A stretch of DNA of 56,594 bases. Source: Flavobacteriales bacterium (lineage in GTDB: Bacteria; Bacteroidota; Bacteroidia; Flavobacteriales; BACL11). The notes beneath the pieces are model-generated. The model had not been told where the DNA came from. It ran no database searches and saw only the letters and a program-made list of their open reading frames with translations. Positions 1 through 56,594 of the stretch are shown here, in pieces; position 1 is the stretch's first letter, and each line of letters starts with the position of its first letter. The position numbers and the translations under genes are program-made. The stretch is taken from positions 1-56,594 of the forward strand of contig DASCPP010000071.1 of the NCBI GenBank assembly GCA_036012565.1, given 5' to 3'.

Positions 1-832
1 TAGTGGAAATGTTGGTGTTTAAAACATCTATAAGCATAGTATCTGAATGAAGCTGACCAATACTATCAGTAATTACTCCTGCTACAAAAGTAGATTGAGT
101 GGGGGCGTAAAAAAGGGTGTCTCCACCACCTATCATCTGGCCAGTACTTACATCATACCAATTTACACCACCTCCTGTAAGTATATGCACTCTACCTATT
201 TGTCCTGTAGTTCCTAAAAAACTGCCAGGTGGGGCAACCCCACCCGCTAAAACACTTTGATAGTACAATCTATTTAATTGTGTAGGATTGCCATCAATAA
301 TTACATTAGCTCCAGCAGTAGCACTATAAGAATTATAAACCTGTCCAGAGGATCCTGCTCCAGCCAGATGTCTTGCGCCAATTACACCATAATATTGCCC
401 GGAATCAATGCTTATATTACATAACATATAATTTGATGTAGAATCGTCAATTGAAGAAAAAAGAGTTGAAAAAGAAACCCCAGTAGTTGTTGGCGGATAG
501 GAGTTCCAAACTCCACCTAGAGAATCGCCAAATATCACAAACTGAACAGATTGATTATATCCAGGGCCTGAATTTTCAGTAGCACACATTAAGCCAGTAA
601 TAATAAATGAAGATTGAGCCTGAAAATGAAACCCTCTAGTAAGAGTTGATGTAAAATTTGAAGCATGAACTCCACATATTACAGTATCCATACCAGCACC
701 TTGACTTCCTCCTTGTAATGATGCAATTACCTCTGCTGTATCATTTAAGCATATAGTTTGATCATTTCCAACATTAATTTGTCCATATCCAATAATTGGC
801 AAGCAAAATAATATTATTAGTAGTTTTTTCAT
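1..832 (-). CDS. Secreted protein of unknown function, 3' end beyond the window (not in the ORF track); possible T9SS/surface protein
   Basis: Hand translation: ATG at 832, MKKLLIILFCLPIIGYG|QINVGNDQTICLNDTAEV..., no stop through position 2 (277 codons); Sec signal peptide followed by Gln; Gly/Thr/Ser-rich. Confidence 0.85.
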   Translation of the reverse strand, partial: MKKLLIILFCLPIIGYGQINVGNDQTICLNDTAEVIASLQGGSQGAGMDTVICGVHASNFTSTLTRGFHFQAQSSFIITGLMCATENSGPGYNQSVQFVIFGDSLGGVWNSYPPTTTGVSFSTLFSSIDDSTSNYMLCNISIDSGQYYGVIGARHLAGAGSSGQVYNSYSATAGANVIIDGNPTQLNRLYYQSVLAGGVAPPGSFLGTTGQIGRVHILTGGGVNWYDVSTGQMIGGGDTLFYAPTQSTFVAGVITDSIGQLHSDTMLIDVLNTNIST

Positions 833-834
833 AA
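787..834 (-). repeat. Dispersed repeat copy 1: signal-peptide-encoding leader (MKKLLIILFCLPIIG)
   Basis: 43/48 nt identical to 32346-32393 by manual alignment. Confidence 0.85.
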
Positions 835-851
835 TGCTAAAGTATGAAAAA

Positions 852-880
852 AGTCAGGATGAGAGGACTTGAACTTCTCT
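852..880 (-). other. tRNA-Pro-like 3' fragment (T-arm, acceptor 3' strand, discriminator); not a complete tRNA
   Basis: Minus strand AGAAG-TTCAAGT-CCTCT-CATCCTG-A-CT: T-loop, 4/5-bp T-stem, acceptor strand complementary to CAGGATG (C1:G72, A73 typical of tRNA-Pro); no D or anticodon arm. Confidence 0.7.
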
Positions 881-883
881 ACT

Positions 884-1471
884 TTATAAATCTCTCATAA
901 ATTGTTTTGAAATATATTTCCCTAAAATATCATACTCAATATTCACTACCATTCCTACTTCAAATGTGAGGAAATTAGTATGCTCAAAAGTATAAGGAAT
1001 TAAAGCTACTGAAAAAGAAGTATCTTTGGAATTAACAACTGTCAAACTTACCCCATTTACACAAACTGAACCTTTTTCCACCGTCATATTATCGGATTCC
1101 TTGTGCTTAAAAGTAAACACATAAGAACCTTTCTCTTCTTTAATTTCAGTGCATTTTGCAGTTTGATCCACATGACCTTGTACCATATGTCCGTCCAATC
1201 TATCACCTAATTTCATGCACCTTTCCATGTTTACTTTACTTCCTACATTCAAAAGTCCAAGGTTTGATTTATCTAACGTTTCCTTAATGGCAGTTACCAT
1301 ATAGTTATTGCCATTAATATCAACTACTGTTAAACAAACCCCATTATGCGCCACAGATTGATCAATTTTCAACTCTTTTGTAATGTTTGATTTTAAGGTA
1401 ATATTTAGATTACTCCCTTCATCTTCAACTTTAACAACCTCAGCTATTTGCTCAATTATTCCTGTAAACAT
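884..1471 (-). CDS. ribE: Riboflavin synthase (alpha chain)
   Basis: MFTGII N-terminus; two lumazine-binding repeats (NGVCLTV / NGVSLTV); GHMVQGHVD. Confidence 0.96.
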   Translation of the reverse strand: MFTGIIEQIAEVVKVEDEGSNLNITLKSNITKELKIDQSVAHNGVCLTVVDINGNNYMVTAIKETLDKSNLGLLNVGSKVNMERCMKLGDRLDGHMVQGHVDQTAKCTEIKEEKGSYVFTFKHKESDNMTVEKGSVCVNGVSLTVVNSKDTSFSVALIPYTFEHTNFLTFEVGMVVNIEYDILGKYISKQFMRDL

Positions 1472-4093
1472 TTACTGTACTTTTTTTGTATTTCCCCTTA
1501 TCAAAATCACTATTCCTTTTAATTTATAGGAAGAAGTTCTATTTAATTTTAATTCATTAATAGTGCAAACATAAAAATAAACCCCTTCACTGCAATCGCC
1601 CTTTTCACCTCTTTTTCTTCCATTCCAATTTATTTTCACCTCATTAGTTTGAAAAACCTCTTGCCCCCAACGGTTAAATATTTTCATATCCACACTTTCA
1701 ATATGCTTGTTTTTTATCGGCACGAAAAGGTCATTCACATTATCCTTATTTGGCGAAAAAACATTTGGCAACTTATATTCTGGGCAATTTTCAGCACAAA
1801 TTTGGTTGCTAATTACACTTTCATTACCGAAAGAATCAGTTGCCGTAACTACATAACAGCCAGCAATAGAGTTCAAATTTTCATAAAAATAATAAGTGCT
1901 ATCCATTGTAGCAATAAACTTTTTATCGTTCCCATTTAATAGATAAATAGTATAAATTTCTGTATCCTCCAAACAGACACTATCACTCTCAAAATAAAAA
2001 TGCAGTTGGCTGTTTTTACAATCCTCTACAATAGTAATTTCAGGAGGGCAAGGAGAGGCGCTATCAATCGGAGAACTGCACAAATTATTACTTAAATTGA
2101 TAAGTGGACTAATGGTTTTTGTGCCAGAATATCTGCCGATTGTTTTCACAAAATAACAATACATTTCTCCATTTTTTAGTCCCTTGTCCAAATAAAAATT
2201 ATCTGTTGTTGTGGCGATAGAATCAAAGACGATAGCATTTGGATTTTTCCTAAAAACAACAAAAGCAGTATCTTCCCAAGGCGTATTACTTTCTAAATTT
2301 AGCACTATTGCATTGTCCTGTGGGCTAAGGGTAAGCCAATGGGATGTTGCTAAACTTTTTCCTACCAAACTTCCATCAAAAAGCTGAATTTTATAAAAAT
2401 ATTGCTTGTTGTTTGCCGAGATTCCAACATCAAAATAAGTAGTGTCATTTATACCAATTGAAGTATAAATAGAATTGAAATTCTGCCCATCTTCTGAGCG
2501 AGAAAGTTCGTAAAAGGAATTAGTAGAAAAAGTTCCATCTTTTGGTTTGCTCCAAGCCACATACATTGCATTTACCAAATCCGGATGGTTTACACTCACA
2601 TTGGTAATTAGTGGACTAAAATTCAAAAGTTCTGCACATGCCTCTTCTGATATAATACTTTCTGCTCCATCTACAAATTTTGCTACAATTCGATAACAAT
2701 AATTCACTCCTTCACCAAGACCTTCCCCATTATTATCATCTACAAATAAGGTGTTGTTAAGCCCGATTATTTCTCCGATTTTTGAAAATCCACTTCCATT
2801 GGGTATGCCTGTTGTGCAACTATCCAAAGCCAAATTGCTTGTCGCCTGTTTTCGGTAAACTAAGTAGGAAGTCGCATTGCTGCAAATACTTTCGTTCCAA
2901 GAAATAGCAATGGCTTTTTGTATTTGCATCACGCTATCCACTTTTACATTCTCTATTTTTGGAGCAATAATTTTTATCTCCACTGATTGCATAGTAGAAA
3001 GTGCCACAGCCGAATGGGATTGTTCCTTTACTTTCAGCACCAACCCATAAGGGCTTTTTCGTACATCTGCACAAAAGGTTGGTATGGTCAAATTAGAGGA
3101 AATACTTTGTGTGTCTACAATTTCCGAAAAAGCAAAAAGGCCTGAAGTTCCTGATAATTTAATTTTTTGAAAAGCAGTATCTACAATGGTGCTGCCAAAT
3201 GGAATAGCGCTACTTCCCCAATAGTAATTTCCAAAATTATCGGTAAAAATACTATCCTCATCCCATGCTAAAATTGGGATATTTAAACTATCGCCAGCAA
3301 CTACACAAAAATTATTTTGCACCTGAATTTTAGGTGGATGGTTATTAATGGTATTGGGTGCAACAGTAATTTGCATATCTCGAACTATACTTCCAACTTT
3401 CACTCCATTTCGCCACTCTTCAATCAGAATTGCAATATTATATTCGCCCACCATTGTGGGGCTATCCCATATCAGATTTCCGCTTGCATCTATGGTCAAA
3501 CTATTAGAAGCGTCTGGGAATTGATAACCCACAAGATTATTTCCGTTTTCTCCTTTACAAGAAATTAAAGCATAACTTAAACTATCTCCATCAGAATCGT
3601 GTGCAGAAGGATTATGAATAAAAGGAATGCCCACCACCGCTTTATCAATTGGGGAATGGAGCAAAATAGGCGAACTATTATTTCCAATTAGCGGATTTAT
3701 CATCAAAATACTTTCTAAATAAAAAGAAACATCCACCGAGTTTGGAATATTTGCAACCCCTGCATTTCTGTTAGGATCTTCCATAGCAATAATATAAGTA
3801 CCTACTGCCGGAAAAGTATGCACTCCAGAATATTCGTTTTTTGAGATATTAATTCCTGCTAATGTTTCAGAAATTCTAGGGAAAGTATCTTGTGTATTAT
3901 CTGAAAATATAAAGTATAATTCTGTTCTTTGCTGATGGGCAAGTGTGGTGGGGTCGGTAAAAGTTATGAGTGTTATTTCAAAAGTTAATGGCCCTATTTG
4001 TTTGTATGTTATCTCGCCAGCCCTATTGTGTGTTGCCATCATTTGCAAGGGGAAAAACAATATAAAAAACAATATATAAACTTTTTTTAGCAT
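1472..4093 (-). CDS. T9SS type B (gliding motility-associated C-terminal domain) surface protein with Fn3-like repeats
   Basis: Signal peptide, ATHNRAGEITY start, YCYRI/YCYFV repeats, C-terminal PNVFSPNxDxxNDxF...IFNRWG...GVYFY. Confidence 0.85.
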   Translation of the reverse strand: MLKKVYILFFILFFPLQMMATHNRAGEITYKQIGPLTFEITLITFTDPTTLAHQQRTELYFIFSDNTQDTFPRISETLAGINISKNEYSGVHTFPAVGTYIIAMEDPNRNAGVANIPNSVDVSFYLESILMINPLIGNNSSPILLHSPIDKAVVGIPFIHNPSAHDSDGDSLSYALISCKGENGNNLVGYQFPDASNSLTIDASGNLIWDSPTMVGEYNIAILIEEWRNGVKVGSIVRDMQITVAPNTINNHPPKIQVQNNFCVVAGDSLNIPILAWDEDSIFTDNFGNYYWGSSAIPFGSTIVDTAFQKIKLSGTSGLFAFSEIVDTQSISSNLTIPTFCADVRKSPYGLVLKVKEQSHSAVALSTMQSVEIKIIAPKIENVKVDSVMQIQKAIAISWNESICSNATSYLVYRKQATSNLALDSCTTGIPNGSGFSKIGEIIGLNNTLFVDDNNGEGLGEGVNYCYRIVAKFVDGAESIISEEACAELLNFSPLITNVSVNHPDLVNAMYVAWSKPKDGTFSTNSFYELSRSEDGQNFNSIYTSIGINDTTYFDVGISANNKQYFYKIQLFDGSLVGKSLATSHWLTLSPQDNAIVLNLESNTPWEDTAFVVFRKNPNAIVFDSIATTTDNFYLDKGLKNGEMYCYFVKTIGRYSGTKTISPLINLSNNLCSSPIDSASPCPPEITIVEDCKNSQLHFYFESDSVCLEDTEIYTIYLLNGNDKKFIATMDSTYYFYENLNSIAGCYVVTATDSFGNESVISNQICAENCPEYKLPNVFSPNKDNVNDLFVPIKNKHIESVDMKIFNRWGQEVFQTNEVKINWNGRKRGEKGDCSEGVYFYVCTINELKLNRTSSYKLKGIVILIRGNTKKVQ

Positions 4094-5217
4094 TAATAAT
4101 CAATTTCTTGCACTTCCATTTTTTTAGGGTTACGCCTATATTCATATTTTTGGTTTCGTAATTGAGGAGTAAAACCAGCTTTTTTTATACACTGTACTAT
4201 ACTTTCAGATGTAAAACGGTGGGGAGCACCTGCTGCAGAAACCACATTTTCTTCCAACATGATAGACCCCATATCATTTGAGCCTCCATGCAAAGTAAGT
4301 TGAGCAGTATCCGCTCCAACGGTAAGCCATGAAGTCTGAATATTTTTAATATTCGGAAGCATAATTCTGCAAATAGCAATCATTCGGATATACTCATCAG
4401 CAGAAGTTTCATTGTTGACACCTTTTACCCTTTGCAAAAGCGTTCCATCATCCATAAATGGCCAGGGAATAAATGCCAAAAAACCATTTTCTCCTTCTGG
4501 TTTTTGGGCTTGCACTTCCCTAATTCTAACCAAATGATCAAAACGTTCTTCTAGGGTTTCAATATGTCCGAACATCATGGTGGCAGAGGTGGTTAAACCT
4601 ATTTGATGAGCGACTTTCATAATATCTAACCATTCTTGTCCAGTGCATTTTCCTTTGGAAATAAGTCTTCTTACTCTATCACTCAAAATTTCTGCTCCAG
4701 CCCCTGGCATACTATCCATTCCTGCTTCTTTAAGTGCAGTAAGCACTTTAAGGTGAGTATGTCCTCCTATTTTACATATATGCGCTACTTCTGGCGGTCC
4801 AAGTGCATGCAGCCTTACATTAGGAAATAATGTTTTTAACTCCTTGAAGAGTTTAGTGTAATATTCTAATCCTAAATCTGGATGATGTCCTCCTTGCAAT
4901 AACAATTGATCACCACCATATTCAATGGTTTCAGCGATTTTTGTTTTATAAGTTTCAATATCTGTAACATATACTTCTTCATGCTTAGGATGTCGAAAAA
5001 AGTTACAAAACTTACAATTTGCAGTACATGCATTTGTAGTATTCACATTCCTATCAATCTGCCATGTTACTATATTCCCAGACACTTGTATTTGCCTTAA
5101 TTTATTTGCTACACCCATCAACTCTGTGGTTGGCAGATTCTCAAATAAAAACTGTCCTTCCTCTGCCGTTAAGAAGTCTTTTTTTAATGCCTTTGCTATC
5201 AATTGCTTACTCTCCAT
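4093..5217 (-). CDS. mqnC: Cyclic dehypoxanthinyl futalosine synthase (radical SAM, CofH/MqnC family)
   Basis: DRNVNTTNACTANCKFC (CxxxCxxC), LLQGG, PGAGAEIL, ATMMFGH, GSIMLEENVV; start moved to ATG 5217. Confidence 0.85.
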   Translation of the reverse strand: MESKQLIAKALKKDFLTAEEGQFLFENLPTTELMGVANKLRQIQVSGNIVTWQIDRNVNTTNACTANCKFCNFFRHPKHEEVYVTDIETYKTKIAETIEYGGDQLLLQGGHHPDLGLEYYTKLFKELKTLFPNVRLHALGPPEVAHICKIGGHTHLKVLTALKEAGMDSMPGAGAEILSDRVRRLISKGKCTGQEWLDIMKVAHQIGLTTSATMMFGHIETLEERFDHLVRIREVQAQKPEGENGFLAFIPWPFMDDGTLLQRVKGVNNETSADEYIRMIAICRIMLPNIKNIQTSWLTVGADTAQLTLHGGSNDMGSIMLEENVVSAAGAPHRFTSESIVQCIKKAGFTPQLRNQKYEYRRNPKKMEVQEIDY

Positions 5218-5226
5218 AAAAATCAT

Positions 5227-5248
5227 TAGTTTTGCGACTTCAAAATTA
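5227..5248. promoter_or_regulatory. Overlapping divergent -7 promoter elements for pepA (+) and mqnC (-)
   Basis: TAGTTTTG at 5227-5234 (+) and TAATTTTG at 5248-5241 (-) match the Bacteroidota TAnnTTTG consensus within a 41-bp gap. Confidence 0.55.
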
Positions 5249-5258
5249 CACAATTTAT

Positions 5259-6680
5259 ATGAAGACGCTAATCAAAAAGAAAACAACAATCTCTGATAAA
5301 GATAACTTAATTCTGATATGTGATAAAAAAAGCAATTTAAAAAGCTTTGATTTCAGCAAATCAGAACTTGGTTTTATCGAAAAACAGCAGAAAGAAAAGA
5401 AGGAAATTATTGCAATAAATCAGTACAGTAGAATAATTTTTGTTGTAAACCCAAAAAAAGAGAAAGATACCAAGCAACACCAAGAAAATTGCAGAATGCT
5501 TGGCGACCAATTACAAGGAAATTTAAAAGATAAAAAGTCCGTACTTATTGTGGATATAAAAGGAAATCAGAGGGAAGTTTTGGTAATAACTGAGGGAATG
5601 GCATTAGCCAATTATACTTTTACAACATACAAAACAGAGGCAACCCTAAATAAATTAGAAACGATTTATTTATGTAAAAATGCAAATAAAAAAGATATTA
5701 ATGAATTGCAAAACATTATTGATTCCGTTTATTTAACAAGGGATTTAGTAAATGAACCTTTTTCTCATTTAACAGCAAAAGATTTAGCAGAGTCGGCAAA
5801 AAAAGCTGGAAAAAATAGTGGGTTTAAAACAACTATTTTAAATAAAAAGAAAATAGAATCTTTGAAAATGGGAGGGCTTTTGGCGGTAAATAAAGGAAGT
5901 ATTGATGATCCCACTTTCTCCATTATGGAGTGGAAACCAAAAAAGGCTACAAACAAAAAACCTATTGTTTTGGTAGGAAAAGGAATTGTGTATGATACGG
6001 GAGGTTTGAGCTTAAAACCAACTGCCAATTCTATGGATATGATGAAAGTAGATATGGGTGGAGCTGGGACTGTAATTGGGGCAATGCATGCCATTGCTGC
6101 TAATAAAATCCCTGTTCATGTAATTGCATTAGTTCCGGCAACTGACAATCGTCCATCTGGGAATGCCTATGCCCCTGGGGATGTCATTTACATGCATGAT
6201 GGCACATCAGTTGAGGTATTAAATACAGATGCAGAAGGAAGATTAGTTTTGGCGGACGCCCTGAGTTTTGCAAAAAAATACAAGCCAGAATTGGTAATTG
6301 ATTTAGCAACCTTAACAGGTGCGGCTGCTGCTGCAATTGGTCATTTTGGAATTGTAAGTATGCATGAAGGGGCTGAGAAGGAACATGCTACTTTGAAAAA
6401 AATTGGGGAAGAAACCCATGAACGCTTGGCTGAAATGCCTTTTTGGTCCGATTATGATGAATTGATAAAATCGGATGTTGCCGATATTAAAAATTTAGGA
6501 GGGCCTTTTGGCGGAGCAATTACTGCTGGTAAGTTTTTGGCTCATTTTGCCGATTACCCTTGGATACATCTGGATATTGCAGGGTCAACTTTTGTGAAAG
6601 CAAAATATGGGTATAGAGGAAAAGGTGCCACAGGAATGGGTGTAAGATTGTTATATCATTTCATAAAAAACAGAGTGTAA
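5259..6680 (+). CDS. pepA: Leucyl aminopeptidase (M17)
   Basis: VGKGIVYDTGG, MKVDMGGA, NTDAEGRL, DLATLTGA; start moved to ATG 5259. Confidence 0.93.
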   Translation: MKTLIKKKTTISDKDNLILICDKKSNLKSFDFSKSELGFIEKQQKEKKEIIAINQYSRIIFVVNPKKEKDTKQHQENCRMLGDQLQGNLKDKKSVLIVDIKGNQREVLVITEGMALANYTFTTYKTEATLNKLETIYLCKNANKKDINELQNIIDSVYLTRDLVNEPFSHLTAKDLAESAKKAGKNSGFKTTILNKKKIESLKMGGLLAVNKGSIDDPTFSIMEWKPKKATNKKPIVLVGKGIVYDTGGLSLKPTANSMDMMKVDMGGAGTVIGAMHAIAANKIPVHVIALVPATDNRPSGNAYAPGDVIYMHDGTSVEVLNTDAEGRLVLADALSFAKKYKPELVIDLATLTGAAAAAIGHFGIVSMHEGAEKEHATLKKIGEETHERLAEMPFWSDYDELIKSDVADIKNLGGPFGGAITAGKFLAHFADYPWIHLDIAGSTFVKAKYGYRGKGATGMGVRLLYHFIKNRV

Positions 6681-7717
6681 TGGCAAGAATTAAAGTTGGT
6701 ATTTCTGTTGGAGATTTGAATGGAATTGGGATGGAAGTTATCATCAAAACTTTTTTAGATAATAGGGTGATGGAACTCTATACTCCTATTATTTTTGGTG
6801 GGGCGAAAACATCTTCCTATCACCGAAAAGCATTAGAAATAAAAGATTTTAGCTTTAACATCATAAACAAGATAAAAGATATAAATATTAAAAGAGCAAA
6901 TCTGCTAAATTGTTGGAATGAAGAAGTTGAAATCAAATTTGGGGAGCCCTCAGAAACTGCTGGGAAGTATGCTTTTAAGTCCTTAGAGAAAGTAACAGAT
7001 GCTCTAAAAAATAAGGAGGTGAATGTTTTGGTAACGGCTCCTATTAGTAAAACAAATATTCAGAAAACCCAAAGTGCATTTATTGGGCATACCGAATATT
7101 TAGGGCAACAATTTGATGGAAACCCTTTAATGATAATGCTATCTGATGTGATGCGAATCGCATTTGTTACAGGACATATTCCACTTTCAGAAGTAGCCAA
7201 TTCTTTATCAGAAAAAAAGATATTATCTAAAATAGAGCAGTTGTCAAAAACCTTAATTCAAGATTTTGGCATTTCAAAACCAAAGATTGCAGTAATTGGA
7301 TTAAACCCTCATGCTGGGGAAGACGGCATGCTAGGAACAGAAGAAAAAGAAATTATTTTGCCAGCTATCAAAAAGGCAAAACAGAAAGATATTTTGGCTT
7401 TTGGGCCGTATTCTGCTGATAGTTTTTTCACCAAAGAAATTTTACAAAATTTTGATGGCGTCTTGACCATGTATCACGATCAAGGGCTAATACCATTTAA
7501 AACCCTTTCTTTTTCAGAAGGGGTGAATTATACTGCCGGACTTTCCATTGTAAGAACTTCTCCCGTTCATGGAACGGCTTACGATATTGCTGGTAAAAAT
7601 TGTGCAAATGAAAAATCGTTCAGAAATGCGGTGTATATGGCATGCGAGATTTACAGAAAAAGAGAAGAATATAAAGCGCTTACATCTAATCCGCTTTTGA
7701 AGTTAAGCCCCAAATAA
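6680..7717 (+). CDS. pdxA: 4-hydroxythreonine-4-phosphate dehydrogenase
   Basis: GDLNGIG, TAPISK, GHTEYL, GLNPHAGE, MYHDQG, RTSPVHGTA. Confidence 0.95.
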   Translation: MARIKVGISVGDLNGIGMEVIIKTFLDNRVMELYTPIIFGGAKTSSYHRKALEIKDFSFNIINKIKDINIKRANLLNCWNEEVEIKFGEPSETAGKYAFKSLEKVTDALKNKEVNVLVTAPISKTNIQKTQSAFIGHTEYLGQQFDGNPLMIMLSDVMRIAFVTGHIPLSEVANSLSEKKILSKIEQLSKTLIQDFGISKPKIAVIGLNPHAGEDGMLGTEEKEIILPAIKKAKQKDILAFGPYSADSFFTKEILQNFDGVLTMYHDQGLIPFKTLSFSEGVNYTAGLSIVRTSPVHGTAYDIAGKNCANEKSFRNAVYMACEIYRKREEYKALTSNPLLKLSPK

Positions 7718-7781
7718 AAACAGGAGCTTTAAACTTTAATAAAAAAAAGACTATCTTTGCTACCCTTTTAAAAACAAGAAA

Positions 7782-8300
7782 ATGCCTAAACATTGGATAA
7801 GAATAGCGGGGCTAAAAGAAGGGGAGCATTGGCAAGAGTTTGAAATAAAGGATAAGTTCTTTCAGGCATATGAGTACTCGGATGTAAAAACAGGAAATTT
7901 TATCGTAAACACCCTAGTTGTAATAAGGGGTTTAGACAGAAAACTAACGATAAATATTGAGGGTATTATTACAAATTTGTTGTGTGATAATTGCGCCAGA
8001 AAATTAGAATGGCCAATTTCAATAATTTCAAATTTTGTAATTAAAGAGAGCGAGAAGGAGATGGAAAGCACAGATGAAGTGATTTATGTATTGACAAATC
8101 AGCATCAACTTATTATCAACCAATTAATTTTTGAGATGATAAACCTTGCTATTCCAAGCAAAAGAGCACACAACAAGAGTGAGGAAGGAGAATGTGATAA
8201 AGAAATGCTTGAATTGATGGAAAAATATGCTACAAATAAAAAGCAAGAGATTGACCCTAGATGGGAAATATTAAATAAATTAAAAGTAAAAACAAAATAA
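7782..8300 (+). CDS. DUF177/YceD family protein
   Basis: CDNC motif, C-terminal IDPRWEIL, position directly upstream of rpmF. Confidence 0.88.
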   Translation: MPKHWIRIAGLKEGEHWQEFEIKDKFFQAYEYSDVKTGNFIVNTLVVIRGLDRKLTINIEGIITNLLCDNCARKLEWPISIISNFVIKESEKEMESTDEVIYVLTNQHQLIINQLIFEMINLAIPSKRAHNKSEEGECDKEMLELMEKYATNKKQEIDPRWEILNKLKVKTK

Positions 8301-8301
8301 A

Positions 8302-8487
8302 ATGGCACATCCAAAGAGGAAAATATCAAAGCAAAGAAGAGATAAAAGAAGAACACACTATAAAGCTTCTGCTTCCACAATGTATAGTTGTCCTAATTGC
8401 GCAACTCCGGTATTATACCATAGAGTTTGTGAAGAATGTGGGCATTATAGAGGTAAGCAAGCTATTACCCAACAAGCAACAGTATAA
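8302..8487 (+). CDS. rpmF: 50S ribosomal protein L32
   Basis: MAHPKRKISKQRRDKRRTH; CxxC...CxxC zinc ribbon. Confidence 0.97.
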   Translation: MAHPKRKISKQRRDKRRTHYKASASTMYSCPNCATPVLYHRVCEECGHYRGKQAITQQATV

Positions 8488-8544
8488 AATCCAATAATTT
8501 TGTAGTTTTAGCCCCTTTATGATAAAACTACAATATTTCCAATA

Positions 8545-9483
8545 ATGAGGATTGGAGTCGATATAATGGGGGGAGATTATGCTCCCAAAAAAACCATTCA
8601 CGGAGCAATTCTTGCTCTAAAGGAACTCCCTGTTGATACAGAAATTGCTTTGTTTGGTAGAGAAGTCGAGATTCTTTCTGAACTAAAAAAGCATCAACTA
8701 AGTGTCGATAAATTTACAATTGTAGACTGCTCTGATATTATTGAAATGGGAGAACACCCCACAAAAGCATTTAAAACCAAACCAGATTCTTCTATCTCTA
8801 AAGGATTTGCATACTTAGCAAAAGGAGAAATAGATGGCTTTGCGTCTGCCGGAAATACTGGCGCTATGTTTGTTGGTAGTTTTTATTCTGTAAAAGCAAT
8901 TACGGGTATTTTAAGGCCTGCTATCTCAACTCTTATTCCTAGGGAAGATGGTGGCGTAACGGTTCTTTTAGATGTTGGAGCAAATGCAGATTGCAAACCA
9001 GATGTATTGTATCAGTTTGGTATTTTGGGCTCATTGTTTTCCAAGTATGTTTGTGAGATAAAAAACCCAAAAGTGGGGTTACTAAATTTGGGAGAGGAAA
9101 AAACAAAAGGAAACCTACTTACCAAAGCCACTTATCAGATGATGGAAAATAATTCTGATTTCAATTTTACAGGAAATATAGAAGGAAGAGATATATTTGA
9201 TTCCCAAACAGATGTGATTGTTTGTGACGGTTTTACGGGGAATATTGTGCTTAAAGAAGCAGAGGCTTTTTACAATTTAATTACTAAAAGAGGAATAGAA
9301 GACGATTATTTCAAGCGATTCAATTACGAAAATTATGGAGGAACACCTATTTTAGGATTAAATAAATCCGTTATTATTGGGCATGGAATTTCAAACGAGA
9401 TTGCGATAAAAAATATGATTATTTTAACCAAAGATGTAGTGGAAGCAAACCTTATTGATAAAGTAAAAGAAACATTAAGCTAA
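8545..9483 (+). CDS. plsX: Phosphate acyltransferase PlsX
   Basis: [32 protein letters not shown]. Confidence 0.96.
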
Positions 9484-10484
9484 TGACAAAAAAAAGAGCA
9501 GCCATAACAGGAGTCCAGGGCTATGTTCCTGATTATATTTTAACTAATAAGGAGTTGGAAACCATGGTGGACACCAATGATAAATGGATTGTAAGCAGAA
9601 CAGGAGTGAAGGAAAGAAGGATTTTAAAAGGAGAAGGAAAAGGATCATCTGATTTGGGAGCAGGGGCTATAAAAGGACTTTTAGCAAAACTAAATATTGC
9701 TGCTGAGGATGTAGATTTAATTATTTGTGCAACTGCAACCCCTGACATGATTTTTCCATCAACTGCTTGTATAATTGCCGATAAAGTAGGAGCAAAAAAT
9801 GCTTTTGCTTACGATTTGATGGCAGCTTGTTCGGGGTTTTTATATGCGCTTTCCACCGCATCCAAATTTATTGAAACTGGCACTTACAAAAAAGTAATTG
9901 TTGTGGGAGCTGATAAAATGTCATCTATTGTTGATTATACCGACAGGGCAACCTGTATTATTTTCGGAGATGGTGCAGGTGCAGTAATGTTGGAACCATC
10001 AGAAGATGGCTTAGGAATACAAGATGCCATTTTAAGAAGTGATGGTTCAGGAAGGGAGTTTCTACACATGAAAGCAGGAGGATCGGCAAAACCATCTACT
10101 CATGAAACAGTTGATGCTCGTGAGCATTTTATTTTCCAGGATGGGAAGCCAGTTTTTAAAGCTGCAGTAAAATCTATGGCAGATGTGTCGGAGGAGATAA
10201 TGAAGAAAAACAATTTATCGGCAGATGATGTAGCTTGGCTTGTTCCTCATCAGGCGAACAAAAGAATTATTGATGCAACAGCCAGAAGAATGGGCGTTGG
10301 GGATGATAAGGTAATGCTCAATATCCAAAAATATGGCAATACAACTAATGGGACTATTCCTTTATGCCTTTGGGAATGGGAAAATCAGCTAAATAAAGGG
10401 GACAATATTATTTTAGCTGCTTTTGGAGGAGGATTTACTTGGGGTTCTATGTATCTGAAATGGGCATACGATTCAAATAAATAA
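9483..10484 (+). CDS. fabH: Beta-ketoacyl-ACP synthase III
   Basis: AACSGF, FGDGAGA, PHQAN, YGNT catalytic C/H/N. Confidence 0.96.
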
Positions 10485-10512
10485 TTACTTTTGTATTTTA
10501 AATAGAGAAAAA

Positions 10513-11007
10513 ATGAAAAAAATGACTTTAGAAGACATTCAAGAATTAATAAAGTTTGTTGCAAAATCAGGAGCTACAGAAGTAGATTTGGAATTTGAAG
10601 GCGTAAAAATTTCAATCAAATCTCCTGCAAAGAAAAGAAGAGGAGAAAAAGAGGAGCCCATTACAGTTATTCAACAAGCTCCGGTTCAAGCAGTAGTAAC
10701 TACTCCTGCTCCTGTTGCATCCGAACCTGAAAACATAGTAGCCAAAACACAGGAAGACGATTCTAATTATGTAACTATAAAAGCTTCTATGATTGGCACT
10801 TTTTACAGAAGTCCCGAACCAGATAAAGATGCTTTTGTAAATGTAGGGGATGAAATAAAAGAGGGGGATGCAATTTGCATTATTGAAGCCATGAAACTTT
10901 TTAATGAAATAGAGTCAGAAATATCTGGCAAAATTGTAAAAGTTTTAGTGGATGACAATACGCCTGTTGAGTTCGATCAGCCACTTTTCTTGGTTGATCC
11001 TTCCTAA
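10513..11007 (+). CDS. accB: Acetyl-CoA carboxylase biotin carboxyl carrier protein
   Basis: EAMKLFNEI biotinylation motif; Ala/Pro linker. Confidence 0.97.
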   Translation: MKKMTLEDIQELIKFVAKSGATEVDLEFEGVKISIKSPAKKRRGEKEEPITVIQQAPVQAVVTTPAPVASEPENIVAKTQEDDSNYVTIKASMIGTFYRSPEPDKDAFVNVGDEIKEGDAICIIEAMKLFNEIESEISGKIVKVLVDDNTPVEFDQPLFLVDPS

Positions 11008-11034
11008 ATTTCCTCTAATAAATTCTAAAATAAA

Positions 11035-12369
11035 ATGTTTAAAAAGATATTAATTGCCAATAGAGGCGAGATTGCATTGAGGGTTATCAGAACCTGTAAG
11101 GAAATGGGTATAAAAACGGTTGTGGTTTACTCCAAAGCGGATGCCGATAGTTTGCATGTTCGTTTTGCGGATGAGGCAGTTTGTGTTGGGCCTGCCCCAA
11201 GTGCAGAATCCTATTTAAAGATTCCAAATATTATTGCCGCTGCAGAAATCACTAATGCAGATGCCATCCATCCTGGTTATGGTTTTTTGGCTGAGAATGC
11301 TAATTTTTCCAAAATTTGTGCTGAAAATGGCATCAAATTTATTGGAGCATCTCCACGTATGATTAAAAACATGGGAGATAAAGCGTCTGCCAAAGAGACC
11401 ATGAAAAAAGCAGGAGTTCCTACAATCCCTGGATCAAAAGGACTTATTAAAAATTTCGAAAGCTGTAAAAAATTAGCAAAAGAAATCACTTATCCAGTAA
11501 TGCTAAAAGCAACCGCAGGTGGTGGTGGAAAAGGAATGCGATTGGTTTGGGAAGAAGAAAATTTACTTGATGCCTGGAATAGTGCAAGGCAAGAGTCGAA
11601 AGCTGCTTTTGGGAATGATGGCATGTACATGGAAAAATTCATTGAAGACCCAAGGCATATTGAAATTCAAATAATTGGTGATAGCACAGGAAAAGCATGT
11701 CATCTTTCGGAAAGAGATTGTTCTATTCAAAGAAGACATCAAAAATTAATGGAAGAAACCCCATCTCCTTTTATGACTAAAAAATTGAGAAAAGAAATGG
11801 GAGAAGCTGCTATAAAAGCGGCTGAGGCAGTAAAATATGAAGGGGTAGGAACAGTAGAATTTTTAGTAGATAAGCACAGAAATTTTTACTTTATGGAAAT
11901 GAATACGCGTATTCAAGTGGAGCATCCCATTACAGAAGAGGTAATCAATTACGATTTGGTACGCGAGCAAATAAAGGTGGCTGTTGGCATTCCTATTTCA
12001 GGGAAAAATTACGAACCTCAACTTCATGCTATTGAATGCAGAATAAATGCAGAAGACCCTTATAATGATTTCCGACCAAGCCCTGGAAGAGTAACTAATT
12101 TTCATACTTCTGGGGGGCACGGCATACGAATAGACACCCATGTATATGCTAATTATACAATACCATCTTATTACGATTCCATGATTGTAAAACTGATTGC
12201 TGTTGCCCAAACAAGGGAAGAAGCCATTGCAAAAATGGAGAGGGCTTTGGAAGAATTTATTATTGAAGGGGTAAAAACAACCATTCCATTTCATCAAGCA
12301 CTGATGAAAGATGAGAATTTCCGAGCAGGAAAGTATACCACTAAATTTATGGAAGATTTTGAGTTGTAG
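11035..12369 (+). CDS. accC: Acetyl-CoA carboxylase biotin carboxylase
   Basis: [44 protein letters not shown]. Confidence 0.97.
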
Positions 12370-14301
12370 TTAAATCGCTTGTGGCACTTTTCCCCTTACT
12401 GTTAGTTTTTCTACTGCCGATACAATGGCCTGTTTATCATAACCACACTCATTTCTTAATTCTTCTTGTGTGCCATGGTTTATAAATTCATCCGGTATGC
12501 CCAATCGAACGATTTCTGCATTGTAGTTGTTATCGGCCATAAATTCCAATACTGTTGATCCAAAACCACCTTGCAAGCAAGCATCTTCCACGGTAATTAC
12601 TTTATCAAATTTTTGGAAAATAGTATGTAGTAAGCTCTCATCCAATGGTTTTACAAAACGCATATCATAATGGGCAATACTTAGCCCCATTTTTTTGAAA
12701 TCTTCTACTGCATTTATTGCAAAATTTCCAACATGTCCAATGCTAAGAATTGCTATTTCAGTTCCTTCATTTACCATTTGTCCTTTTCCAATTTCTAATT
12801 CTTTAAATGGGGTTTGCCAATTTTCCATAACACCATTTCCTCTTGGATACCTGATAGAAAAAGGACCTTTATTTGGCAGTTGTGCAGTGTACATCATATT
12901 GCGTAATTCCTGTTCATTCATTGGGGCAGCAACCACCATATTTGGAATACATCTAAGGTAGGCGATATCGTAAGCACCATGATGGGTAGCGCCATCTTCC
13001 CCCACCAAACCACCTCTATCCAGGCAGAAAACAACATTCAAATTCTGCAATGCTACATCATGTATAAGTTGGTCATAAGCCCTTTGCATAAAAGAGGAAT
13101 AAATATTACAAAAAGGAATCAGTCCTTGGGTAGCCAATCCTGCTGAAAAAGTAACTGCATGCTGCTCCGCTATTCCTACATCAAAAGTTCTTTCAGGCAT
13201 CTGCTTCATCATTAAATTCAAAGAACTTCCCGATAACATGGCAGGGGTAACCCCTACAATTTTATCATTTTCTTTTGCCAGTTCTATGATGCTTTTACCA
13301 AAAACATCCTGATACTTTATAGGGGCATCTTTTTTTATCTTTTGTTTTATTATTTTCCCTGTTTCTTTTTGAAATATTCCAGGCGCATGCCACTGGGTTG
13401 CACAGCCCTCTTCTGCCGGATTATATCCCTTCCCTTTTTTTGTTAGACAATGTAAAATTTTAGGACCGGGGATATCTTTTAAATCTTTTAAAACACTGGT
13501 TAAATGCTTTACATCATGCCCATCAATGGGGCCGAAATACCTGAAATTTAAGGATTCAAAATAATTACTTGTTCCTAGCAAAGTGGTTTTTACTGCTCCA
13601 TCTACTTTTTGTGCTATCTTTTGTGCATTTGGCCCAAACTTACTGATTTTTCCTAAAATCTGCCAAATTTTATTTTTTGCCCTATTGTAAGTTGGTGAAG
13701 TAGAAATATCAGTCAAATATTCTTTTAGAGCCCCTACTGCCGGATCAATTGACCTGCAATTATCATTAAGGATAACCAATAAATTAGAGTGTTCTGCCCC
13801 AGCATTATTTAAAGCCTCAAAAGCGATTCCTGCTGTCATGGAGCCATCACCAATTACCGCAATATGTTGTTTTTTATCATCCCCTTTTTGCTTGGATGCA
13901 AGTGCCATTCCTAGTGCAGCCGAAATGGAAGTAGAAGAATGTCCAGTTCCAAAAGTATCATACTCACTTTCACTCCTTTTTGGGAAACCACTAATGCCCT
14001 TATAAATTCTATTGGTATGAAAAATATCTTTTCTGCCAGTAAGTATTTTATGTCCATAAGCCTGATGCCCAACATCCCAAACCAATTGGTCCTCAGGTGT
14101 ATTAAAAATATAATGTAGAGCAATGCTAAGTTCCACCACCCCCAAACTAGCGCCCAAATGCCCTCCTTTTTCTGAAACAATATCAATAATAAATTGTCTT
14201 AACTGCTCGCTTAATTCAGGCAACTGATTTTTTTTCAATTTCCGTAAATCGGCAGGGCAATTAATTTTGCTAAGTAATGGTCCTTGTACGTACGGGGTCA
14301 T
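12370..14301 (-). CDS. dxs: 1-deoxy-D-xylulose-5-phosphate synthase
   Basis: GGHLGASLG, WDVGHQAY, GHSSTS, GDG...NDN ThDP motif, DVGIAEQH, DGATH; start moved to ATG 14301. Confidence 0.96.
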   Translation of the reverse strand: MTPYVQGPLLSKINCPADLRKLKKNQLPELSEQLRQFIIDIVSEKGGHLGASLGVVELSIALHYIFNTPEDQLVWDVGHQAYGHKILTGRKDIFHTNRIYKGISGFPKRSESEYDTFGTGHSSTSISAALGMALASKQKGDDKKQHIAVIGDGSMTAGIAFEALNNAGAEHSNLLVILNDNCRSIDPAVGALKEYLTDISTSPTYNRAKNKIWQILGKISKFGPNAQKIAQKVDGAVKTTLLGTSNYFESLNFRYFGPIDGHDVKHLTSVLKDLKDIPGPKILHCLTKKGKGYNPAEEGCATQWHAPGIFQKETGKIIKQKIKKDAPIKYQDVFGKSIIELAKENDKIVGVTPAMLSGSSLNLMMKQMPERTFDVGIAEQHAVTFSAGLATQGLIPFCNIYSSFMQRAYDQLIHDVALQNLNVVFCLDRGGLVGEDGATHHGAYDIAYLRCIPNMVVAAPMNEQELRNMMYTAQLPNKGPFSIRYPRGNGVMENWQTPFKELEIGKGQMVNEGTEIAILSIGHVGNFAINAVEDFKKMGLSIAHYDMRFVKPLDESLLHTIFQKFDKVITVEDACLQGGFGSTVLEFMADNNYNAEIVRLGIPDEFINHGTQEELRNECGYDKQAIVSAVEKLTVRGKVPQAI

Positions 14302-14461
14302 TTTTAAAATAATAAAGGTTGTTTCTTTGCAAAGATAGGAAATCTTCACAAATATGGAGAATCTAAATTCTTAGCTTAGAATAAAAAATATTATTCTTTT
14401 GCTGATGTTATTCTTTTGAAAAGTCCAATTTATTAACTTTGCGGCAAAAGAAATTTAATAA

Positions 14462-15904
14462 ATGCAAAGGATTAAAATAAAAGACTTGCTAAAAGAGAAA
14501 AAAATTACAGAAGGCGTTCTTATAAAAGGATGGGTTCGTTCGTGCAGGGGAAGCAAAAATGTTTCTTTCATTGCGCTTAATGATGGTTCCACAATTAATA
14601 ACATTCAAATTGTAGCAGAGGCAATTCATTTTAAGGAAAAGCTATTAAAGCAAATTACAACAGGGGCTTGTATTGAAGTTGTCGGTATAGTGGTGGAAAG
14701 TAAAGGCAGTGGACAAAAAATTGAGATTGGAGCAAAGAAAATTACCATTTTAGGACATGCGGATGCGAATGATTATCCACTTCAACCAAAAATACATTCC
14801 TTAGAATTTTTAAGAGAAAAGGCGCATTTGCGTTTCAGAACAAATACCTTTTCTGCTGTTTTTAGGTTAAGACATGCACTTACTTTTGCTGTGCATCAAT
14901 TTTTTAACGATAAAGGGTTTTTTAATTTACACTCGCCAATTATAACAGGAGCTGATGCGGAAGGTGCTGGTGAAATGTTTCAAGTCACGAATTTTGATTT
15001 AAAGAATCTCCCAAAAAATGATAATGGAGAAATTGACTATAATAAAGATTTTTTTGGTAGCAAAACCAACCTTACTGTTTCAGGGCAGCTAGAAGCGGAA
15101 TTGGCAGCAATGGGCCTAGGGCAAGTGTATACATTCGGCCCTACTTTTAGGGCAGAAAACTCAAATACTTCTCGTCATCTTTCAGAATTTTGGATGATAG
15201 AGCCGGAAGTTGCTTTTGCAGATTTAGAAGCAAATATGGACTTGGCTGAGGAATTTTTGAAATATTGTATTCAGTATTGCATTACAAATTGCGCAGATGA
15301 TTTGAGGTTTTTGGATAACAGACTTTCAGAAGAGGAAAAGAATTTGAAAAAAGAAGAACGCTCGGAAATGGGGCTTTTAGAGAGGTTACAATTTGTAATT
15401 GAAAACGATTTTGAACGATTAACTTATAGAGAGGCTATTGATATTTTAAGAAATTCAAAACCAAACAAAAAGAAAAAATTCAAATATATTATTGAAGGAT
15501 TTGGTTCTGATTTGCAATCCGAGCACGAAAGGTATTTGGTAGAAAAGAAATTCAAAAAACCGGTGATTATTTCCGATTATCCCAGAGGAATTAAAGCTTT
15601 TTATATGAAGCAAAATGAAGATGGAGAAACCGTAAGAGCAATGGATATTTTGTTTCCACTAATCGGTGAAATTGTTGGTGGTTCGCAAAGAGAGGAAAAT
15701 CTAGAACTTCTGAAAAAAAGAATGGATGAAATGGATGTGGATAAGCAGGAACTTTGGTGGTATTTGGAAAGTCGGAAATTTGGGACTTGTGTTCATTCTG
15801 GTTTTGGATTAGGATTTGAGAGATTAATCATGTTTGTAACAGGAATGAAAAACATAAGAGATGTAATTCCATTTCCAAGAACTCCACAGAATGCCGAATT
15901 TTAA
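14462..15904 (+). CDS. asnS: Asparagine--tRNA ligase
   Basis: [40 protein letters not shown]. Confidence 0.97.
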
Positions 15905-15907
15905 TAA

Positions 15908-17245
15908 ATGAACAAGCAAAGATTACAGCAAAATCAGCTATTAAAACTATCGCCTAAACAAATACAATTTTTGGGTTTGTTACAAACTTCTTTAACATCC
16001 TTAGAAAGCAGAATTGAAGAAGAGTTAGAAAAAAATCCTGCTTTGGAAGAGAAAATAGTGGATGAAGAGGAACCTGATTCTCTGACGGAATACCAATATT
16101 ACAAAAGAAATAATCCTGATTATTCTCCGCCGCCAATTCCTGATAAAGAGGAGAGTTTATATGAAGCACTTTTAAAGCAGCTTTTATTGCTAAACTTAGA
16201 GGGGCAAGAATATGATTTAGCACAGTATCTTATTGGCTGTTTGGATAATAATGGTTTTTTAACAAGGGATTTATATATAATAGAAAATGATCTATTGCTC
16301 AACCAGGATATTGAGGTAAGCGAGAAGGAATTGGAAAGGATTTTGCAAAAAATACAAACACTTGAACCCTTTGGAGTAGGAGCAAAAAGTATGCAAGAGT
16401 GCCTTGTTTTGCAGCTAAAAGCAAAAGAGAAAACCAAAAGCATTCAGTTAGCAATTGATGTGCTACAAAATTATTATGATTCCTTTAGTAAAAAGAATTT
16501 TGATGCCATTTTTAGTAAGTCAGAGATCAATAAATCCCAACTAAAACAAGTGTATCTAGAGGTTGAAAAACTAAATCCTAACCCGGGAAGTGTATTTAGT
16601 AATTCCACTGAAATGACTAATTATATTTTGCCTGATTTCAGCATCAATTATATAGATGGAAAATTAAATTTGAAATTGAACAAAAGCAACAACCGACAAG
16701 TTTTTGTAAATAAAAGCTATGAAAAAATGCTTACCGAAACAAAGGATAAACAGGTAAAAGATTTTATAAAACAAAAGATTGAATCAGCCATATGGTTTGC
16801 TGATGCCATCAAGCAAAGAGAAAATACTTTACACAATGTGATGTCTGCTATCATTAATTTTCAGCATGATTATTTTATTAGTGGTGATGAAAAAGATTTG
16901 AAACCAATGAAATTGATGGATATTGCACAAATAGTAAGTATGGATATTTCTACCATTTCCAGAGTTAGTAATAGCAAATATGTAGAAACTTCATTTGGCA
17001 CTTTTCTTTTGAAAGAACTTTTCTCAGAGGCATACCACAAAGAAGATGGAACGGTAATTTCTACTAAAGAAATAAAAGAAAAATTGAAAGAGATATTAGA
17101 ATCGGAAGATAAAAAACAGCCCTTAAATGACGAGAAATTAGCTGAACTTTTAGGCAAACAGGAATATCATATTGCTAGAAGAACAGTAGCGAAATACAGA
17201 GAACAACTCCATATTCCTGTTGCTAGATTAAGAAGAACTTTATAA
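15908..17245 (+). CDS. rpoN: RNA polymerase sigma-54 factor
   Basis: Gln/Leu-rich N-terminus, NPALE, STISRV, RpoN box ARRTVAKYRE. Confidence 0.95.
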   Translation: MNKQRLQQNQLLKLSPKQIQFLGLLQTSLTSLESRIEEELEKNPALEEKIVDEEEPDSLTEYQYYKRNNPDYSPPPIPDKEESLYEALLKQLLLLNLEGQEYDLAQYLIGCLDNNGFLTRDLYIIENDLLLNQDIEVSEKELERILQKIQTLEPFGVGAKSMQECLVLQLKAKEKTKSIQLAIDVLQNYYDSFSKKNFDAIFSKSEINKSQLKQVYLEVEKLNPNPGSVFSNSTEMTNYILPDFSINYIDGKLNLKLNKSNNRQVFVNKSYEKMLTETKDKQVKDFIKQKIESAIWFADAIKQRENTLHNVMSAIINFQHDYFISGDEKDLKPMKLMDIAQIVSMDISTISRVSNSKYVETSFGTFLLKELFSEAYHKEDGTVISTKEIKEKLKEILESEDKKQPLNDEKLAELLGKQEYHIARRTVAKYREQLHIPVARLRRTL

Positions 17246-17844
17246 TGAAACTTTCAAAACTGATTTCTTTTGCTTTCCATCCAATTTTAATGCCAACTTA
17301 TGCGCTATTGCTTCTTTTTCAGTGTATCCCTTTGTTTTCTCAGTTTATGGATATTGAACAAAAAAAACAAATCTTAAAACACACTTGTATATTTACTTTT
17401 TTCCTTCCAATTTTAAGTGTTTATATTCTAAAAAAACTCAGAGTAGTTTCCTCTTATTATATGGAAAATCAAGAGGAAAGAAGAGGGCCTTTACTATTTG
17501 CATTGGGATGGTATTATTTGCTTTTCCTGTTTTTAGAGACACTACATATTCACTTTGTGGTTGTAAATCTTTTAATTGGCGCTATGCTTATTTTAGTCAT
17601 TTCTGCTATTGTTTCTAGCTTTTGGAAGATTAGCTTGCACATGATTGGTATTGGAGGTATATTAGGGGCTTTTTTAGCTATTCATTCTCTTTTTGGAGGT
17701 AATATTTATTTAATAATTGCACTTATTTTTTGTGCAGGATGTGTGGGATTTGCAAGGGTTAATGAAAATGCACATAACCTTAAACAAGTTTATTTGGGAT
17801 TTTTATTAGGAGGATTTATCGAATTCTTTATATTGTACTTTTAG
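17245..17844 (+). CDS. Conserved membrane protein (PAP2-like)
   Basis: Multiple hydrophobic helices; HP, KISLH and AR...AH motifs; coupled to rpoN. Confidence 0.7.
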   Translation: MKLSKLISFAFHPILMPTYALLLLFQCIPLFSQFMDIEQKKQILKHTCIFTFFLPILSVYILKKLRVVSSYYMENQEERRGPLLFALGWYYLLFLFLETLHIHFVVVNLLIGAMLILVISAIVSSFWKISLHMIGIGGILGAFLAIHSLFGGNIYLIIALIFCAGCVGFARVNENAHNLKQVYLGFLLGGFIEFFILYF

Positions 17845-17887
17845 TACGTTTTTATAGAAATTGTTTATAATTGCAAAAAAATAATAT

Positions 17888-18349
17888 ATGGAAATATATT
17901 CTCTTCCTACTCAAGGCATGGGAAAGCCAAAGATATCAAGGAAAAGACATATTGCAAAAACAATTACTTGGCGGATTGTTGGTTCTATAGACACATTTAT
18001 TCTTGCTACTTTTTTTTCTGGTTCACCTGAAACTGGTGGCTGGATTGCTTTTACGGAAGTTATCACCAAAACAATTTTGTATTATTTCCATGAAAGAACT
18101 TGGTATTCATACAATTGGAAAACACGAAATAGAAAAAGACATTTTTCAAAAACTATTTCCTGGCGCTTTATTGGAACCTTAGACACTCTTTTACTCTCAT
18201 GGATTTTTACTGGAAGTCCAATTACGGGTCTTAAAATAATTTCAGGGGAATTGATTACTAAAATGCTTTTATATTATTTTCACGAAAGGGCTTGGTACAC
18301 ATCTAATTGGGGGGTGATTAAAGCAGAAAATCAACCCTCTTCTTTATAG
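17888..18349 (+). CDS. DUF2061 membrane protein with two tandem domains
   Basis: Internal repeat KTITWRIVGSIDT...YYFHERTW / KTISWRFIGTLDT...YYFHERAW. Confidence 0.85.
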   Translation: MEIYSLPTQGMGKPKISRKRHIAKTITWRIVGSIDTFILATFFSGSPETGGWIAFTEVITKTILYYFHERTWYSYNWKTRNRKRHFSKTISWRFIGTLDTLLLSWIFTGSPITGLKIISGELITKMLLYYFHERAWYTSNWGVIKAENQPSSL

Positions 18350-18984
18350 AAATAATGGATGTTTAAATCTTTATTTTCTTGCCTTTCTCTCTCTAATTCT
18401 TCCTCAATTTCCCATTGGTATTTTTTTGGTTGAGGACCTTCTTTTCTGTAAAAAACAGCCATTAAAAGTCCAGCTAGCAGACCTGCTAAATGTCCCTCCC
18501 ATGACACGCTATCATAAATGGGCAATACACCCCAAATCATGGAGCCATACAGAAAAATCACTAAAAGAGATGCGGCAGATAATTTGGTTTGGCTTTTGAT
18601 TAATCCACTAAAAAAAATAAAACTTGCTAAAGCATAAACCACTCCGCTTGCACCAATATGAAAGTTAGGACGACCAATTGCCCAAAGCCAAATTCCTGAA
18701 ATAAAAAAAAGCCATAAAAAAATTTGTAATCCTAATTTTTTATAAAAATAGAAGAGCATACCTCCAAGTATAACAAGGGGGTAAGTATTATTTAAAAGAT
18801 GACTAAAATCCTGATGAATAAAGGGAGAAAAAAGGATTCCTTGTAATCCGGAAATAGACCGTGGGAGAACGCCATGTGCATAAAAAGTAATGCCAAAATA
18901 CAACTCAATCAATTTTACTATCCACATTAGCGTAACAAATAGTAGAGGAATTTTAAGCACATTAAAAAGCCATTTGTTTTTCAT
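18331..18984 (-). CDS. Rhomboid family intramembrane serine protease
   Basis: HLLNN, HIGASG catalytic Ser, SWEGHLAG catalytic His. Confidence 0.92.
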   Translation of the reverse strand: MKNKWLFNVLKIPLLFVTLMWIVKLIELYFGITFYAHGVLPRSISGLQGILFSPFIHQDFSHLLNNTYPLVILGGMLFYFYKKLGLQIFLWLFFISGIWLWAIGRPNFHIGASGVVYALASFIFFSGLIKSQTKLSAASLLVIFLYGSMIWGVLPIYDSVSWEGHLAGLLAGLLMAVFYRKEGPQPKKYQWEIEEELERERQENKDLNIHYFYKEEG

Positions 18985-19080
18985 AAATTATTCTGATAAA
19001 AAAAGATAAAAATACATAATCGTTTAAAAAAAACACTCAGAAATGCTAAGATTAATCTAAAAGAGTATTTTTACCTTAAT

Positions 19081-21855
19081 ATGAGTAATCCAAAAAAATT
19101 ATTTTTATTAGATGCCTTTGCTCTTATTTATAGAGCCTATTTTGCATTTATAAAAAATCCAAGAATCAACTCAAAAGGATTAAATACATCTGCCATTTTT
19201 GGTTTTACAAATACACTTATTGAAGTGATAAACAAGCAGAATCCTACTCATCTGGCAGTGGTTTTCGATACAAAAAAGCCAACCCAAAGACACATAGATT
19301 TTCCAGCATACAAAGCTCACCGTGAAGCAATGCCAGAAGGAATAAGTGAAGCATTGCCTTATATTGATAAATTATTGGAAGCCATGAATATTCCAAAATT
19401 GTATAGAGATGGATTTGAAGCAGATGATGTAATTGGCACCTTAGCAAAAAAGGCAGAACAAGAAGGGTTTCAAGTGTATATGATGACCTCCGATAAGGAT
19501 TTTGCACAATTAGTTTCTGAAAATATTTTTATGTATCGGCCAGGAAATAAGTGGCAGCCAACAACAGTTTTGGGCATACCAGAAGTTTTGGAGAAATTTG
19601 AAATTCAAAAGGTAGATCAGGTAATTGATTTTTTGGGAATGATGGGCGATACTTCCGATAACATTCCAGGGATTCCTGGAGTTGGGAAAAAAACAGCTCA
19701 GAAATTTATAGCAGAATTCGGAAGTATGGAAGACTTATTTGAAAACACGCATAAACTAAAAGGGAAGATGAAAGAAAAGGTAGAGTCGGCCAAAGAAATT
19801 GGCTTACAGTCCAAACAATTAGTCACTATAATTACGGATGTACCTATTGATTTTTATGAGCAAGATTTAAGAGTGGAGAAAAAAGATGAAGATGCTATAA
19901 AATCCCTTTTTGATGAGTTGGAATTCCGTGCATTATTGCCAAGAGTTTTGGCTTCTAAATCGAATAATCAAGAAAAAGAAGTGACATCAAAAGAAGAAGA
20001 AAAAACTGAAATAAAAAAAAGTGGACAAATGAACCTTTTTACAACTGTTGAAAGCGAAATAAAAAAGTCAAAATCAATTCCAAACAATTATAAAACAATT
20101 ACAAATTTTGAAAAAGCAAAAGAACTTGTTACTTCTTTTAGGAAGAATGAAAAATTTGCCATTCAACTTTGTTGCAGCTCTACTGATTTTTTAGACGCAA
20201 AAGTTTTAGGAATATCCCTCTGCTGTGAAAAAGAAAATGCAAAGTTTATCTTTATTTCTGAAAACGAATTAATCTCACTACTTCAAACTTTATTGCAAAA
20301 GGAGCAAATAATGCTCATTGGAAATAATTTAAAGTCTCAAATTAAAGTACTTACTCAAAACAATATCAATGTAAAAGCTAAACTTTTTGATGTTGGAATT
20401 GCGCACTATTTGTTACATCCTGATATGAGGCATGATTTAAGCATCCTTACTGAAAATTATTTGCATTACAGTATTGGTAATTTAGAGGATTTAAGAAGAA
20501 GGGGTAAGTTAAGGGAAAAAATAGCAAATTTAGATAAAGAAGATTTGTCCAATTTTTCCAATCAGCAAGTAGATGCCATTTGGCAATTATATCATATATT
20601 CAGCAAACAATTGGAGGAAATAAAAATCAGTAAATTGTTTACTGAAATTGAAATGCCTCTTTTAAAAGTGTTGGTGAAAATGGAAATGCAAGGATTCCGA
20701 ATTGACGCCAAGATGTTGTCGGATTACGCAATCACCTTGTTAAATGAAATAGAAAAAATCAGCAAGGAAATAATAAAATTATCTGGAGAAGAATTTAATA
20801 TTGCCTCCCCAAAGCAATTAGGGGAAGTTTTGTTTGAAAAAATGAAGCTTGTAGAAAAAGCTAAAAAAACAAGATCAGGGCAGTATTCTACATCTGAAGA
20901 AACGCTCTTAAAATTAAAAGACAAGCATCCAATCATTGAGCAAATTCTGGAATATAGAGAAATCAAAAAACTGCTCTCCACTTACATTATAGTATTGCCA
21001 GAATTAATTAATCATAATACAAAAAGGATACACACTACTTTTAATCAATCGGTAGCAGCTACTGGAAGATTGAGTTCGATTAATCCTAACTTGCAAAACA
21101 TACCAATAAGAACTGTAAGAGGTAGAAAAACAAGAGAGGCCTTTGTGCCAAGAGATGATAATTTCACTCTATTATCTGCAGATTATTCACAAATTGAACT
21201 TAGAATTATGGCTTCAATGAGTAAAGATGAAGGAATGCTAAAAGCCTTTAATGATGGAGTGGATATTCATGCAGCAACTGCTGCAAAGGTATATAAAGTG
21301 TCTATTTTAGAGGTAGACAGAAGTATGCGATCGAATGCGAAATCGGTTAATTTTGGCATTATTTATGGCATTTCTGCATTTGGACTCTCACAAAATATTG
21401 GAGTAAGCAGAACAGAGGCCAAGCAAATAATTGATGGGTATTTTAAGGAATTTCCAAAAATAAAGGAGTATATGGACTTTTCCATTGAAAAGGCAAGAGA
21501 GAATGAATTTGTGGCAACCATACTAGGTAGAAGGAGATATTTAAAGGAGATTAATTCTAGAAATGGTATGCTCAGAGCAATGGCTGAACGAAATGCAATA
21601 AATGCACCAATTCAAGGATCAGCAGCTGATATTATCAAAAAAGCAATGATTGATGTCCAATCAGAAATAGAAAAACAAAACTTAAAATCGAAAATGCTAC
21701 TACAAGTGCATGACGAACTAGTTTTTGATATGCATAAAGATGAAGAAAATCTGCTTAAAGATTTGGTAAAACGAAATATGGAAAATGCGGTAGAATTAGA
21801 TGTTCCTATTATTGTCGATTTAGGAATTGGCAATAATTGGTTAGAAGCGCACTAA
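19081..21855 (+). CDS. polA: DNA polymerase I
   Basis: 5'-3' exonuclease (EADD, SDKD, GDTSDNIPG); TGRLSS, ADYSQIELR, NFGIIYG, QVHDEL. Confidence 0.97.
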   Translation: MSNPKKLFLLDAFALIYRAYFAFIKNPRINSKGLNTSAIFGFTNTLIEVINKQNPTHLAVVFDTKKPTQRHIDFPAYKAHREAMPEGISEALPYIDKLLEAMNIPKLYRDGFEADDVIGTLAKKAEQEGFQVYMMTSDKDFAQLVSENIFMYRPGNKWQPTTVLGIPEVLEKFEIQKVDQVIDFLGMMGDTSDNIPGIPGVGKKTAQKFIAEFGSMEDLFENTHKLKGKMKEKVESAKEIGLQSKQLVTIITDVPIDFYEQDLRVEKKDEDAIKSLFDELEFRALLPRVLASKSNNQEKEVTSKEEEKTEIKKSGQMNLFTTVESEIKKSKSIPNNYKTITNFEKAKELVTSFRKNEKFAIQLCCSSTDFLDAKVLGISLCCEKENAKFIFISENELISLLQTLLQKEQIMLIGNNLKSQIKVLTQNNINVKAKLFDVGIAHYLLHPDMRHDLSILTENYLHYSIGNLEDLRRRGKLREKIANLDKEDLSNFSNQQVDAIWQLYHIFSKQLEEIKISKLFTEIEMPLLKVLVKMEMQGFRIDAKMLSDYAITLLNEIEKISKEIIKLSGEEFNIASPKQLGEVLFEKMKLVEKAKKTRSGQYSTSEETLLKLKDKHPIIEQILEYREIKKLLSTYIIVLPELINHNTKRIHTTFNQSVAATGRLSSINPNLQNIPIRTVRGRKTREAFVPRDDNFTLLSADYSQIELRIMASMSKDEGMLKAFNDGVDIHAATAAKVYKVSILEVDRSMRSNAKSVNFGIIYGISAFGLSQNIGVSRTEAKQIIDGYFKEFPKIKEYMDFSIEKARENEFVATILGRRRYLKEINSRNGMLRAMAERNAINAPIQGSAADIIKKAMIDVQSEIEKQNLKSKMLLQVHDELVFDMHKDEENLLKDLVKRNMENAVELDVPIIVDLGIGNNWLEAH

Positions 21856-21864
21856 AAAAGAAAT

Positions 21865-22080
21865 CTATTTCTTATTCTGAATAAATAGAGAATACATTGC
21901 TACTAGTGCAATAACACCAATAAAAGAACCCCCTGCATCTTGGATATTTCCAACAGGATCCCATCCTAAAATTTTATCATCAATTAAAAGCTGTACAACA
22001 ATACCTAAACAAAGAAAATAAAGAGAAAGTGTAATTGCCTTTTTTAGTATGTCTAAAATTTGCTTAAAAAGCTTTTCCAT
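21865..22080 (-). CDS. Small (71 aa) membrane protein of unknown function; paralog of 22198-22422
   Basis: Hydrophobic helices; LGIVVQLL...G.D.VGN...GGSFIG similar to the neighbour. Confidence 0.75.
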   Translation of the reverse strand: MEKLFKQILDILKKAITLSLYFLCLGIVVQLLIDDKILGWDPVGNIQDAGGSFIGVIALVAMYSLFIQNKK

Positions 22081-22145
22081 AATTCGTGGCTTTAAATATT
22101 TTCCAAACTTAAACTATAATTATGAGTTAACAAAATTTGTTGTTA

Positions 22146-22183
22146 AAATAAAATAGCCCTACAATTGTAGGGCTATTTTATTT
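22146..22183. terminator. Perfect 38-bp palindrome; probable intrinsic (bidirectional-capable) terminator
   Basis: AAATAAAATAGCCCTACAA-TTGTAGGGCTATTTTATTT, 14 nt downstream of the 22198 stop; T-rich tails on both strands. Confidence 0.85.
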
Positions 22184-22197
22184 AGTTAACTAAAAAT

Positions 22198-22422
22198 CTA
22201 CCCACGTAATAGTCCAAATAGAACGCAAATTCCAACAAGTCCTGCAAAACCAGAACCTCCTAGACTATTAAGTATATTCATCACATTGTCAATAACAGTG
22301 ATTCCAAACATTGCGCCTCCTCCAAAAAGGATTTCAACTGCAACGCCAAGACCCAACACAGTCATAATAAGACCAGTCAACCCTTTAAAAAAACCATTAA
22401 AGTACTTAAATACATTGTCCAT
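22198..22422 (-). CDS. Small (74 aa) Gly-rich membrane protein of unknown function
   Basis: MDNVFKYFNGFF...LGVAVEILFG...GGSGFAGLV; ATG 22422 follows a TATGTTTG -7 element; followed by a terminator. Confidence 0.8.
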   Translation of the reverse strand: MDNVFKYFNGFFKGLTGLIMTVLGLGVAVEILFGGGAMFGITVIDNVMNILNSLGGSGFAGLVGICVLFGLLRG

Positions 22423-22722
22423 AATTAAAAATTTTTTGGTTAATACTACCCCAAACATAAAGGATATATCGTTTGTTGAGCTGTTTTTGTGAGATTTTTC
22501 TATTATTTGCTCTTTTTCGTCCTTTATTAATATTACTAAAAGAAATAGACATTTAAAAACTTAAAAATCAGATAGATAGAGATAATAAAGATAAAAATAA
22601 AGATAAAAATTACATCCCCTTTTTAACATTTTATTGTTAAAAATAGCGAGATGGTGTAAATAACTGATAATTAGAAAGATAAAGATAAATTCACTCTGAA
22701 ATTATCACTTTTTTAGATGCAC

Positions 22723-23424
22723 TTATTCAAAATCCCTCAAATTTAGAATAATTTCATTCAAATCCTCATTTTTTACTATTATTTGGAATATTTTGAGTGC
22801 AACAAAATCAACCGAAAAAAGCTCATTTTTGTTGTAGTAATCTATAAATTGTTGTTTTATAGGAAAGAAATTTGCATCAGATCTCCGAATTTCTTCTTGC
22901 ATATTGGTATTTACTACTCCTGGATGAATAGAAAATATTTTTAGATTCTCATGTTTTTCTTTGTGAATTACCTCTGTAAGCATATCCAGACCAGACTTTG
23001 TTGCACAATAGGTACTCCATGAAGCAATTGCTTTATTTGCAGCACCAGAACTAATATTGATAAGTAGTTTATTATTAGCATAGTTGTTAATGAATTTTCT
23101 ACTTAAAAGAGTTGGACTAATGATATTTAGATTATACTCCCTTAAGATCTCTTCATTTGTTTTTTTATGAATTGGCAAAATACTTCCAATAGTTGCAGCA
23201 TTATTTACAAGTAAAAAATCAGAAGCAACATCAATATTTGGGAATTTTAGTTTTTGTACTTCTTCCATATTACTCAAATCAATTTTAGTAAAAGTAAAGT
23301 TCTTATTTTCAATTTGATTTGTTCTAGAATATCCAAAAACAAGATAATTTTCAGAAAGGAGTAATTTAGCTAATGCCTTACCAATACCACTACTTGTGCC
23401 CGTTATTAGTGCTACTTTTTGCAA
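22723..23424 (-). CDS. Short-chain dehydrogenase/reductase (sepiapterin/benzil reductase-like)
   Basis: TGTSSGIG, NNAA, NISSGA, YCATK; TTG start. Confidence 0.88.
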   Translation of the reverse strand: MQKVALITGTSSGIGKALAKLLLSENYLVFGYSRTNQIENKNFTFTKIDLSNMEEVQKLKFPNIDVASDFLLVNNAATIGSILPIHKKTNEEILREYNLNIISPTLLSRKFINNYANNKLLINISSGAANKAIASWSTYCATKSGLDMLTEVIHKEKHENLKIFSIHPGVVNTNMQEEIRRSDANFFPIKQQFIDYYNKNELFSVDFVALKIFQIIVKNEDLNEIILNLRDFE

Positions 23425-24570
23425 TTATAATTTATTGAGAGCATTTTCTAGGTCAGCTACTAAATCTTCCACATCTTCTATCCCTACACTTAATCGGATT
23501 AAAGAATCCACTACTCCTGTTTTTTCTCTTTCCTGTTTAGGAATTGCAGCATGAGTCATACTTGCAGGATGTCCGCATAAAGATTCTACTCCTCCTAAAC
23601 TTTCAGCAAGTGTAAAATAATGAGTGTTTGACACAACTGTTACAGCATCTTCTAATTTATTTCCATTAATATTGAAGGAGACCATGCCACCAAAATCATC
23701 CATTTGTTTTTTAGCAATTTTATGGTTTGGGTGTGACTCAAACCCTGGCCAATATACGTCTCCAACTTTTGGATGTTCTTTAAGGAAGTTTGCAATTACT
23801 TTCCCATTTTCACAATGCCTTAGCATCCTTAAATGTAAAGTTTTTATTCCTCTTAAGACTAAGAAAGAATCCATTGGTCCCGGTACAGCACCACATGAAT
23901 TTTGAATAGTATACAATCTTTTTGCTAAATCATCATTTTTACATATTGCTGCTCCCATTACAACATCAGAATGTCCACCCATATATTTAGTTAGTGAATG
24001 CATTACAATATCAGCCCCTAAATCCAATGGTCTTTGTAAATAAGGAGTAGCGAATGTATTATCAACCACAAAAATTAAATTATGCTTTTTTGAAATCTTT
24101 CCCAAACTCTCAATATCAATAATATTAAGCATAGGATTAGTTGGGGTTTCAGCCCAAATCATTTTAGTATTTTCATTTACTAAGGGCTCAATTTTATCTA
24201 CATCATCCATTCCAATAAAATGAAATTTAATACCATAATTTTCAAAAATTTGTGTAAAGATTCGGTAAGTTCCTCCATATAAATCATTGGTTGAAATCAC
24301 TTCATTCCCAGGAGATAATAATTTTATAATAGCATCAATTGCCCCAAGCCCACTCCCAAAACAAAGTCCGTATTTTCCATTCTCCAATGCAGCCAAATTT
24401 TGTTCCAAAGCATTTCTTGTTGGGTTTCCAGTTCTGGAATATTCATATCCTTTATGATCGCCAGGAGAAGCTTGTGCATAAGTTGAGGTTTGATAGATTG
24501 GTGTCATGATTGCACCAGTAGTTGGGTCAGCCTCTTGGCCTGCATGTATAGTTTTTGTTCCGAATTTCAT
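23425..24570 (-). CDS. Cystathionine gamma-synthase/lyase (PLP-dependent, Cys/Met metabolism)
   Basis: YSRTGNPT, ETPTNP, DNTFATP, HSLTKYMGGHSD, AESLGGVESL; start moved to ATG 24570. Confidence 0.92.
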   Translation of the reverse strand: MKFGTKTIHAGQEADPTTGAIMTPIYQTSTYAQASPGDHKGYEYSRTGNPTRNALEQNLAALENGKYGLCFGSGLGAIDAIIKLLSPGNEVISTNDLYGGTYRIFTQIFENYGIKFHFIGMDDVDKIEPLVNENTKMIWAETPTNPMLNIIDIESLGKISKKHNLIFVVDNTFATPYLQRPLDLGADIVMHSLTKYMGGHSDVVMGAAICKNDDLAKRLYTIQNSCGAVPGPMDSFLVLRGIKTLHLRMLRHCENGKVIANFLKEHPKVGDVYWPGFESHPNHKIAKKQMDDFGGMVSFNINGNKLEDAVTVVSNTHYFTLAESLGGVESLCGHPASMTHAAIPKQEREKTGVVDSLIRLSVGIEDVEDLVADLENALNKL

Positions 24571-24651
24571 CTTTATTTTATCTTGATTTATACAAAGCAA
24601 ATCTATTAAAATTTGCAGAATTTAATTTTACTTTTGTTGAAAATTAATAAG

Positions 24652-25557
24652 TTGAATAAAATACTTTTAGCACACATTGCGTTACTAATAGCAAATTTAA
24701 TATACGCGATCAATTACACTTTCGCAAAGGATGTAATGCCTGATTTTATTGCACCTTCCGGATTTATTTTATTAAGAGTAATTGGCGCATTACTCTTGTT
24801 TGCACTGCCCTATTTTTTATTTGTAAAAGAAAAAGTGGAACGAAAAGATATTTTTCGCCTAGCCATTTGTGGAGTTTTTGGAGTAGCTATTAATCAACTC
24901 TTATTTTTTGAAGGACTGAATTTAACTAGCCCTATAAATGCTGCAATTGTAATGACGATCAGCCCAATTTTAGTAATTCTTCTCTCTTTCCTAATTATAA
25001 AAGAAGTATTCACTTTTAGAAAAGGAACTGGGATTTTTTTAGGGTTAATCGGAGCATCTATGCTGATTCTAAAAGGAGGGAGTATTGACTTTTCCTCCAA
25101 TTATCAAACGGGAAATTTGTTTGTATTTATTAATGCATCTAGTTATGCTTTATATTTGGTGATTGTAAAACCAATGATAGAAAAATACAATCCAATTACT
25201 ATAATGTTTTATGTTTTTGGCTTTGGCTTTTTATATGTGATCCCTTTTGGATTTAGCAATTTAGTAGATGTAAAATGGGCAATTATTCCATCTAATATTT
25301 ATTGGGAAATTGCTTTTGTGGTGGTTTGTACTACCTTTATCGCCTATTTACTGAATTCATCAGCTTTAAAACAATTAAGTCCAACTACTGTGAGTATTTA
25401 CATTTATTTACAACCCATTTTTGCTACACTTTTTGCTATCTTTTGGGGAGTAGACAACTTGGATAATCAAAAAATTATAGCAGCTATTCTTATCTTTTTT
25501 GGGGTTTATTTGGTAAGTGTTCGCTCCTTAAAGGATAGAAAAGAGAAACTTTCCTAA
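24652..25557 (+). CDS. DMT/EamA family transporter
   Basis: About 10 TM helices in two EamA repeats; start uncertain (TTG 24652 or 24613). Confidence 0.87.
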   Translation: MNKILLAHIALLIANLIYAINYTFAKDVMPDFIAPSGFILLRVIGALLLFALPYFLFVKEKVERKDIFRLAICGVFGVAINQLLFFEGLNLTSPINAAIVMTISPILVILLSFLIIKEVFTFRKGTGIFLGLIGASMLILKGGSIDFSSNYQTGNLFVFINASSYALYLVIVKPMIEKYNPITIMFYVFGFGFLYVIPFGFSNLVDVKWAIIPSNIYWEIAFVVVCTTFIAYLLNSSALKQLSPTTVSIYIYLQPIFATLFAIFWGVDNLDNQKIIAAILIFFGVYLVSVRSLKDRKEKLS

Positions 25558-25577
25558 ATTTGTAAAAATTTTATAAG

Positions 25578-26489
25578 ATGATACAATCTATGACAGGCTA
25601 TGGGAAAGCCGAAATCAACCTAGAGAATGCAAATTTTACTATTGAAGTAAAATCACTTAACTCTAAGCAAATAGATACAACTGTAAAGATGTCATCTATA
25701 TATAGAGATAAAGAAATTGGGCTTAGAAAGTTGCTTTCAGAAAGATTACAAAGAGGAAAAATTGAACTTTTAATTTGGAGGGAAAAATCATGGTCTTCTT
25801 CAGATTATACTATAAATACAGCAGTTGTTAAAGATTATCATAAGCAGATATTAAAATTACAAGAAGATCTAAATTTAAAATCAAGCATTTGGAATACAAG
25901 TTTCTATGAGTTAGGATTAAATAAATCTGATATTATTCCAACTTTATTAAAAATACCTAATGCATTGATAAAGGGAGAGGAAAAATCAAATAAAAATGAA
26001 TGGAATCACATTGCAAAAGGAGTAGAAATAGCAATTAAAGATTTATTGCAATTCCGATTAGATGAAGGAAAGAAATTAGAGAATGATATAACATCTAGAA
26101 TAAAAAGTTTAACCTCTCTTTTAAGTGAAATAGCTCCTTTTTCAAAGCATAGAATTGAGAAAATAAAAAAGTCATTAAATGAAAAACTAACAGAAATTGA
26201 AAGTAAAAATATTGATGAAAATAGGCTTGAACAAGAGCTAATCTATTATTTAGAAAAACAAGATATTACTGAAGAACAAGTAAGATTAGATGCGCATCTG
26301 ATTTATTTTAACGAAACCATGAAAACACAATCTCCAAATGGTAAAAAATTAGGATTTATTGCACAAGAAATGGGGAGGGAAATTAATACGATTGGTTCAA
26401 AGTCATCAGATGCAGATATGCAAAAGATAGTGGTTCAAATGAAAGATGAATTGGAAAAAATTAAGGAACAACTGTTTAACATATTATAG
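25578..26489 (+). CDS. yicC: YicC/YloC family endoribonuclease
   Basis: MIQSMTGYG, RGK, DITEE, QEMGREINTIGSK; upstream of gmk. Confidence 0.93.
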   Translation: MIQSMTGYGKAEINLENANFTIEVKSLNSKQIDTTVKMSSIYRDKEIGLRKLLSERLQRGKIELLIWREKSWSSSDYTINTAVVKDYHKQILKLQEDLNLKSSIWNTSFYELGLNKSDIIPTLLKIPNALIKGEEKSNKNEWNHIAKGVEIAIKDLLQFRLDEGKKLENDITSRIKSLTSLLSEIAPFSKHRIEKIKKSLNEKLTEIESKNIDENRLEQELIYYLEKQDITEEQVRLDAHLIYFNETMKTQSPNGKKLGFIAQEMGREINTIGSKSSDADMQKIVVQMKDELEKIKEQLFNIL

Positions 26490-27049
26490 TGGGAAAATTC
26501 ATTGTTATATCGGCGCCATCAGGAGCAGGGAAAACTTCCATAGTTCATTTTCTTTTAGAGAAAATGGAGAGCCTTTCTTTTTCTGTTTCAGCTTGTAGTA
26601 GAGCAAAAAGAGAAAACGAAATAGATGGCACAGATTATCATTTTTTAGGAGTTGAAGGATTTAAAAGAAAAATTTCAGAAGATGCATTTTTAGAATGGGA
26701 AGAAGTTTATGAGAATCAGTATTACGGAACCTTAAAATCGGAAGTAGAAGGAATTTGGGAAAAAGGAAAAACAGTAATTTTTGATGTTGATGTGGTAGGA
26801 GGGTTAAATATAAAAAAACAATATCCAAGTGATTGTTTATCCATTTTTATTATGCCTCCTTCTCTTGGAACCTTAAAAGAAAGATTGCAAAAAAGAGGAT
26901 CAGAATCGGCAAAAAGTTTAGAGAAAAGATTAACAAAAGCAAAAAAAGAAATTGTAAAAAGTAAAGAATTTGACAAAGTGATTTTAAATGATGATTTTGA
27001 TATATCTTGTAAAGAAGCCAAACAATTAATCCAAACATATATTGGATGA
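26489..27049 (+). CDS. gmk: Guanylate kinase
   Basis: SAPSGAGKTS, DGTDYHF, YYGT; GTG start. Confidence 0.96.
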   Translation: MGKFIVISAPSGAGKTSIVHFLLEKMESLSFSVSACSRAKRENEIDGTDYHFLGVEGFKRKISEDAFLEWEEVYENQYYGTLKSEVEGIWEKGKTVIFDVDVVGGLNIKKQYPSDCLSIFIMPPSLGTLKERLQKRGSESAKSLEKRLTKAKKEIVKSKEFDKVILNDDFDISCKEAKQLIQTYIG

Positions 27050-27615
27050 AAATAGGATTGTTTTTTGGTTCATTTAACCCCATGCATATTGGACATAAAG
27101 TCATAGCTTCTTATATGGTAGAATTTACTGATTTAGAAAAAGTTTGTTTTGTAGTTTCTCCTCAAAACCCGCTGAAACAAAAGCAAACTTTACTGGATCA
27201 GCATCACAGATTGATGATTATTAGAATGGAAGTAGAGGACAATCCGAAATTACAAGTTTCAGATATTGAGTTTAAAATGACACTACCTTCCTATACTATT
27301 GATACTTTGGTGAGACTAAAAGAGGAGCATTCTGAAAATGAATATGCACTAATTATGGGAGCAGATAATTTACAGAATTTTCATAAGTGGAAAAATTACA
27401 AACAGATTTTAGCTGACTATTCTGTTTATGTATATCCTAGGCAAGGGATTGAAATAAGTGGGAATCATGAAAATATTCATATAGTAAAGGGCGTTCCTCA
27501 AATGGAGATTTCCGCTTCTTTTATCCGCGACTCAATAAAGCAAAAGAAAGATGTATCGTATCTGATGCCTGAAAAAGCATGGCGATATATTGATGAAATG
27601 AATTTCTATAAATAG
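27046..27615 (+). CDS. nadD: Nicotinate-nucleotide adenylyltransferase
   Basis: GSFNPMHIGH, SYTIDT, IMGAD, ISASFIR. Confidence 0.95.
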   Translation: MKIGLFFGSFNPMHIGHKVIASYMVEFTDLEKVCFVVSPQNPLKQKQTLLDQHHRLMIIRMEVEDNPKLQVSDIEFKMTLPSYTIDTLVRLKEEHSENEYALIMGADNLQNFHKWKNYKQILADYSVYVYPRQGIEISGNHENIHIVKGVPQMEISASFIRDSIKQKKDVSYLMPEKAWRYIDEMNFYK

Positions 27616-27620
27616 AAAGG

Positions 27621-27965
27621 ATGTTAGATTTAGTAAATAAGAGTGTAATTATACTGACTATAGTTTTAGGGATTTCTGCTTGTGAATTTAGCACAAAAGA
27701 ACAAGACAAAACCCGAGAATCAAAACAATATACAGGCTGGTGGATATATGGAGAAGAACAGCATATTTTTAAAGATGAAACCACTTTGGGAGAATGGGGG
27801 CTTACTTTCCCTAATGAAAATATAGAAGAATTAGTTGAGCTTTATGTAGCTGTATGTGAAATGGAGTATTTTCCTATGGAGTGTATTATGCAAGGAAATT
27901 TGCAGAATGACACTTTACAAGTTGTAGATTTTGAAATTACCTATATACAAGGTTGTGGGGAGTAG
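27621..27965 (+). CDS. Hypothetical acidic lipoprotein
   Basis: Hydrophobic N-terminus with lipobox ISA|C; 114 aa; 5 nt after nadD. Confidence 0.7.
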   Translation: MLDLVNKSVIILTIVLGISACEFSTKEQDKTRESKQYTGWWIYGEEQHIFKDETTLGEWGLTFPNENIEELVELYVAVCEMEYFPMECIMQGNLQNDTLQVVDFEITYIQGCGE

Positions 27966-28026
27966 TCACTACTCTTATCTATTATAGTAACTTTGCAAAA
28001 AATAATTCCACAAAAGGGATCCCCTT

Positions 28027-29286
28027 ATGAGATTTGAAGATTTAAACTTACACCCAACTTTACTAAAAGCGGTTAAATACCAAAATTATACTACTCCAAC
28101 CGCTATTCAAGAGCAAGCAATTCCCTTATTATTAAGAAAAAATGACGTACTTGGTAGCGCACAAACAGGAACTGGAAAAACAGCCGCTTTTGCTTTGCCT
28201 ATTTTACATCATCTGATAAAAGAAAAAAGCAATAATCATAAAACAAAAGTAAGAGCCTTGGTAGTTACGCCAACTCGTGAATTAGCCATACAAATTGGAG
28301 AGAATTTTACTGCTTATTCAAAATACAATAACATAAAGAATACTGTAATTTTTGGTGGAGTTAAACAAGGCACCCAAACCAATGCACTTAATAATGGGGT
28401 TGATGTATTAATTGCAACTCCTGGTAGATTATTGGACCTTATGGGACAAGGTTTTATCTCTTTAAATGATATAGGATATTTTGTATTAGATGAAGCGGAT
28501 AGAATGTTAGATATGGGTTTTATTCATGACATTAGAAAAATATTGAATGAATTACCAAAAGAGCGTCAATCTTTATTCTTTTCGGCTACTATGCCTAAAA
28601 ATATTGTAGAGCTTTCATCTCAAATATTGAAATCTCCAAAAAAGATATCTGTTAGTCCTGTATCTTCAACTGCTGAAACTATTAAACAGTTTATTTACTA
28701 TACGAATAAGGCAGATAAAAAAGATTTGTTGCTATATATCTTAAAAGACAAAAACATCAATCAATTATTGCTGTTTTCAAGAACTAAGCATGGTGCCAAT
28801 AGGATAGCTCGTAATTTAAAAAAGAAAAATATTCAGGCCGCAGCAATTCATGGAGATAAACCCCAGAATCAAAGACAAAAAGCATTACAATCCTTTAAAG
28901 ATTCCAAAATACGAGTTTTAGTAGCTACTGATATTGCTGCTAGAGGCATTGATATTGATAAGCTGAGTTATGTACTGAATTATGATATCCCTAATGAGTC
29001 AGAAACGTATGTACACAGAATAGGAAGATGTGGTAGAGCAGGAGAGACGGGAGTTTCTATTTCTATTTGTGAGCCAGAAGAAAACGCATATGCTAAAGAT
29101 ATTGAAAAGTTAATAAAGCAAAAAATTGAAGCAGTTAAAAACCATCCTTTTCCTCAAACGGACAAACCTATGAATGCACAGCAGAAGAAAGAATTTGAGA
29201 AGGAAAAACAGAGAAGGAGACAAGAATTTTTTGCTAATAGAAATAAAAAGCGGAATGCTGGAAAATCTAATTCCAGAAACAAATAG
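28027..29286 (+). CDS. rhlE: DEAD-box RNA helicase (RhlE-like)
   Basis: Q motif, AQTGTGKT, PTRELA, TPGRL, DEAD, SAT, ARGID, HRIGR. Confidence 0.9.
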   Translation: MRFEDLNLHPTLLKAVKYQNYTTPTAIQEQAIPLLLRKNDVLGSAQTGTGKTAAFALPILHHLIKEKSNNHKTKVRALVVTPTRELAIQIGENFTAYSKYNNIKNTVIFGGVKQGTQTNALNNGVDVLIATPGRLLDLMGQGFISLNDIGYFVLDEADRMLDMGFIHDIRKILNELPKERQSLFFSATMPKNIVELSSQILKSPKKISVSPVSSTAETIKQFIYYTNKADKKDLLLYILKDKNINQLLLFSRTKHGANRIARNLKKKNIQAAAIHGDKPQNQRQKALQSFKDSKIRVLVATDIAARGIDIDKLSYVLNYDIPNESETYVHRIGRCGRAGETGVSISICEPEENAYAKDIEKLIKQKIEAVKNHPFPQTDKPMNAQQKKEFEKEKQRRRQEFFANRNKKRNAGKSNSRNK

Positions 29287-29361
29287 GAGGTAATTTTTTC
29301 GTATTCAAATTACAGGTATAAGAATTAAATTGATATTTTCGACATCAATTAAAATATATAT

Positions 29362-31494
29362 ATGCATAGAATAATTCTTTTTTCAGCAACCTTATTGTTG
29401 CTAATGTCTTGCAATTCTCATCAGCAGATAGACTATCCTATAACAGATAAAATAGTAGTAATAGACACTTATTTTGAAACTCAAATAGAAGACCCTTATC
29501 GTTGGCTAGAAGATGATAAAGATAAAAAGGTAAAGCAGTGGATTGAAAGTCAGAACCAACTTACTTTTTCTTATTTAGATGAGATTCCTTACCGAGAAGC
29601 TCTCAGAAATAGACTTGAAAAATTATGGAATTATGAAAAAATAGGGACGCCATTTAAGGAGGGGAATTATACCTATTTCTATAAAAATGATGGACTACAA
29701 AATCAATCTGTTTTGTACAGAAAAAAGGGGGACGATAATGAAGAAGTTTTTATCAATCCAAATATTTTCTCGGAGGATGGAACAGTTTCATTAGGAGGAA
29801 TGAGCTTTACAAAAGATGGAAGTTTATTAGCGTACTCTATCTCAGAAGGTGGTTCAGATTGGAGAAAAGTAATGGTAATTGAAACCGAAACAAAAAAAAT
29901 AATTGAAGATACCTTGGTAGATGTGAAGTTTTCTGGAATAAGTTGGAATGGGAATGATGGCTTTTATTATTCTTCTTACGACAAACCCAAAACCTCAGTT
30001 TTATCCGAGAAAACGGATAATCATAAATTGTACTATCACAAATTAGGCACTCCTCAGCAAGCCGATAAAGTTATTTTTGGAGATGGTAAAGATGAAAAAT
30101 TCAGGTATGTAAGTGGCTATATTACAAAGGATAAGAATTACCTTATTATTAGTGTATCAAAGGAAACCTCAGGGAATAATCTGTTTATAAAAAATCGAAA
30201 TAAAGAAAATTCGGAGCTCATTCAAATTACTGATGATTTTACAAGCAACAGTTATATTGCTCATAATATAGGGAGTAAATTATACATCATAACTAATTTA
30301 GATGCCCCAAATAAGAAAGTAATTACGGTAGATGCTAGTGCTCCTCAAACAAATAATTGGGAGGAATTTATTAAGGAAACGGAGGATGTTTTGAACGTTT
30401 CAAAAGGTGGTGGATATTTCTTTGCAAAATATTTTATTGATGCAAACTCAAAAATAATACAATATGATTATACAGGAAAATTAATCAGAAATGTAGTATT
30501 TGAAAATGAAGGAAATGTAAGTGGTTTTGGTGGTAAGGAAGAACAAAAAGAAATCTACTACAACTTTAGTAATTATACTACTCCCCGTTCTTCTTTCAAA
30601 TACAATGTTGAGGAAGGAACATCAGAATTGTATTGGGCACCAGAGATTGATTTTAATGCGGAATTATATACTTCTGAGCAGATTTTTTATCCATCAAAAG
30701 ATAGCACAGAAATTCCGATGACTATAACTTATAAAAATGACTTAGTATTAAATGGAAAAACCCCAACGATATTGTACGGATATGGAGGGTTTAACATCAG
30801 TATAAAACCATCCTTTAGTGTGAAGAATGCGATTTGGTTGGAGCAAGGCGGAATTTATGCAGTAGCAAATATAAGGGGTGGTGGCGAATACGGAAAAAAG
30901 TGGCATGATGCTGGGACTAAAATGCAAAAGCAAAATGTTTTTGATGACTTTATTGCGGCAGCAGAATTTTTGATTGAAAAGAAATACACAAGCTCCGATT
31001 TTTTAGCAATAAGTGGAAGGTCAAACGGTGGGCTTTTAGTGGGGGCTTGCATGACACAAAGACCAGATTTAATGAAGGTGGCACTTCCTACAGTTGGCGT
31101 TTTTGATATGCTCCGTTACCATATATTTACAGCTGGGGCAGGTTGGTCTTATGATTATGGGACTTCAGAAGAGAGTAAAGAAATGTTTGAATATCTGAAG
31201 AATTATTCTCCAGTACACAATGTAAAAGAAAATGTAGCATATCCTGCAACCATGGTCTTTACTGGCGATCATGATGACAGGGTTGTTCCTGCGCATAGTT
31301 TCAAATTTTCTGCTCATTTACAAGATAAACAAAGTGGCAAAAATCCAACTTTAATTAGAATAGAAACCAATGCAGGACATGGAGTTGGAACCCCAATTAG
31401 CAAAAGAATTGAAGAAATTGCTGATGTGTTTGGGTTTACGCTTTACAATATGGGATTTGAAAATTTACCGGTTGAGTTGGGGAAACAGGATTAA
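29362..31494 (+). CDS. Prolyl oligopeptidase (S9A), lipoprotein
   Basis: LMS|C lipobox, DPYRWLED, GYGGF, GRSNGG (Ser), DDRV (Asp), AGHG (His). Confidence 0.94.
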   Translation: MHRIILFSATLLLLMSCNSHQQIDYPITDKIVVIDTYFETQIEDPYRWLEDDKDKKVKQWIESQNQLTFSYLDEIPYREALRNRLEKLWNYEKIGTPFKEGNYTYFYKNDGLQNQSVLYRKKGDDNEEVFINPNIFSEDGTVSLGGMSFTKDGSLLAYSISEGGSDWRKVMVIETETKKIIEDTLVDVKFSGISWNGNDGFYYSSYDKPKTSVLSEKTDNHKLYYHKLGTPQQADKVIFGDGKDEKFRYVSGYITKDKNYLIISVSKETSGNNLFIKNRNKENSELIQITDDFTSNSYIAHNIGSKLYIITNLDAPNKKVITVDASAPQTNNWEEFIKETEDVLNVSKGGGYFFAKYFIDANSKIIQYDYTGKLIRNVVFENEGNVSGFGGKEEQKEIYYNFSNYTTPRSSFKYNVEEGTSELYWAPEIDFNAELYTSEQIFYPSKDSTEIPMTITYKNDLVLNGKTPTILYGYGGFNISIKPSFSVKNAIWLEQGGIYAVANIRGGGEYGKKWHDAGTKMQKQNVFDDFIAAAEFLIEKKYTSSDFLAISGRSNGGLLVGACMTQRPDLMKVALPTVGVFDMLRYHIFTAGAGWSYDYGTSEESKEMFEYLKNYSPVHNVKENVAYPATMVFTGDHDDRVVPAHSFKFSAHLQDKQSGKNPTLIRIETNAGHGVGTPISKRIEEIADVFGFTLYNMGFENLPVELGKQD

Positions 31495-31509
31495 AATAGG
31501 ATCTATTTT

Positions 31510-31617
31510 TTACTTACCCATACCACTAAAACCACTACTAAATACAACCATTAAAAGGGTGAAAGGTACTGCTGCATTTAAGGTGTTTTTATCGATATTA
31601 TCCATATCATTTTAATG
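31510..31617 (-). pseudogene. Diverged duplicate of the 3' end of the M28/glutaminyl cyclase gene
   Basis: 31572-31617 matches 32497-32542 at 38/46 nt; translates DMDNIDKNTLNAAVPFTLLMVVFS versus DMDNIDRETLNAVGQTLMEVIYS. Confidence 0.75.
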
Positions 31618-32391
31618 ACTATGAGAATGACCATCACCATGGGAATGTTCATGCTTACTATTGTCTGATTTAATGAGTGGTTCATTTTTTAATTCCTGTG
31701 GGGCTAATTGATGTTGATGATGACCATGGTCAATAAAATAGCCATTAACTTGATAAGCTAATAAAACAATACCTGCTACAACTAATATCCCATTTGATAT
31801 TTTGGATATTATATCAAAAGACTTTCCTCTAAGCAATGAAAGTAGTGGGAAAACGATTATTAATACGGCTATTTGCCCAAATTCCACCCCTACATTAAAA
31901 GACAATATTTGAGATAAAGACAAATTAATACCTGAAGCAACTGCTACTTCTTGTAGTTTTGTTGATAAGCCAAAGCCATGAATTAATCCAAATATAAAAA
32001 CCATTAAAATTAAATTTGGAGGATTAACAGAAAAATACTTTTTAAAACCATCCAGATTTTCAAATCCTTTATAGACAACACTGAATGCAATTACAGCATC
32101 AATTAAATACGTATTTACTGTAATACCATAAAAAGTGGCAAAAACAAGCGTGATACAATGCGCAATTGTAAAGGCAGTTATAAATTTAAAAATATCAGAA
32201 TAGTTACTAAGAAAAAACACAACTCCAATTAAAAATAAAATATGATCATATCCTGTAAGCATGTGCTCTGCACCAAAATAAATAAAATCCATTAATGAGG
32301 CATCAGCCATAGCATCAATTATTGATTTTGAAACGCCATGAGTCCATCCAATAATTGGTAAGCAAAGTAATATGAATAATAGTTTTTTCAT
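31612..32391 (-). CDS. HupE/UreJ family membrane protein with His-rich tail (putative Ni/Co handling)
   Basis: GAEHMLTGYDHILF, FTIAHCITL, FGLIHGFG, FNVGVEFGQ; tail HEHSHGDGHSHSH; start moved to ATG 32391. Confidence 0.88.
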   Translation of the reverse strand: MKKLLFILLCLPIIGWTHGVSKSIIDAMADASLMDFIYFGAEHMLTGYDHILFLIGVVFFLSNYSDIFKFITAFTIAHCITLVFATFYGITVNTYLIDAVIAFSVVYKGFENLDGFKKYFSVNPPNLILMVFIFGLIHGFGLSTKLQEVAVASGINLSLSQILSFNVGVEFGQIAVLIIVFPLLSLLRGKSFDIISKISNGILVVAGIVLLAYQVNGYFIDHGHHQHQLAPQELKNEPLIKSDNSKHEHSHGDGHSHSH

Positions 32392-32393
32392 AA
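32346..32393 (-). repeat. Dispersed repeat copy 2: signal-peptide-encoding leader (MKKLLFILLCLPIIG)
   Basis: 43/48 nt identical to 787-834. Confidence 0.85.
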
Positions 32394-32434
32394 GAGCAAA
32401 CTTACAGAAAATTATGGGAAATATGAAGAAAAAA

Positions 32435-32458
32435 AGTCGGGGTAGCAAGATTCGAACC
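32435..32458 (-). other. tRNA-Pro-like 3' fragment abutting the M28 gene stop; not a complete tRNA
   Basis: Minus strand GG-TTCGAAT-CTTGC-TACCCCG-A-CT: canonical T-loop, acceptor 3' strand complementary to CGGGGTR, discriminator A. Confidence 0.78.
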
Positions 32459-33442
32459 TTATTCAGAATAAATAACTTCCATTAAAGTTTGCCCAACTGC
32501 ATTCAATGTTTCTCTATCAATATTATCCATATCATCTTTATGGGTGTGCCAATGTTTATTAAAATTGCTTTCAGTAGAAGGGTCATACTCAATAATATCA
32601 ATAGTAGGGATTCCGGTAATTTGATTTACATACAAATGATCATCAACAATTTGTTTGGCATTTTCAAATACAAAATAATTCCCAAAGCCTAATTTGTGTG
32701 CTTTACGCCATACTTTTTGCAAAATATTTGAGCCATAATAAAAAGAAATCTCCTCATGCCTAAAAGTAGCATTCTTTGCCCCAACCATATCTAGTAAAAT
32801 TCCGTAACGAGCAAAATAGTTTTGTTTATGAGGATTATTACTCCAATATTGCGAACCCAAACACCAAGAATCTTGCATAATAGGATATTTTGAATTTTCT
32901 GGCTGGCCATAATCTTCTGCATCAAACAATATAATGTCGACTCCAATTTTTGGGTTTTTTAAACTGAATTGTCTTGCCAATTCAATTAGAACTCCAACAC
33001 CGCTTCCACCATCATTTGCTCCTAAAATAGGGGAGTTCTGATTTTCTATATCATGATCGGCAATAGGACGAGTATCCCAATGTGTAAAAAGAGCAATTCG
33101 ATTGTTTTTGTCAGGAGAAAAAGAAGTAATAATATTTCTCAGAGTATGATTTTTACCATCATAAGTAGTGACAGAAGCTTCTTGTACTACAACATTTGGA
33201 GTATAGGTTTTAAATTTAGTTACTAACCAAATAGCACAATTTTCCCATCCTTTACTGCTTAAAGCTCTGGGGCCAAAACTCACTTGTTTTTCAATAAAAT
33301 AATAAGCAGAATCCACATTAAAAGTGGGCACTACAACCTTTACCTTTGGTTTTTTAGAACGTGTTTTTTGTTGAGGATCACTTGTACAGGCGCCGATACA
33401 AAGGACAGTAATTAGTAAAAACTTGTATCTAAAACCAGTCAT
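32459..33442 (-). CDS. M28 family lipoprotein, glutaminyl-peptide cyclotransferase-like
   Basis: Lipobox IGA|C, QVSFGPR, HWDTRP, GANDGGSG, FDAEDYG, LLDMVG, DDH, WHT. Confidence 0.88.
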   Translation of the reverse strand: MTGFRYKFLLITVLCIGACTSDPQQKTRSKKPKVKVVVPTFNVDSAYYFIEKQVSFGPRALSSKGWENCAIWLVTKFKTYTPNVVVQEASVTTYDGKNHTLRNIITSFSPDKNNRIALFTHWDTRPIADHDIENQNSPILGANDGGSGVGVLIELARQFSLKNPKIGVDIILFDAEDYGQPENSKYPIMQDSWCLGSQYWSNNPHKQNYFARYGILLDMVGAKNATFRHEEISFYYGSNILQKVWRKAHKLGFGNYFVFENAKQIVDDHLYVNQITGIPTIDIIEYDPSTESNFNKHWHTHKDDMDNIDRETLNAVGQTLMEVIYSE

Positions 33443-33449
33443 CTAAACA

Positions 33450-34919
33450 TTAATTTTTTATCTCCCAACTACTTCCATCATGGCTATCTTTTACTTGTAT
33501 GTTGAGTTTGTTTAGCTCATCACGGATAAGATCGGCAGAATCAAAATCTTTATTTGCTTTGGCTTTTTCTCTAAGTTTTAGAACAACTTCCATTACTTCA
33601 TTAGTAAGATCGTTTCCGTCACTTTTCTTTGCAGAAACAAAGCCCAAAATATCAGTAACAAAAGTGCTGAAGATTGAATTTAATTTTTCCAAATCATCAG
33701 CAGTCAAACTCTCTTTACCATCTTTTCCCGAATTGATAATCCTAACTCCATCAAATAAATGCGCAATAAGAATAGGAGTGTTAAAGTCATCATCCATTGC
33801 AGCATAACATTTTTCCTCCAACTCCGTCACACTATAAGTTGATTTGTCAGAAGGTTTTAAATTTTCAAGAGTCTCCATGGCATTCATTAATTTAGTAAAC
33901 CCTTTTTCTGCTGCCTGCAGAGCTTCATTACTAAAATCAACAGTACTTCTGTAATGTGCCTGCAAAATGAAAAAGCGAATAGTCATTGGAGTATATGCTT
34001 GCTCTAATTTTGCATGATTCCCCGTAAAGAATTCTTCCAAATTAATGAAATTTCCAAGAGATTTCCCCATCTTTTTCCCATCTACAGTAATCATGTTATT
34101 GTGCATCCAATAATTTACCGGATTAGAATTATTACAAGCATTACTTTGTGCTATTTCCGCTTCATGATGAGGGAAAACCAAATCCATTCCGCCACCATGA
34201 ATGTCAAAAGTTTTTCCTAAATATTTTTCTCCCATTGCAGAACATTCCATATGCCAACCAGGGAAGCCGTCTCCCCAAGGTGAAGGCCATTTCATGATGT
34301 GCTCAGAACTTGCATTTTTCCAAATAGCAAAATCAACAGGGCTTTTCTTTTCAGATTGAGCATCTAAAGTTCTTGTTCCTTCTAAAGTGTCTTCTAAATT
34401 TCTACCAGACAAAATACCATACGGATATTTTTCACTGTATTTATGCACATCCAAATAAACGGAACCATTTGCTTCATAAGCAAATCCATTCTCTAAAATT
34501 CCTTTTACCATTTCAATTTGCTCTATAATATGCCCTGTAGCTCTTGGTTCAATTGATGGGGGTAAGCAATTTAATTTTTCCATTGCCCTGTGGTAACTGA
34601 GGGTAAAAAAATGTACAATTTCCATAGGCTCTAACTGTTCTAACCTTGCTCTTTTGGCAATTTTATCTTCACCTTCATCCGCATCATTTTCTAGATGCCC
34701 TGCATCAGTAATATTTCTGACATATCTTACTTTATAATCACCATGTTTCAAATAGCGAAAAACTACATCAAATGTAATTCCAGGTCTTGCATGTCCCAAA
34801 TGTGGATCGCCATAAACAGTAGGACCACAAACATACATTCCTACATGGTTTTCAACAATCGGGTTAAAGAGTTCTTTCTTTCTTGTGAGTGTATTATATA
34901 TTTGTATTTTCTTACTCAT
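33450..34919 (-). CDS. cysS: Cysteine--tRNA ligase
   Basis: [31 protein letters not shown]. Confidence 0.97.
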
Positions 34920-35914
34920 TATGTAGTAACTATATATCTTTCTTCCAGATTCTTTATCATATCTGAAGTCATTTTTTCTAGGTTATATTCTAATCTCCAT
35001 CCCCAATCATATTGAGCATTTTTATCATCAATTGATGAAGGCCAAGAGTTTGCAATTTCTTGTCGGAAATCTGGCTTATACGATATTTCAAAATTAGGAA
35101 TATGTTTTGAAATCTCAGTAGCAATCTGTTTTGGTGTGAAACTTATCCCAGCTAAATTGTAGGATGAACGGATTTTTACATTTTCTTGTTGTGTTTCCAT
35201 TAGTTCAATAGTTGCTCTAATTGCATCCGGCATATACATCATAGGAAGAGCAGTGTCTTCATTTAAAAAACTTTCGTATTTTTCGTGGAGAATTGCCTTA
35301 TGAAAAATTTTAACTGCATAATCAGTTGTTCCTCCTCCTGGATCTGTACGCCATCCAATTAATCCAGGATATCGAATACTTCTAACATCTACATTGTATT
35401 TTTTATTATAATATTCACACCATCTTTCGCCTGCTAACTTACTGATTCCATATACTGTGTTTGGTTCCATTATAGTGTATTGAGGAGTCAGAATTTTAGG
35501 GGTAGTATGTCCAAAAACAGCTATAGAAGATGGCCAAAATAATTTCTTAATTAACTTTTGTTCTGCCAATTGCAGAATATTAGAAAGAGATAACGTATTT
35601 AATCTCCATGCTAATTCTACATTTTCCTCTGATTTAGCAGATAGCATTGCAGCTAATAAATATATTTGGGTGATTTTATTCTTTTTAATAACATCATATA
35701 TTTTATTTTTATCTAATGCATTCAATTCTATGTAAGGACCTTCAGCCTCTACATTTTCAGAATGAATAACTGTAGAATGATCTCTCACTTTAGGATTAAC
35801 AGAATGAATATCTGATGCAATTACATTTGTCTCACCATATATTTTTCGTAATGCAGTTACTAATTCCGACCCTACTTGTCCAGATGCTCCGATAACTAAA
35901 ATAACTTCTTTCAA
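34919..35914 (-). CDS. NAD-dependent epimerase/dehydratase family; SDR-type L-threonine 3-dehydrogenase-like
   Basis: [37 protein letters not shown]; probable TTG start at 35914. Confidence 0.85.
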
Positions 35915-36071
35915 TTGATTTTCTATTTTGCACAAATATAATATTATAGACCATATTATATGCTTTATTGCTAAGGCAAAAAAATCTACGCTTTTGTATC
36001 TTTGCAAAATAAAAAGCGTTTTCATAGCCACAGCAAAGTAGATTTAAGTAAAGTCTTTAATAAAGAAAATA

Positions 36072-36506
36072 ATGATTAGAATAACAAAAGCATTCAAACT
36101 AGAAATGGCACATGCATTACATGGTTATGATGGGCTATGCAAAAATATTCACGGACATTCCTATAAATTGTGGGTAACTATAAGAGGAAAAATAAGAAAT
36201 GAAAAAGGGCATCAAAAGGATGGGATGGTGATGGATTTTGATGTTATCAAGCAAATTGTACAGCCAGAAATTATAGATAAATACGATCATTCCTTGGTGT
36301 TGAATGCTAATTCACCACATGCTCAAATTGACTTTTTCGCTTTTGAAAAGGTATTTTATTTACCCTATCAACCAACCTCCGAAAATTTGGTATTAGATTT
36401 TGCAAACCGTATTAAAAGTAAACTTCCAGAAAGAGTAGATCTGTATAAGGTAGTGCTTTCCGAAACGGCAACCTCTTTTGCCGAATGGAATATAGCAGAT
36501 AATTAA
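36072..36506 (+). CDS. queD: 6-carboxytetrahydropterin synthase
   Basis: MAH, C..IHGHSY, MVMDF, DH, PTSEN, ET. Confidence 0.9.
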   Translation: MIRITKAFKLEMAHALHGYDGLCKNIHGHSYKLWVTIRGKIRNEKGHQKDGMVMDFDVIKQIVQPEIIDKYDHSLVLNANSPHAQIDFFAFEKVFYLPYQPTSENLVLDFANRIKSKLPERVDLYKVVLSETATSFAEWNIADN

Positions 36507-36616
36507 TCTTCTGAGACTGCAAGCAAGTGTCTGCGATAAACTGAGAATAATTTAGATTTGGAAATATAACTTACATATCTTTTCTGATTGTAGATTTCTA
36601 AAAACCTATTTATCAT
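36503..36616 (-). CDS. Possible small ORF (37 aa) or gene remnant
   Basis: ATG...TAA, MINRFLEIYNQKRYVSYISKSKLFSVYRRHLLAVSED; fills the whole gap, starting 15 nt after the upstream stop. Confidence 0.3.
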   Translation of the reverse strand: MINRFLEIYNQKRYVSYISKSKLFSVYRRHLLAVSED

Positions 36617-36631
36617 ATGAGTAGATTTTTT

Positions 36632-37132
36632 TTATTTTTTTAATGAGATTGGATTTGCTGAATCTGTTGTAATATATGCATCAGGATTAATTTCTTTAAT
36701 AATTTTTAAAACAGACTTTAACTTTCTTCTAGGTACAATACACCAATAAATTCTAACTACCCCATCTCTTCCTTCTCCATTGATTACAGTAACCCCATAT
36801 CCTTGATCTCTTAATGCTTCTGCTACACTAGGTGATTTAATCGAAGTAAATACTCTAATTACTACGTCTCCAAATCCAAGTATTCTTTCTGCATAGTATC
36901 CTAGTATTGTTCCAGCAGCAAATCCAATTGCATATCCTGCTATTAAAATTGGCTTATCAATATCATTAATCACTTTTGCTACTGCAATTATCCAAATTAT
37001 CGATTCAATAAGCCCTATTAATGCTGCATATACTGGTTTATTTCTACTAATTAATCTAGCTCTCAGGGTTGCTAAACTTTGATCTGCAACTCTTAAAGAA
37101 AAAATAATAAATGCGGAAATAAATAAATTCAC
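36632..37132 (-). CDS. UPF0316 (DUF5698 + DUF2179) membrane protein
   Basis: R..D.SL.TLR, E..IW, YAIGFAAG, LRDQGYGVT..GEG; GTG start. Confidence 0.85.
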   Translation of the reverse strand: MNLFISAFIIFSLRVADQSLATLRARLISRNKPVYAALIGLIESIIWIIAVAKVINDIDKPILIAGYAIGFAAGTILGYYAERILGFGDVVIRVFTSIKSPSVAEALRDQGYGVTVINGEGRDGVVRIYWCIVPRRKLKSVLKIIKEINPDAYITTDSANPISLKK

Positions 37133-37135
37133 CTC

Positions 37136-38878
37136 TTATTTTAGTCTAAGATTTAATTCATCTAATTGTTTCTCATCGATAATAGAAGGAGAATCAATCA
37201 TTACATCACGCATAGAATTGTTTTTTGGAAAGGCAATAAAATCACGGATACTCTCTTGTCCTCCAATAATAGCGCATAATCTATCAAAACCAAACGCAAC
37301 TCCACCGTGAGGAGGAGCTCCATATTCAAGCGCATCCATCAAAAATCCGAATTGATCTTTTGCGTGATTTTTCGTAAAACCAAGATGTTTAAACATAAGG
37401 TTCTGCAAATCTTTATTATGAATCCTAATACTCCCTCCTCCAATTTCATTGCCGTTAATAACCAAATCATAAGCATTAGCACGTACTGCTGCAGGGTCAG
37501 TATCTAGTTTTGCAATGTCTTCCGGTTTTGGAGATGTAAATGGGTGATGCATTGCATGGTATCTCTCATTGTCTTCATCCCATTCCAAAAGAGGAAAATC
37601 TAAAACCCAAAGCGGAGCAAATTCATCTGGATTCCTAAGCCCTTGTTCTTCAGCTAAGTGTAATCGTAAAGTTGAAAGGGCTTTTCTTGTTTTATCAGTT
37701 TCGCCAGCCATTATTAAAAGTAAATCTCCTTTCTCACATCCTGCTTTTTCGGCCCAAACTTTTCTAGCATCTTCATCAAAAAACTTATCTACTGTCGATT
37801 TGCTTGTTCTATCCTCATTATATTTACAATAGATAAGTCCTGTAGCGCCAACTTGTGGTGTTTTTACAAAATCCACTAGCTTGTCCAATTGTTTTCTTGT
37901 GTAGTTTGCGCAAGCTTTTGCGTTTATTGCAACTACAAGTTCTGCATTGTCAAATACTCCAAACCCTTTTCCTTGGCAAATATCATTCATATCAACAAAT
38001 TGCATGTCAAAACGAATATCTGGCTTATCTGAACCGTAAAGTTCCATAGCGGTATCATAGGTCATTCTTGGGAATTCTGATAAATCAACTCCCTTTACTT
38101 CTTTAAGTAAATGGCGTGTAAGTCCTTCAAACATTTTTATGATATCTTCTTGCTCAACAAAGGACATCTCACAGTCAATTTGTGTAAATTCAGGTTGTCT
38201 ATCGGCTCTTAAATCCTCATCTCTAAAACATTTTACAATCTGATAATATTTGTCCATACCAGCAACCATTAACAATTGCTTAAAAGTTTGTGGTGATTGA
38301 GGTAATGCGTAAAACTGTCCCTCATTCATTCTGCTTGGCACTATAAAATCCCTTGCCCCCTCAGGGGTTGATTTAATCAAATAAGGAGTTTCTACCTCAC
38401 AGAATCCTTGAGCATCTAAATATTTTCTCGTTTCAGTAGAAACCTTTGCTCTAAGCATTAGGTTTTCTTTTACCGGACTTCTTCTAATATCGAGATAACG
38501 ATATTTCATTCTCAGTTCATCACCACCATCAGTTTCATCCTCAATAGTAAAAGGAGGAGTTTTAGAGACATTTAAAATAGTTAATACTGTAACTTCAATC
38601 TCAATCTCACCGGTAGGGATATTCTTGTTTTTTGATGCTCTTTCAATTACTTTTCCTTCAATTTGTATTACAAATTCACGACCTAATTTTCTGGCCTTAG
38701 TGCATAAATCAGCATTTACATCCATATTAAAAGCCAATTGTGTGAGCCCATATCTATCTCTCAAATCAACAAAAGTCATACCTCCAAGATCTCTTGTTTT
38801 TTGCACCCAACCACTTAAAGTTACTTCTACACCAATGTTAGATATGTTTAATTCTCCGCAAGTATGTGTTCTTAACAT
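37136..38878 (-). CDS. aspS: Aspartate--tRNA ligase
   Basis: [53 protein letters not shown]. Confidence 0.97.
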
Positions 38879-38930
38879 CTTCTTTTTTATTTGTTTGCGA
38901 AATTACAAAACAAAATCAGATATTTGTAAA

Positions 38931-39377
38931 ATGAAAATAAATCCTTTTGATGATAATTTTTTTATGAAAGAGGCGCTAAAAGAAGCTAAAAAGGCGGTCG
39001 AAAAAAATGAGGTTCCCGTTGGGTGTGTAATTGTTTGCGACAATCAAGTTATTGCAAGAGCTCATAATTATACTGAGGCGCTAAATGATGTTACTGCCCA
39101 TGCTGAAATGCAAGCATTTACTTCTGCTGCAGATTATCTTGGAGGAAAATATCTGAATGAGTGCACGCTTTATGTAACTCTAGAGCCTTGCGTGATGTGC
39201 GGGGGAGCATCTTATTGGTCCCAAATTAAAAAGATTGTTTATGGAGCAAAAGATGAAAAAAGAGGGTTTTCCAAATTATCTAAAAATATTTTACATCCAA
39301 AAACTGAAGTTGTTAGTGGGTTACTGCAAGATGAATGCTCTAAATTATTAACTAATTTTTTCAAAGATAAAAGATAA
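38931..39377 (+). CDS. tadA: tRNA adenosine(34) deaminase
   Basis: EVPVG, HAE, TLEPCVMC; start at ATG 38931 (the longer ORF is antisense to aspS). Confidence 0.9.
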   Translation: MKINPFDDNFFMKEALKEAKKAVEKNEVPVGCVIVCDNQVIARAHNYTEALNDVTAHAEMQAFTSAADYLGGKYLNECTLYVTLEPCVMCGGASYWSQIKKIVYGAKDEKRGFSKLSKNILHPKTEVVSGLLQDECSKLLTNFFKDKR

Positions 39378-39412
39378 ATATACGTATTTTTACAAATTAA
39401 AAACTTAAAAAA

Positions 39413-39829
39413 ATGAACTATCCCGAAGGACTATGTGAACCAATGCGTTCTGATTTAACATCAGTAGGATTTGTTGAATTAAAAACTCCAGAGGCTGTTT
39501 CTGAATTATTAGATAAAAAAGAAGGAACAGTACTTGTTATGATAAATTCAGTGTGTGGTTGTGCTGCAGGAAATGCGAGACCTGCTGTAAAGATAACCAC
39601 TCAATTTGACAAGAAGGTAGATGCCTTTGCTACTGTTTTTGCAGGGCAAGATATTGGAGCAACAGCTAAAGCAAGAGAATATATGGCTCCTTTTCCACCA
39701 TCTTCCCCATCAATTGCAGTGTTTAAAGATGGTAAGTTAGCACATTTTATTGAGCGACATCATATTGAAGGAAGGTCAGCTGAAATGATTGCTGATAATT
39801 TGAAAGATTGTTTCGATAACATCTGCTAA
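39413..39829 (+). CDS. BrxA/BrxB family bacilliredoxin (DUF1094)
   Basis: NSVCGCAAGNARP, TVFAGQD, PPSSPS, RHHIEG. Confidence 0.92.
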   Translation: MNYPEGLCEPMRSDLTSVGFVELKTPEAVSELLDKKEGTVLVMINSVCGCAAGNARPAVKITTQFDKKVDAFATVFAGQDIGATAKAREYMAPFPPSSPSIAVFKDGKLAHFIERHHIEGRSAEMIADNLKDCFDNIC

Positions 39830-39830
39830 T

Positions 39831-40071
39831 AGCAATCCTCTGATTTCAACTCTAAAATATTATGGGCAGTTGATGAAATTTCGTCTTTCAGCATTGGAAT
39901 TATACCGATTTAACACTCTCAGTGTATGGCGCAAGTTCAGTATTTGTTTTAGGTATTTGGTTTACACTTAGATCTGTCAAACTATATAATAATACTGACG
40001 ATAATAGCTCATTTACCTACTTGCCTATTATACAAATTATCTATGTGCTGGATAAATTTTTAATGCAATAG
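39831..40071 (+). pseudogene. cyoE: Internally deleted remnant of heme O synthase (protoheme IX farnesyltransferase)
   Basis: One frame gives LISTLKYYGQLMKFRLSAL (N-terminal K.RL motif); a second frame from 39895 gives LSVYGASSVFVLGIWFTLRSVKLY...SFTYLPIIQIIYVLDKFLMQ* (Bacteroidota CyoE-like C-terminus); adjacent to DUF420. Confidence 0.7.
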
Positions 40072-40077
40072 AAAAAG

Positions 40078-40611
40078 ATGAAAAAACAAGATTCAATATT
40101 TGTACCACTGATTATTGCTTTGTCGGTAATTATTCCAATTGCAGTTTCGGTATTAATGTTATTCCCAACTGTTTTTCATATCGAGTCAGAAAGCATTGAC
40201 TTTAGATCATTGCCTTTCTTTCATGCCATCTTGAATGGATCAACAACTGTTTTACTATTCACAGGTTTTATCTTGATAAAAAATAAAAAAACGAATTTGC
40301 ATAAAGCAGCCATGTTATCTGCTTTTGTGTTGTCATCCGTATTTTTAATTTCTTATGTTTTCTCAAAATTAGTACTTGATCACGGAAACACAAAATATTT
40401 AGGAGAATATATAATTACTTATCGTTTCATTCTTATTTCTCACATCTTGTTGTCAATTCCTGTTTTGCCATTGGCAATGTTTTCAATATATAGTGGGTTG
40501 ACTGGTGAAATAGAGAAACACAAAGCTATTGTAAAATGGACTTTCCCAATATGGATGTATGTGGCGATTACTGGTGTTTTGGTGTATGTATTTATGGGGC
40601 CTTATTATTAA
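40078..40611 (+). CDS. DUF420 family membrane protein
   Basis: LPFFHAILNG, HKAAM, FLISY, HILLS, HK.IVKWTFPIWMYVAITGVLVY. Confidence 0.9.
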   Translation: MKKQDSIFVPLIIALSVIIPIAVSVLMLFPTVFHIESESIDFRSLPFFHAILNGSTTVLLFTGFILIKNKKTNLHKAAMLSAFVLSSVFLISYVFSKLVLDHGNTKYLGEYIITYRFILISHILLSIPVLPLAMFSIYSGLTGEIEKHKAIVKWTFPIWMYVAITGVLVYVFMGPYY

Positions 40612-40904
40612 GATTCATTTTTAAGCACAGTAGACACTTTAAAATAGTCAGAATCTTTCTGAGGGGCATTTTTCAAAGCTTCCACTTGTGAGATAACTGC
40701 TCGTATTTCATCTTCCCTCAGTACATTTACTTCTTCACTTAAATAAATAAGCGGTTCAACACCTTCCGTGTCAATCTCACTTAATTTATCTACAAAACCA
40801 ATAATTTTTTCCAAATCAGCTTTCATTAGTTCAGCTGATTTTGCATCAAATTCTAACTTTGCCAAAGCGGCAATATCTTCTATTAGTTTGTTAGTTATTT
40901 TCAT
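40608..40904 (-). CDS. gatC: Asp-tRNA(Asn)/Glu-tRNA(Gln) amidotransferase subunit C
   Basis: IAALAKLEF, IDTEGVEP, LRED, ALKNAP, YFKV. Confidence 0.92.
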   Translation of the reverse strand: MKITNKLIEDIAALAKLEFDAKSAELMKADLEKIIGFVDKLSEIDTEGVEPLIYLSEEVNVLREDEIRAVISQVEALKNAPQKDSDYFKVSTVLKNES

Positions 40905-41625
40905 CTCTTTTCAATTGTTCAAAAATAGTATTGTAAACTGTGTTATTCAAATTTTCTAAGGAATTGTTTTCATTTATTTTAATAGACGAATGAATTTTAA
41001 TCCTTACAATTCCTGGCCTTCCTTTAAAATATTCTTGTGGAAATATTTTTTTATTATCAGCCAAAGTGATTGGTACAATTTTTACACTTTTTTCAATAGC
41101 TAAACGGAAAGGCCCGTTTTTAAATGGTTTTAAAAAAACTTCTTTTTTAGGAATTCCTCCTTCCGGAAAAATACACATACTAATCCCCTCATCTAATTTT
41201 CTTCCTGCCTTAATAAAAGCAGCATAAGTATCTCTTATTTTGCTTCTATCTACAAGTACACTATTGTTTTTATAAAACCAGCCAAATAGGGGAATGCTTG
41301 CAATTTCAGCTTTTCCCATAAATTGTAAAGGGATTGGCAATACTGCCAGAATAAGGGGAATGTCTAATGTAGAAACATGATTAGGACAAAATATATAATG
41401 TTCATCTTTGCTCAACTTTTCTTCCCACTCAACTTTTGGAAAAATAAAGGATAAACAAAGTGTTAGTTTTGACCAATAGCGAGCTAAGTGGCAAACTGTT
41501 TTATGATTTTGACAGATGGAAGTGAAGAAAAAAAGAAGCGGAATAGAAATTAAAAAAACACTAAAAAATACCAGTAAAAACCACAATCGCCAAATTACGC
41601 TAAAAAGATACCCTATCCATTTCAT
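40891..41625 (-). CDS. plsC: Lysophospholipid / 1-acyl-sn-glycerol-3-phosphate acyltransferase
   Basis: NHVSTLD (HX4D), VDR, FPEG, FKNG.F.LA. Confidence 0.88.
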   Translation of the reverse strand: MKWIGYLFSVIWRLWFLLVFFSVFLISIPLLFFFTSICQNHKTVCHLARYWSKLTLCLSFIFPKVEWEEKLSKDEHYIFCPNHVSTLDIPLILAVLPIPLQFMGKAEIASIPLFGWFYKNNSVLVDRSKIRDTYAAFIKAGRKLDEGISMCIFPEGGIPKKEVFLKPFKNGPFRLAIEKSVKIVPITLADNKKIFPQEYFKGRPGIVRIKIHSSIKINENNSLENLNNTVYNTIFEQLKRDENN

Positions 41626-41673
41626 TGGCGCAAAGATAAAAATCCTATTTTTACAACATCAATTTTTCGGAAA

Positions 41674-42642
41674 ATGGCAAGAATACTTACTGGAATACAA
41701 AGCACAGGGACACCGCATCTAGGAAATTTACTAGGAGCAATTATTCCAGCAATAACGTTATCTCAGCAAGATAAAAATGAAAGTTTGTTTTTTATTGCGG
41801 ATTTACACTCTTTTACTACCATAAGAGATGCGGAAAATTTGAAAAACAACACTTATGCAACAGCTGCTGCTTGGCTTGCCTTTGGTTTTGATACGGATAA
41901 AAACTTGTTTTATAGGCAATCAGATGTTACAGAAGTAACAGAGCTTACATGGTTTTTAAACTGTTTTACACCTTTTCCAATGCTTGCAAATGCTCATTCC
42001 TTTAAAGATAAATCGGATAAATTATCGTGTGTAAATACTGGGCTTTTTACTTATCCAGTTTTGATGGCGGCTGATATTTTGTTGTATGATGCTAACATAG
42101 TTCCTGTTGGGAAAGACCAAATGCAGCATTTGGAAATCACTCGTGATATTGCCGGAGCTTTCAATCATAGATATCCAAACTCTTTTGTAATTCCTGAAAC
42201 AAAAGTAGATGAAAGAGTGATGATTGTACCGGGAACTGATGGACAAAAAATGAGTAAATCCTATAATAATGACATTGATATTTTCCTATCGGACAAGAAA
42301 TTAAAGAAGCAAATAATGGGCATAAAAACAGATTCTACACCGATGGAAGAGAAAAAAAATGCGAAGGATTGTAATGTATTTCAATTGTATAGATTATTGG
42401 CTACTGAAAAGCAATCAGAGAATTTAAAAGCAAAATATGCAGCTGGTAATTTTGGTTATGGCTATGCAAAACAAGAACTCTTTGATTTGATTTGTGATAA
42501 ATATACGGTAGAGAGAGAAAAGTTTAATTACCTAATGGAAAACAAAGATATTATTGAAAAAGAACTCCAGAAAGGAGCAGAAAAGGCCAAGGTAATTGCT
42601 CGTGAAGTATTACAAAGAGTAAGAATAAATATTGGCTATTAA
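41674..42642 (+). CDS. trpS: Tryptophan--tRNA ligase
   Basis: TGIQ, HLGN, YPVLMAADIL, VPVGKDQ, KMSKS. Confidence 0.97.
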   Translation: MARILTGIQSTGTPHLGNLLGAIIPAITLSQQDKNESLFFIADLHSFTTIRDAENLKNNTYATAAAWLAFGFDTDKNLFYRQSDVTEVTELTWFLNCFTPFPMLANAHSFKDKSDKLSCVNTGLFTYPVLMAADILLYDANIVPVGKDQMQHLEITRDIAGAFNHRYPNSFVIPETKVDERVMIVPGTDGQKMSKSYNNDIDIFLSDKKLKKQIMGIKTDSTPMEEKKNAKDCNVFQLYRLLATEKQSENLKAKYAAGNFGYGYAKQELFDLICDKYTVEREKFNYLMENKDIIEKELQKGAEKAKVIAREVLQRVRINIGY

Positions 42643-43061
42643 TGATTGATAAGCGAATTATCGATTTTATTAAAGCGCACCACCTTCTTACATTAGCAAC
42701 AAGCAAAGACAACATGCCCTATTGCGCCAATTGTTTTTATGTGTATGATGAAAATAAAAATTGGCTAATTTTTTCTTCTGATACCAAAACCAAACATGCC
42801 CAAGATTTTATAGCAAACCCAAATGCGGCCGGAACCATTGCACTAGAAACAAAAGAACTAAGTAAAATACAAGGGGTGCAATTAATGGGAGAAATTATAG
42901 AATTAAAAGGGGAGAACTTAGAAAAATCTAAAAAGCAATACCTAAAAGAATTTCCTTATGCTAGAATAATGAAGCCACAACCTTGGGCAATGCAACTAAC
43001 ATTTATTAAAATGACTCACAATAAATTGGGATTTGGAAAGAAATTGGTTTGGAAGAAATAA
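42642..43061 (+). CDS. Pyridoxamine 5'-phosphate oxidase-like protein (YhbP/UPF0306)
   Basis: HHLLTLAT, PYCANCFY, T.H, AGTI, IQGVQ, N.LGFGKKL.W. Confidence 0.85.
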   Translation: MIDKRIIDFIKAHHLLTLATSKDNMPYCANCFYVYDENKNWLIFSSDTKTKHAQDFIANPNAAGTIALETKELSKIQGVQLMGEIIELKGENLEKSKKQYLKEFPYARIMKPQPWAMQLTFIKMTHNKLGFGKKLVWKK

Positions 43062-44327
43062 CTATCTGTTTCGATACTTCTCAAAAAGTTCCTTTTGGTG
43101 ATTGTTTAAATCTATTGGCTTTCCTTTAATAAAAGCATTCTCCACATTGTTTGTTCTCATGTCTAGTGCATCCCCTGTGCTAATAAAAAAAGTAGCCTCT
43201 TTTCCATGTTCAATGGAGCCAACTTGCGTATCTATTCCTAAAATTTTGGCGGTATTTAAAGTAATTGCAGAAATGGCATCTTCATAATCCAGACCATAAG
43301 CCACAGTAGTACCGGCTGAAAAGGGCAAGTTTCTGGCACCCATTGCTTCCATATCTCCTTCATAGCTAAGACAAAACAAAATCCCTGCTTCTTTTAATTT
43401 TTTACTTTGTGTAAACGGTTCATCAATGGGGCTATCTTGGCTTTCAGGAAGCCGGTGCACCCTATTTAAAATTAAGGAAATATTTCTTTCTTTCAGTAAA
43501 TCCACAATTTCTAAGGCATCTTCTGCCCCAATAATTACTACTTTTTTGATGTGTAATTCGCTTGTCATTTTAATTGCTTTTCGCATATCTTTGGCATAAT
43601 TGGCATGTATGTAAAGCGTTTTACTTCCACTAAAAAGCCCTTTCATACTTTCCATTCGCAAATCCATAATATTAGCCGATTTGGCATAGACCTCTGCTTT
43701 TGTAAAAAAGGTTTTTATTTCGCCAATACGCTTATTGTATTTCTCATTTTTCTTATTTTCTCCTGGCTCTGCCCACCAACCACTATAATGATAAGAATTA
43801 GGCCAATTCAGATGCAAGCCATCATCCGCCCTAAGCACTGCATCTTCCCAATTCCACCCATCTAATTGAGTTACAGAAGATTGCCCAGAAATGGTTCCTC
43901 CTCTTGGAGTAACTTGGGCTATAAGCACTCCATTGCTTCTAATGGTTGTAATAATTTTTGAATCGGTATTATAAGCAATAAGTGAGCGAACATTCGGATT
44001 AAGTGCTCCCGTTTCTCTATAATCATGCGTAGCCCTTACCTGCCCAATTTCAGTAATTCCTAAGGTAGTATTTGGTACAATAAAAGCAGGGTAAATATGC
44101 TTTCCGTTTAGCTTGATTATAGTGTCGTAAGTAGTAGGGTCTATTCGGATAATACTTGCGTCAGATACCAAAGAGAATTTTCCATCTTCCACACTTATGG
44201 CAGAGTTCTCAATTTTCAATCCGTTTCCTAAATGAGCTATACCGCCCAAATACAAAACATGACTTTGTGCAAAAATAGTTTGTACAAAAGCGATACAGAA
44301 TATAAATACAATCATTTTTCTTATCAT
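43062..44327 (-). CDS. Secreted amidohydrolase-family protein (lacks HxH motif)
   Basis: Signal peptide, GKHIYPAFI, ITLNTAKILG, VGSIE.GK.A. Confidence 0.82.
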   Translation of the reverse strand: MIRKMIVFIFCIAFVQTIFAQSHVLYLGGIAHLGNGLKIENSAISVEDGKFSLVSDASIIRIDPTTYDTIIKLNGKHIYPAFIVPNTTLGITEIGQVRATHDYRETGALNPNVRSLIAYNTDSKIITTIRSNGVLIAQVTPRGGTISGQSSVTQLDGWNWEDAVLRADDGLHLNWPNSYHYSGWWAEPGENKKNEKYNKRIGEIKTFFTKAEVYAKSANIMDLRMESMKGLFSGSKTLYIHANYAKDMRKAIKMTSELHIKKVVIIGAEDALEIVDLLKERNISLILNRVHRLPESQDSPIDEPFTQSKKLKEAGILFCLSYEGDMEAMGARNLPFSAGTTVAYGLDYEDAISAITLNTAKILGIDTQVGSIEHGKEATFFISTGDALDMRTNNVENAFIKGKPIDLNNHQKELFEKYRNR

Positions 44328-47299
44328 GGCTCTAAGGTGTCACAATGGTATAGTTTTTCTTCTTTTTTTTCTGGCTTCTTCTTTTTACCTTTATCACTTA
44401 TCATTTTTTTAATGATACGCATTCTCTCCCCCAAATTTTGCTCTCTTAATTGTATATCTCTATCCTTATCAAATAGGCAAATACCATCCACATAAGTTTG
44501 TTCTGCTTTAGCGTAAACCGATAAAGGATTATTGGACCAGATGACAATATCGGCATCTTTCCCCACTTTTATGGAGCCCATTCTGTCTTCCAAATGCAAG
44601 AGTTTTGCAGGATTAAGTGTAATCATTTTCCAAGCATCTTCCTCAGTTGTTGCCCCATATTTCACTGCTTTTGCAGCTTCCTGATTTAGACGCCTTCCCA
44701 TTTCGGCATCATCCGAATTGATGGCCGTAACCACCCCAGCATTATTCATCAATGTCGCATTATAAGGAATCGCATCATTCACTTCAAATTTGTATGCCCA
44801 CCAATCAGAAAAAGTAGAGCCGCCTGCTCCATGTTTGAGCAATTTGTCGGCTATTTTAAAGCCTTCCAATATATGGGTGAAGGTATTAATGGAAAAACGC
44901 ATGGAATCCGCCACATGCATTAGCATATTTATTTCTGATTGTACATAGGAATGACAAGTAACAAATCGTTCACTTTTCAAAATTTCAACCAGTGCATTAA
45001 GTTCTAAATCTTCTCTTGGCGATTCTGATTTTCTTTTCATTCCACTTGGCATGGCATTATACAAATCCCACTCCAATTGGTAAGTTCTTGCTCTGTAAAA
45101 TGCATCATAAAAAACTTGCTCAACCCCCATTCTGGTTTGTGGGAATCGCACCTTATTAAAATTGCCCCAATTGGATTGTTTTACATTTTCGCCTAATGCA
45201 AATTTGATAAAACCATCCGCTCCATCAATTTTCATTTCTTCTGCATTACTTCCCCATCTTAGTTTTATCAGAGCTGATTGCCCACCAATAGGGTTAGCCG
45301 AACCATGCAAAAGTTGTGAAGTAGTAACTCCTCCTGAAAGCTGACGATAAATATTAATATCATTTGCATTTATTACATCTCCTATTCGCACCTCAGCTGT
45401 AACCGCTTGACTGCTTTCATTTACCCCTCTTCTAATGGCAATATGGGAATGTTCATCAATTATACCACAAGTGATGTGCTTGCTGCTCGCATCAATTGTT
45501 TTTACGGGGACCTCTTTATCTAAAATTTCAGAAAGATCAATTTCTTTTCCAATTGCAATAATTTTTCCATCTTTTATTACAACATCAGTATTTTCCAATA
45601 TTCCTTCTGATTCGTTTGTCCACACTGTCGCATTTTTGAAAATGATAATTTCATCTGAGGGTTTTTGTATAAATCCATAAGCTTTATTGGGCATCCAGAT
45701 TTTCGGGATAATACTATCTGTTTCTACTTTTATCTCTTTTTTCTTTTCTACAAAAAGAGAATCACGCACCATTAAAAAATTATGGAAGATACCATCTGCA
45801 TCTTGATATCTTCCGCTTATTTTTCCAGCAGAGAAAGTTCCAGCCAAACGAAAATCACCATCCTTTGTATTTACATTTATTTCATTATCAGAAAGAGATG
45901 TTTTAAGTGCTAATGAGTCCAACAAAAAGATGGTTGCTTTTGGCTTTTCCTTTGTTCCTTTAATTGCTGCCAACTTATTTTCCAACTCATCAGAACTAAA
46001 AGTGTAAAACCCTCTCACATCAAGTTCTTGTTTTTTATTTACCTCATATTTTTTCCCAGCAACCCAATTTTCATAAATAACGCCATCTTCAAAAATATCT
46101 TTTGAGCAAATAATAAAATTAGCAAACTTATCAGATTCAATACTCCCAATTAAGTTTTTCGCATTCACAAATTGAGCTGGAATTGTTGTTAAAGCAGCAA
46201 GCGCATCCTTTTTAGAAAGGCCTTTTTTTACAGCTTTTCGCAAATGAGTCAGAAAATCTTTAATATTTTTGTACCCCGAACTTGTAAGCGAAAATGTAAT
46301 GTCATTATTGGCTAAAATAGTAGGATTATAAGGGGCATTTTCCCAATGTTTTAGTTGCTCGAGTGTAATATTTTCAGCTTCCTCTGGATTGCTAACTTCA
46401 TAACTTTTAGGAAAGTTAAGCGGTAAAATAAAAGAGAATCCGCTTTCCTTAATTATCCCCAACTGCTGATACTCATCTCCATTTCCTTTGATGATATAGT
46501 CCACTTCAAATTCATCTGCTATTTTATAAATTCGTGAAATATCAAAAGCATCTTTTATTTCAAAAATTTGTGGTAAATCTTGGTGGTTATTAAACGCTTC
46601 AAACGAATAGTTAATATTTTCAACTCCTTGTCCATACCACTCTGCATCCAAATAAGTTTGCCTAAACAGAGCAATGCTTCCCATAAGTGAAGTGGGGTAT
46701 CTCTGGCTAGAACTCCCTTTATTAAAAGAGTAGTGAGCAGCAGCATTTTTTATCAAAATGTTTTGATGCTCCCTTTCTTCCGAGAGCAAAACCAATCCGC
46801 CAGTTCCTCTTAGAATTCCATCTTGTTGGTGGCTAAGAACTGTGCCAAATCCGACACTTCTTAAGCTTACCGCTTTTGCTCTATCATTTTTAAAATAATT
46901 TGTAGCAATAATTTCTGGGTGAATGGCCTGGTTCCAATGGAAGGCCCCCTCTTTTTTACTAGTATATTGCGGAAGATTGGAGTATTCCCTTTCTTTTGTT
47001 TTTGGCAAACCGTATTGACTGTTCAGGTCAATAAAAGAAGGATAAATATAATCACCTTTTAAATCTTTTATTATTGCATCTGTTGGTATTTGCACTCCAG
47101 TATCTGCTTCCAGAATTTTATTTCCTTGAATGAGCAAAATTCCATTAGGAATTTCATTGTCTGCATTTACAATGTGTGCATTGATAAAAGCATAAATAGG
47201 TTGAAATTCGGTAGCGACTCCATTTACAGGAAATGTTTCTTGCCCAAAAGAAGGAAAGCAAAAATTGAAGAGCAAAATAATAAAGATGTATTTTTTCAT
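44324..47299 (-). CDS. Secreted two-domain amidohydrolase-family protein
   Basis: Signal peptide SFG|Q; two amidohydrolase units, the second with GIIDEHSH, HGSANPIGG, NSDD, GSIKVGKDAD; start moved to ATG 47299. Confidence 0.85.
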   Translation of the reverse strand: MKKYIFIILLFNFCFPSFGQETFPVNGVATEFQPIYAFINAHIVNADNEIPNGILLIQGNKILEADTGVQIPTDAIIKDLKGDYIYPSFIDLNSQYGLPKTKEREYSNLPQYTSKKEGAFHWNQAIHPEIIATNYFKNDRAKAVSLRSVGFGTVLSHQQDGILRGTGGLVLLSEEREHQNILIKNAAAHYSFNKGSSSQRYPTSLMGSIALFRQTYLDAEWYGQGVENINYSFEAFNNHQDLPQIFEIKDAFDISRIYKIADEFEVDYIIKGNGDEYQQLGIIKESGFSFILPLNFPKSYEVSNPEEAENITLEQLKHWENAPYNPTILANNDITFSLTSSGYKNIKDFLTHLRKAVKKGLSKKDALAALTTIPAQFVNAKNLIGSIESDKFANFIICSKDIFEDGVIYENWVAGKKYEVNKKQELDVRGFYTFSSDELENKLAAIKGTKEKPKATIFLLDSLALKTSLSDNEINVNTKDGDFRLAGTFSAGKISGRYQDADGIFHNFLMVRDSLFVEKKKEIKVETDSIIPKIWMPNKAYGFIQKPSDEIIIFKNATVWTNESEGILENTDVVIKDGKIIAIGKEIDLSEILDKEVPVKTIDASSKHITCGIIDEHSHIAIRRGVNESSQAVTAEVRIGDVINANDINIYRQLSGGVTTSQLLHGSANPIGGQSALIKLRWGSNAEEMKIDGADGFIKFALGENVKQSNWGNFNKVRFPQTRMGVEQVFYDAFYRARTYQLEWDLYNAMPSGMKRKSESPREDLELNALVEILKSERFVTCHSYVQSEINMLMHVADSMRFSINTFTHILEGFKIADKLLKHGAGGSTFSDWWAYKFEVNDAIPYNATLMNNAGVVTAINSDDAEMGRRLNQEAAKAVKYGATTEEDAWKMITLNPAKLLHLEDRMGSIKVGKDADIVIWSNNPLSVYAKAEQTYVDGICLFDKDRDIQLREQNLGERMRIIKKMISDKGKKKKPEKKEEKLYHCDTLEP

Positions 47300-47384
47300 T
47301 AAGTAAAAATTCAAGCCGTGAATTTACAGATTTTTTACAAAGTGTCAGGTATTTCAAAATTCATTTGATAAAAAATGGGTATAT

Positions 47385-47825
47385 TTGTCAAAACTAGAAC
47401 CTCAATTTGTGTCATTAACAATTCATCATCTCCTACCATATTTGCTAATTCCTATTCTAATTTTGACGGTTGGTAAATCTTTTTTAGTTGGATTTATGGG
47501 AAAAGATTTATGTCTAAAAAAATGGAAGCTTACCTCCATTAGTATGATTTTGGCTCATCTGCAATTGGTATTTGGGATATTAGTATTTTCAAAATTTGCT
47601 TTTTCTAATCCTGTATGGGTGGCTATTATGAAAAATGCAGAAAGTAGAGAAATTTTTGTGGAACACCCTTTTATGATGCTAGTGGCAGTTATTCTAATTT
47701 CAGTTGGAAAGGTGAAAGCTAAAAAAATAGAAGATAATACTAAATCGGCTAAAACAACTTTTACTTATTTTTTCATAGCACTTGCACTTATTTTGCTTAG
47801 CACACCTTTTGATAAATTATTTTAA
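47385..47825 (+). CDS. Conserved 4-TM membrane protein
   Basis: AHLQLVFG and VEHPFMM motifs; start uncertain (TTG 47385 overlaps a TATATTTG element; GTG 47409 is an alternative). Confidence 0.7.
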   Translation: MSKLEPQFVSLTIHHLLPYLLIPILILTVGKSFLVGFMGKDLCLKKWKLTSISMILAHLQLVFGILVFSKFAFSNPVWVAIMKNAESREIFVEHPFMMLVAVILISVGKVKAKKIEDNTKSAKTTFTYFFIALALILLSTPFDKLF

Positions 47826-48995
47826 TTGGGAAAAGAAAAAGCAATTCTTATAGGAGTAATTACTCCTGAACAAGACAAAAATCAGGCAGAAGAATATTTA
47901 GAGGAATTGGCTTTTTTGGCCAAAACTGCTGGGGCAATTCCAGTAAAAAAAATAACCCAAAAACTTGCTGTTCCTAACAATAAAACTTTTATTGGAAAAG
48001 GGAAAATTGAAGAAGTAAAAGAAATAGCTAGAGAACTGGAAGTACAACTCATTATATTTGATGATGACCTTAGTCCCATGCAACTAAGAAACATTGAAAA
48101 GGTTTTAGAATGCAAAATACTAGATAGAAGTGATTTGATATTAGATATTTTTGCCTCCCGTGCTAGAACAGCAAATGCAAAAACTCAAGTGGAGCTTGCC
48201 CAATATCAGTATCTGTTGCCCCGACTTACCAGAATGTGGACTCACCTTGAAAGACAAAAAGGAGGTATTGGAATGAGAGGGCCTGGGGAAACCCAGATAG
48301 AAACAGACAGACGGATTATAAACCAAAAAATATCCTTACTAAAAAAGCAGTTGGAAAAAATTGATAAGCAAAAAATTATCCAACGAAAAGGTAGAGGAAA
48401 TATGATAAGGGTAGCAGTTGTTGGCTATACCAATGCTGGAAAATCAACCCTGATGAATCAACTGAGTAAGTCGGAAGTATTTGCAGAAAATAAATTGTTT
48501 GCCACCCTTGATACAACCATTCGGAAAGTAGTTATAGAGAATCTCCCATTTTTACTTGCTGATACCGTTGGCTTTATTCGCAAACTACCTCATCAACTTG
48601 TCGAATCCTTTAAATCGACCTTAGATGAGGTGCGCGAATCTGATTTGCTTTTACATGTAGTTGATATTTCAAACCCTAATTTTGAGAGTCAAATAGAGGC
48701 GGTAACCCAAACCCTTGCTGAGATTGGGGCAAGTGAAAAACCCATGGTTTTGGTGTTTAATAAAATGGATGCTTTTAGCTATATAGAAAAAGAGGAAGAC
48801 GATTTGACCCCTAAAACAAGAGAGAATTTTCCCTTAGAAGATTTGCAGAAAACATGGATTGCAAAAATGGAAGAAAACACTATTTTCATCTCGGCACTTA
48901 AGAAAACCAACTTTGAGCAACTTAGAAAATTGCTTTATGAAAAAGTAAAAGCACTACATATAAGAAGGTATCCTTACAACAACTTTTTGTACTAA
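47826..48995 (+). CDS. hflX: GTPase HflX
   Basis: GPGETQIE, GYTNAGKS, LFATLD, DTVG, NKMD. Confidence 0.96.
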   Translation: MGKEKAILIGVITPEQDKNQAEEYLEELAFLAKTAGAIPVKKITQKLAVPNNKTFIGKGKIEEVKEIARELEVQLIIFDDDLSPMQLRNIEKVLECKILDRSDLILDIFASRARTANAKTQVELAQYQYLLPRLTRMWTHLERQKGGIGMRGPGETQIETDRRIINQKISLLKKQLEKIDKQKIIQRKGRGNMIRVAVVGYTNAGKSTLMNQLSKSEVFAENKLFATLDTTIRKVVIENLPFLLADTVGFIRKLPHQLVESFKSTLDEVRESDLLLHVVDISNPNFESQIEAVTQTLAEIGASEKPMVLVFNKMDAFSYIEKEEDDLTPKTRENFPLEDLQKTWIAKMEENTIFISALKKTNFEQLRKLLYEKVKALHIRRYPYNNFLY

Positions 48996-50812
48996 GAAAA
49001 ATCTTGCAAATCGTAAAGCGTTTTGTAGTGCTTATTAGCAGCAATAAGCTGATTGTGAGTGCCTGTTTCCACTATTTCCCCTTCATGCAATACAATTATT
49101 TTATCTGTATGCTGAATGGTAGAAAGGCGGTGCGCGATTACAATAGAGGTTCTGGATTTCATCAAATTATTTAGGGCTTCTTGAACCAGTTTTTCCGATT
49201 GTGTGTCCAATGAAGAGGTAGCCTCATCCAAAATAAGAATAGGAGGATTTTTCAGTATTGCCCTAGCAATACTTAATCTTTGCTTTTGTCCACCAGATAA
49301 TTTCACTCCACTATCGCCAATATTTGTATCATATCCGTTTTCACACTGTAAAATAAAATCATGCGCATTAGCAACTTTTGCTGCACTTTCCACTTCTTCT
49401 TTTGTAGCAGTTTCGTTCCCTAATAAAATATTATTAAAAATACTATCGTTAAACAAAATGGACTCTTGATTTACAATGCCCATCAATTTTCTTACATCTG
49501 CAATTTTTAGATTTTTTATATTCTCTCCATCAATTTTCACTTCTCCTATTTTTACATCATAAAAACGAGAAATAAGGTCGGCCAAAGTAGATTTTCCACT
49601 TCCGGATTGCCCAACCAAAGCAATAGTATCTCCTTTTTTTAAGCTTAAATTAATATCTTTTAGTACCTGAATATTTTCATAGCTAAAAGTAACCCCTTCA
49701 AATTTTATTTCTGATTTAAATGCTGAAATTGTTTTGGCATTTTTAGCATCTTTTATTTCATTTTCTGTATCTAATATTTCATGAATACGAGCTGCTGAAG
49801 CACTTCCTTTTTGAATAAAATAATAAGCAGAAGTGAAGGATTTCGCAGGAGGGATAAGTTGAGAGAAAATGGCAATATACCCTATGAATTCTTCTGGGGA
49901 AAGCGGACTGTTCCCACCTAAAACTAATTTGCCGCCAAACCACATTACCACTATCATTACCACTGTGCTTAGGAATTCACTCATTGGGGAGGACAGATCT
50001 TTTTTTCGTAAGAGCCGAGTCATGATATTTCTGTAATCGGCACTTTCTTTTTCAAATTTTTCATTAATTATTTTTTCAGCATCAAATGCTTTGATTATTC
50101 TGAGGCCCGAGAGGTTTTCATTAATTATGGAGAGCAAATCTCCCATTTTATTTTGGCCTTTTTCTGATGATTTTTTCAAACTCTTACCAATCAGTGCAAT
50201 CAAAAATCCGGTAATAGGGAAAAGAATAATTACAAAAAGGGTGAGCTGTGGGCTGATGATGATTAGTGTAATTAAAAAGATAATAATGTTGAGCGGATCT
50301 TTAAAAAACATTTCTAGAGAACTCATTATCGACCATTCAATTTCAACCAAATCGGTAGTCATACGTGCAGTAATATCGCCTTTTCTTTTTTCAGTAAAAT
50401 AGGAAATAGGCAAGCTAATAATTTTTTTGTTCAAGTCGTTCCTCAAATCGCAAACCACTCCATTTCGGATTGGAGAAAGAAAATAAAGCGCTAAATACCG
50501 GCATAAATTCCTACAAAAAAACATTACCAAAATTAAAATACAGACAAAAACAAGCGCCTCAACTTCTCCTCTATCATTAATAATAGTGGTGATAATGGCA
50601 TAAAAGTTTTCTTTAATGGCAGAGGCAGAGAACCCTAAATCAGAAGGAGTATAAACCTTTTCTTGTGTGCCAAAAAGCAGCCCTAGAAATGGAATAATCA
50701 TGGTAATGGAAACCAAAGAAAATAAAATATTCAGGATGTTGAAAAAAATATTGAGCCCAGCATAGCCCAAATAAGGGTTCACATATTTCAGTATTCTGAA
50801 AAAATCTTTCAT
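48992..50812 (-). CDS. ABC exporter, permease/ATPase fusion (MsbA-like)
   Basis: TM domain, GQSGSGKST, LSGGQKQR, ILDEATSSLD, IAHRLST; start moved to ATG 50812. Confidence 0.9.
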   Translation of the reverse strand: MKDFFRILKYVNPYLGYAGLNIFFNILNILFSLVSITMIIPFLGLLFGTQEKVYTPSDLGFSASAIKENFYAIITTIINDRGEVEALVFVCILILVMFFCRNLCRYLALYFLSPIRNGVVCDLRNDLNKKIISLPISYFTEKRKGDITARMTTDLVEIEWSIMSSLEMFFKDPLNIIIFLITLIIISPQLTLFVIILFPITGFLIALIGKSLKKSSEKGQNKMGDLLSIINENLSGLRIIKAFDAEKIINEKFEKESADYRNIMTRLLRKKDLSSPMSEFLSTVVMIVVMWFGGKLVLGGNSPLSPEEFIGYIAIFSQLIPPAKSFTSAYYFIQKGSASAARIHEILDTENEIKDAKNAKTISAFKSEIKFEGVTFSYENIQVLKDINLSLKKGDTIALVGQSGSGKSTLADLISRFYDVKIGEVKIDGENIKNLKIADVRKLMGIVNQESILFNDSIFNNILLGNETATKEEVESAAKVANAHDFILQCENGYDTNIGDSGVKLSGGQKQRLSIARAILKNPPILILDEATSSLDTQSEKLVQEALNNLMKSRTSIVIAHRLSTIQHTDKIIVLHEGEIVETGTHNQLIAANKHYKTLYDLQDFS

Positions 50813-50817
50813 GAGAG

Positions 50818-50841
50818 CAAAGATAGAATAATGTATCTTTG
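50818..50841. promoter_or_regulatory. Back-to-back -7 promoter elements for the ABC exporter (-) and rbfA (+)
   Basis: TATCTTTG on the minus strand (50825-50818) and on the plus strand (50834-50841), 5 and 4 nt from the respective ATGs. Confidence 0.65.
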
Positions 50842-50845
50842 TAAA

Positions 50846-51184
50846 ATGGAAACTACACGACAAAAAAAGATTTCACGGTTTATTCAAAAAGATTTAGCAA
50901 TAATATTTCAGCAATATGCCCCAGCACTTTTCGGGAATATTCTCTTTACCGTAACAGGGGTAAGGGTATCACTTGATTTGTCGGTGGCAAAAGTTTATTT
51001 GAGTATTTTTCCTGCCAGTGATGGAGAAAAATTAATAGCCCAAGTAAAAGAGAAAAGTCCTTATTTTAGAAATCTGCTTGCCAAAAGGGTGCGACATCAA
51101 CTCAGAATAATTCCTGAATTACACTTTTATTTGGACGATTCGGCCGATTATGCAGATGAAATTAATAGATTGTTAAAAGGATGA
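50846..51184 (+). CDS. rbfA: Ribosome-binding factor A
   Basis: RQKKI, VRVS.DLS.AKVYLS, LRIIPELHFYLDDS; start moved to ATG 50846. Confidence 0.94.
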   Translation: METTRQKKISRFIQKDLAIIFQQYAPALFGNILFTVTGVRVSLDLSVAKVYLSIFPASDGEKLIAQVKEKSPYFRNLLAKRVRHQLRIIPELHFYLDDSADYADEINRLLKG

Positions 51185-52392
51185 ACTTTCCTTTTTTTAT
51201 AGCCAAAAGATACCTTTTTAGTAGCAAAACAAAAACGGCCGTAAATATTATTTCCTTTGTTTCCATGATGGGAGTGATAACTGGTACTGCCGCTTTGGTA
51301 CTTCTTCTCTCTGTATTTAATGGTTTTGAGGATTTGTTGCTTAGCATGTACAATAGTTTTGACCCTCACCTTAAAATAACTTCCAATGAGGGTAAAACTT
51401 TTAACTCAGAAAGTATAATTTCAGTATTAAGTGAAAGTAACGAGATTCTTTATTTTACGGATGTGATGGAAGAAAAAGTGTTGATGAAAAATGGAGAACA
51501 TGAGTTTATTGCATCCATCAAAGGAGTTGGAAAGGATTTTAGTAAAATGACTAATTTGGATAGCATTATTATTGATGGAGAGAATTTTGAAAATTATGAA
51601 AACAATAGTGTGGCTGTGCTTGGACAGGGAGTTGCTTATCATCTATCAATGGGAACAGGAAATATATTCAGCCGATTAAAAATATATGTTCCAAACCGTG
51701 AAAATAATACTCTATTAAATGCTACAAATGCCTTTGTAAACGCATCAGTTTTACCTGTTGGGATTTTTTGTAATGGAGCAGAATACGATAATAAATACAT
51801 TATTACACCTATTGCTTTTTTGCAAGATTTATTGCAGAAAAAGGAAGTTTCAGCTATTGAGGTACAGCTAAAAGAGGAGATTGAAATGTTGGAAGTACAA
51901 AAATATTTACAAAGCACTTTGGGTAAAAATTATAAGGTAAGCAATCGATTGCAACAGCATGCCGTTTTACATAAAATTTTGAATTCAGAAAAACTGAGCG
52001 TATTCCTTATCCTAACTTTTATGCTGATTATTGCCACCTTCAATATTATTGGTTCGCTTAGTATGCTGATGATTGAAAAAAAGAATAATATCAAGACCTT
52101 TTGGAATTTGGGTGCCAGCCAAAAAAGTATTCAGAAAATATTTTTCGCAGAAGGAATGCTAACAGTAATTATTGGTAGCTTTTTAGGAATTCTGCTTGGA
52201 TTACTGCTTGCTACTTTACAAATGAAATATGGAATTATCGGTATGGGAGAAGGAAATTTTATTATTCATTCTTACCCTGTGGTAATACATTATTTGGATT
52301 TACTTTGGGTAGAAATAACAGTAATTGTTATTGGGCTTTTTGCCTCTTGGTATCCTGCAAAAGTTTTGACTAATAGACTACTTAAAACTTAA
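51181..52392 (+). CDS. LolC/E-like (FtsX/MacB family) ABC transporter permease
   Basis: FIAKRYLFS, LSVFNGF, IIATFNII..L, YP C-terminus. Confidence 0.85.
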   Translation: MNFPFFIAKRYLFSSKTKTAVNIISFVSMMGVITGTAALVLLLSVFNGFEDLLLSMYNSFDPHLKITSNEGKTFNSESIISVLSESNEILYFTDVMEEKVLMKNGEHEFIASIKGVGKDFSKMTNLDSIIIDGENFENYENNSVAVLGQGVAYHLSMGTGNIFSRLKIYVPNRENNTLLNATNAFVNASVLPVGIFCNGAEYDNKYIITPIAFLQDLLQKKEVSAIEVQLKEEIEMLEVQKYLQSTLGKNYKVSNRLQQHAVLHKILNSEKLSVFLILTFMLIIATFNIIGSLSMLMIEKKNNIKTFWNLGASQKSIQKIFFAEGMLTVIIGSFLGILLGLLLATLQMKYGIIGMGEGNFIIHSYPVVIHYLDLLWVEITVIVIGLFASWYPAKVLTNRLLKT

Positions 52393-53374
52393 CCCCCTCA
52401 AACTCCACTGCTACTTTGTCTAAAGTTTCCATAATCTCTTCCAAATTATAATAGGTGACCAGTTTAATTCTATACGCTTTAAAGTGAGGAATTCCTTTAA
52501 AATAATTGGTATAGTGGCGTTTCATTTCAGCAATTCCCAGCACTTCTCCTTTCCACTTAATAGAATGTTGCAAATGCCTTTTACATGCACTTACTCTATC
52601 TTGTAGAGTCGGTTTTTCTAAATGCGTATTAGTTTTAAGAAAATGCTTTATTTCATTAAAAACCCAAGGGTAGCCAATGGCAGCTCTTCCAATCATCACG
52701 CCATCTACTCCATATTTATCTTTTACTTCTGCTACTTTTTCAGGAGAATCTACATCTCCATTTCCAAAAACAGGGATATGCATATTTTGGTTGTTTCTTA
52801 CCTCTCCGATTAAAGTCCAATCAGCCACTCCTTTATACATTTGTTTTCTGGTTCTGCCATGAATAGAAATTGCTTTTATACCAACATCCTGCAATCGTTC
52901 CGCCACCTCAACTATATATAAAGAATTTTCATCCCAGCCTAAACGGGTTTTTACCGTTACTGGAATATTAGTAGCTTTTACTATTTCTTTGGTCATGGTC
53001 ACCATTTTTGGGATGTCCTGCAATATGCCAGCCCCAGCTCCTTTATTTGCTACTTTTTTTACAGGGCAACCATAATTAATATCAATGAATTCGGGTTTTG
53101 CTGCCTCACAAATCTCAGCAGCTTTTCGCATAGAATTAATATTATTTCCAAATATTTGAATTCCTATTGGCCGCTCAAAATCGTATATATCCAACTTCTG
53201 GGTGCTTTTTATAGCATCCCTTATCAGTCCTTCTGAGGAGATGAATTCTGTATACATAATATCCGCCCCATTCTCCTTACAAAGTGCACGAAATGGGGGG
53301 TCAGAAACGTCTTCCATGGGGGCCAAAAGAAGTGGAAAATCTCCTACATCAATATTTCCTATTTTTACAGCCAT
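52382..53374 (-). CDS. dusB: tRNA dihydrouridine synthase DusB
   Basis: LAPMED, DINYGCP, VTVKTRLGW, IHGRT, NGD, MIGRA. Confidence 0.93.
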   Translation of the reverse strand: MAVKIGNIDVGDFPLLLAPMEDVSDPPFRALCKENGADIMYTEFISSEGLIRDAIKSTQKLDIYDFERPIGIQIFGNNINSMRKAAEICEAAKPEFIDINYGCPVKKVANKGAGAGILQDIPKMVTMTKEIVKATNIPVTVKTRLGWDENSLYIVEVAERLQDVGIKAISIHGRTRKQMYKGVADWTLIGEVRNNQNMHIPVFGNGDVDSPEKVAEVKDKYGVDGVMIGRAAIGYPWVFNEIKHFLKTNTHLEKPTLQDRVSACKRHLQHSIKWKGEVLGIAEMKRHYTNYFKGIPHFKAYRIKLVTYYNLEEIMETLDKVAVEFEGVKF

Positions 53375-53399
53375 AATATGTTACAAAAATAGTGAATTT

Positions 53400-54326
53400 A
53401 TGAAGCTTAAAGGAATTTTTTATAAGAAGTCAGTAGCCATGCAATTTGCCCTGTTTTTTGCCATTACATTTCTATCAGTAGTTGTTTTTTCTATTATCTC
53501 TTATGTTTCCCTACCCTTATTGTTTGATGTTGGCTTTTCTGATTTAAGTTTTTTTCTTTCAGATTATAGTAATTCCAAATCGGTGAATGCGCTCAAATTT
53601 TTGCAACTATTTACTTCTGTCGGGCTTTTTATTGTGCCGCCTTTCCTTTTTGTCTATTTTACTTCCTTCCAATTACAGCTTAAACAAAAGATAAACAGGC
53701 AAAGTGTGTTGCTTGCTATTGCCATAATGCTGATTGCAAATCCATTTGTAGCTTATTTAATGCAATGGAATCAAACACTGGTTCTTCCAGATTTTTTGGA
53801 AGCAGTGCAAATGTGGATGGAAGTATCTGAGCAAAAATCAATGCAAATAACAGAAGCTTTTTTAGCCATGAACAGTATGGGAGATCTGCTTATTAATCTA
53901 TTCTTGATTGCCCTAATTCCAGCAATTGGGGAGGAACTTTTATTCAGAGGGATATTGCAGCAACTATTTGCAAAATGGATAGGGAAAGTTCATCTTGCTA
54001 TTTTTATTTCGGCCATTTTATTTTCTGCCATTCATATGCAGTTTTTTGGCTTTCTGCCAAGGTTTGCTTTGGGGCTTGTCCTTGGCTATATGTTTTATTG
54101 GAGCAACAATTTATGGTTGCCAATTTTGGCTCATTTTACCAATAATGCTTTGGCAATCATTTTTACCTATCATTTTGTGGCTGACAAAGTGCAAATAGAC
54201 TTTCTGAATGAAGAAATTCCGGTAAATATTAGTGGGGCACTTATTAGTTTTTTGGCGGTTGCCTTGCTGATGTATTTATTATATAAAAAGTCGAGCATAA
54301 AAAAAGAGCTGAAAATTCAGCCCTAA
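53400..54326 (+). CDS. CPBP (Abi/CAAX) intramembrane metalloprotease
   Basis: EELLFRG, FSAIH, HFTNN; start moved to ATG 53400. Confidence 0.9.
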   Translation: MKLKGIFYKKSVAMQFALFFAITFLSVVVFSIISYVSLPLLFDVGFSDLSFFLSDYSNSKSVNALKFLQLFTSVGLFIVPPFLFVYFTSFQLQLKQKINRQSVLLAIAIMLIANPFVAYLMQWNQTLVLPDFLEAVQMWMEVSEQKSMQITEAFLAMNSMGDLLINLFLIALIPAIGEELLFRGILQQLFAKWIGKVHLAIFISAILFSAIHMQFFGFLPRFALGLVLGYMFYWSNNLWLPILAHFTNNALAIIFTYHFVADKVQIDFLNEEIPVNISGALISFLAVALLMYLLYKKSSIKKELKIQP

Positions 54327-54367
54327 TTATTTTATTAAAAGCCTAATATCTAAATACTCCTATCTAT

Positions 54368-54835
54368 TTAGTATGTTCCTTTTCTAGTAGAGTAGTTTAT
54401 TTTTAGGGCATTTGCTTTCCTGAGCTCTTGCTTTACATCAATAACAGTTCCCATTCTCACCTCTTCATCCGCCTTTATAGAAACCGTCATATAAGGAATT
54501 TCCTTTTCGTTATGCGATTCCCTTTCGGTGGCGATAAATTCCTGGATATCGGCAGTTTCGGCAAATGCATCATTTAGTTGTACTCTTGGTTTTGTTCCGT
54601 AAGAAGATTGCAAGCGTTTTACAGGAGAGCCAATATAAATATAACTTACCAATGATTTCTTCTCCATTTTTCTTATTTCAGATGCTTTTGGTGTTAGCAC
54701 ATCTACAAAGAGTGTAGTTTCACGCATTACGGTCGTTACCATGAAAAAGAACAATAGCATAAATACAATATCTGGCAAAGATGCTGTTGAAATAGCTGGC
54801 GACCCGCCTTTTGATTTTCTTCTGAATCTACTCAT
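54368..54835 (-). CDS. exbD: Biopolymer transporter ExbD
   Basis: SLPDIVFMLLFFFMV TM with conserved Asp; IKAD; KINYS. Confidence 0.92.
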   Translation of the reverse strand: MSRFRRKSKGGSPAISTASLPDIVFMLLFFFMVTTVMRETTLFVDVLTPKASEIRKMEKKSLVSYIYIGSPVKRLQSSYGTKPRVQLNDAFAETADIQEFIATERESHNEKEIPYMTVSIKADEEVRMGTVIDVKQELRKANALKINYSTRKGTY

Positions 54836-55379
54836 TGTCTCCTACATTTTTAGGTTCTGCTTCTGATATTTTTTGCGGATATTTTTTACGGATTGTTCTT
54901 TGTTGCGATTTTGGTAAATCATAATATCGAGAGCCAAATTCAGATAAAGCAGCTGAGTTTCTTAGTTCGTTATAGGCAGCAGTCAATTCATTTTGCACCT
55001 GAATATATGTTTTATAAGAGGTGCCTCTATCGTTTTGCAAAGAGATAATTGCTTTTTCAGGATTGTCCGATAGTTCAGGATTTAAACCGTTATTATCAAT
55101 AAAACCTTTTGCACCATCTTTCAGCTCGGAAATATGCATTGGTGCACCTTCCACTAAAAGCTGATTGTTGGAGTTTACAAGCACCACATAAATGTTTCTG
55201 GCATGAATTTGAGAATCATCTTCTACTTGCTCTTCCTCTGGCATTGGTGGTAGTTTCCTGGCAATACCCGTATCTACATCCATGGTAGTTGTTACCAAAA
55301 AGAAAATCAGTAGCAGGAAGGCAATATCTGCCATAGAGCCTGCATTTATCTCTTGAAGTTCGCGATTGCTTCTGGCCAT
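54828..55379 (-). CDS. exbD: Biopolymer transporter ExbD
   Basis: SMADIAFLLLIFFLVTT; ISEAEP C-terminus. Confidence 0.92.
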   Translation of the reverse strand: MARSNRELQEINAGSMADIAFLLLIFFLVTTTMDVDTGIARKLPPMPEEEQVEDDSQIHARNIYVVLVNSNNQLLVEGAPMHISELKDGAKGFIDNNGLNPELSDNPEKAIISLQNDRGTSYKTYIQVQNELTAAYNELRNSAALSEFGSRYYDLPKSQQRTIRKKYPQKISEAEPKNVGDNE

Positions 55380-55705
55380 TATTTTTTAAATACTTTTCCG
55401 AACTCAGTGTAAATTACAGTTAAAACTGCACCAATGGCTAAAAAGTAAAAAGTATTTAATGCCATACCAACTCGTTTTGCTGCCCCAGAATTGATGTGAT
55501 ATTTTTCATAGGAAGGCAAAACTTCTGAGGAGGCGATAAGGTAAGAAATAATTAAAATAACAACTAATCCGCCAACTGTGTAAAGTGTTCTCTTAGCATT
55601 GTTAGGGTGCTTAACCATTTGCATTACAGAGAATGCTACTACCGCTAATGCAGCACCAAAAATCATAATGTAAGTAATAATGATACCAATATTAATCAAA
55701 TCCAT
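55379..55705 (-). CDS. 3-TM membrane protein of the exbB-exbD-exbD cluster
   Basis: Three hydrophobic helices; lies between exbB and exbD. Confidence 0.8.
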   Translation of the reverse strand: MDLINIGIIITYIMIFGAALAVVAFSVMQMVKHPNNAKRTLYTVGGLVVILIISYLIASSEVLPSYEKYHINSGAAKRVGMALNTFYFLAIGAVLTVIYTEFGKVFKK

Positions 55706-55707
55706 GC

Positions 55708-56517
55708 TTATTTATTTTTTACTAATAAATCAATTAAGGTAATGGAAGCATCTTCCATATCGTTTACAATACTGTCAATTTTTGAAACAATATAGTTGTA
55801 GAATACTTGCAAAATAATTGCTACAATTAGTCCGAATACAGTAGTTAAAAGCGCTACCTTAATACCTCCTGCAACAAGTGATGGAGAAATATCTCCTGCA
55901 GCTTCAATAGCATCAAAAGCACCAATCATACCGATTACCGTTCCCATAAAACCAAGCATTGGGGCTAAGGCAATAAATAGCGCAATCCAAGACAACCCTT
56001 TCTCTAATAGTCCCATTTGAACTGAGCCATAAGCAACCACTGATTTTTCAACCATGTCAATTCCTTCACCAGAACGATCAAGTCCTTGGTAAAAAATAGA
56101 AGCAACAGGACCTTTTGTATTTCTACACACTTCTTTTGCTGCATCCACTCCGCCAGATTGAAGAGCGCCTTCAACATCATTTATTAATTTACCAGAATCG
56201 CTTGTCGCCATATTAAGGTAAATGATTCTTTCAATTGCTAAGGCTAACCCTAAGATTAAACAAAGCAAAACAATCCCCATAAAAGAAGGCCCCCCCTCAA
56301 TAAATTTTTGTTTAATAATTTGGTGAAAAGATGCTGATTCTTCAGTTTGAGTAGATTCAATCATAGCAGCTAGACCTTGCTTGTCTTCTTCTGACATAAC
56401 AGTTTCTTCTACATCCTGCTCAGTGATTATTGTATCTTGATTTTCTTGTGCATAAATAGTGTAAGATCCCATTAAAAATAATCCTACTAATGTGATTAAG
56501 GCAAATTTATTTTTCAT
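55708..56517 (-). CDS. exbB: MotA/TolQ/ExbB proton channel protein
   Basis: AIER, APMLGFMGTVIGMI.AF, GGIKVALLTT.FGL. Confidence 0.92.
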   Translation of the reverse strand: MKNKFALITLVGLFLMGSYTIYAQENQDTIITEQDVEETVMSEEDKQGLAAMIESTQTEESASFHQIIKQKFIEGGPSFMGIVLLCLILGLALAIERIIYLNMATSDSGKLINDVEGALQSGGVDAAKEVCRNTKGPVASIFYQGLDRSGEGIDMVEKSVVAYGSVQMGLLEKGLSWIALFIALAPMLGFMGTVIGMIGAFDAIEAAGDISPSLVAGGIKVALLTTVFGLIVAIILQVFYNYIVSKIDSIVNDMEDASITLIDLLVKNK

Positions 56518-56594
56518 TTTGTTTTAGTTTAATTTTTTAATTGGACAAATTTATAAAAATATTATAAAGAAGAAAGATATCTTCTGTTTACTTC

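Follow-up and report, generated by a model that had tools for sequence, protein, structure and literature searches.

In the T-loop class of attachment (att) sites, the block of identity extends from the T-arm or T-loop of a tRNA to its discriminator. A CIME is a piece of DNA without an integrase that lies between att sites belonging to an integrase-bearing element and can be stacked in tandem beside that element. Much of the strain-level diversity of streamlined marine bacteria lies in small flexible regions, and to our knowledge the route by which genes enter and leave these regions is largely unknown outside Prochlorococcus. Islands placed in tRNA genes by tyrosine integrases carry a displaced tRNA 3' fragment as their far direct repeat, as laid out for Islander (PMC4383910). 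The tycheposons of Prochlorococcus are presented as tyrosine-recombinase elements at tRNA genes, with neighbouring elements separated only by a partial tRNA, scattered partial tRNAs as remnants of older insertions, and adaptive cargo (bioRxiv 10.1101/2020.12.28.424599). CIMEs and tandem accretion at the att sites of ICEs and IMEs are treated in PMC7563491 and PMC5704250, and the account of putative mobile promoters in PMC3575422 concerns highly similar upstream regions that precede unrelated genes, both in one genome and across genomes.

The window analysed here, the whole of a 56,594-nt stretch from a Flavobacteriales bacterium (contig DASCPP010000071.1), contains two tRNA-Pro fragments, copy 1 and copy 2. 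Both are probably att junctions of a mobile-element family whose tyrosine integrase targets the 3' end of tRNA-Pro. As in the islands of the Islander account, the fragments are near-exact tRNA 3' ends that start in the T-arm, and relatives show, in this order, the tRNA gene, the integrase, the cargo and the displaced fragment. Unlike those islands, the window fragments adjoin neither a tRNA gene nor an integrase and follow the stops of housekeeping genes, and the sites behind an M28 peptidase gene and an sdhB-like gene recur across genera. The setting resembles that described for tycheposons in being a streamlined marine genome whose relatives have a recombinase at a tRNA gene, tandem elements split by partial tRNAs, scattered partial tRNAs, and cargo of the adaptive kind. 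It differs from that description in phylum, in the tRNA-Pro target, in integrases with a Bacteroidetes-type arm-binding domain, and in units that can be sub-kilobase and integrase-less, with a conserved arm of ~120 nt.

tRNA-Pro cores in the window and the genome

The features of the two loci, all on the minus strand, and the two tRNA-Pro genes of the source genome are as follows (related genomes are numbered G, contigs C).

884..1471 (-), resident gene ahead of copy 1, riboflavin synthase (ribE)-like by the ORF list
853..880 (-), copy 1 core, tRNA-Pro(GGG)-like, 28 nt: T-arm-like part, acceptor 3' strand, discriminator + C
833..852 (-), copy 1 short arm: T6 at 847-852, -7-like box at 837-844, ATG at 832
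787..832 (-), leader of cargo gene 1 (MKKLLIILFCLPIIG), signal peptide
2..832 (-), cargo gene 1, predicted exported protein, truncated by the contig start
32459..33442 (-), resident gene before copy 2, M28 peptidase (PF04389, E 1.3e-34)
32436..32459 (-), copy 2 core, 3' 24 nt of tRNA-Pro(TGG)
32392..32435 (-), copy 2 arm: T7 and a 37-nt promoter-like module, ATG at 32391
32346..32391 (-), leader of HupE (MKKLLFILLCLPIIG), replaced relative to orthologues
31612..32391 (-), cargo gene 2, HupE/UreJ-type membrane protein (PF13795, E 4.6e-50)
31497..31611 (-), decayed second M28 3' end (last ~95-115 nt), directly past the HupE stop
31476..31496 (-), candidate decayed second core, a weak match of 16/21 to the tRNA-Pro(TGG) 3' end, counted on the alignment
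C144, c125-200, tRNA-Pro(GGG) gene
C79, c2149-2224, tRNA-Pro(TGG) gene

Located 0-3 nt past the stop codons of the resident genes, as a preliminary description from sequence had stated, are the two cores. The first base of the copy 2 core is the last A of the M28 TAA (32459-32461), and the copy 1 core begins 3 nt past the ribE-like TAA (884-886). That description had also guessed at two tRNA-Pro isoacceptors, and the genome's own tRNA-Pro genes bear this out: the last 21 nt of the copy 1 core match the 3' end of tRNA-Pro(GGG) at 18/21 positions (0 of 100 shuffles of the window; over the last 17 nt, 15/17), and the copy 2 core matches the 3' 24 nt of tRNA-Pro(TGG) at 23/24 (E 8e-5), its 21-mer at 20/21 (shuffles 0/100). 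A profile of GGG-type modules scores the copy 1 core at E 1.5e-9. ARAGORN finds no tRNA gene in the window, and copies 1 and 2 are therefore fragments.

As a control, the whole genome was scanned with the 3'-terminal 17 nt of all 31 tRNAs, allowing up to two mismatches. Only tRNA-Pro yields 3'-end copies outside its genes, three of the TGG type and six of the GGG type; the remaining hits are three tRNA-Ser genes that match one another and a single two-mismatch tRNA-Phe hit. The profile search adds a seventh GGG-type copy on C115, bringing the genome to 10 tRNA-Pro fragments in 1.56 Mb. All TGG-type copies, three in this genome and five in four relatives, start at the T-arm GGTT and end at the discriminator + C, the common start being expected if the crossover falls in the T-loop. 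The window copies combine tRNA 3' identity with, in the TGG type, a sharp edge in the T-arm and, across relatives, empty and filled states.

Each fragment might instead be the remnant of a resident tRNA-Pro gene, once complete at that locus, whose 5' part has been lost. The fragments do lie in the tRNA sense orientation, and a T-run also follows intact tRNA-Pro genes in relatives. This explanation is scarcely credible, given an identical breakpoint in all copies, a distribution in which two tRNA genes account for all 10 copies and the remaining 29 tRNAs for none, arms of non-tRNA sequence that are common to the copies, and empty ribE|purT junctions (described below) that leave no space for a tRNA gene.

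Arms, promoter-like boxes and leaders

Between each core and the start codon behind it is a short arm with a T-run and a putative promoter. In copy 1 the box matches TAnnTTTG at 7/8 positions, 4 nt upstream of the ATG, and the same layout of T6-7, a 13-14-nt spacer containing the box, and ATG follows GGG-type cores in G001, G006 and G007. The copy 2 module has a perfect TAnnTTTG box at 32397-32404, also with a putative promoter role; it recurs in the source genome at C6 (91%) and C36 (89%) before unrelated genes, and the arm is common to cassette junctions of G004, G018, G031, G033 and G040, again with unrelated genes behind. We infer that boxes of this type are active promoters.

A homologous copy 2 module, of putative promoter activity, before non-homologous genes is what the mobile-promoter account describes. 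The tRNA piece could be a passenger, without a part in recombination at these two loci, of a strong reused promoter that once lay beside tRNA-Pro and was copied ahead of other genes by homologous or illegitimate recombination. The same upstream module before unrelated genes, the TAnnTTTG box 4-5 nt before the ATG, the lack of a dedicated integrase in the genome and the homologous exchange seen within the HupE leader all agree with this, and promoter reuse as such is already published (PMC3575422). We nevertheless regard a passenger role as unlikely. The TGG-type piece, 32-55 nt ahead of the box and beyond a core promoter, nonetheless keeps its sharp 5' edge; integrase islands have their crossover at this very core, the M28 site included; and the ~120-nt cassette arm of the relatives has no promoter logic for the gene behind it. 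In contrast to the mobile promoters of that account, the region shared here is tied to an att core and has, in full units, a far arm as its partner, which supplies a concrete mechanism for its spread.

The position of the pieces, 0-3 nt past stops and ahead of a T-run, would also suit punctuation at the RNA level, with the tRNA-like piece and T-run acting as a terminator or as an RNase P/Z-type processing site between genes; the T-arm-like hairpin retained in the GGG-type copies after ribE fits this as well. It is a very unlikely reading on the structural evidence. The predicted folds of the two window modules are not more stable than those of shuffles (-4 and -3 kcal/mol, z +0.69 and +0.46), and the TGG-type fragments have neither a 5' T-stem nor an acceptor 5' strand. 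No covariation is seen in the conserved class-i arm, and no Rfam family was found: apart from a genuine tRNA-Asp and a snoRNA match due to chance, a search of 10 repeat loci with E up to 1 gave nothing. In an RNA library, one contig of 326 nt spans M28, fragment and HupE, which is weak evidence against such punctuation because DNA can occur in these libraries. Separately, the class-i arm was considered as a small structured RNA and dropped (RNAalifold of 12 arms, -8 kcal/mol, 0 compensatory pairs).

The signal-peptide leaders of the two cargo genes are identical at 43/48 nt, exactly as first reported, and their codon choice is conserved position by position. The leader was not, as had been proposed, a module-specific part. 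Of 12 ORFs with MKKLL.IL.C.P in the source genome, 10 have no fragment upstream, and 7 of the 10 fragments have no leader ORF behind them. The leader is a separate, lineage-wide sequence, frequent in cargo genes, that is enriched behind fragments and not bound to them. The 64 non-tRNA cores listed include a few loci that are entered twice. In 42 of them an ORF of 45 aa or more begins no further than 110 nt away; 32 of these 42 are signal-peptide-like by a crude rule and 21 start with M[KR][KN][LI][LI], for comparison with 18 ORFs genome-wide that start with MKK[LI][LI] and four hydrophobic residues. Nor does the module form the single portable piece of ~100 bp that had been envisaged, since an att junction consists of core and element arm, and full cassettes add a far arm of ~120 nt.

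The ribE and M28 loci in related genomes

Relatives differ in filled and empty states at both loci, a comparison that the preliminary description had put forward as a check. In five of eight related copies (G007 twice, G004, G005 and G006), the ribE stop is followed directly by a purT-like gene, forming an empty site, and one of these ribE copies is 98% identical to that of the window; the junction is thus empty in most congeners. A GGG-type piece follows ribE in the source genome, G001 and G008, with different genes behind each; the three pieces differ among themselves, and the ribE-adjacent copies retain a T-arm-like hairpin. Cargo gene 1 has no Pfam family, and its orthologues in G001, G007 and G004 (86-90%) stand behind a different gene, without a fragment. 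The far end of copy 1 runs off the contig start. Neither an integrase island at any GGG-type core nor a dedicated GGG-core integrase was found, so copy 1 is assigned by analogy and by arms that also occur at TGG-type sites. In G006 and G008, the gene natively next to tRNA-Pro(GGG) encodes a protein of 936-954 aa, and its source-genome orthologue (C63) has no fragment before it.

At copy 2, colinearity with G001, G004 and G007 extends over the M28 gene and the DNA upstream of it. The M28 stop of G004, a genome without window positions 27966-32459, is joined to position 27966, which places a synteny break at the 5' edge of the fragment. In G040 there is no fragment between M28 and HupE, and in G007 no more than a stub; HupE may thus have come by homologous recombination through M28 and not through the integrase. 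The gene is a mosaic, with a mature part close to that of a congener and a leader like those of unrelated genes: positions 46-600 match HupE of the congener G007 at 546/555 (98%; flanks 81-85%), and leader positions 16-45 match it at 20/30, against 26-27/30 for leaders of unrelated genes in the source genome.

Past HupE, the decayed M28 3' end (tblastn, 42% identity over 52 aa) is nearer in its first 40 nt to the G007 M28 allele than to that of its own genome. After it comes the candidate second core, in the same order as at copy 2; it falls below the 3-mismatch search threshold and overlaps the last codons of a plus-strand ORF (29362-31494). No intact second direct repeat bounds the insertion at copy 1 or copy 2.

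The M28-fragment-HupE arrangement is near-identical in 15 DNA runs from 11 studies, so it is stable and not visibly active. Contigs of three RNA runs and one DNA run across window positions 31300-33000 showed no joints, starts or ends, though such contigs drop rare forms; the stretches left uncovered by the RNA runs in this interval are uninformative.

Integrase islands and cassette arrays in relatives

The tyrosine integrase that was reported missing from the window is indeed absent there, and none dedicated to the element is present in the source genome, which has only two Xer-sized PF00589 proteins of 303-304 aa. MAGs often lack islands of this kind, and the failure of an island integrase to find a match in any of the five genomes of the genus searched is therefore weak evidence either way. 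A 357-aa integrase on a 1.5-kb contig (G007:C8) was set aside as a candidate, with 24% identity to the island integrase.

Arrays and an integrase beside an intact tRNA-Pro gene, suggested earlier as things to look for, are present in relatives of other genera. In G012, a 396-aa integrase gene lies behind tRNA-Pro(TGG), with type I R-M genes and then a 23-nt direct repeat after it, a layout shared by G033, G048 and G040; the island integrases carry PF17293, PF13102 and PF00589. The tRNA-Pro(TGG) locus is filled in G048 and empty on C79 of the source genome, and the downstream flank is common to both.

Islands and cargo also occupy the partial-tRNA sites outside tRNA genes. Following the M28 stop in G031 is the same core as in copy 2, at a place where ARAGORN finds no tRNA, and behind it are an integrase-side arm, a 414-aa integrase, a Dcm-type methylase, GmrSD, and arm + core. 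The sdhB-like site has the core in three genera with differing cargo: a CN_hydrolase in the source genome (C36), HupE in G013 and two exported-protein cassettes in G031. Late dispersal of units into core operons, as had been supposed, does not describe these places, since the post-M28 and sdhB sites are partial-tRNA docking sites common across genera. The element cargo seen here comprises R-M, Dcm, GmrSD, TonB-type receptors and exported proteins.

In other genera, an intact tRNA-Pro(TGG) and integrase island are followed by arrays of 0.36-1.5-kb units. Each unit consists of an arm (~120 nt) and a tRNA piece (23 nt), then a promoter-like module ahead of an ORF for an exported protein. Co-oriented core arrays are found in G033 (three units), G031:C30 (six cores in 5.1 kb), G040, G004:C90, G001 and G006. 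Two integrase-less units lie between cores in G033, one of 357 bp with a 50-aa ORF and one of 718 bp with a 171-aa ORF; G031 and G004 have further arrays of such units. The ~120-nt arm is conserved over at least six genera in alignment. Within the window, it gave one 3-mismatch hit of a 16-mer, no more than shuffles give.

On the att-junction reading, a tyrosine integrase would insert elements in the 3' end of tRNA-Pro, between T-loop and discriminator, and in this bacterial family cores of 23-24 nt would have become fixed outside tRNA genes, after the stops of M28 peptidase, sdhB-like and ribE-like genes, where they would serve as secondary docking sites. Each window copy would be a left junction made of resident gene, core, short arm (T-run and TAnnTTTG-type box) and first cargo gene, the last predicted to encode an exported or membrane protein. 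The DNA behind a core is flexible across relatives, being different genes, an integrase island or nothing, and at copy 2 recombination would have joined arm and leader to a HupE gene that had itself been exchanged recently, the crossover falling where the leader ends. Both window copies would then owe their origin to integrase action and may still be usable as docking sites.

The relatives' integrase-less units between cores (G033, G031, G004) are like CIMEs, of which the window units show the left junction only. They differ from CIMEs in being far smaller (357 bp at minimum, in G033), in opening with a promoter-like module and in holding mostly one exported-protein gene; their mobilisation is putative. 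Small, co-oriented, mostly single-gene units with a recurring recombination site, and with content that varies among relatives, also recall integron cassettes. Here, unlike in integrons, the site is a tRNA 3' fragment with an arm and probably no attC hairpin (folding does not set the window modules apart from shuffles, and the class-i arm has no supported helix), the units bear their own promoter-like box, and the enzyme beside the arrays of G033 and G040 is an island-type integrase next to a tRNA gene. Neither an IntI-type integrase nor an attI/Pc platform was seen in these two arrays or in the source genome.

The preliminary idea of a cassette system survives in its tRNA-Pro att cores, in the arrays and integrase of relatives, in the empty and variously filled sites at both loci and in the promoter-leader fused to HupE; leader specificity, the ~100-bp unit and dispersal are not supported as proposed. 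We tentatively raise, as a possibility short of probable, that the family runs an integron-like cassette system on a tRNA-Pro-specific integrase, in which sub-kilobase integrase-less cassettes are moved in trans and the leader is a second handle. In such a system a cassette would comprise a promoter-bearing arm, one exported-protein ORF and the ~120-nt arm; insertion, stacking and swapping would take place at tRNA-Pro genes and at seed sites after housekeeping genes; and the near-invariant leader would fuse promoter and leader to new genes, as at HupE.

The docking sites can be read from sequence, as a 23-nt tRNA-Pro piece reused across genera, also far from tRNA genes, and behind the cores are short units with putative promoters whose products are mostly surface or secreted proteins. 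Should the units prove to be mobile in trans, they would offer a simple route for shuffling cell-surface and transport genes in abundant ocean Flavobacteriales, and the cores would serve as a practical marker of flexible genes in fragmented metagenome assemblies.

A promoter-like TTG/TAnnTTTA pair precedes the class-i arm. Scanning viral contigs for exact patterns of this arm and of the GGG module gave 0 hits each. Among species-representative genomes an exact 23-mer of the arm occurs in eight stretches on seven contigs of five MAG records, which are labelled uncultured Flavobacteriales or Weeksellaceae; this shows no more than a narrow distribution of the arm.

Fragments of two tRNA-Pro genes

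Heading flexible DNA in the window are two pieces of tRNA-Pro 3' end, best explained as att junctions of a family of integrase elements that target tRNA-Pro. The source assembly (1.56 Mb, 152 contigs, 33% G+C; the window is its contig C71) is referred to here as G000. G001 and G004-G008 are related genomes, mostly of the same genus, and G012, G013, G031, G033, G040 and G048 represent other genera. Features at the two junctions are as follows.

884-1471, minus strand: ribE-like ORF; its TAA stop is followed by 3 nt and then copy 1
853-880, minus strand: copy 1, a tRNA-like piece of 28 nt, followed by T6, a -7-like box and the ATG at 832
832 (ATG), minus strand: exported-protein ORF behind copy 1, running past the contig end
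32459 (end of stop codon), minus strand: M28 peptidase (PF04389) preceding copy 2
32436-32459, minus strand: copy 2, a 24-nt copy of a tRNA 3' end, its first base being the last A of the M28 stop codon
between the copy 2 core and ATG 32391, minus strand: T7 and a 37-nt module with a perfect TAnnTTTG box, which we take to be the Bacteroidetes -7 promoter box
32391 (ATG), minus strand: HupE/UreJ protein (PF13795) behind copy 2

ARAGORN called no tRNA gene in the window and 31 in the genome, including tRNA-Pro(TGG) on C79 and tRNA-Pro(GGG) on C144. Copy 2 matches the last 24 nt of tRNA-Pro(TGG) at 23 positions and copy 1 the last 21 nt of tRNA-Pro(GGG) at 18; neither pattern was matched in any of 100 window shuffles. 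When the last 17 nt of each of the 31 tRNAs were searched genome-wide with up to 2 mismatches, extra 3'-end copies were found for tRNA-Pro only, three of TGG type (C6, C36 and C71) and six of GGG type (C3, C9, C14, C17, C71 and C126), the other matches being those of three tRNA-Ser genes to one another and one tRNA-Phe at 2 mismatches. A profile search added a GGG-type copy on C115. The two-copy layout set out in the preliminary description was borne out in every detail, including the two tRNA-Pro isoacceptors and the identity of 43/48 nt between leaders. Elsewhere in the genome, ARAGORN called a tRNA with anticodon CTA (labelled Pyl; C149:3858-3934), perhaps a miscall, perhaps an amber suppressor.

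Integrase islands and docking sites

In G012 an intact tRNA-Pro(TGG) is followed by an island with an integrase of 396 aa, genes for type I restriction-modification and two others; the island closes with a direct repeat (23 nt) of the tRNA 3' end, which begins at the same GGTT. G033, G048 and G040 share this layout. The island integrases are composed of an arm-binding, a SAM-like and a catalytic domain (PF17293, PF13102 and PF00589). The tRNA-Pro(TGG) locus is filled in G048 and empty in G000, and its downstream flank is the same in both. The basic mechanism is the textbook one of tRNA-targeting islands, in which a displaced tRNA fragment marks the island end (PMC4383910). At a contig end in G012 (L028:994-1297, on C22), an intact tRNA-Pro(TGG) stands with an inverted arm plus core and an identical downstream flank, probably an assembly fold-back that links a single site in its empty and its filled state.

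These islands explain the flanks shared by the fragments of G000. Common to its three TGG-type copies are about 45 nt after the core (89-91% identity), and common to four GGG-type copies are about 95 nt before it, referred to here as the class-i arm (C3:50-153, C17:18765-18868, C115:309-412 and C126:683-786; variant at C9, ~11050-11140). This arm is non-coding, nearly invariant within the genus, preceded by a promoter-like TTG/TAnnTTTA pair and always ends in a GGG-type core; it gave no Rfam match and no covariation. In G040 and G012, islands that bear an integrase have a related class-i-like arm as their far end. In class iii, found in the window's genus, the cassette arm described below is joined to a GGG core.

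Partial-tRNA cores also recur after housekeeping genes. In G031 the same core directly follows the M28 stop, where ARAGORN calls no tRNA, and behind it lie, in order, the arm of the integrase side, an integrase of 414 aa, genes for a C-5 methylase and a GmrSD-type nuclease, a further arm plus core, and CN_hydrolase. The partial tRNA after M28 has therefore served as a docking site. At this site G007 retains a stub, the first five letters of the core fused to the T-run, and in eight other relatives unrelated sequence follows the M28 stop. The G004 stop codon is joined to the equivalent of window 27966, which places a synteny break at the 5' edge of the fragment.

After an sdhB-like gene, the core occurs in three genera with different cargo in each: C36 of G000 carries CN_hydrolase, G013 has HupE, and G031 holds a pair of cassettes for exported proteins. 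The ribE stop is followed immediately by a purT-like gene (as at L057:175-1340) in five of eight related copies, one of which, on a G007 contig, shares 98% identity with the window as far as the stop codon. A GGG-type piece occupies the ribE site in this genome, G001 and G008, with different genes behind it in each; in G001 further cores form an array there. Neither G000 (99% complete by markers) nor G001 yielded a purT gene, and in G008 it is located elsewhere than ribE. In G001, G004 and G007, the gene orthologous to the exported protein of the window lies behind another gene, without a fragment.

Cassette arrays and the shared leader

Beyond the islands are arrays of co-oriented cores spaced 0.36-1.5 kb apart: three units follow the island in G033, the smallest being 357 bp with a 50-aa ORF, six cores lie within 5.1 kb on G031:C30, and similar arrays occur in G040, G004:C90, G001 and G006. 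Each unit consists of core, T-run, promoter-like module, ORF and an arm of ~120 nt, which is conserved over at least six genera and holds a direct repeat of a 9-mer. Most unit ORFs have a signal peptide, and judged by sequence their ends often look like a type IX secretion (T9SS) sorting domain.

Two more decayed cassette arms lie in G000 at C86:10531-10604 and C35:24457-24525, one of them still attached to a truncated TGG-type core. In G006 (L034:2770-11548, on C62), a 4382-bp unit is repeated in tandem, with its boundaries at GGG-type cores; it includes two arms and the genes for a T9SS-tail protein, a TonB-type receptor and a lipoprotein. The repeat reflects either true duplication at the att cores or an artefact of assembly. 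Behind tRNA-Pro, or behind the final core of an array, the gene usually present encodes a small membrane protein, without a Pfam family, whose signal peptide ends ...NVSYASFP and which has a conserved palindrome-containing module just upstream (G000:C144:1-124, L088:2594-2995, L014:364-714, L102:7743-8126 and L105:3650-3997).

The start MKKLL.IL.C.P is found in twelve ORFs of G000, the same twelve by nucleotide or protein-pattern search: those at 832 and 32391 in the window, and C18:10171, C21:41387, C21:41632, C54:6108, C67:4664, C72:841, C101:4661, C121:11005, C122:8554 and C149:1778. Otherwise unrelated, they have a signal-peptide leader of 36-45 nt in common, including unusual codons position by position: CTA encodes Leu-4 in all twelve but makes up 10.6% of Leu codons across 673 long ORFs. 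The resemblance therefore lies in the DNA itself. Across genera of the family the leader recurs in many genomes at 84-91% nucleotide identity; gene conversion, repeated fusion and selection on mRNA are candidates for what keeps it alike.

The leader is enriched behind tRNA fragments: an ORF starting M[KR][KN][LI][LI] begins within 110 nt behind 21 of 64 non-tRNA cores, a list that counts a few places twice, and 18 ORFs in the whole of G000 start MKK[LI][LI] plus four hydrophobic residues. The C17 fragment precedes an MKKLLL start broken off by the contig end. Among the twelve leader ORFs, only the two window genes have an upstream tRNA piece. The cassette interpretation proposed earlier is partly supported. 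In place of one portable 100-bp leader, the evidence points to an att core with an element arm, often but not invariably carrying the lineage-wide leader.

No attC-type site or IntI platform was seen, and the system is therefore probably not an integron. Among systems described from streamlined marine genomes, the tycheposons of Prochlorococcus come closest. It differs from them in targeting tRNA-Pro, in partial-tRNA cores that recur behind housekeeping genes as docking sites common to several genera, in very small units that lack an integrase but have a promoter-like module of their own and a long conserved arm, and in cargo sharing a DNA-level leader. A limited literature search found no description of this combination of cores, docking sites, small units and leader in Flavobacteriales.

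HupE mosaicism and present activity

HupE of the window is a mosaic. Its nt 46-600 agree with G007 at 546 of 555 positions, whereas its flanks are 81-85% identical and the sequence past the stop codon is unrelated. Leader nt 16-45 match G007 at 20/30 positions and the leaders of five unrelated genes of its own genome at 26-27/30. It follows that a recently exchanged HupE gene acquired its arm and leader by a crossover at the leader end. The mature part (window 31612-32345 against L002 on G007:C74) is ~98% identical, G040 has an 87%-identical protein, and HupE looks recently exchanged across species.

After the HupE stop, the final ~100 nt of M28 recur in decayed form, followed by a weak core-like 21-mer (31476-31496; 16/21), an arrangement that would fit a Campbell-type insertion. 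HupE is patchy in the family: among five further genomes it was found in G040 alone, where it likewise lies behind M28 but without any fragment. This keeps alive the alternative that HupE itself arrived by homologous exchange via M28.

The genome has two tyrosine recombinases, both Xer-sized. Relatives of the island integrase occur in 9 of 41 family genomes (6 of 16 genera) and in none of the five genomes searched in the window's genus, where other PF00589 matches are few and those looked at unrelated. Fifteen marine DNA runs from 11 studies contain the M28-fragment-HupE arrangement, with 97-100% of the sampled words present. Together, the Xer-sized enzymes, the missing integrase and this stable arrangement speak against current activity here. 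A 326-nt contig from an RNA library, a type of library that can contain DNA, runs from M28 through the fragment into HupE and hints at read-through.

On the opposite strand, the last eight codons of a plus-strand ORF (29362-31494) overlap the same decayed tRNA-Pro-like piece at 31476-31496. This ORF reads like an S9 prolyl oligopeptidase, and because its G004 orthologue has a different end, the att remnant may have reshaped the 3' end of the gene.
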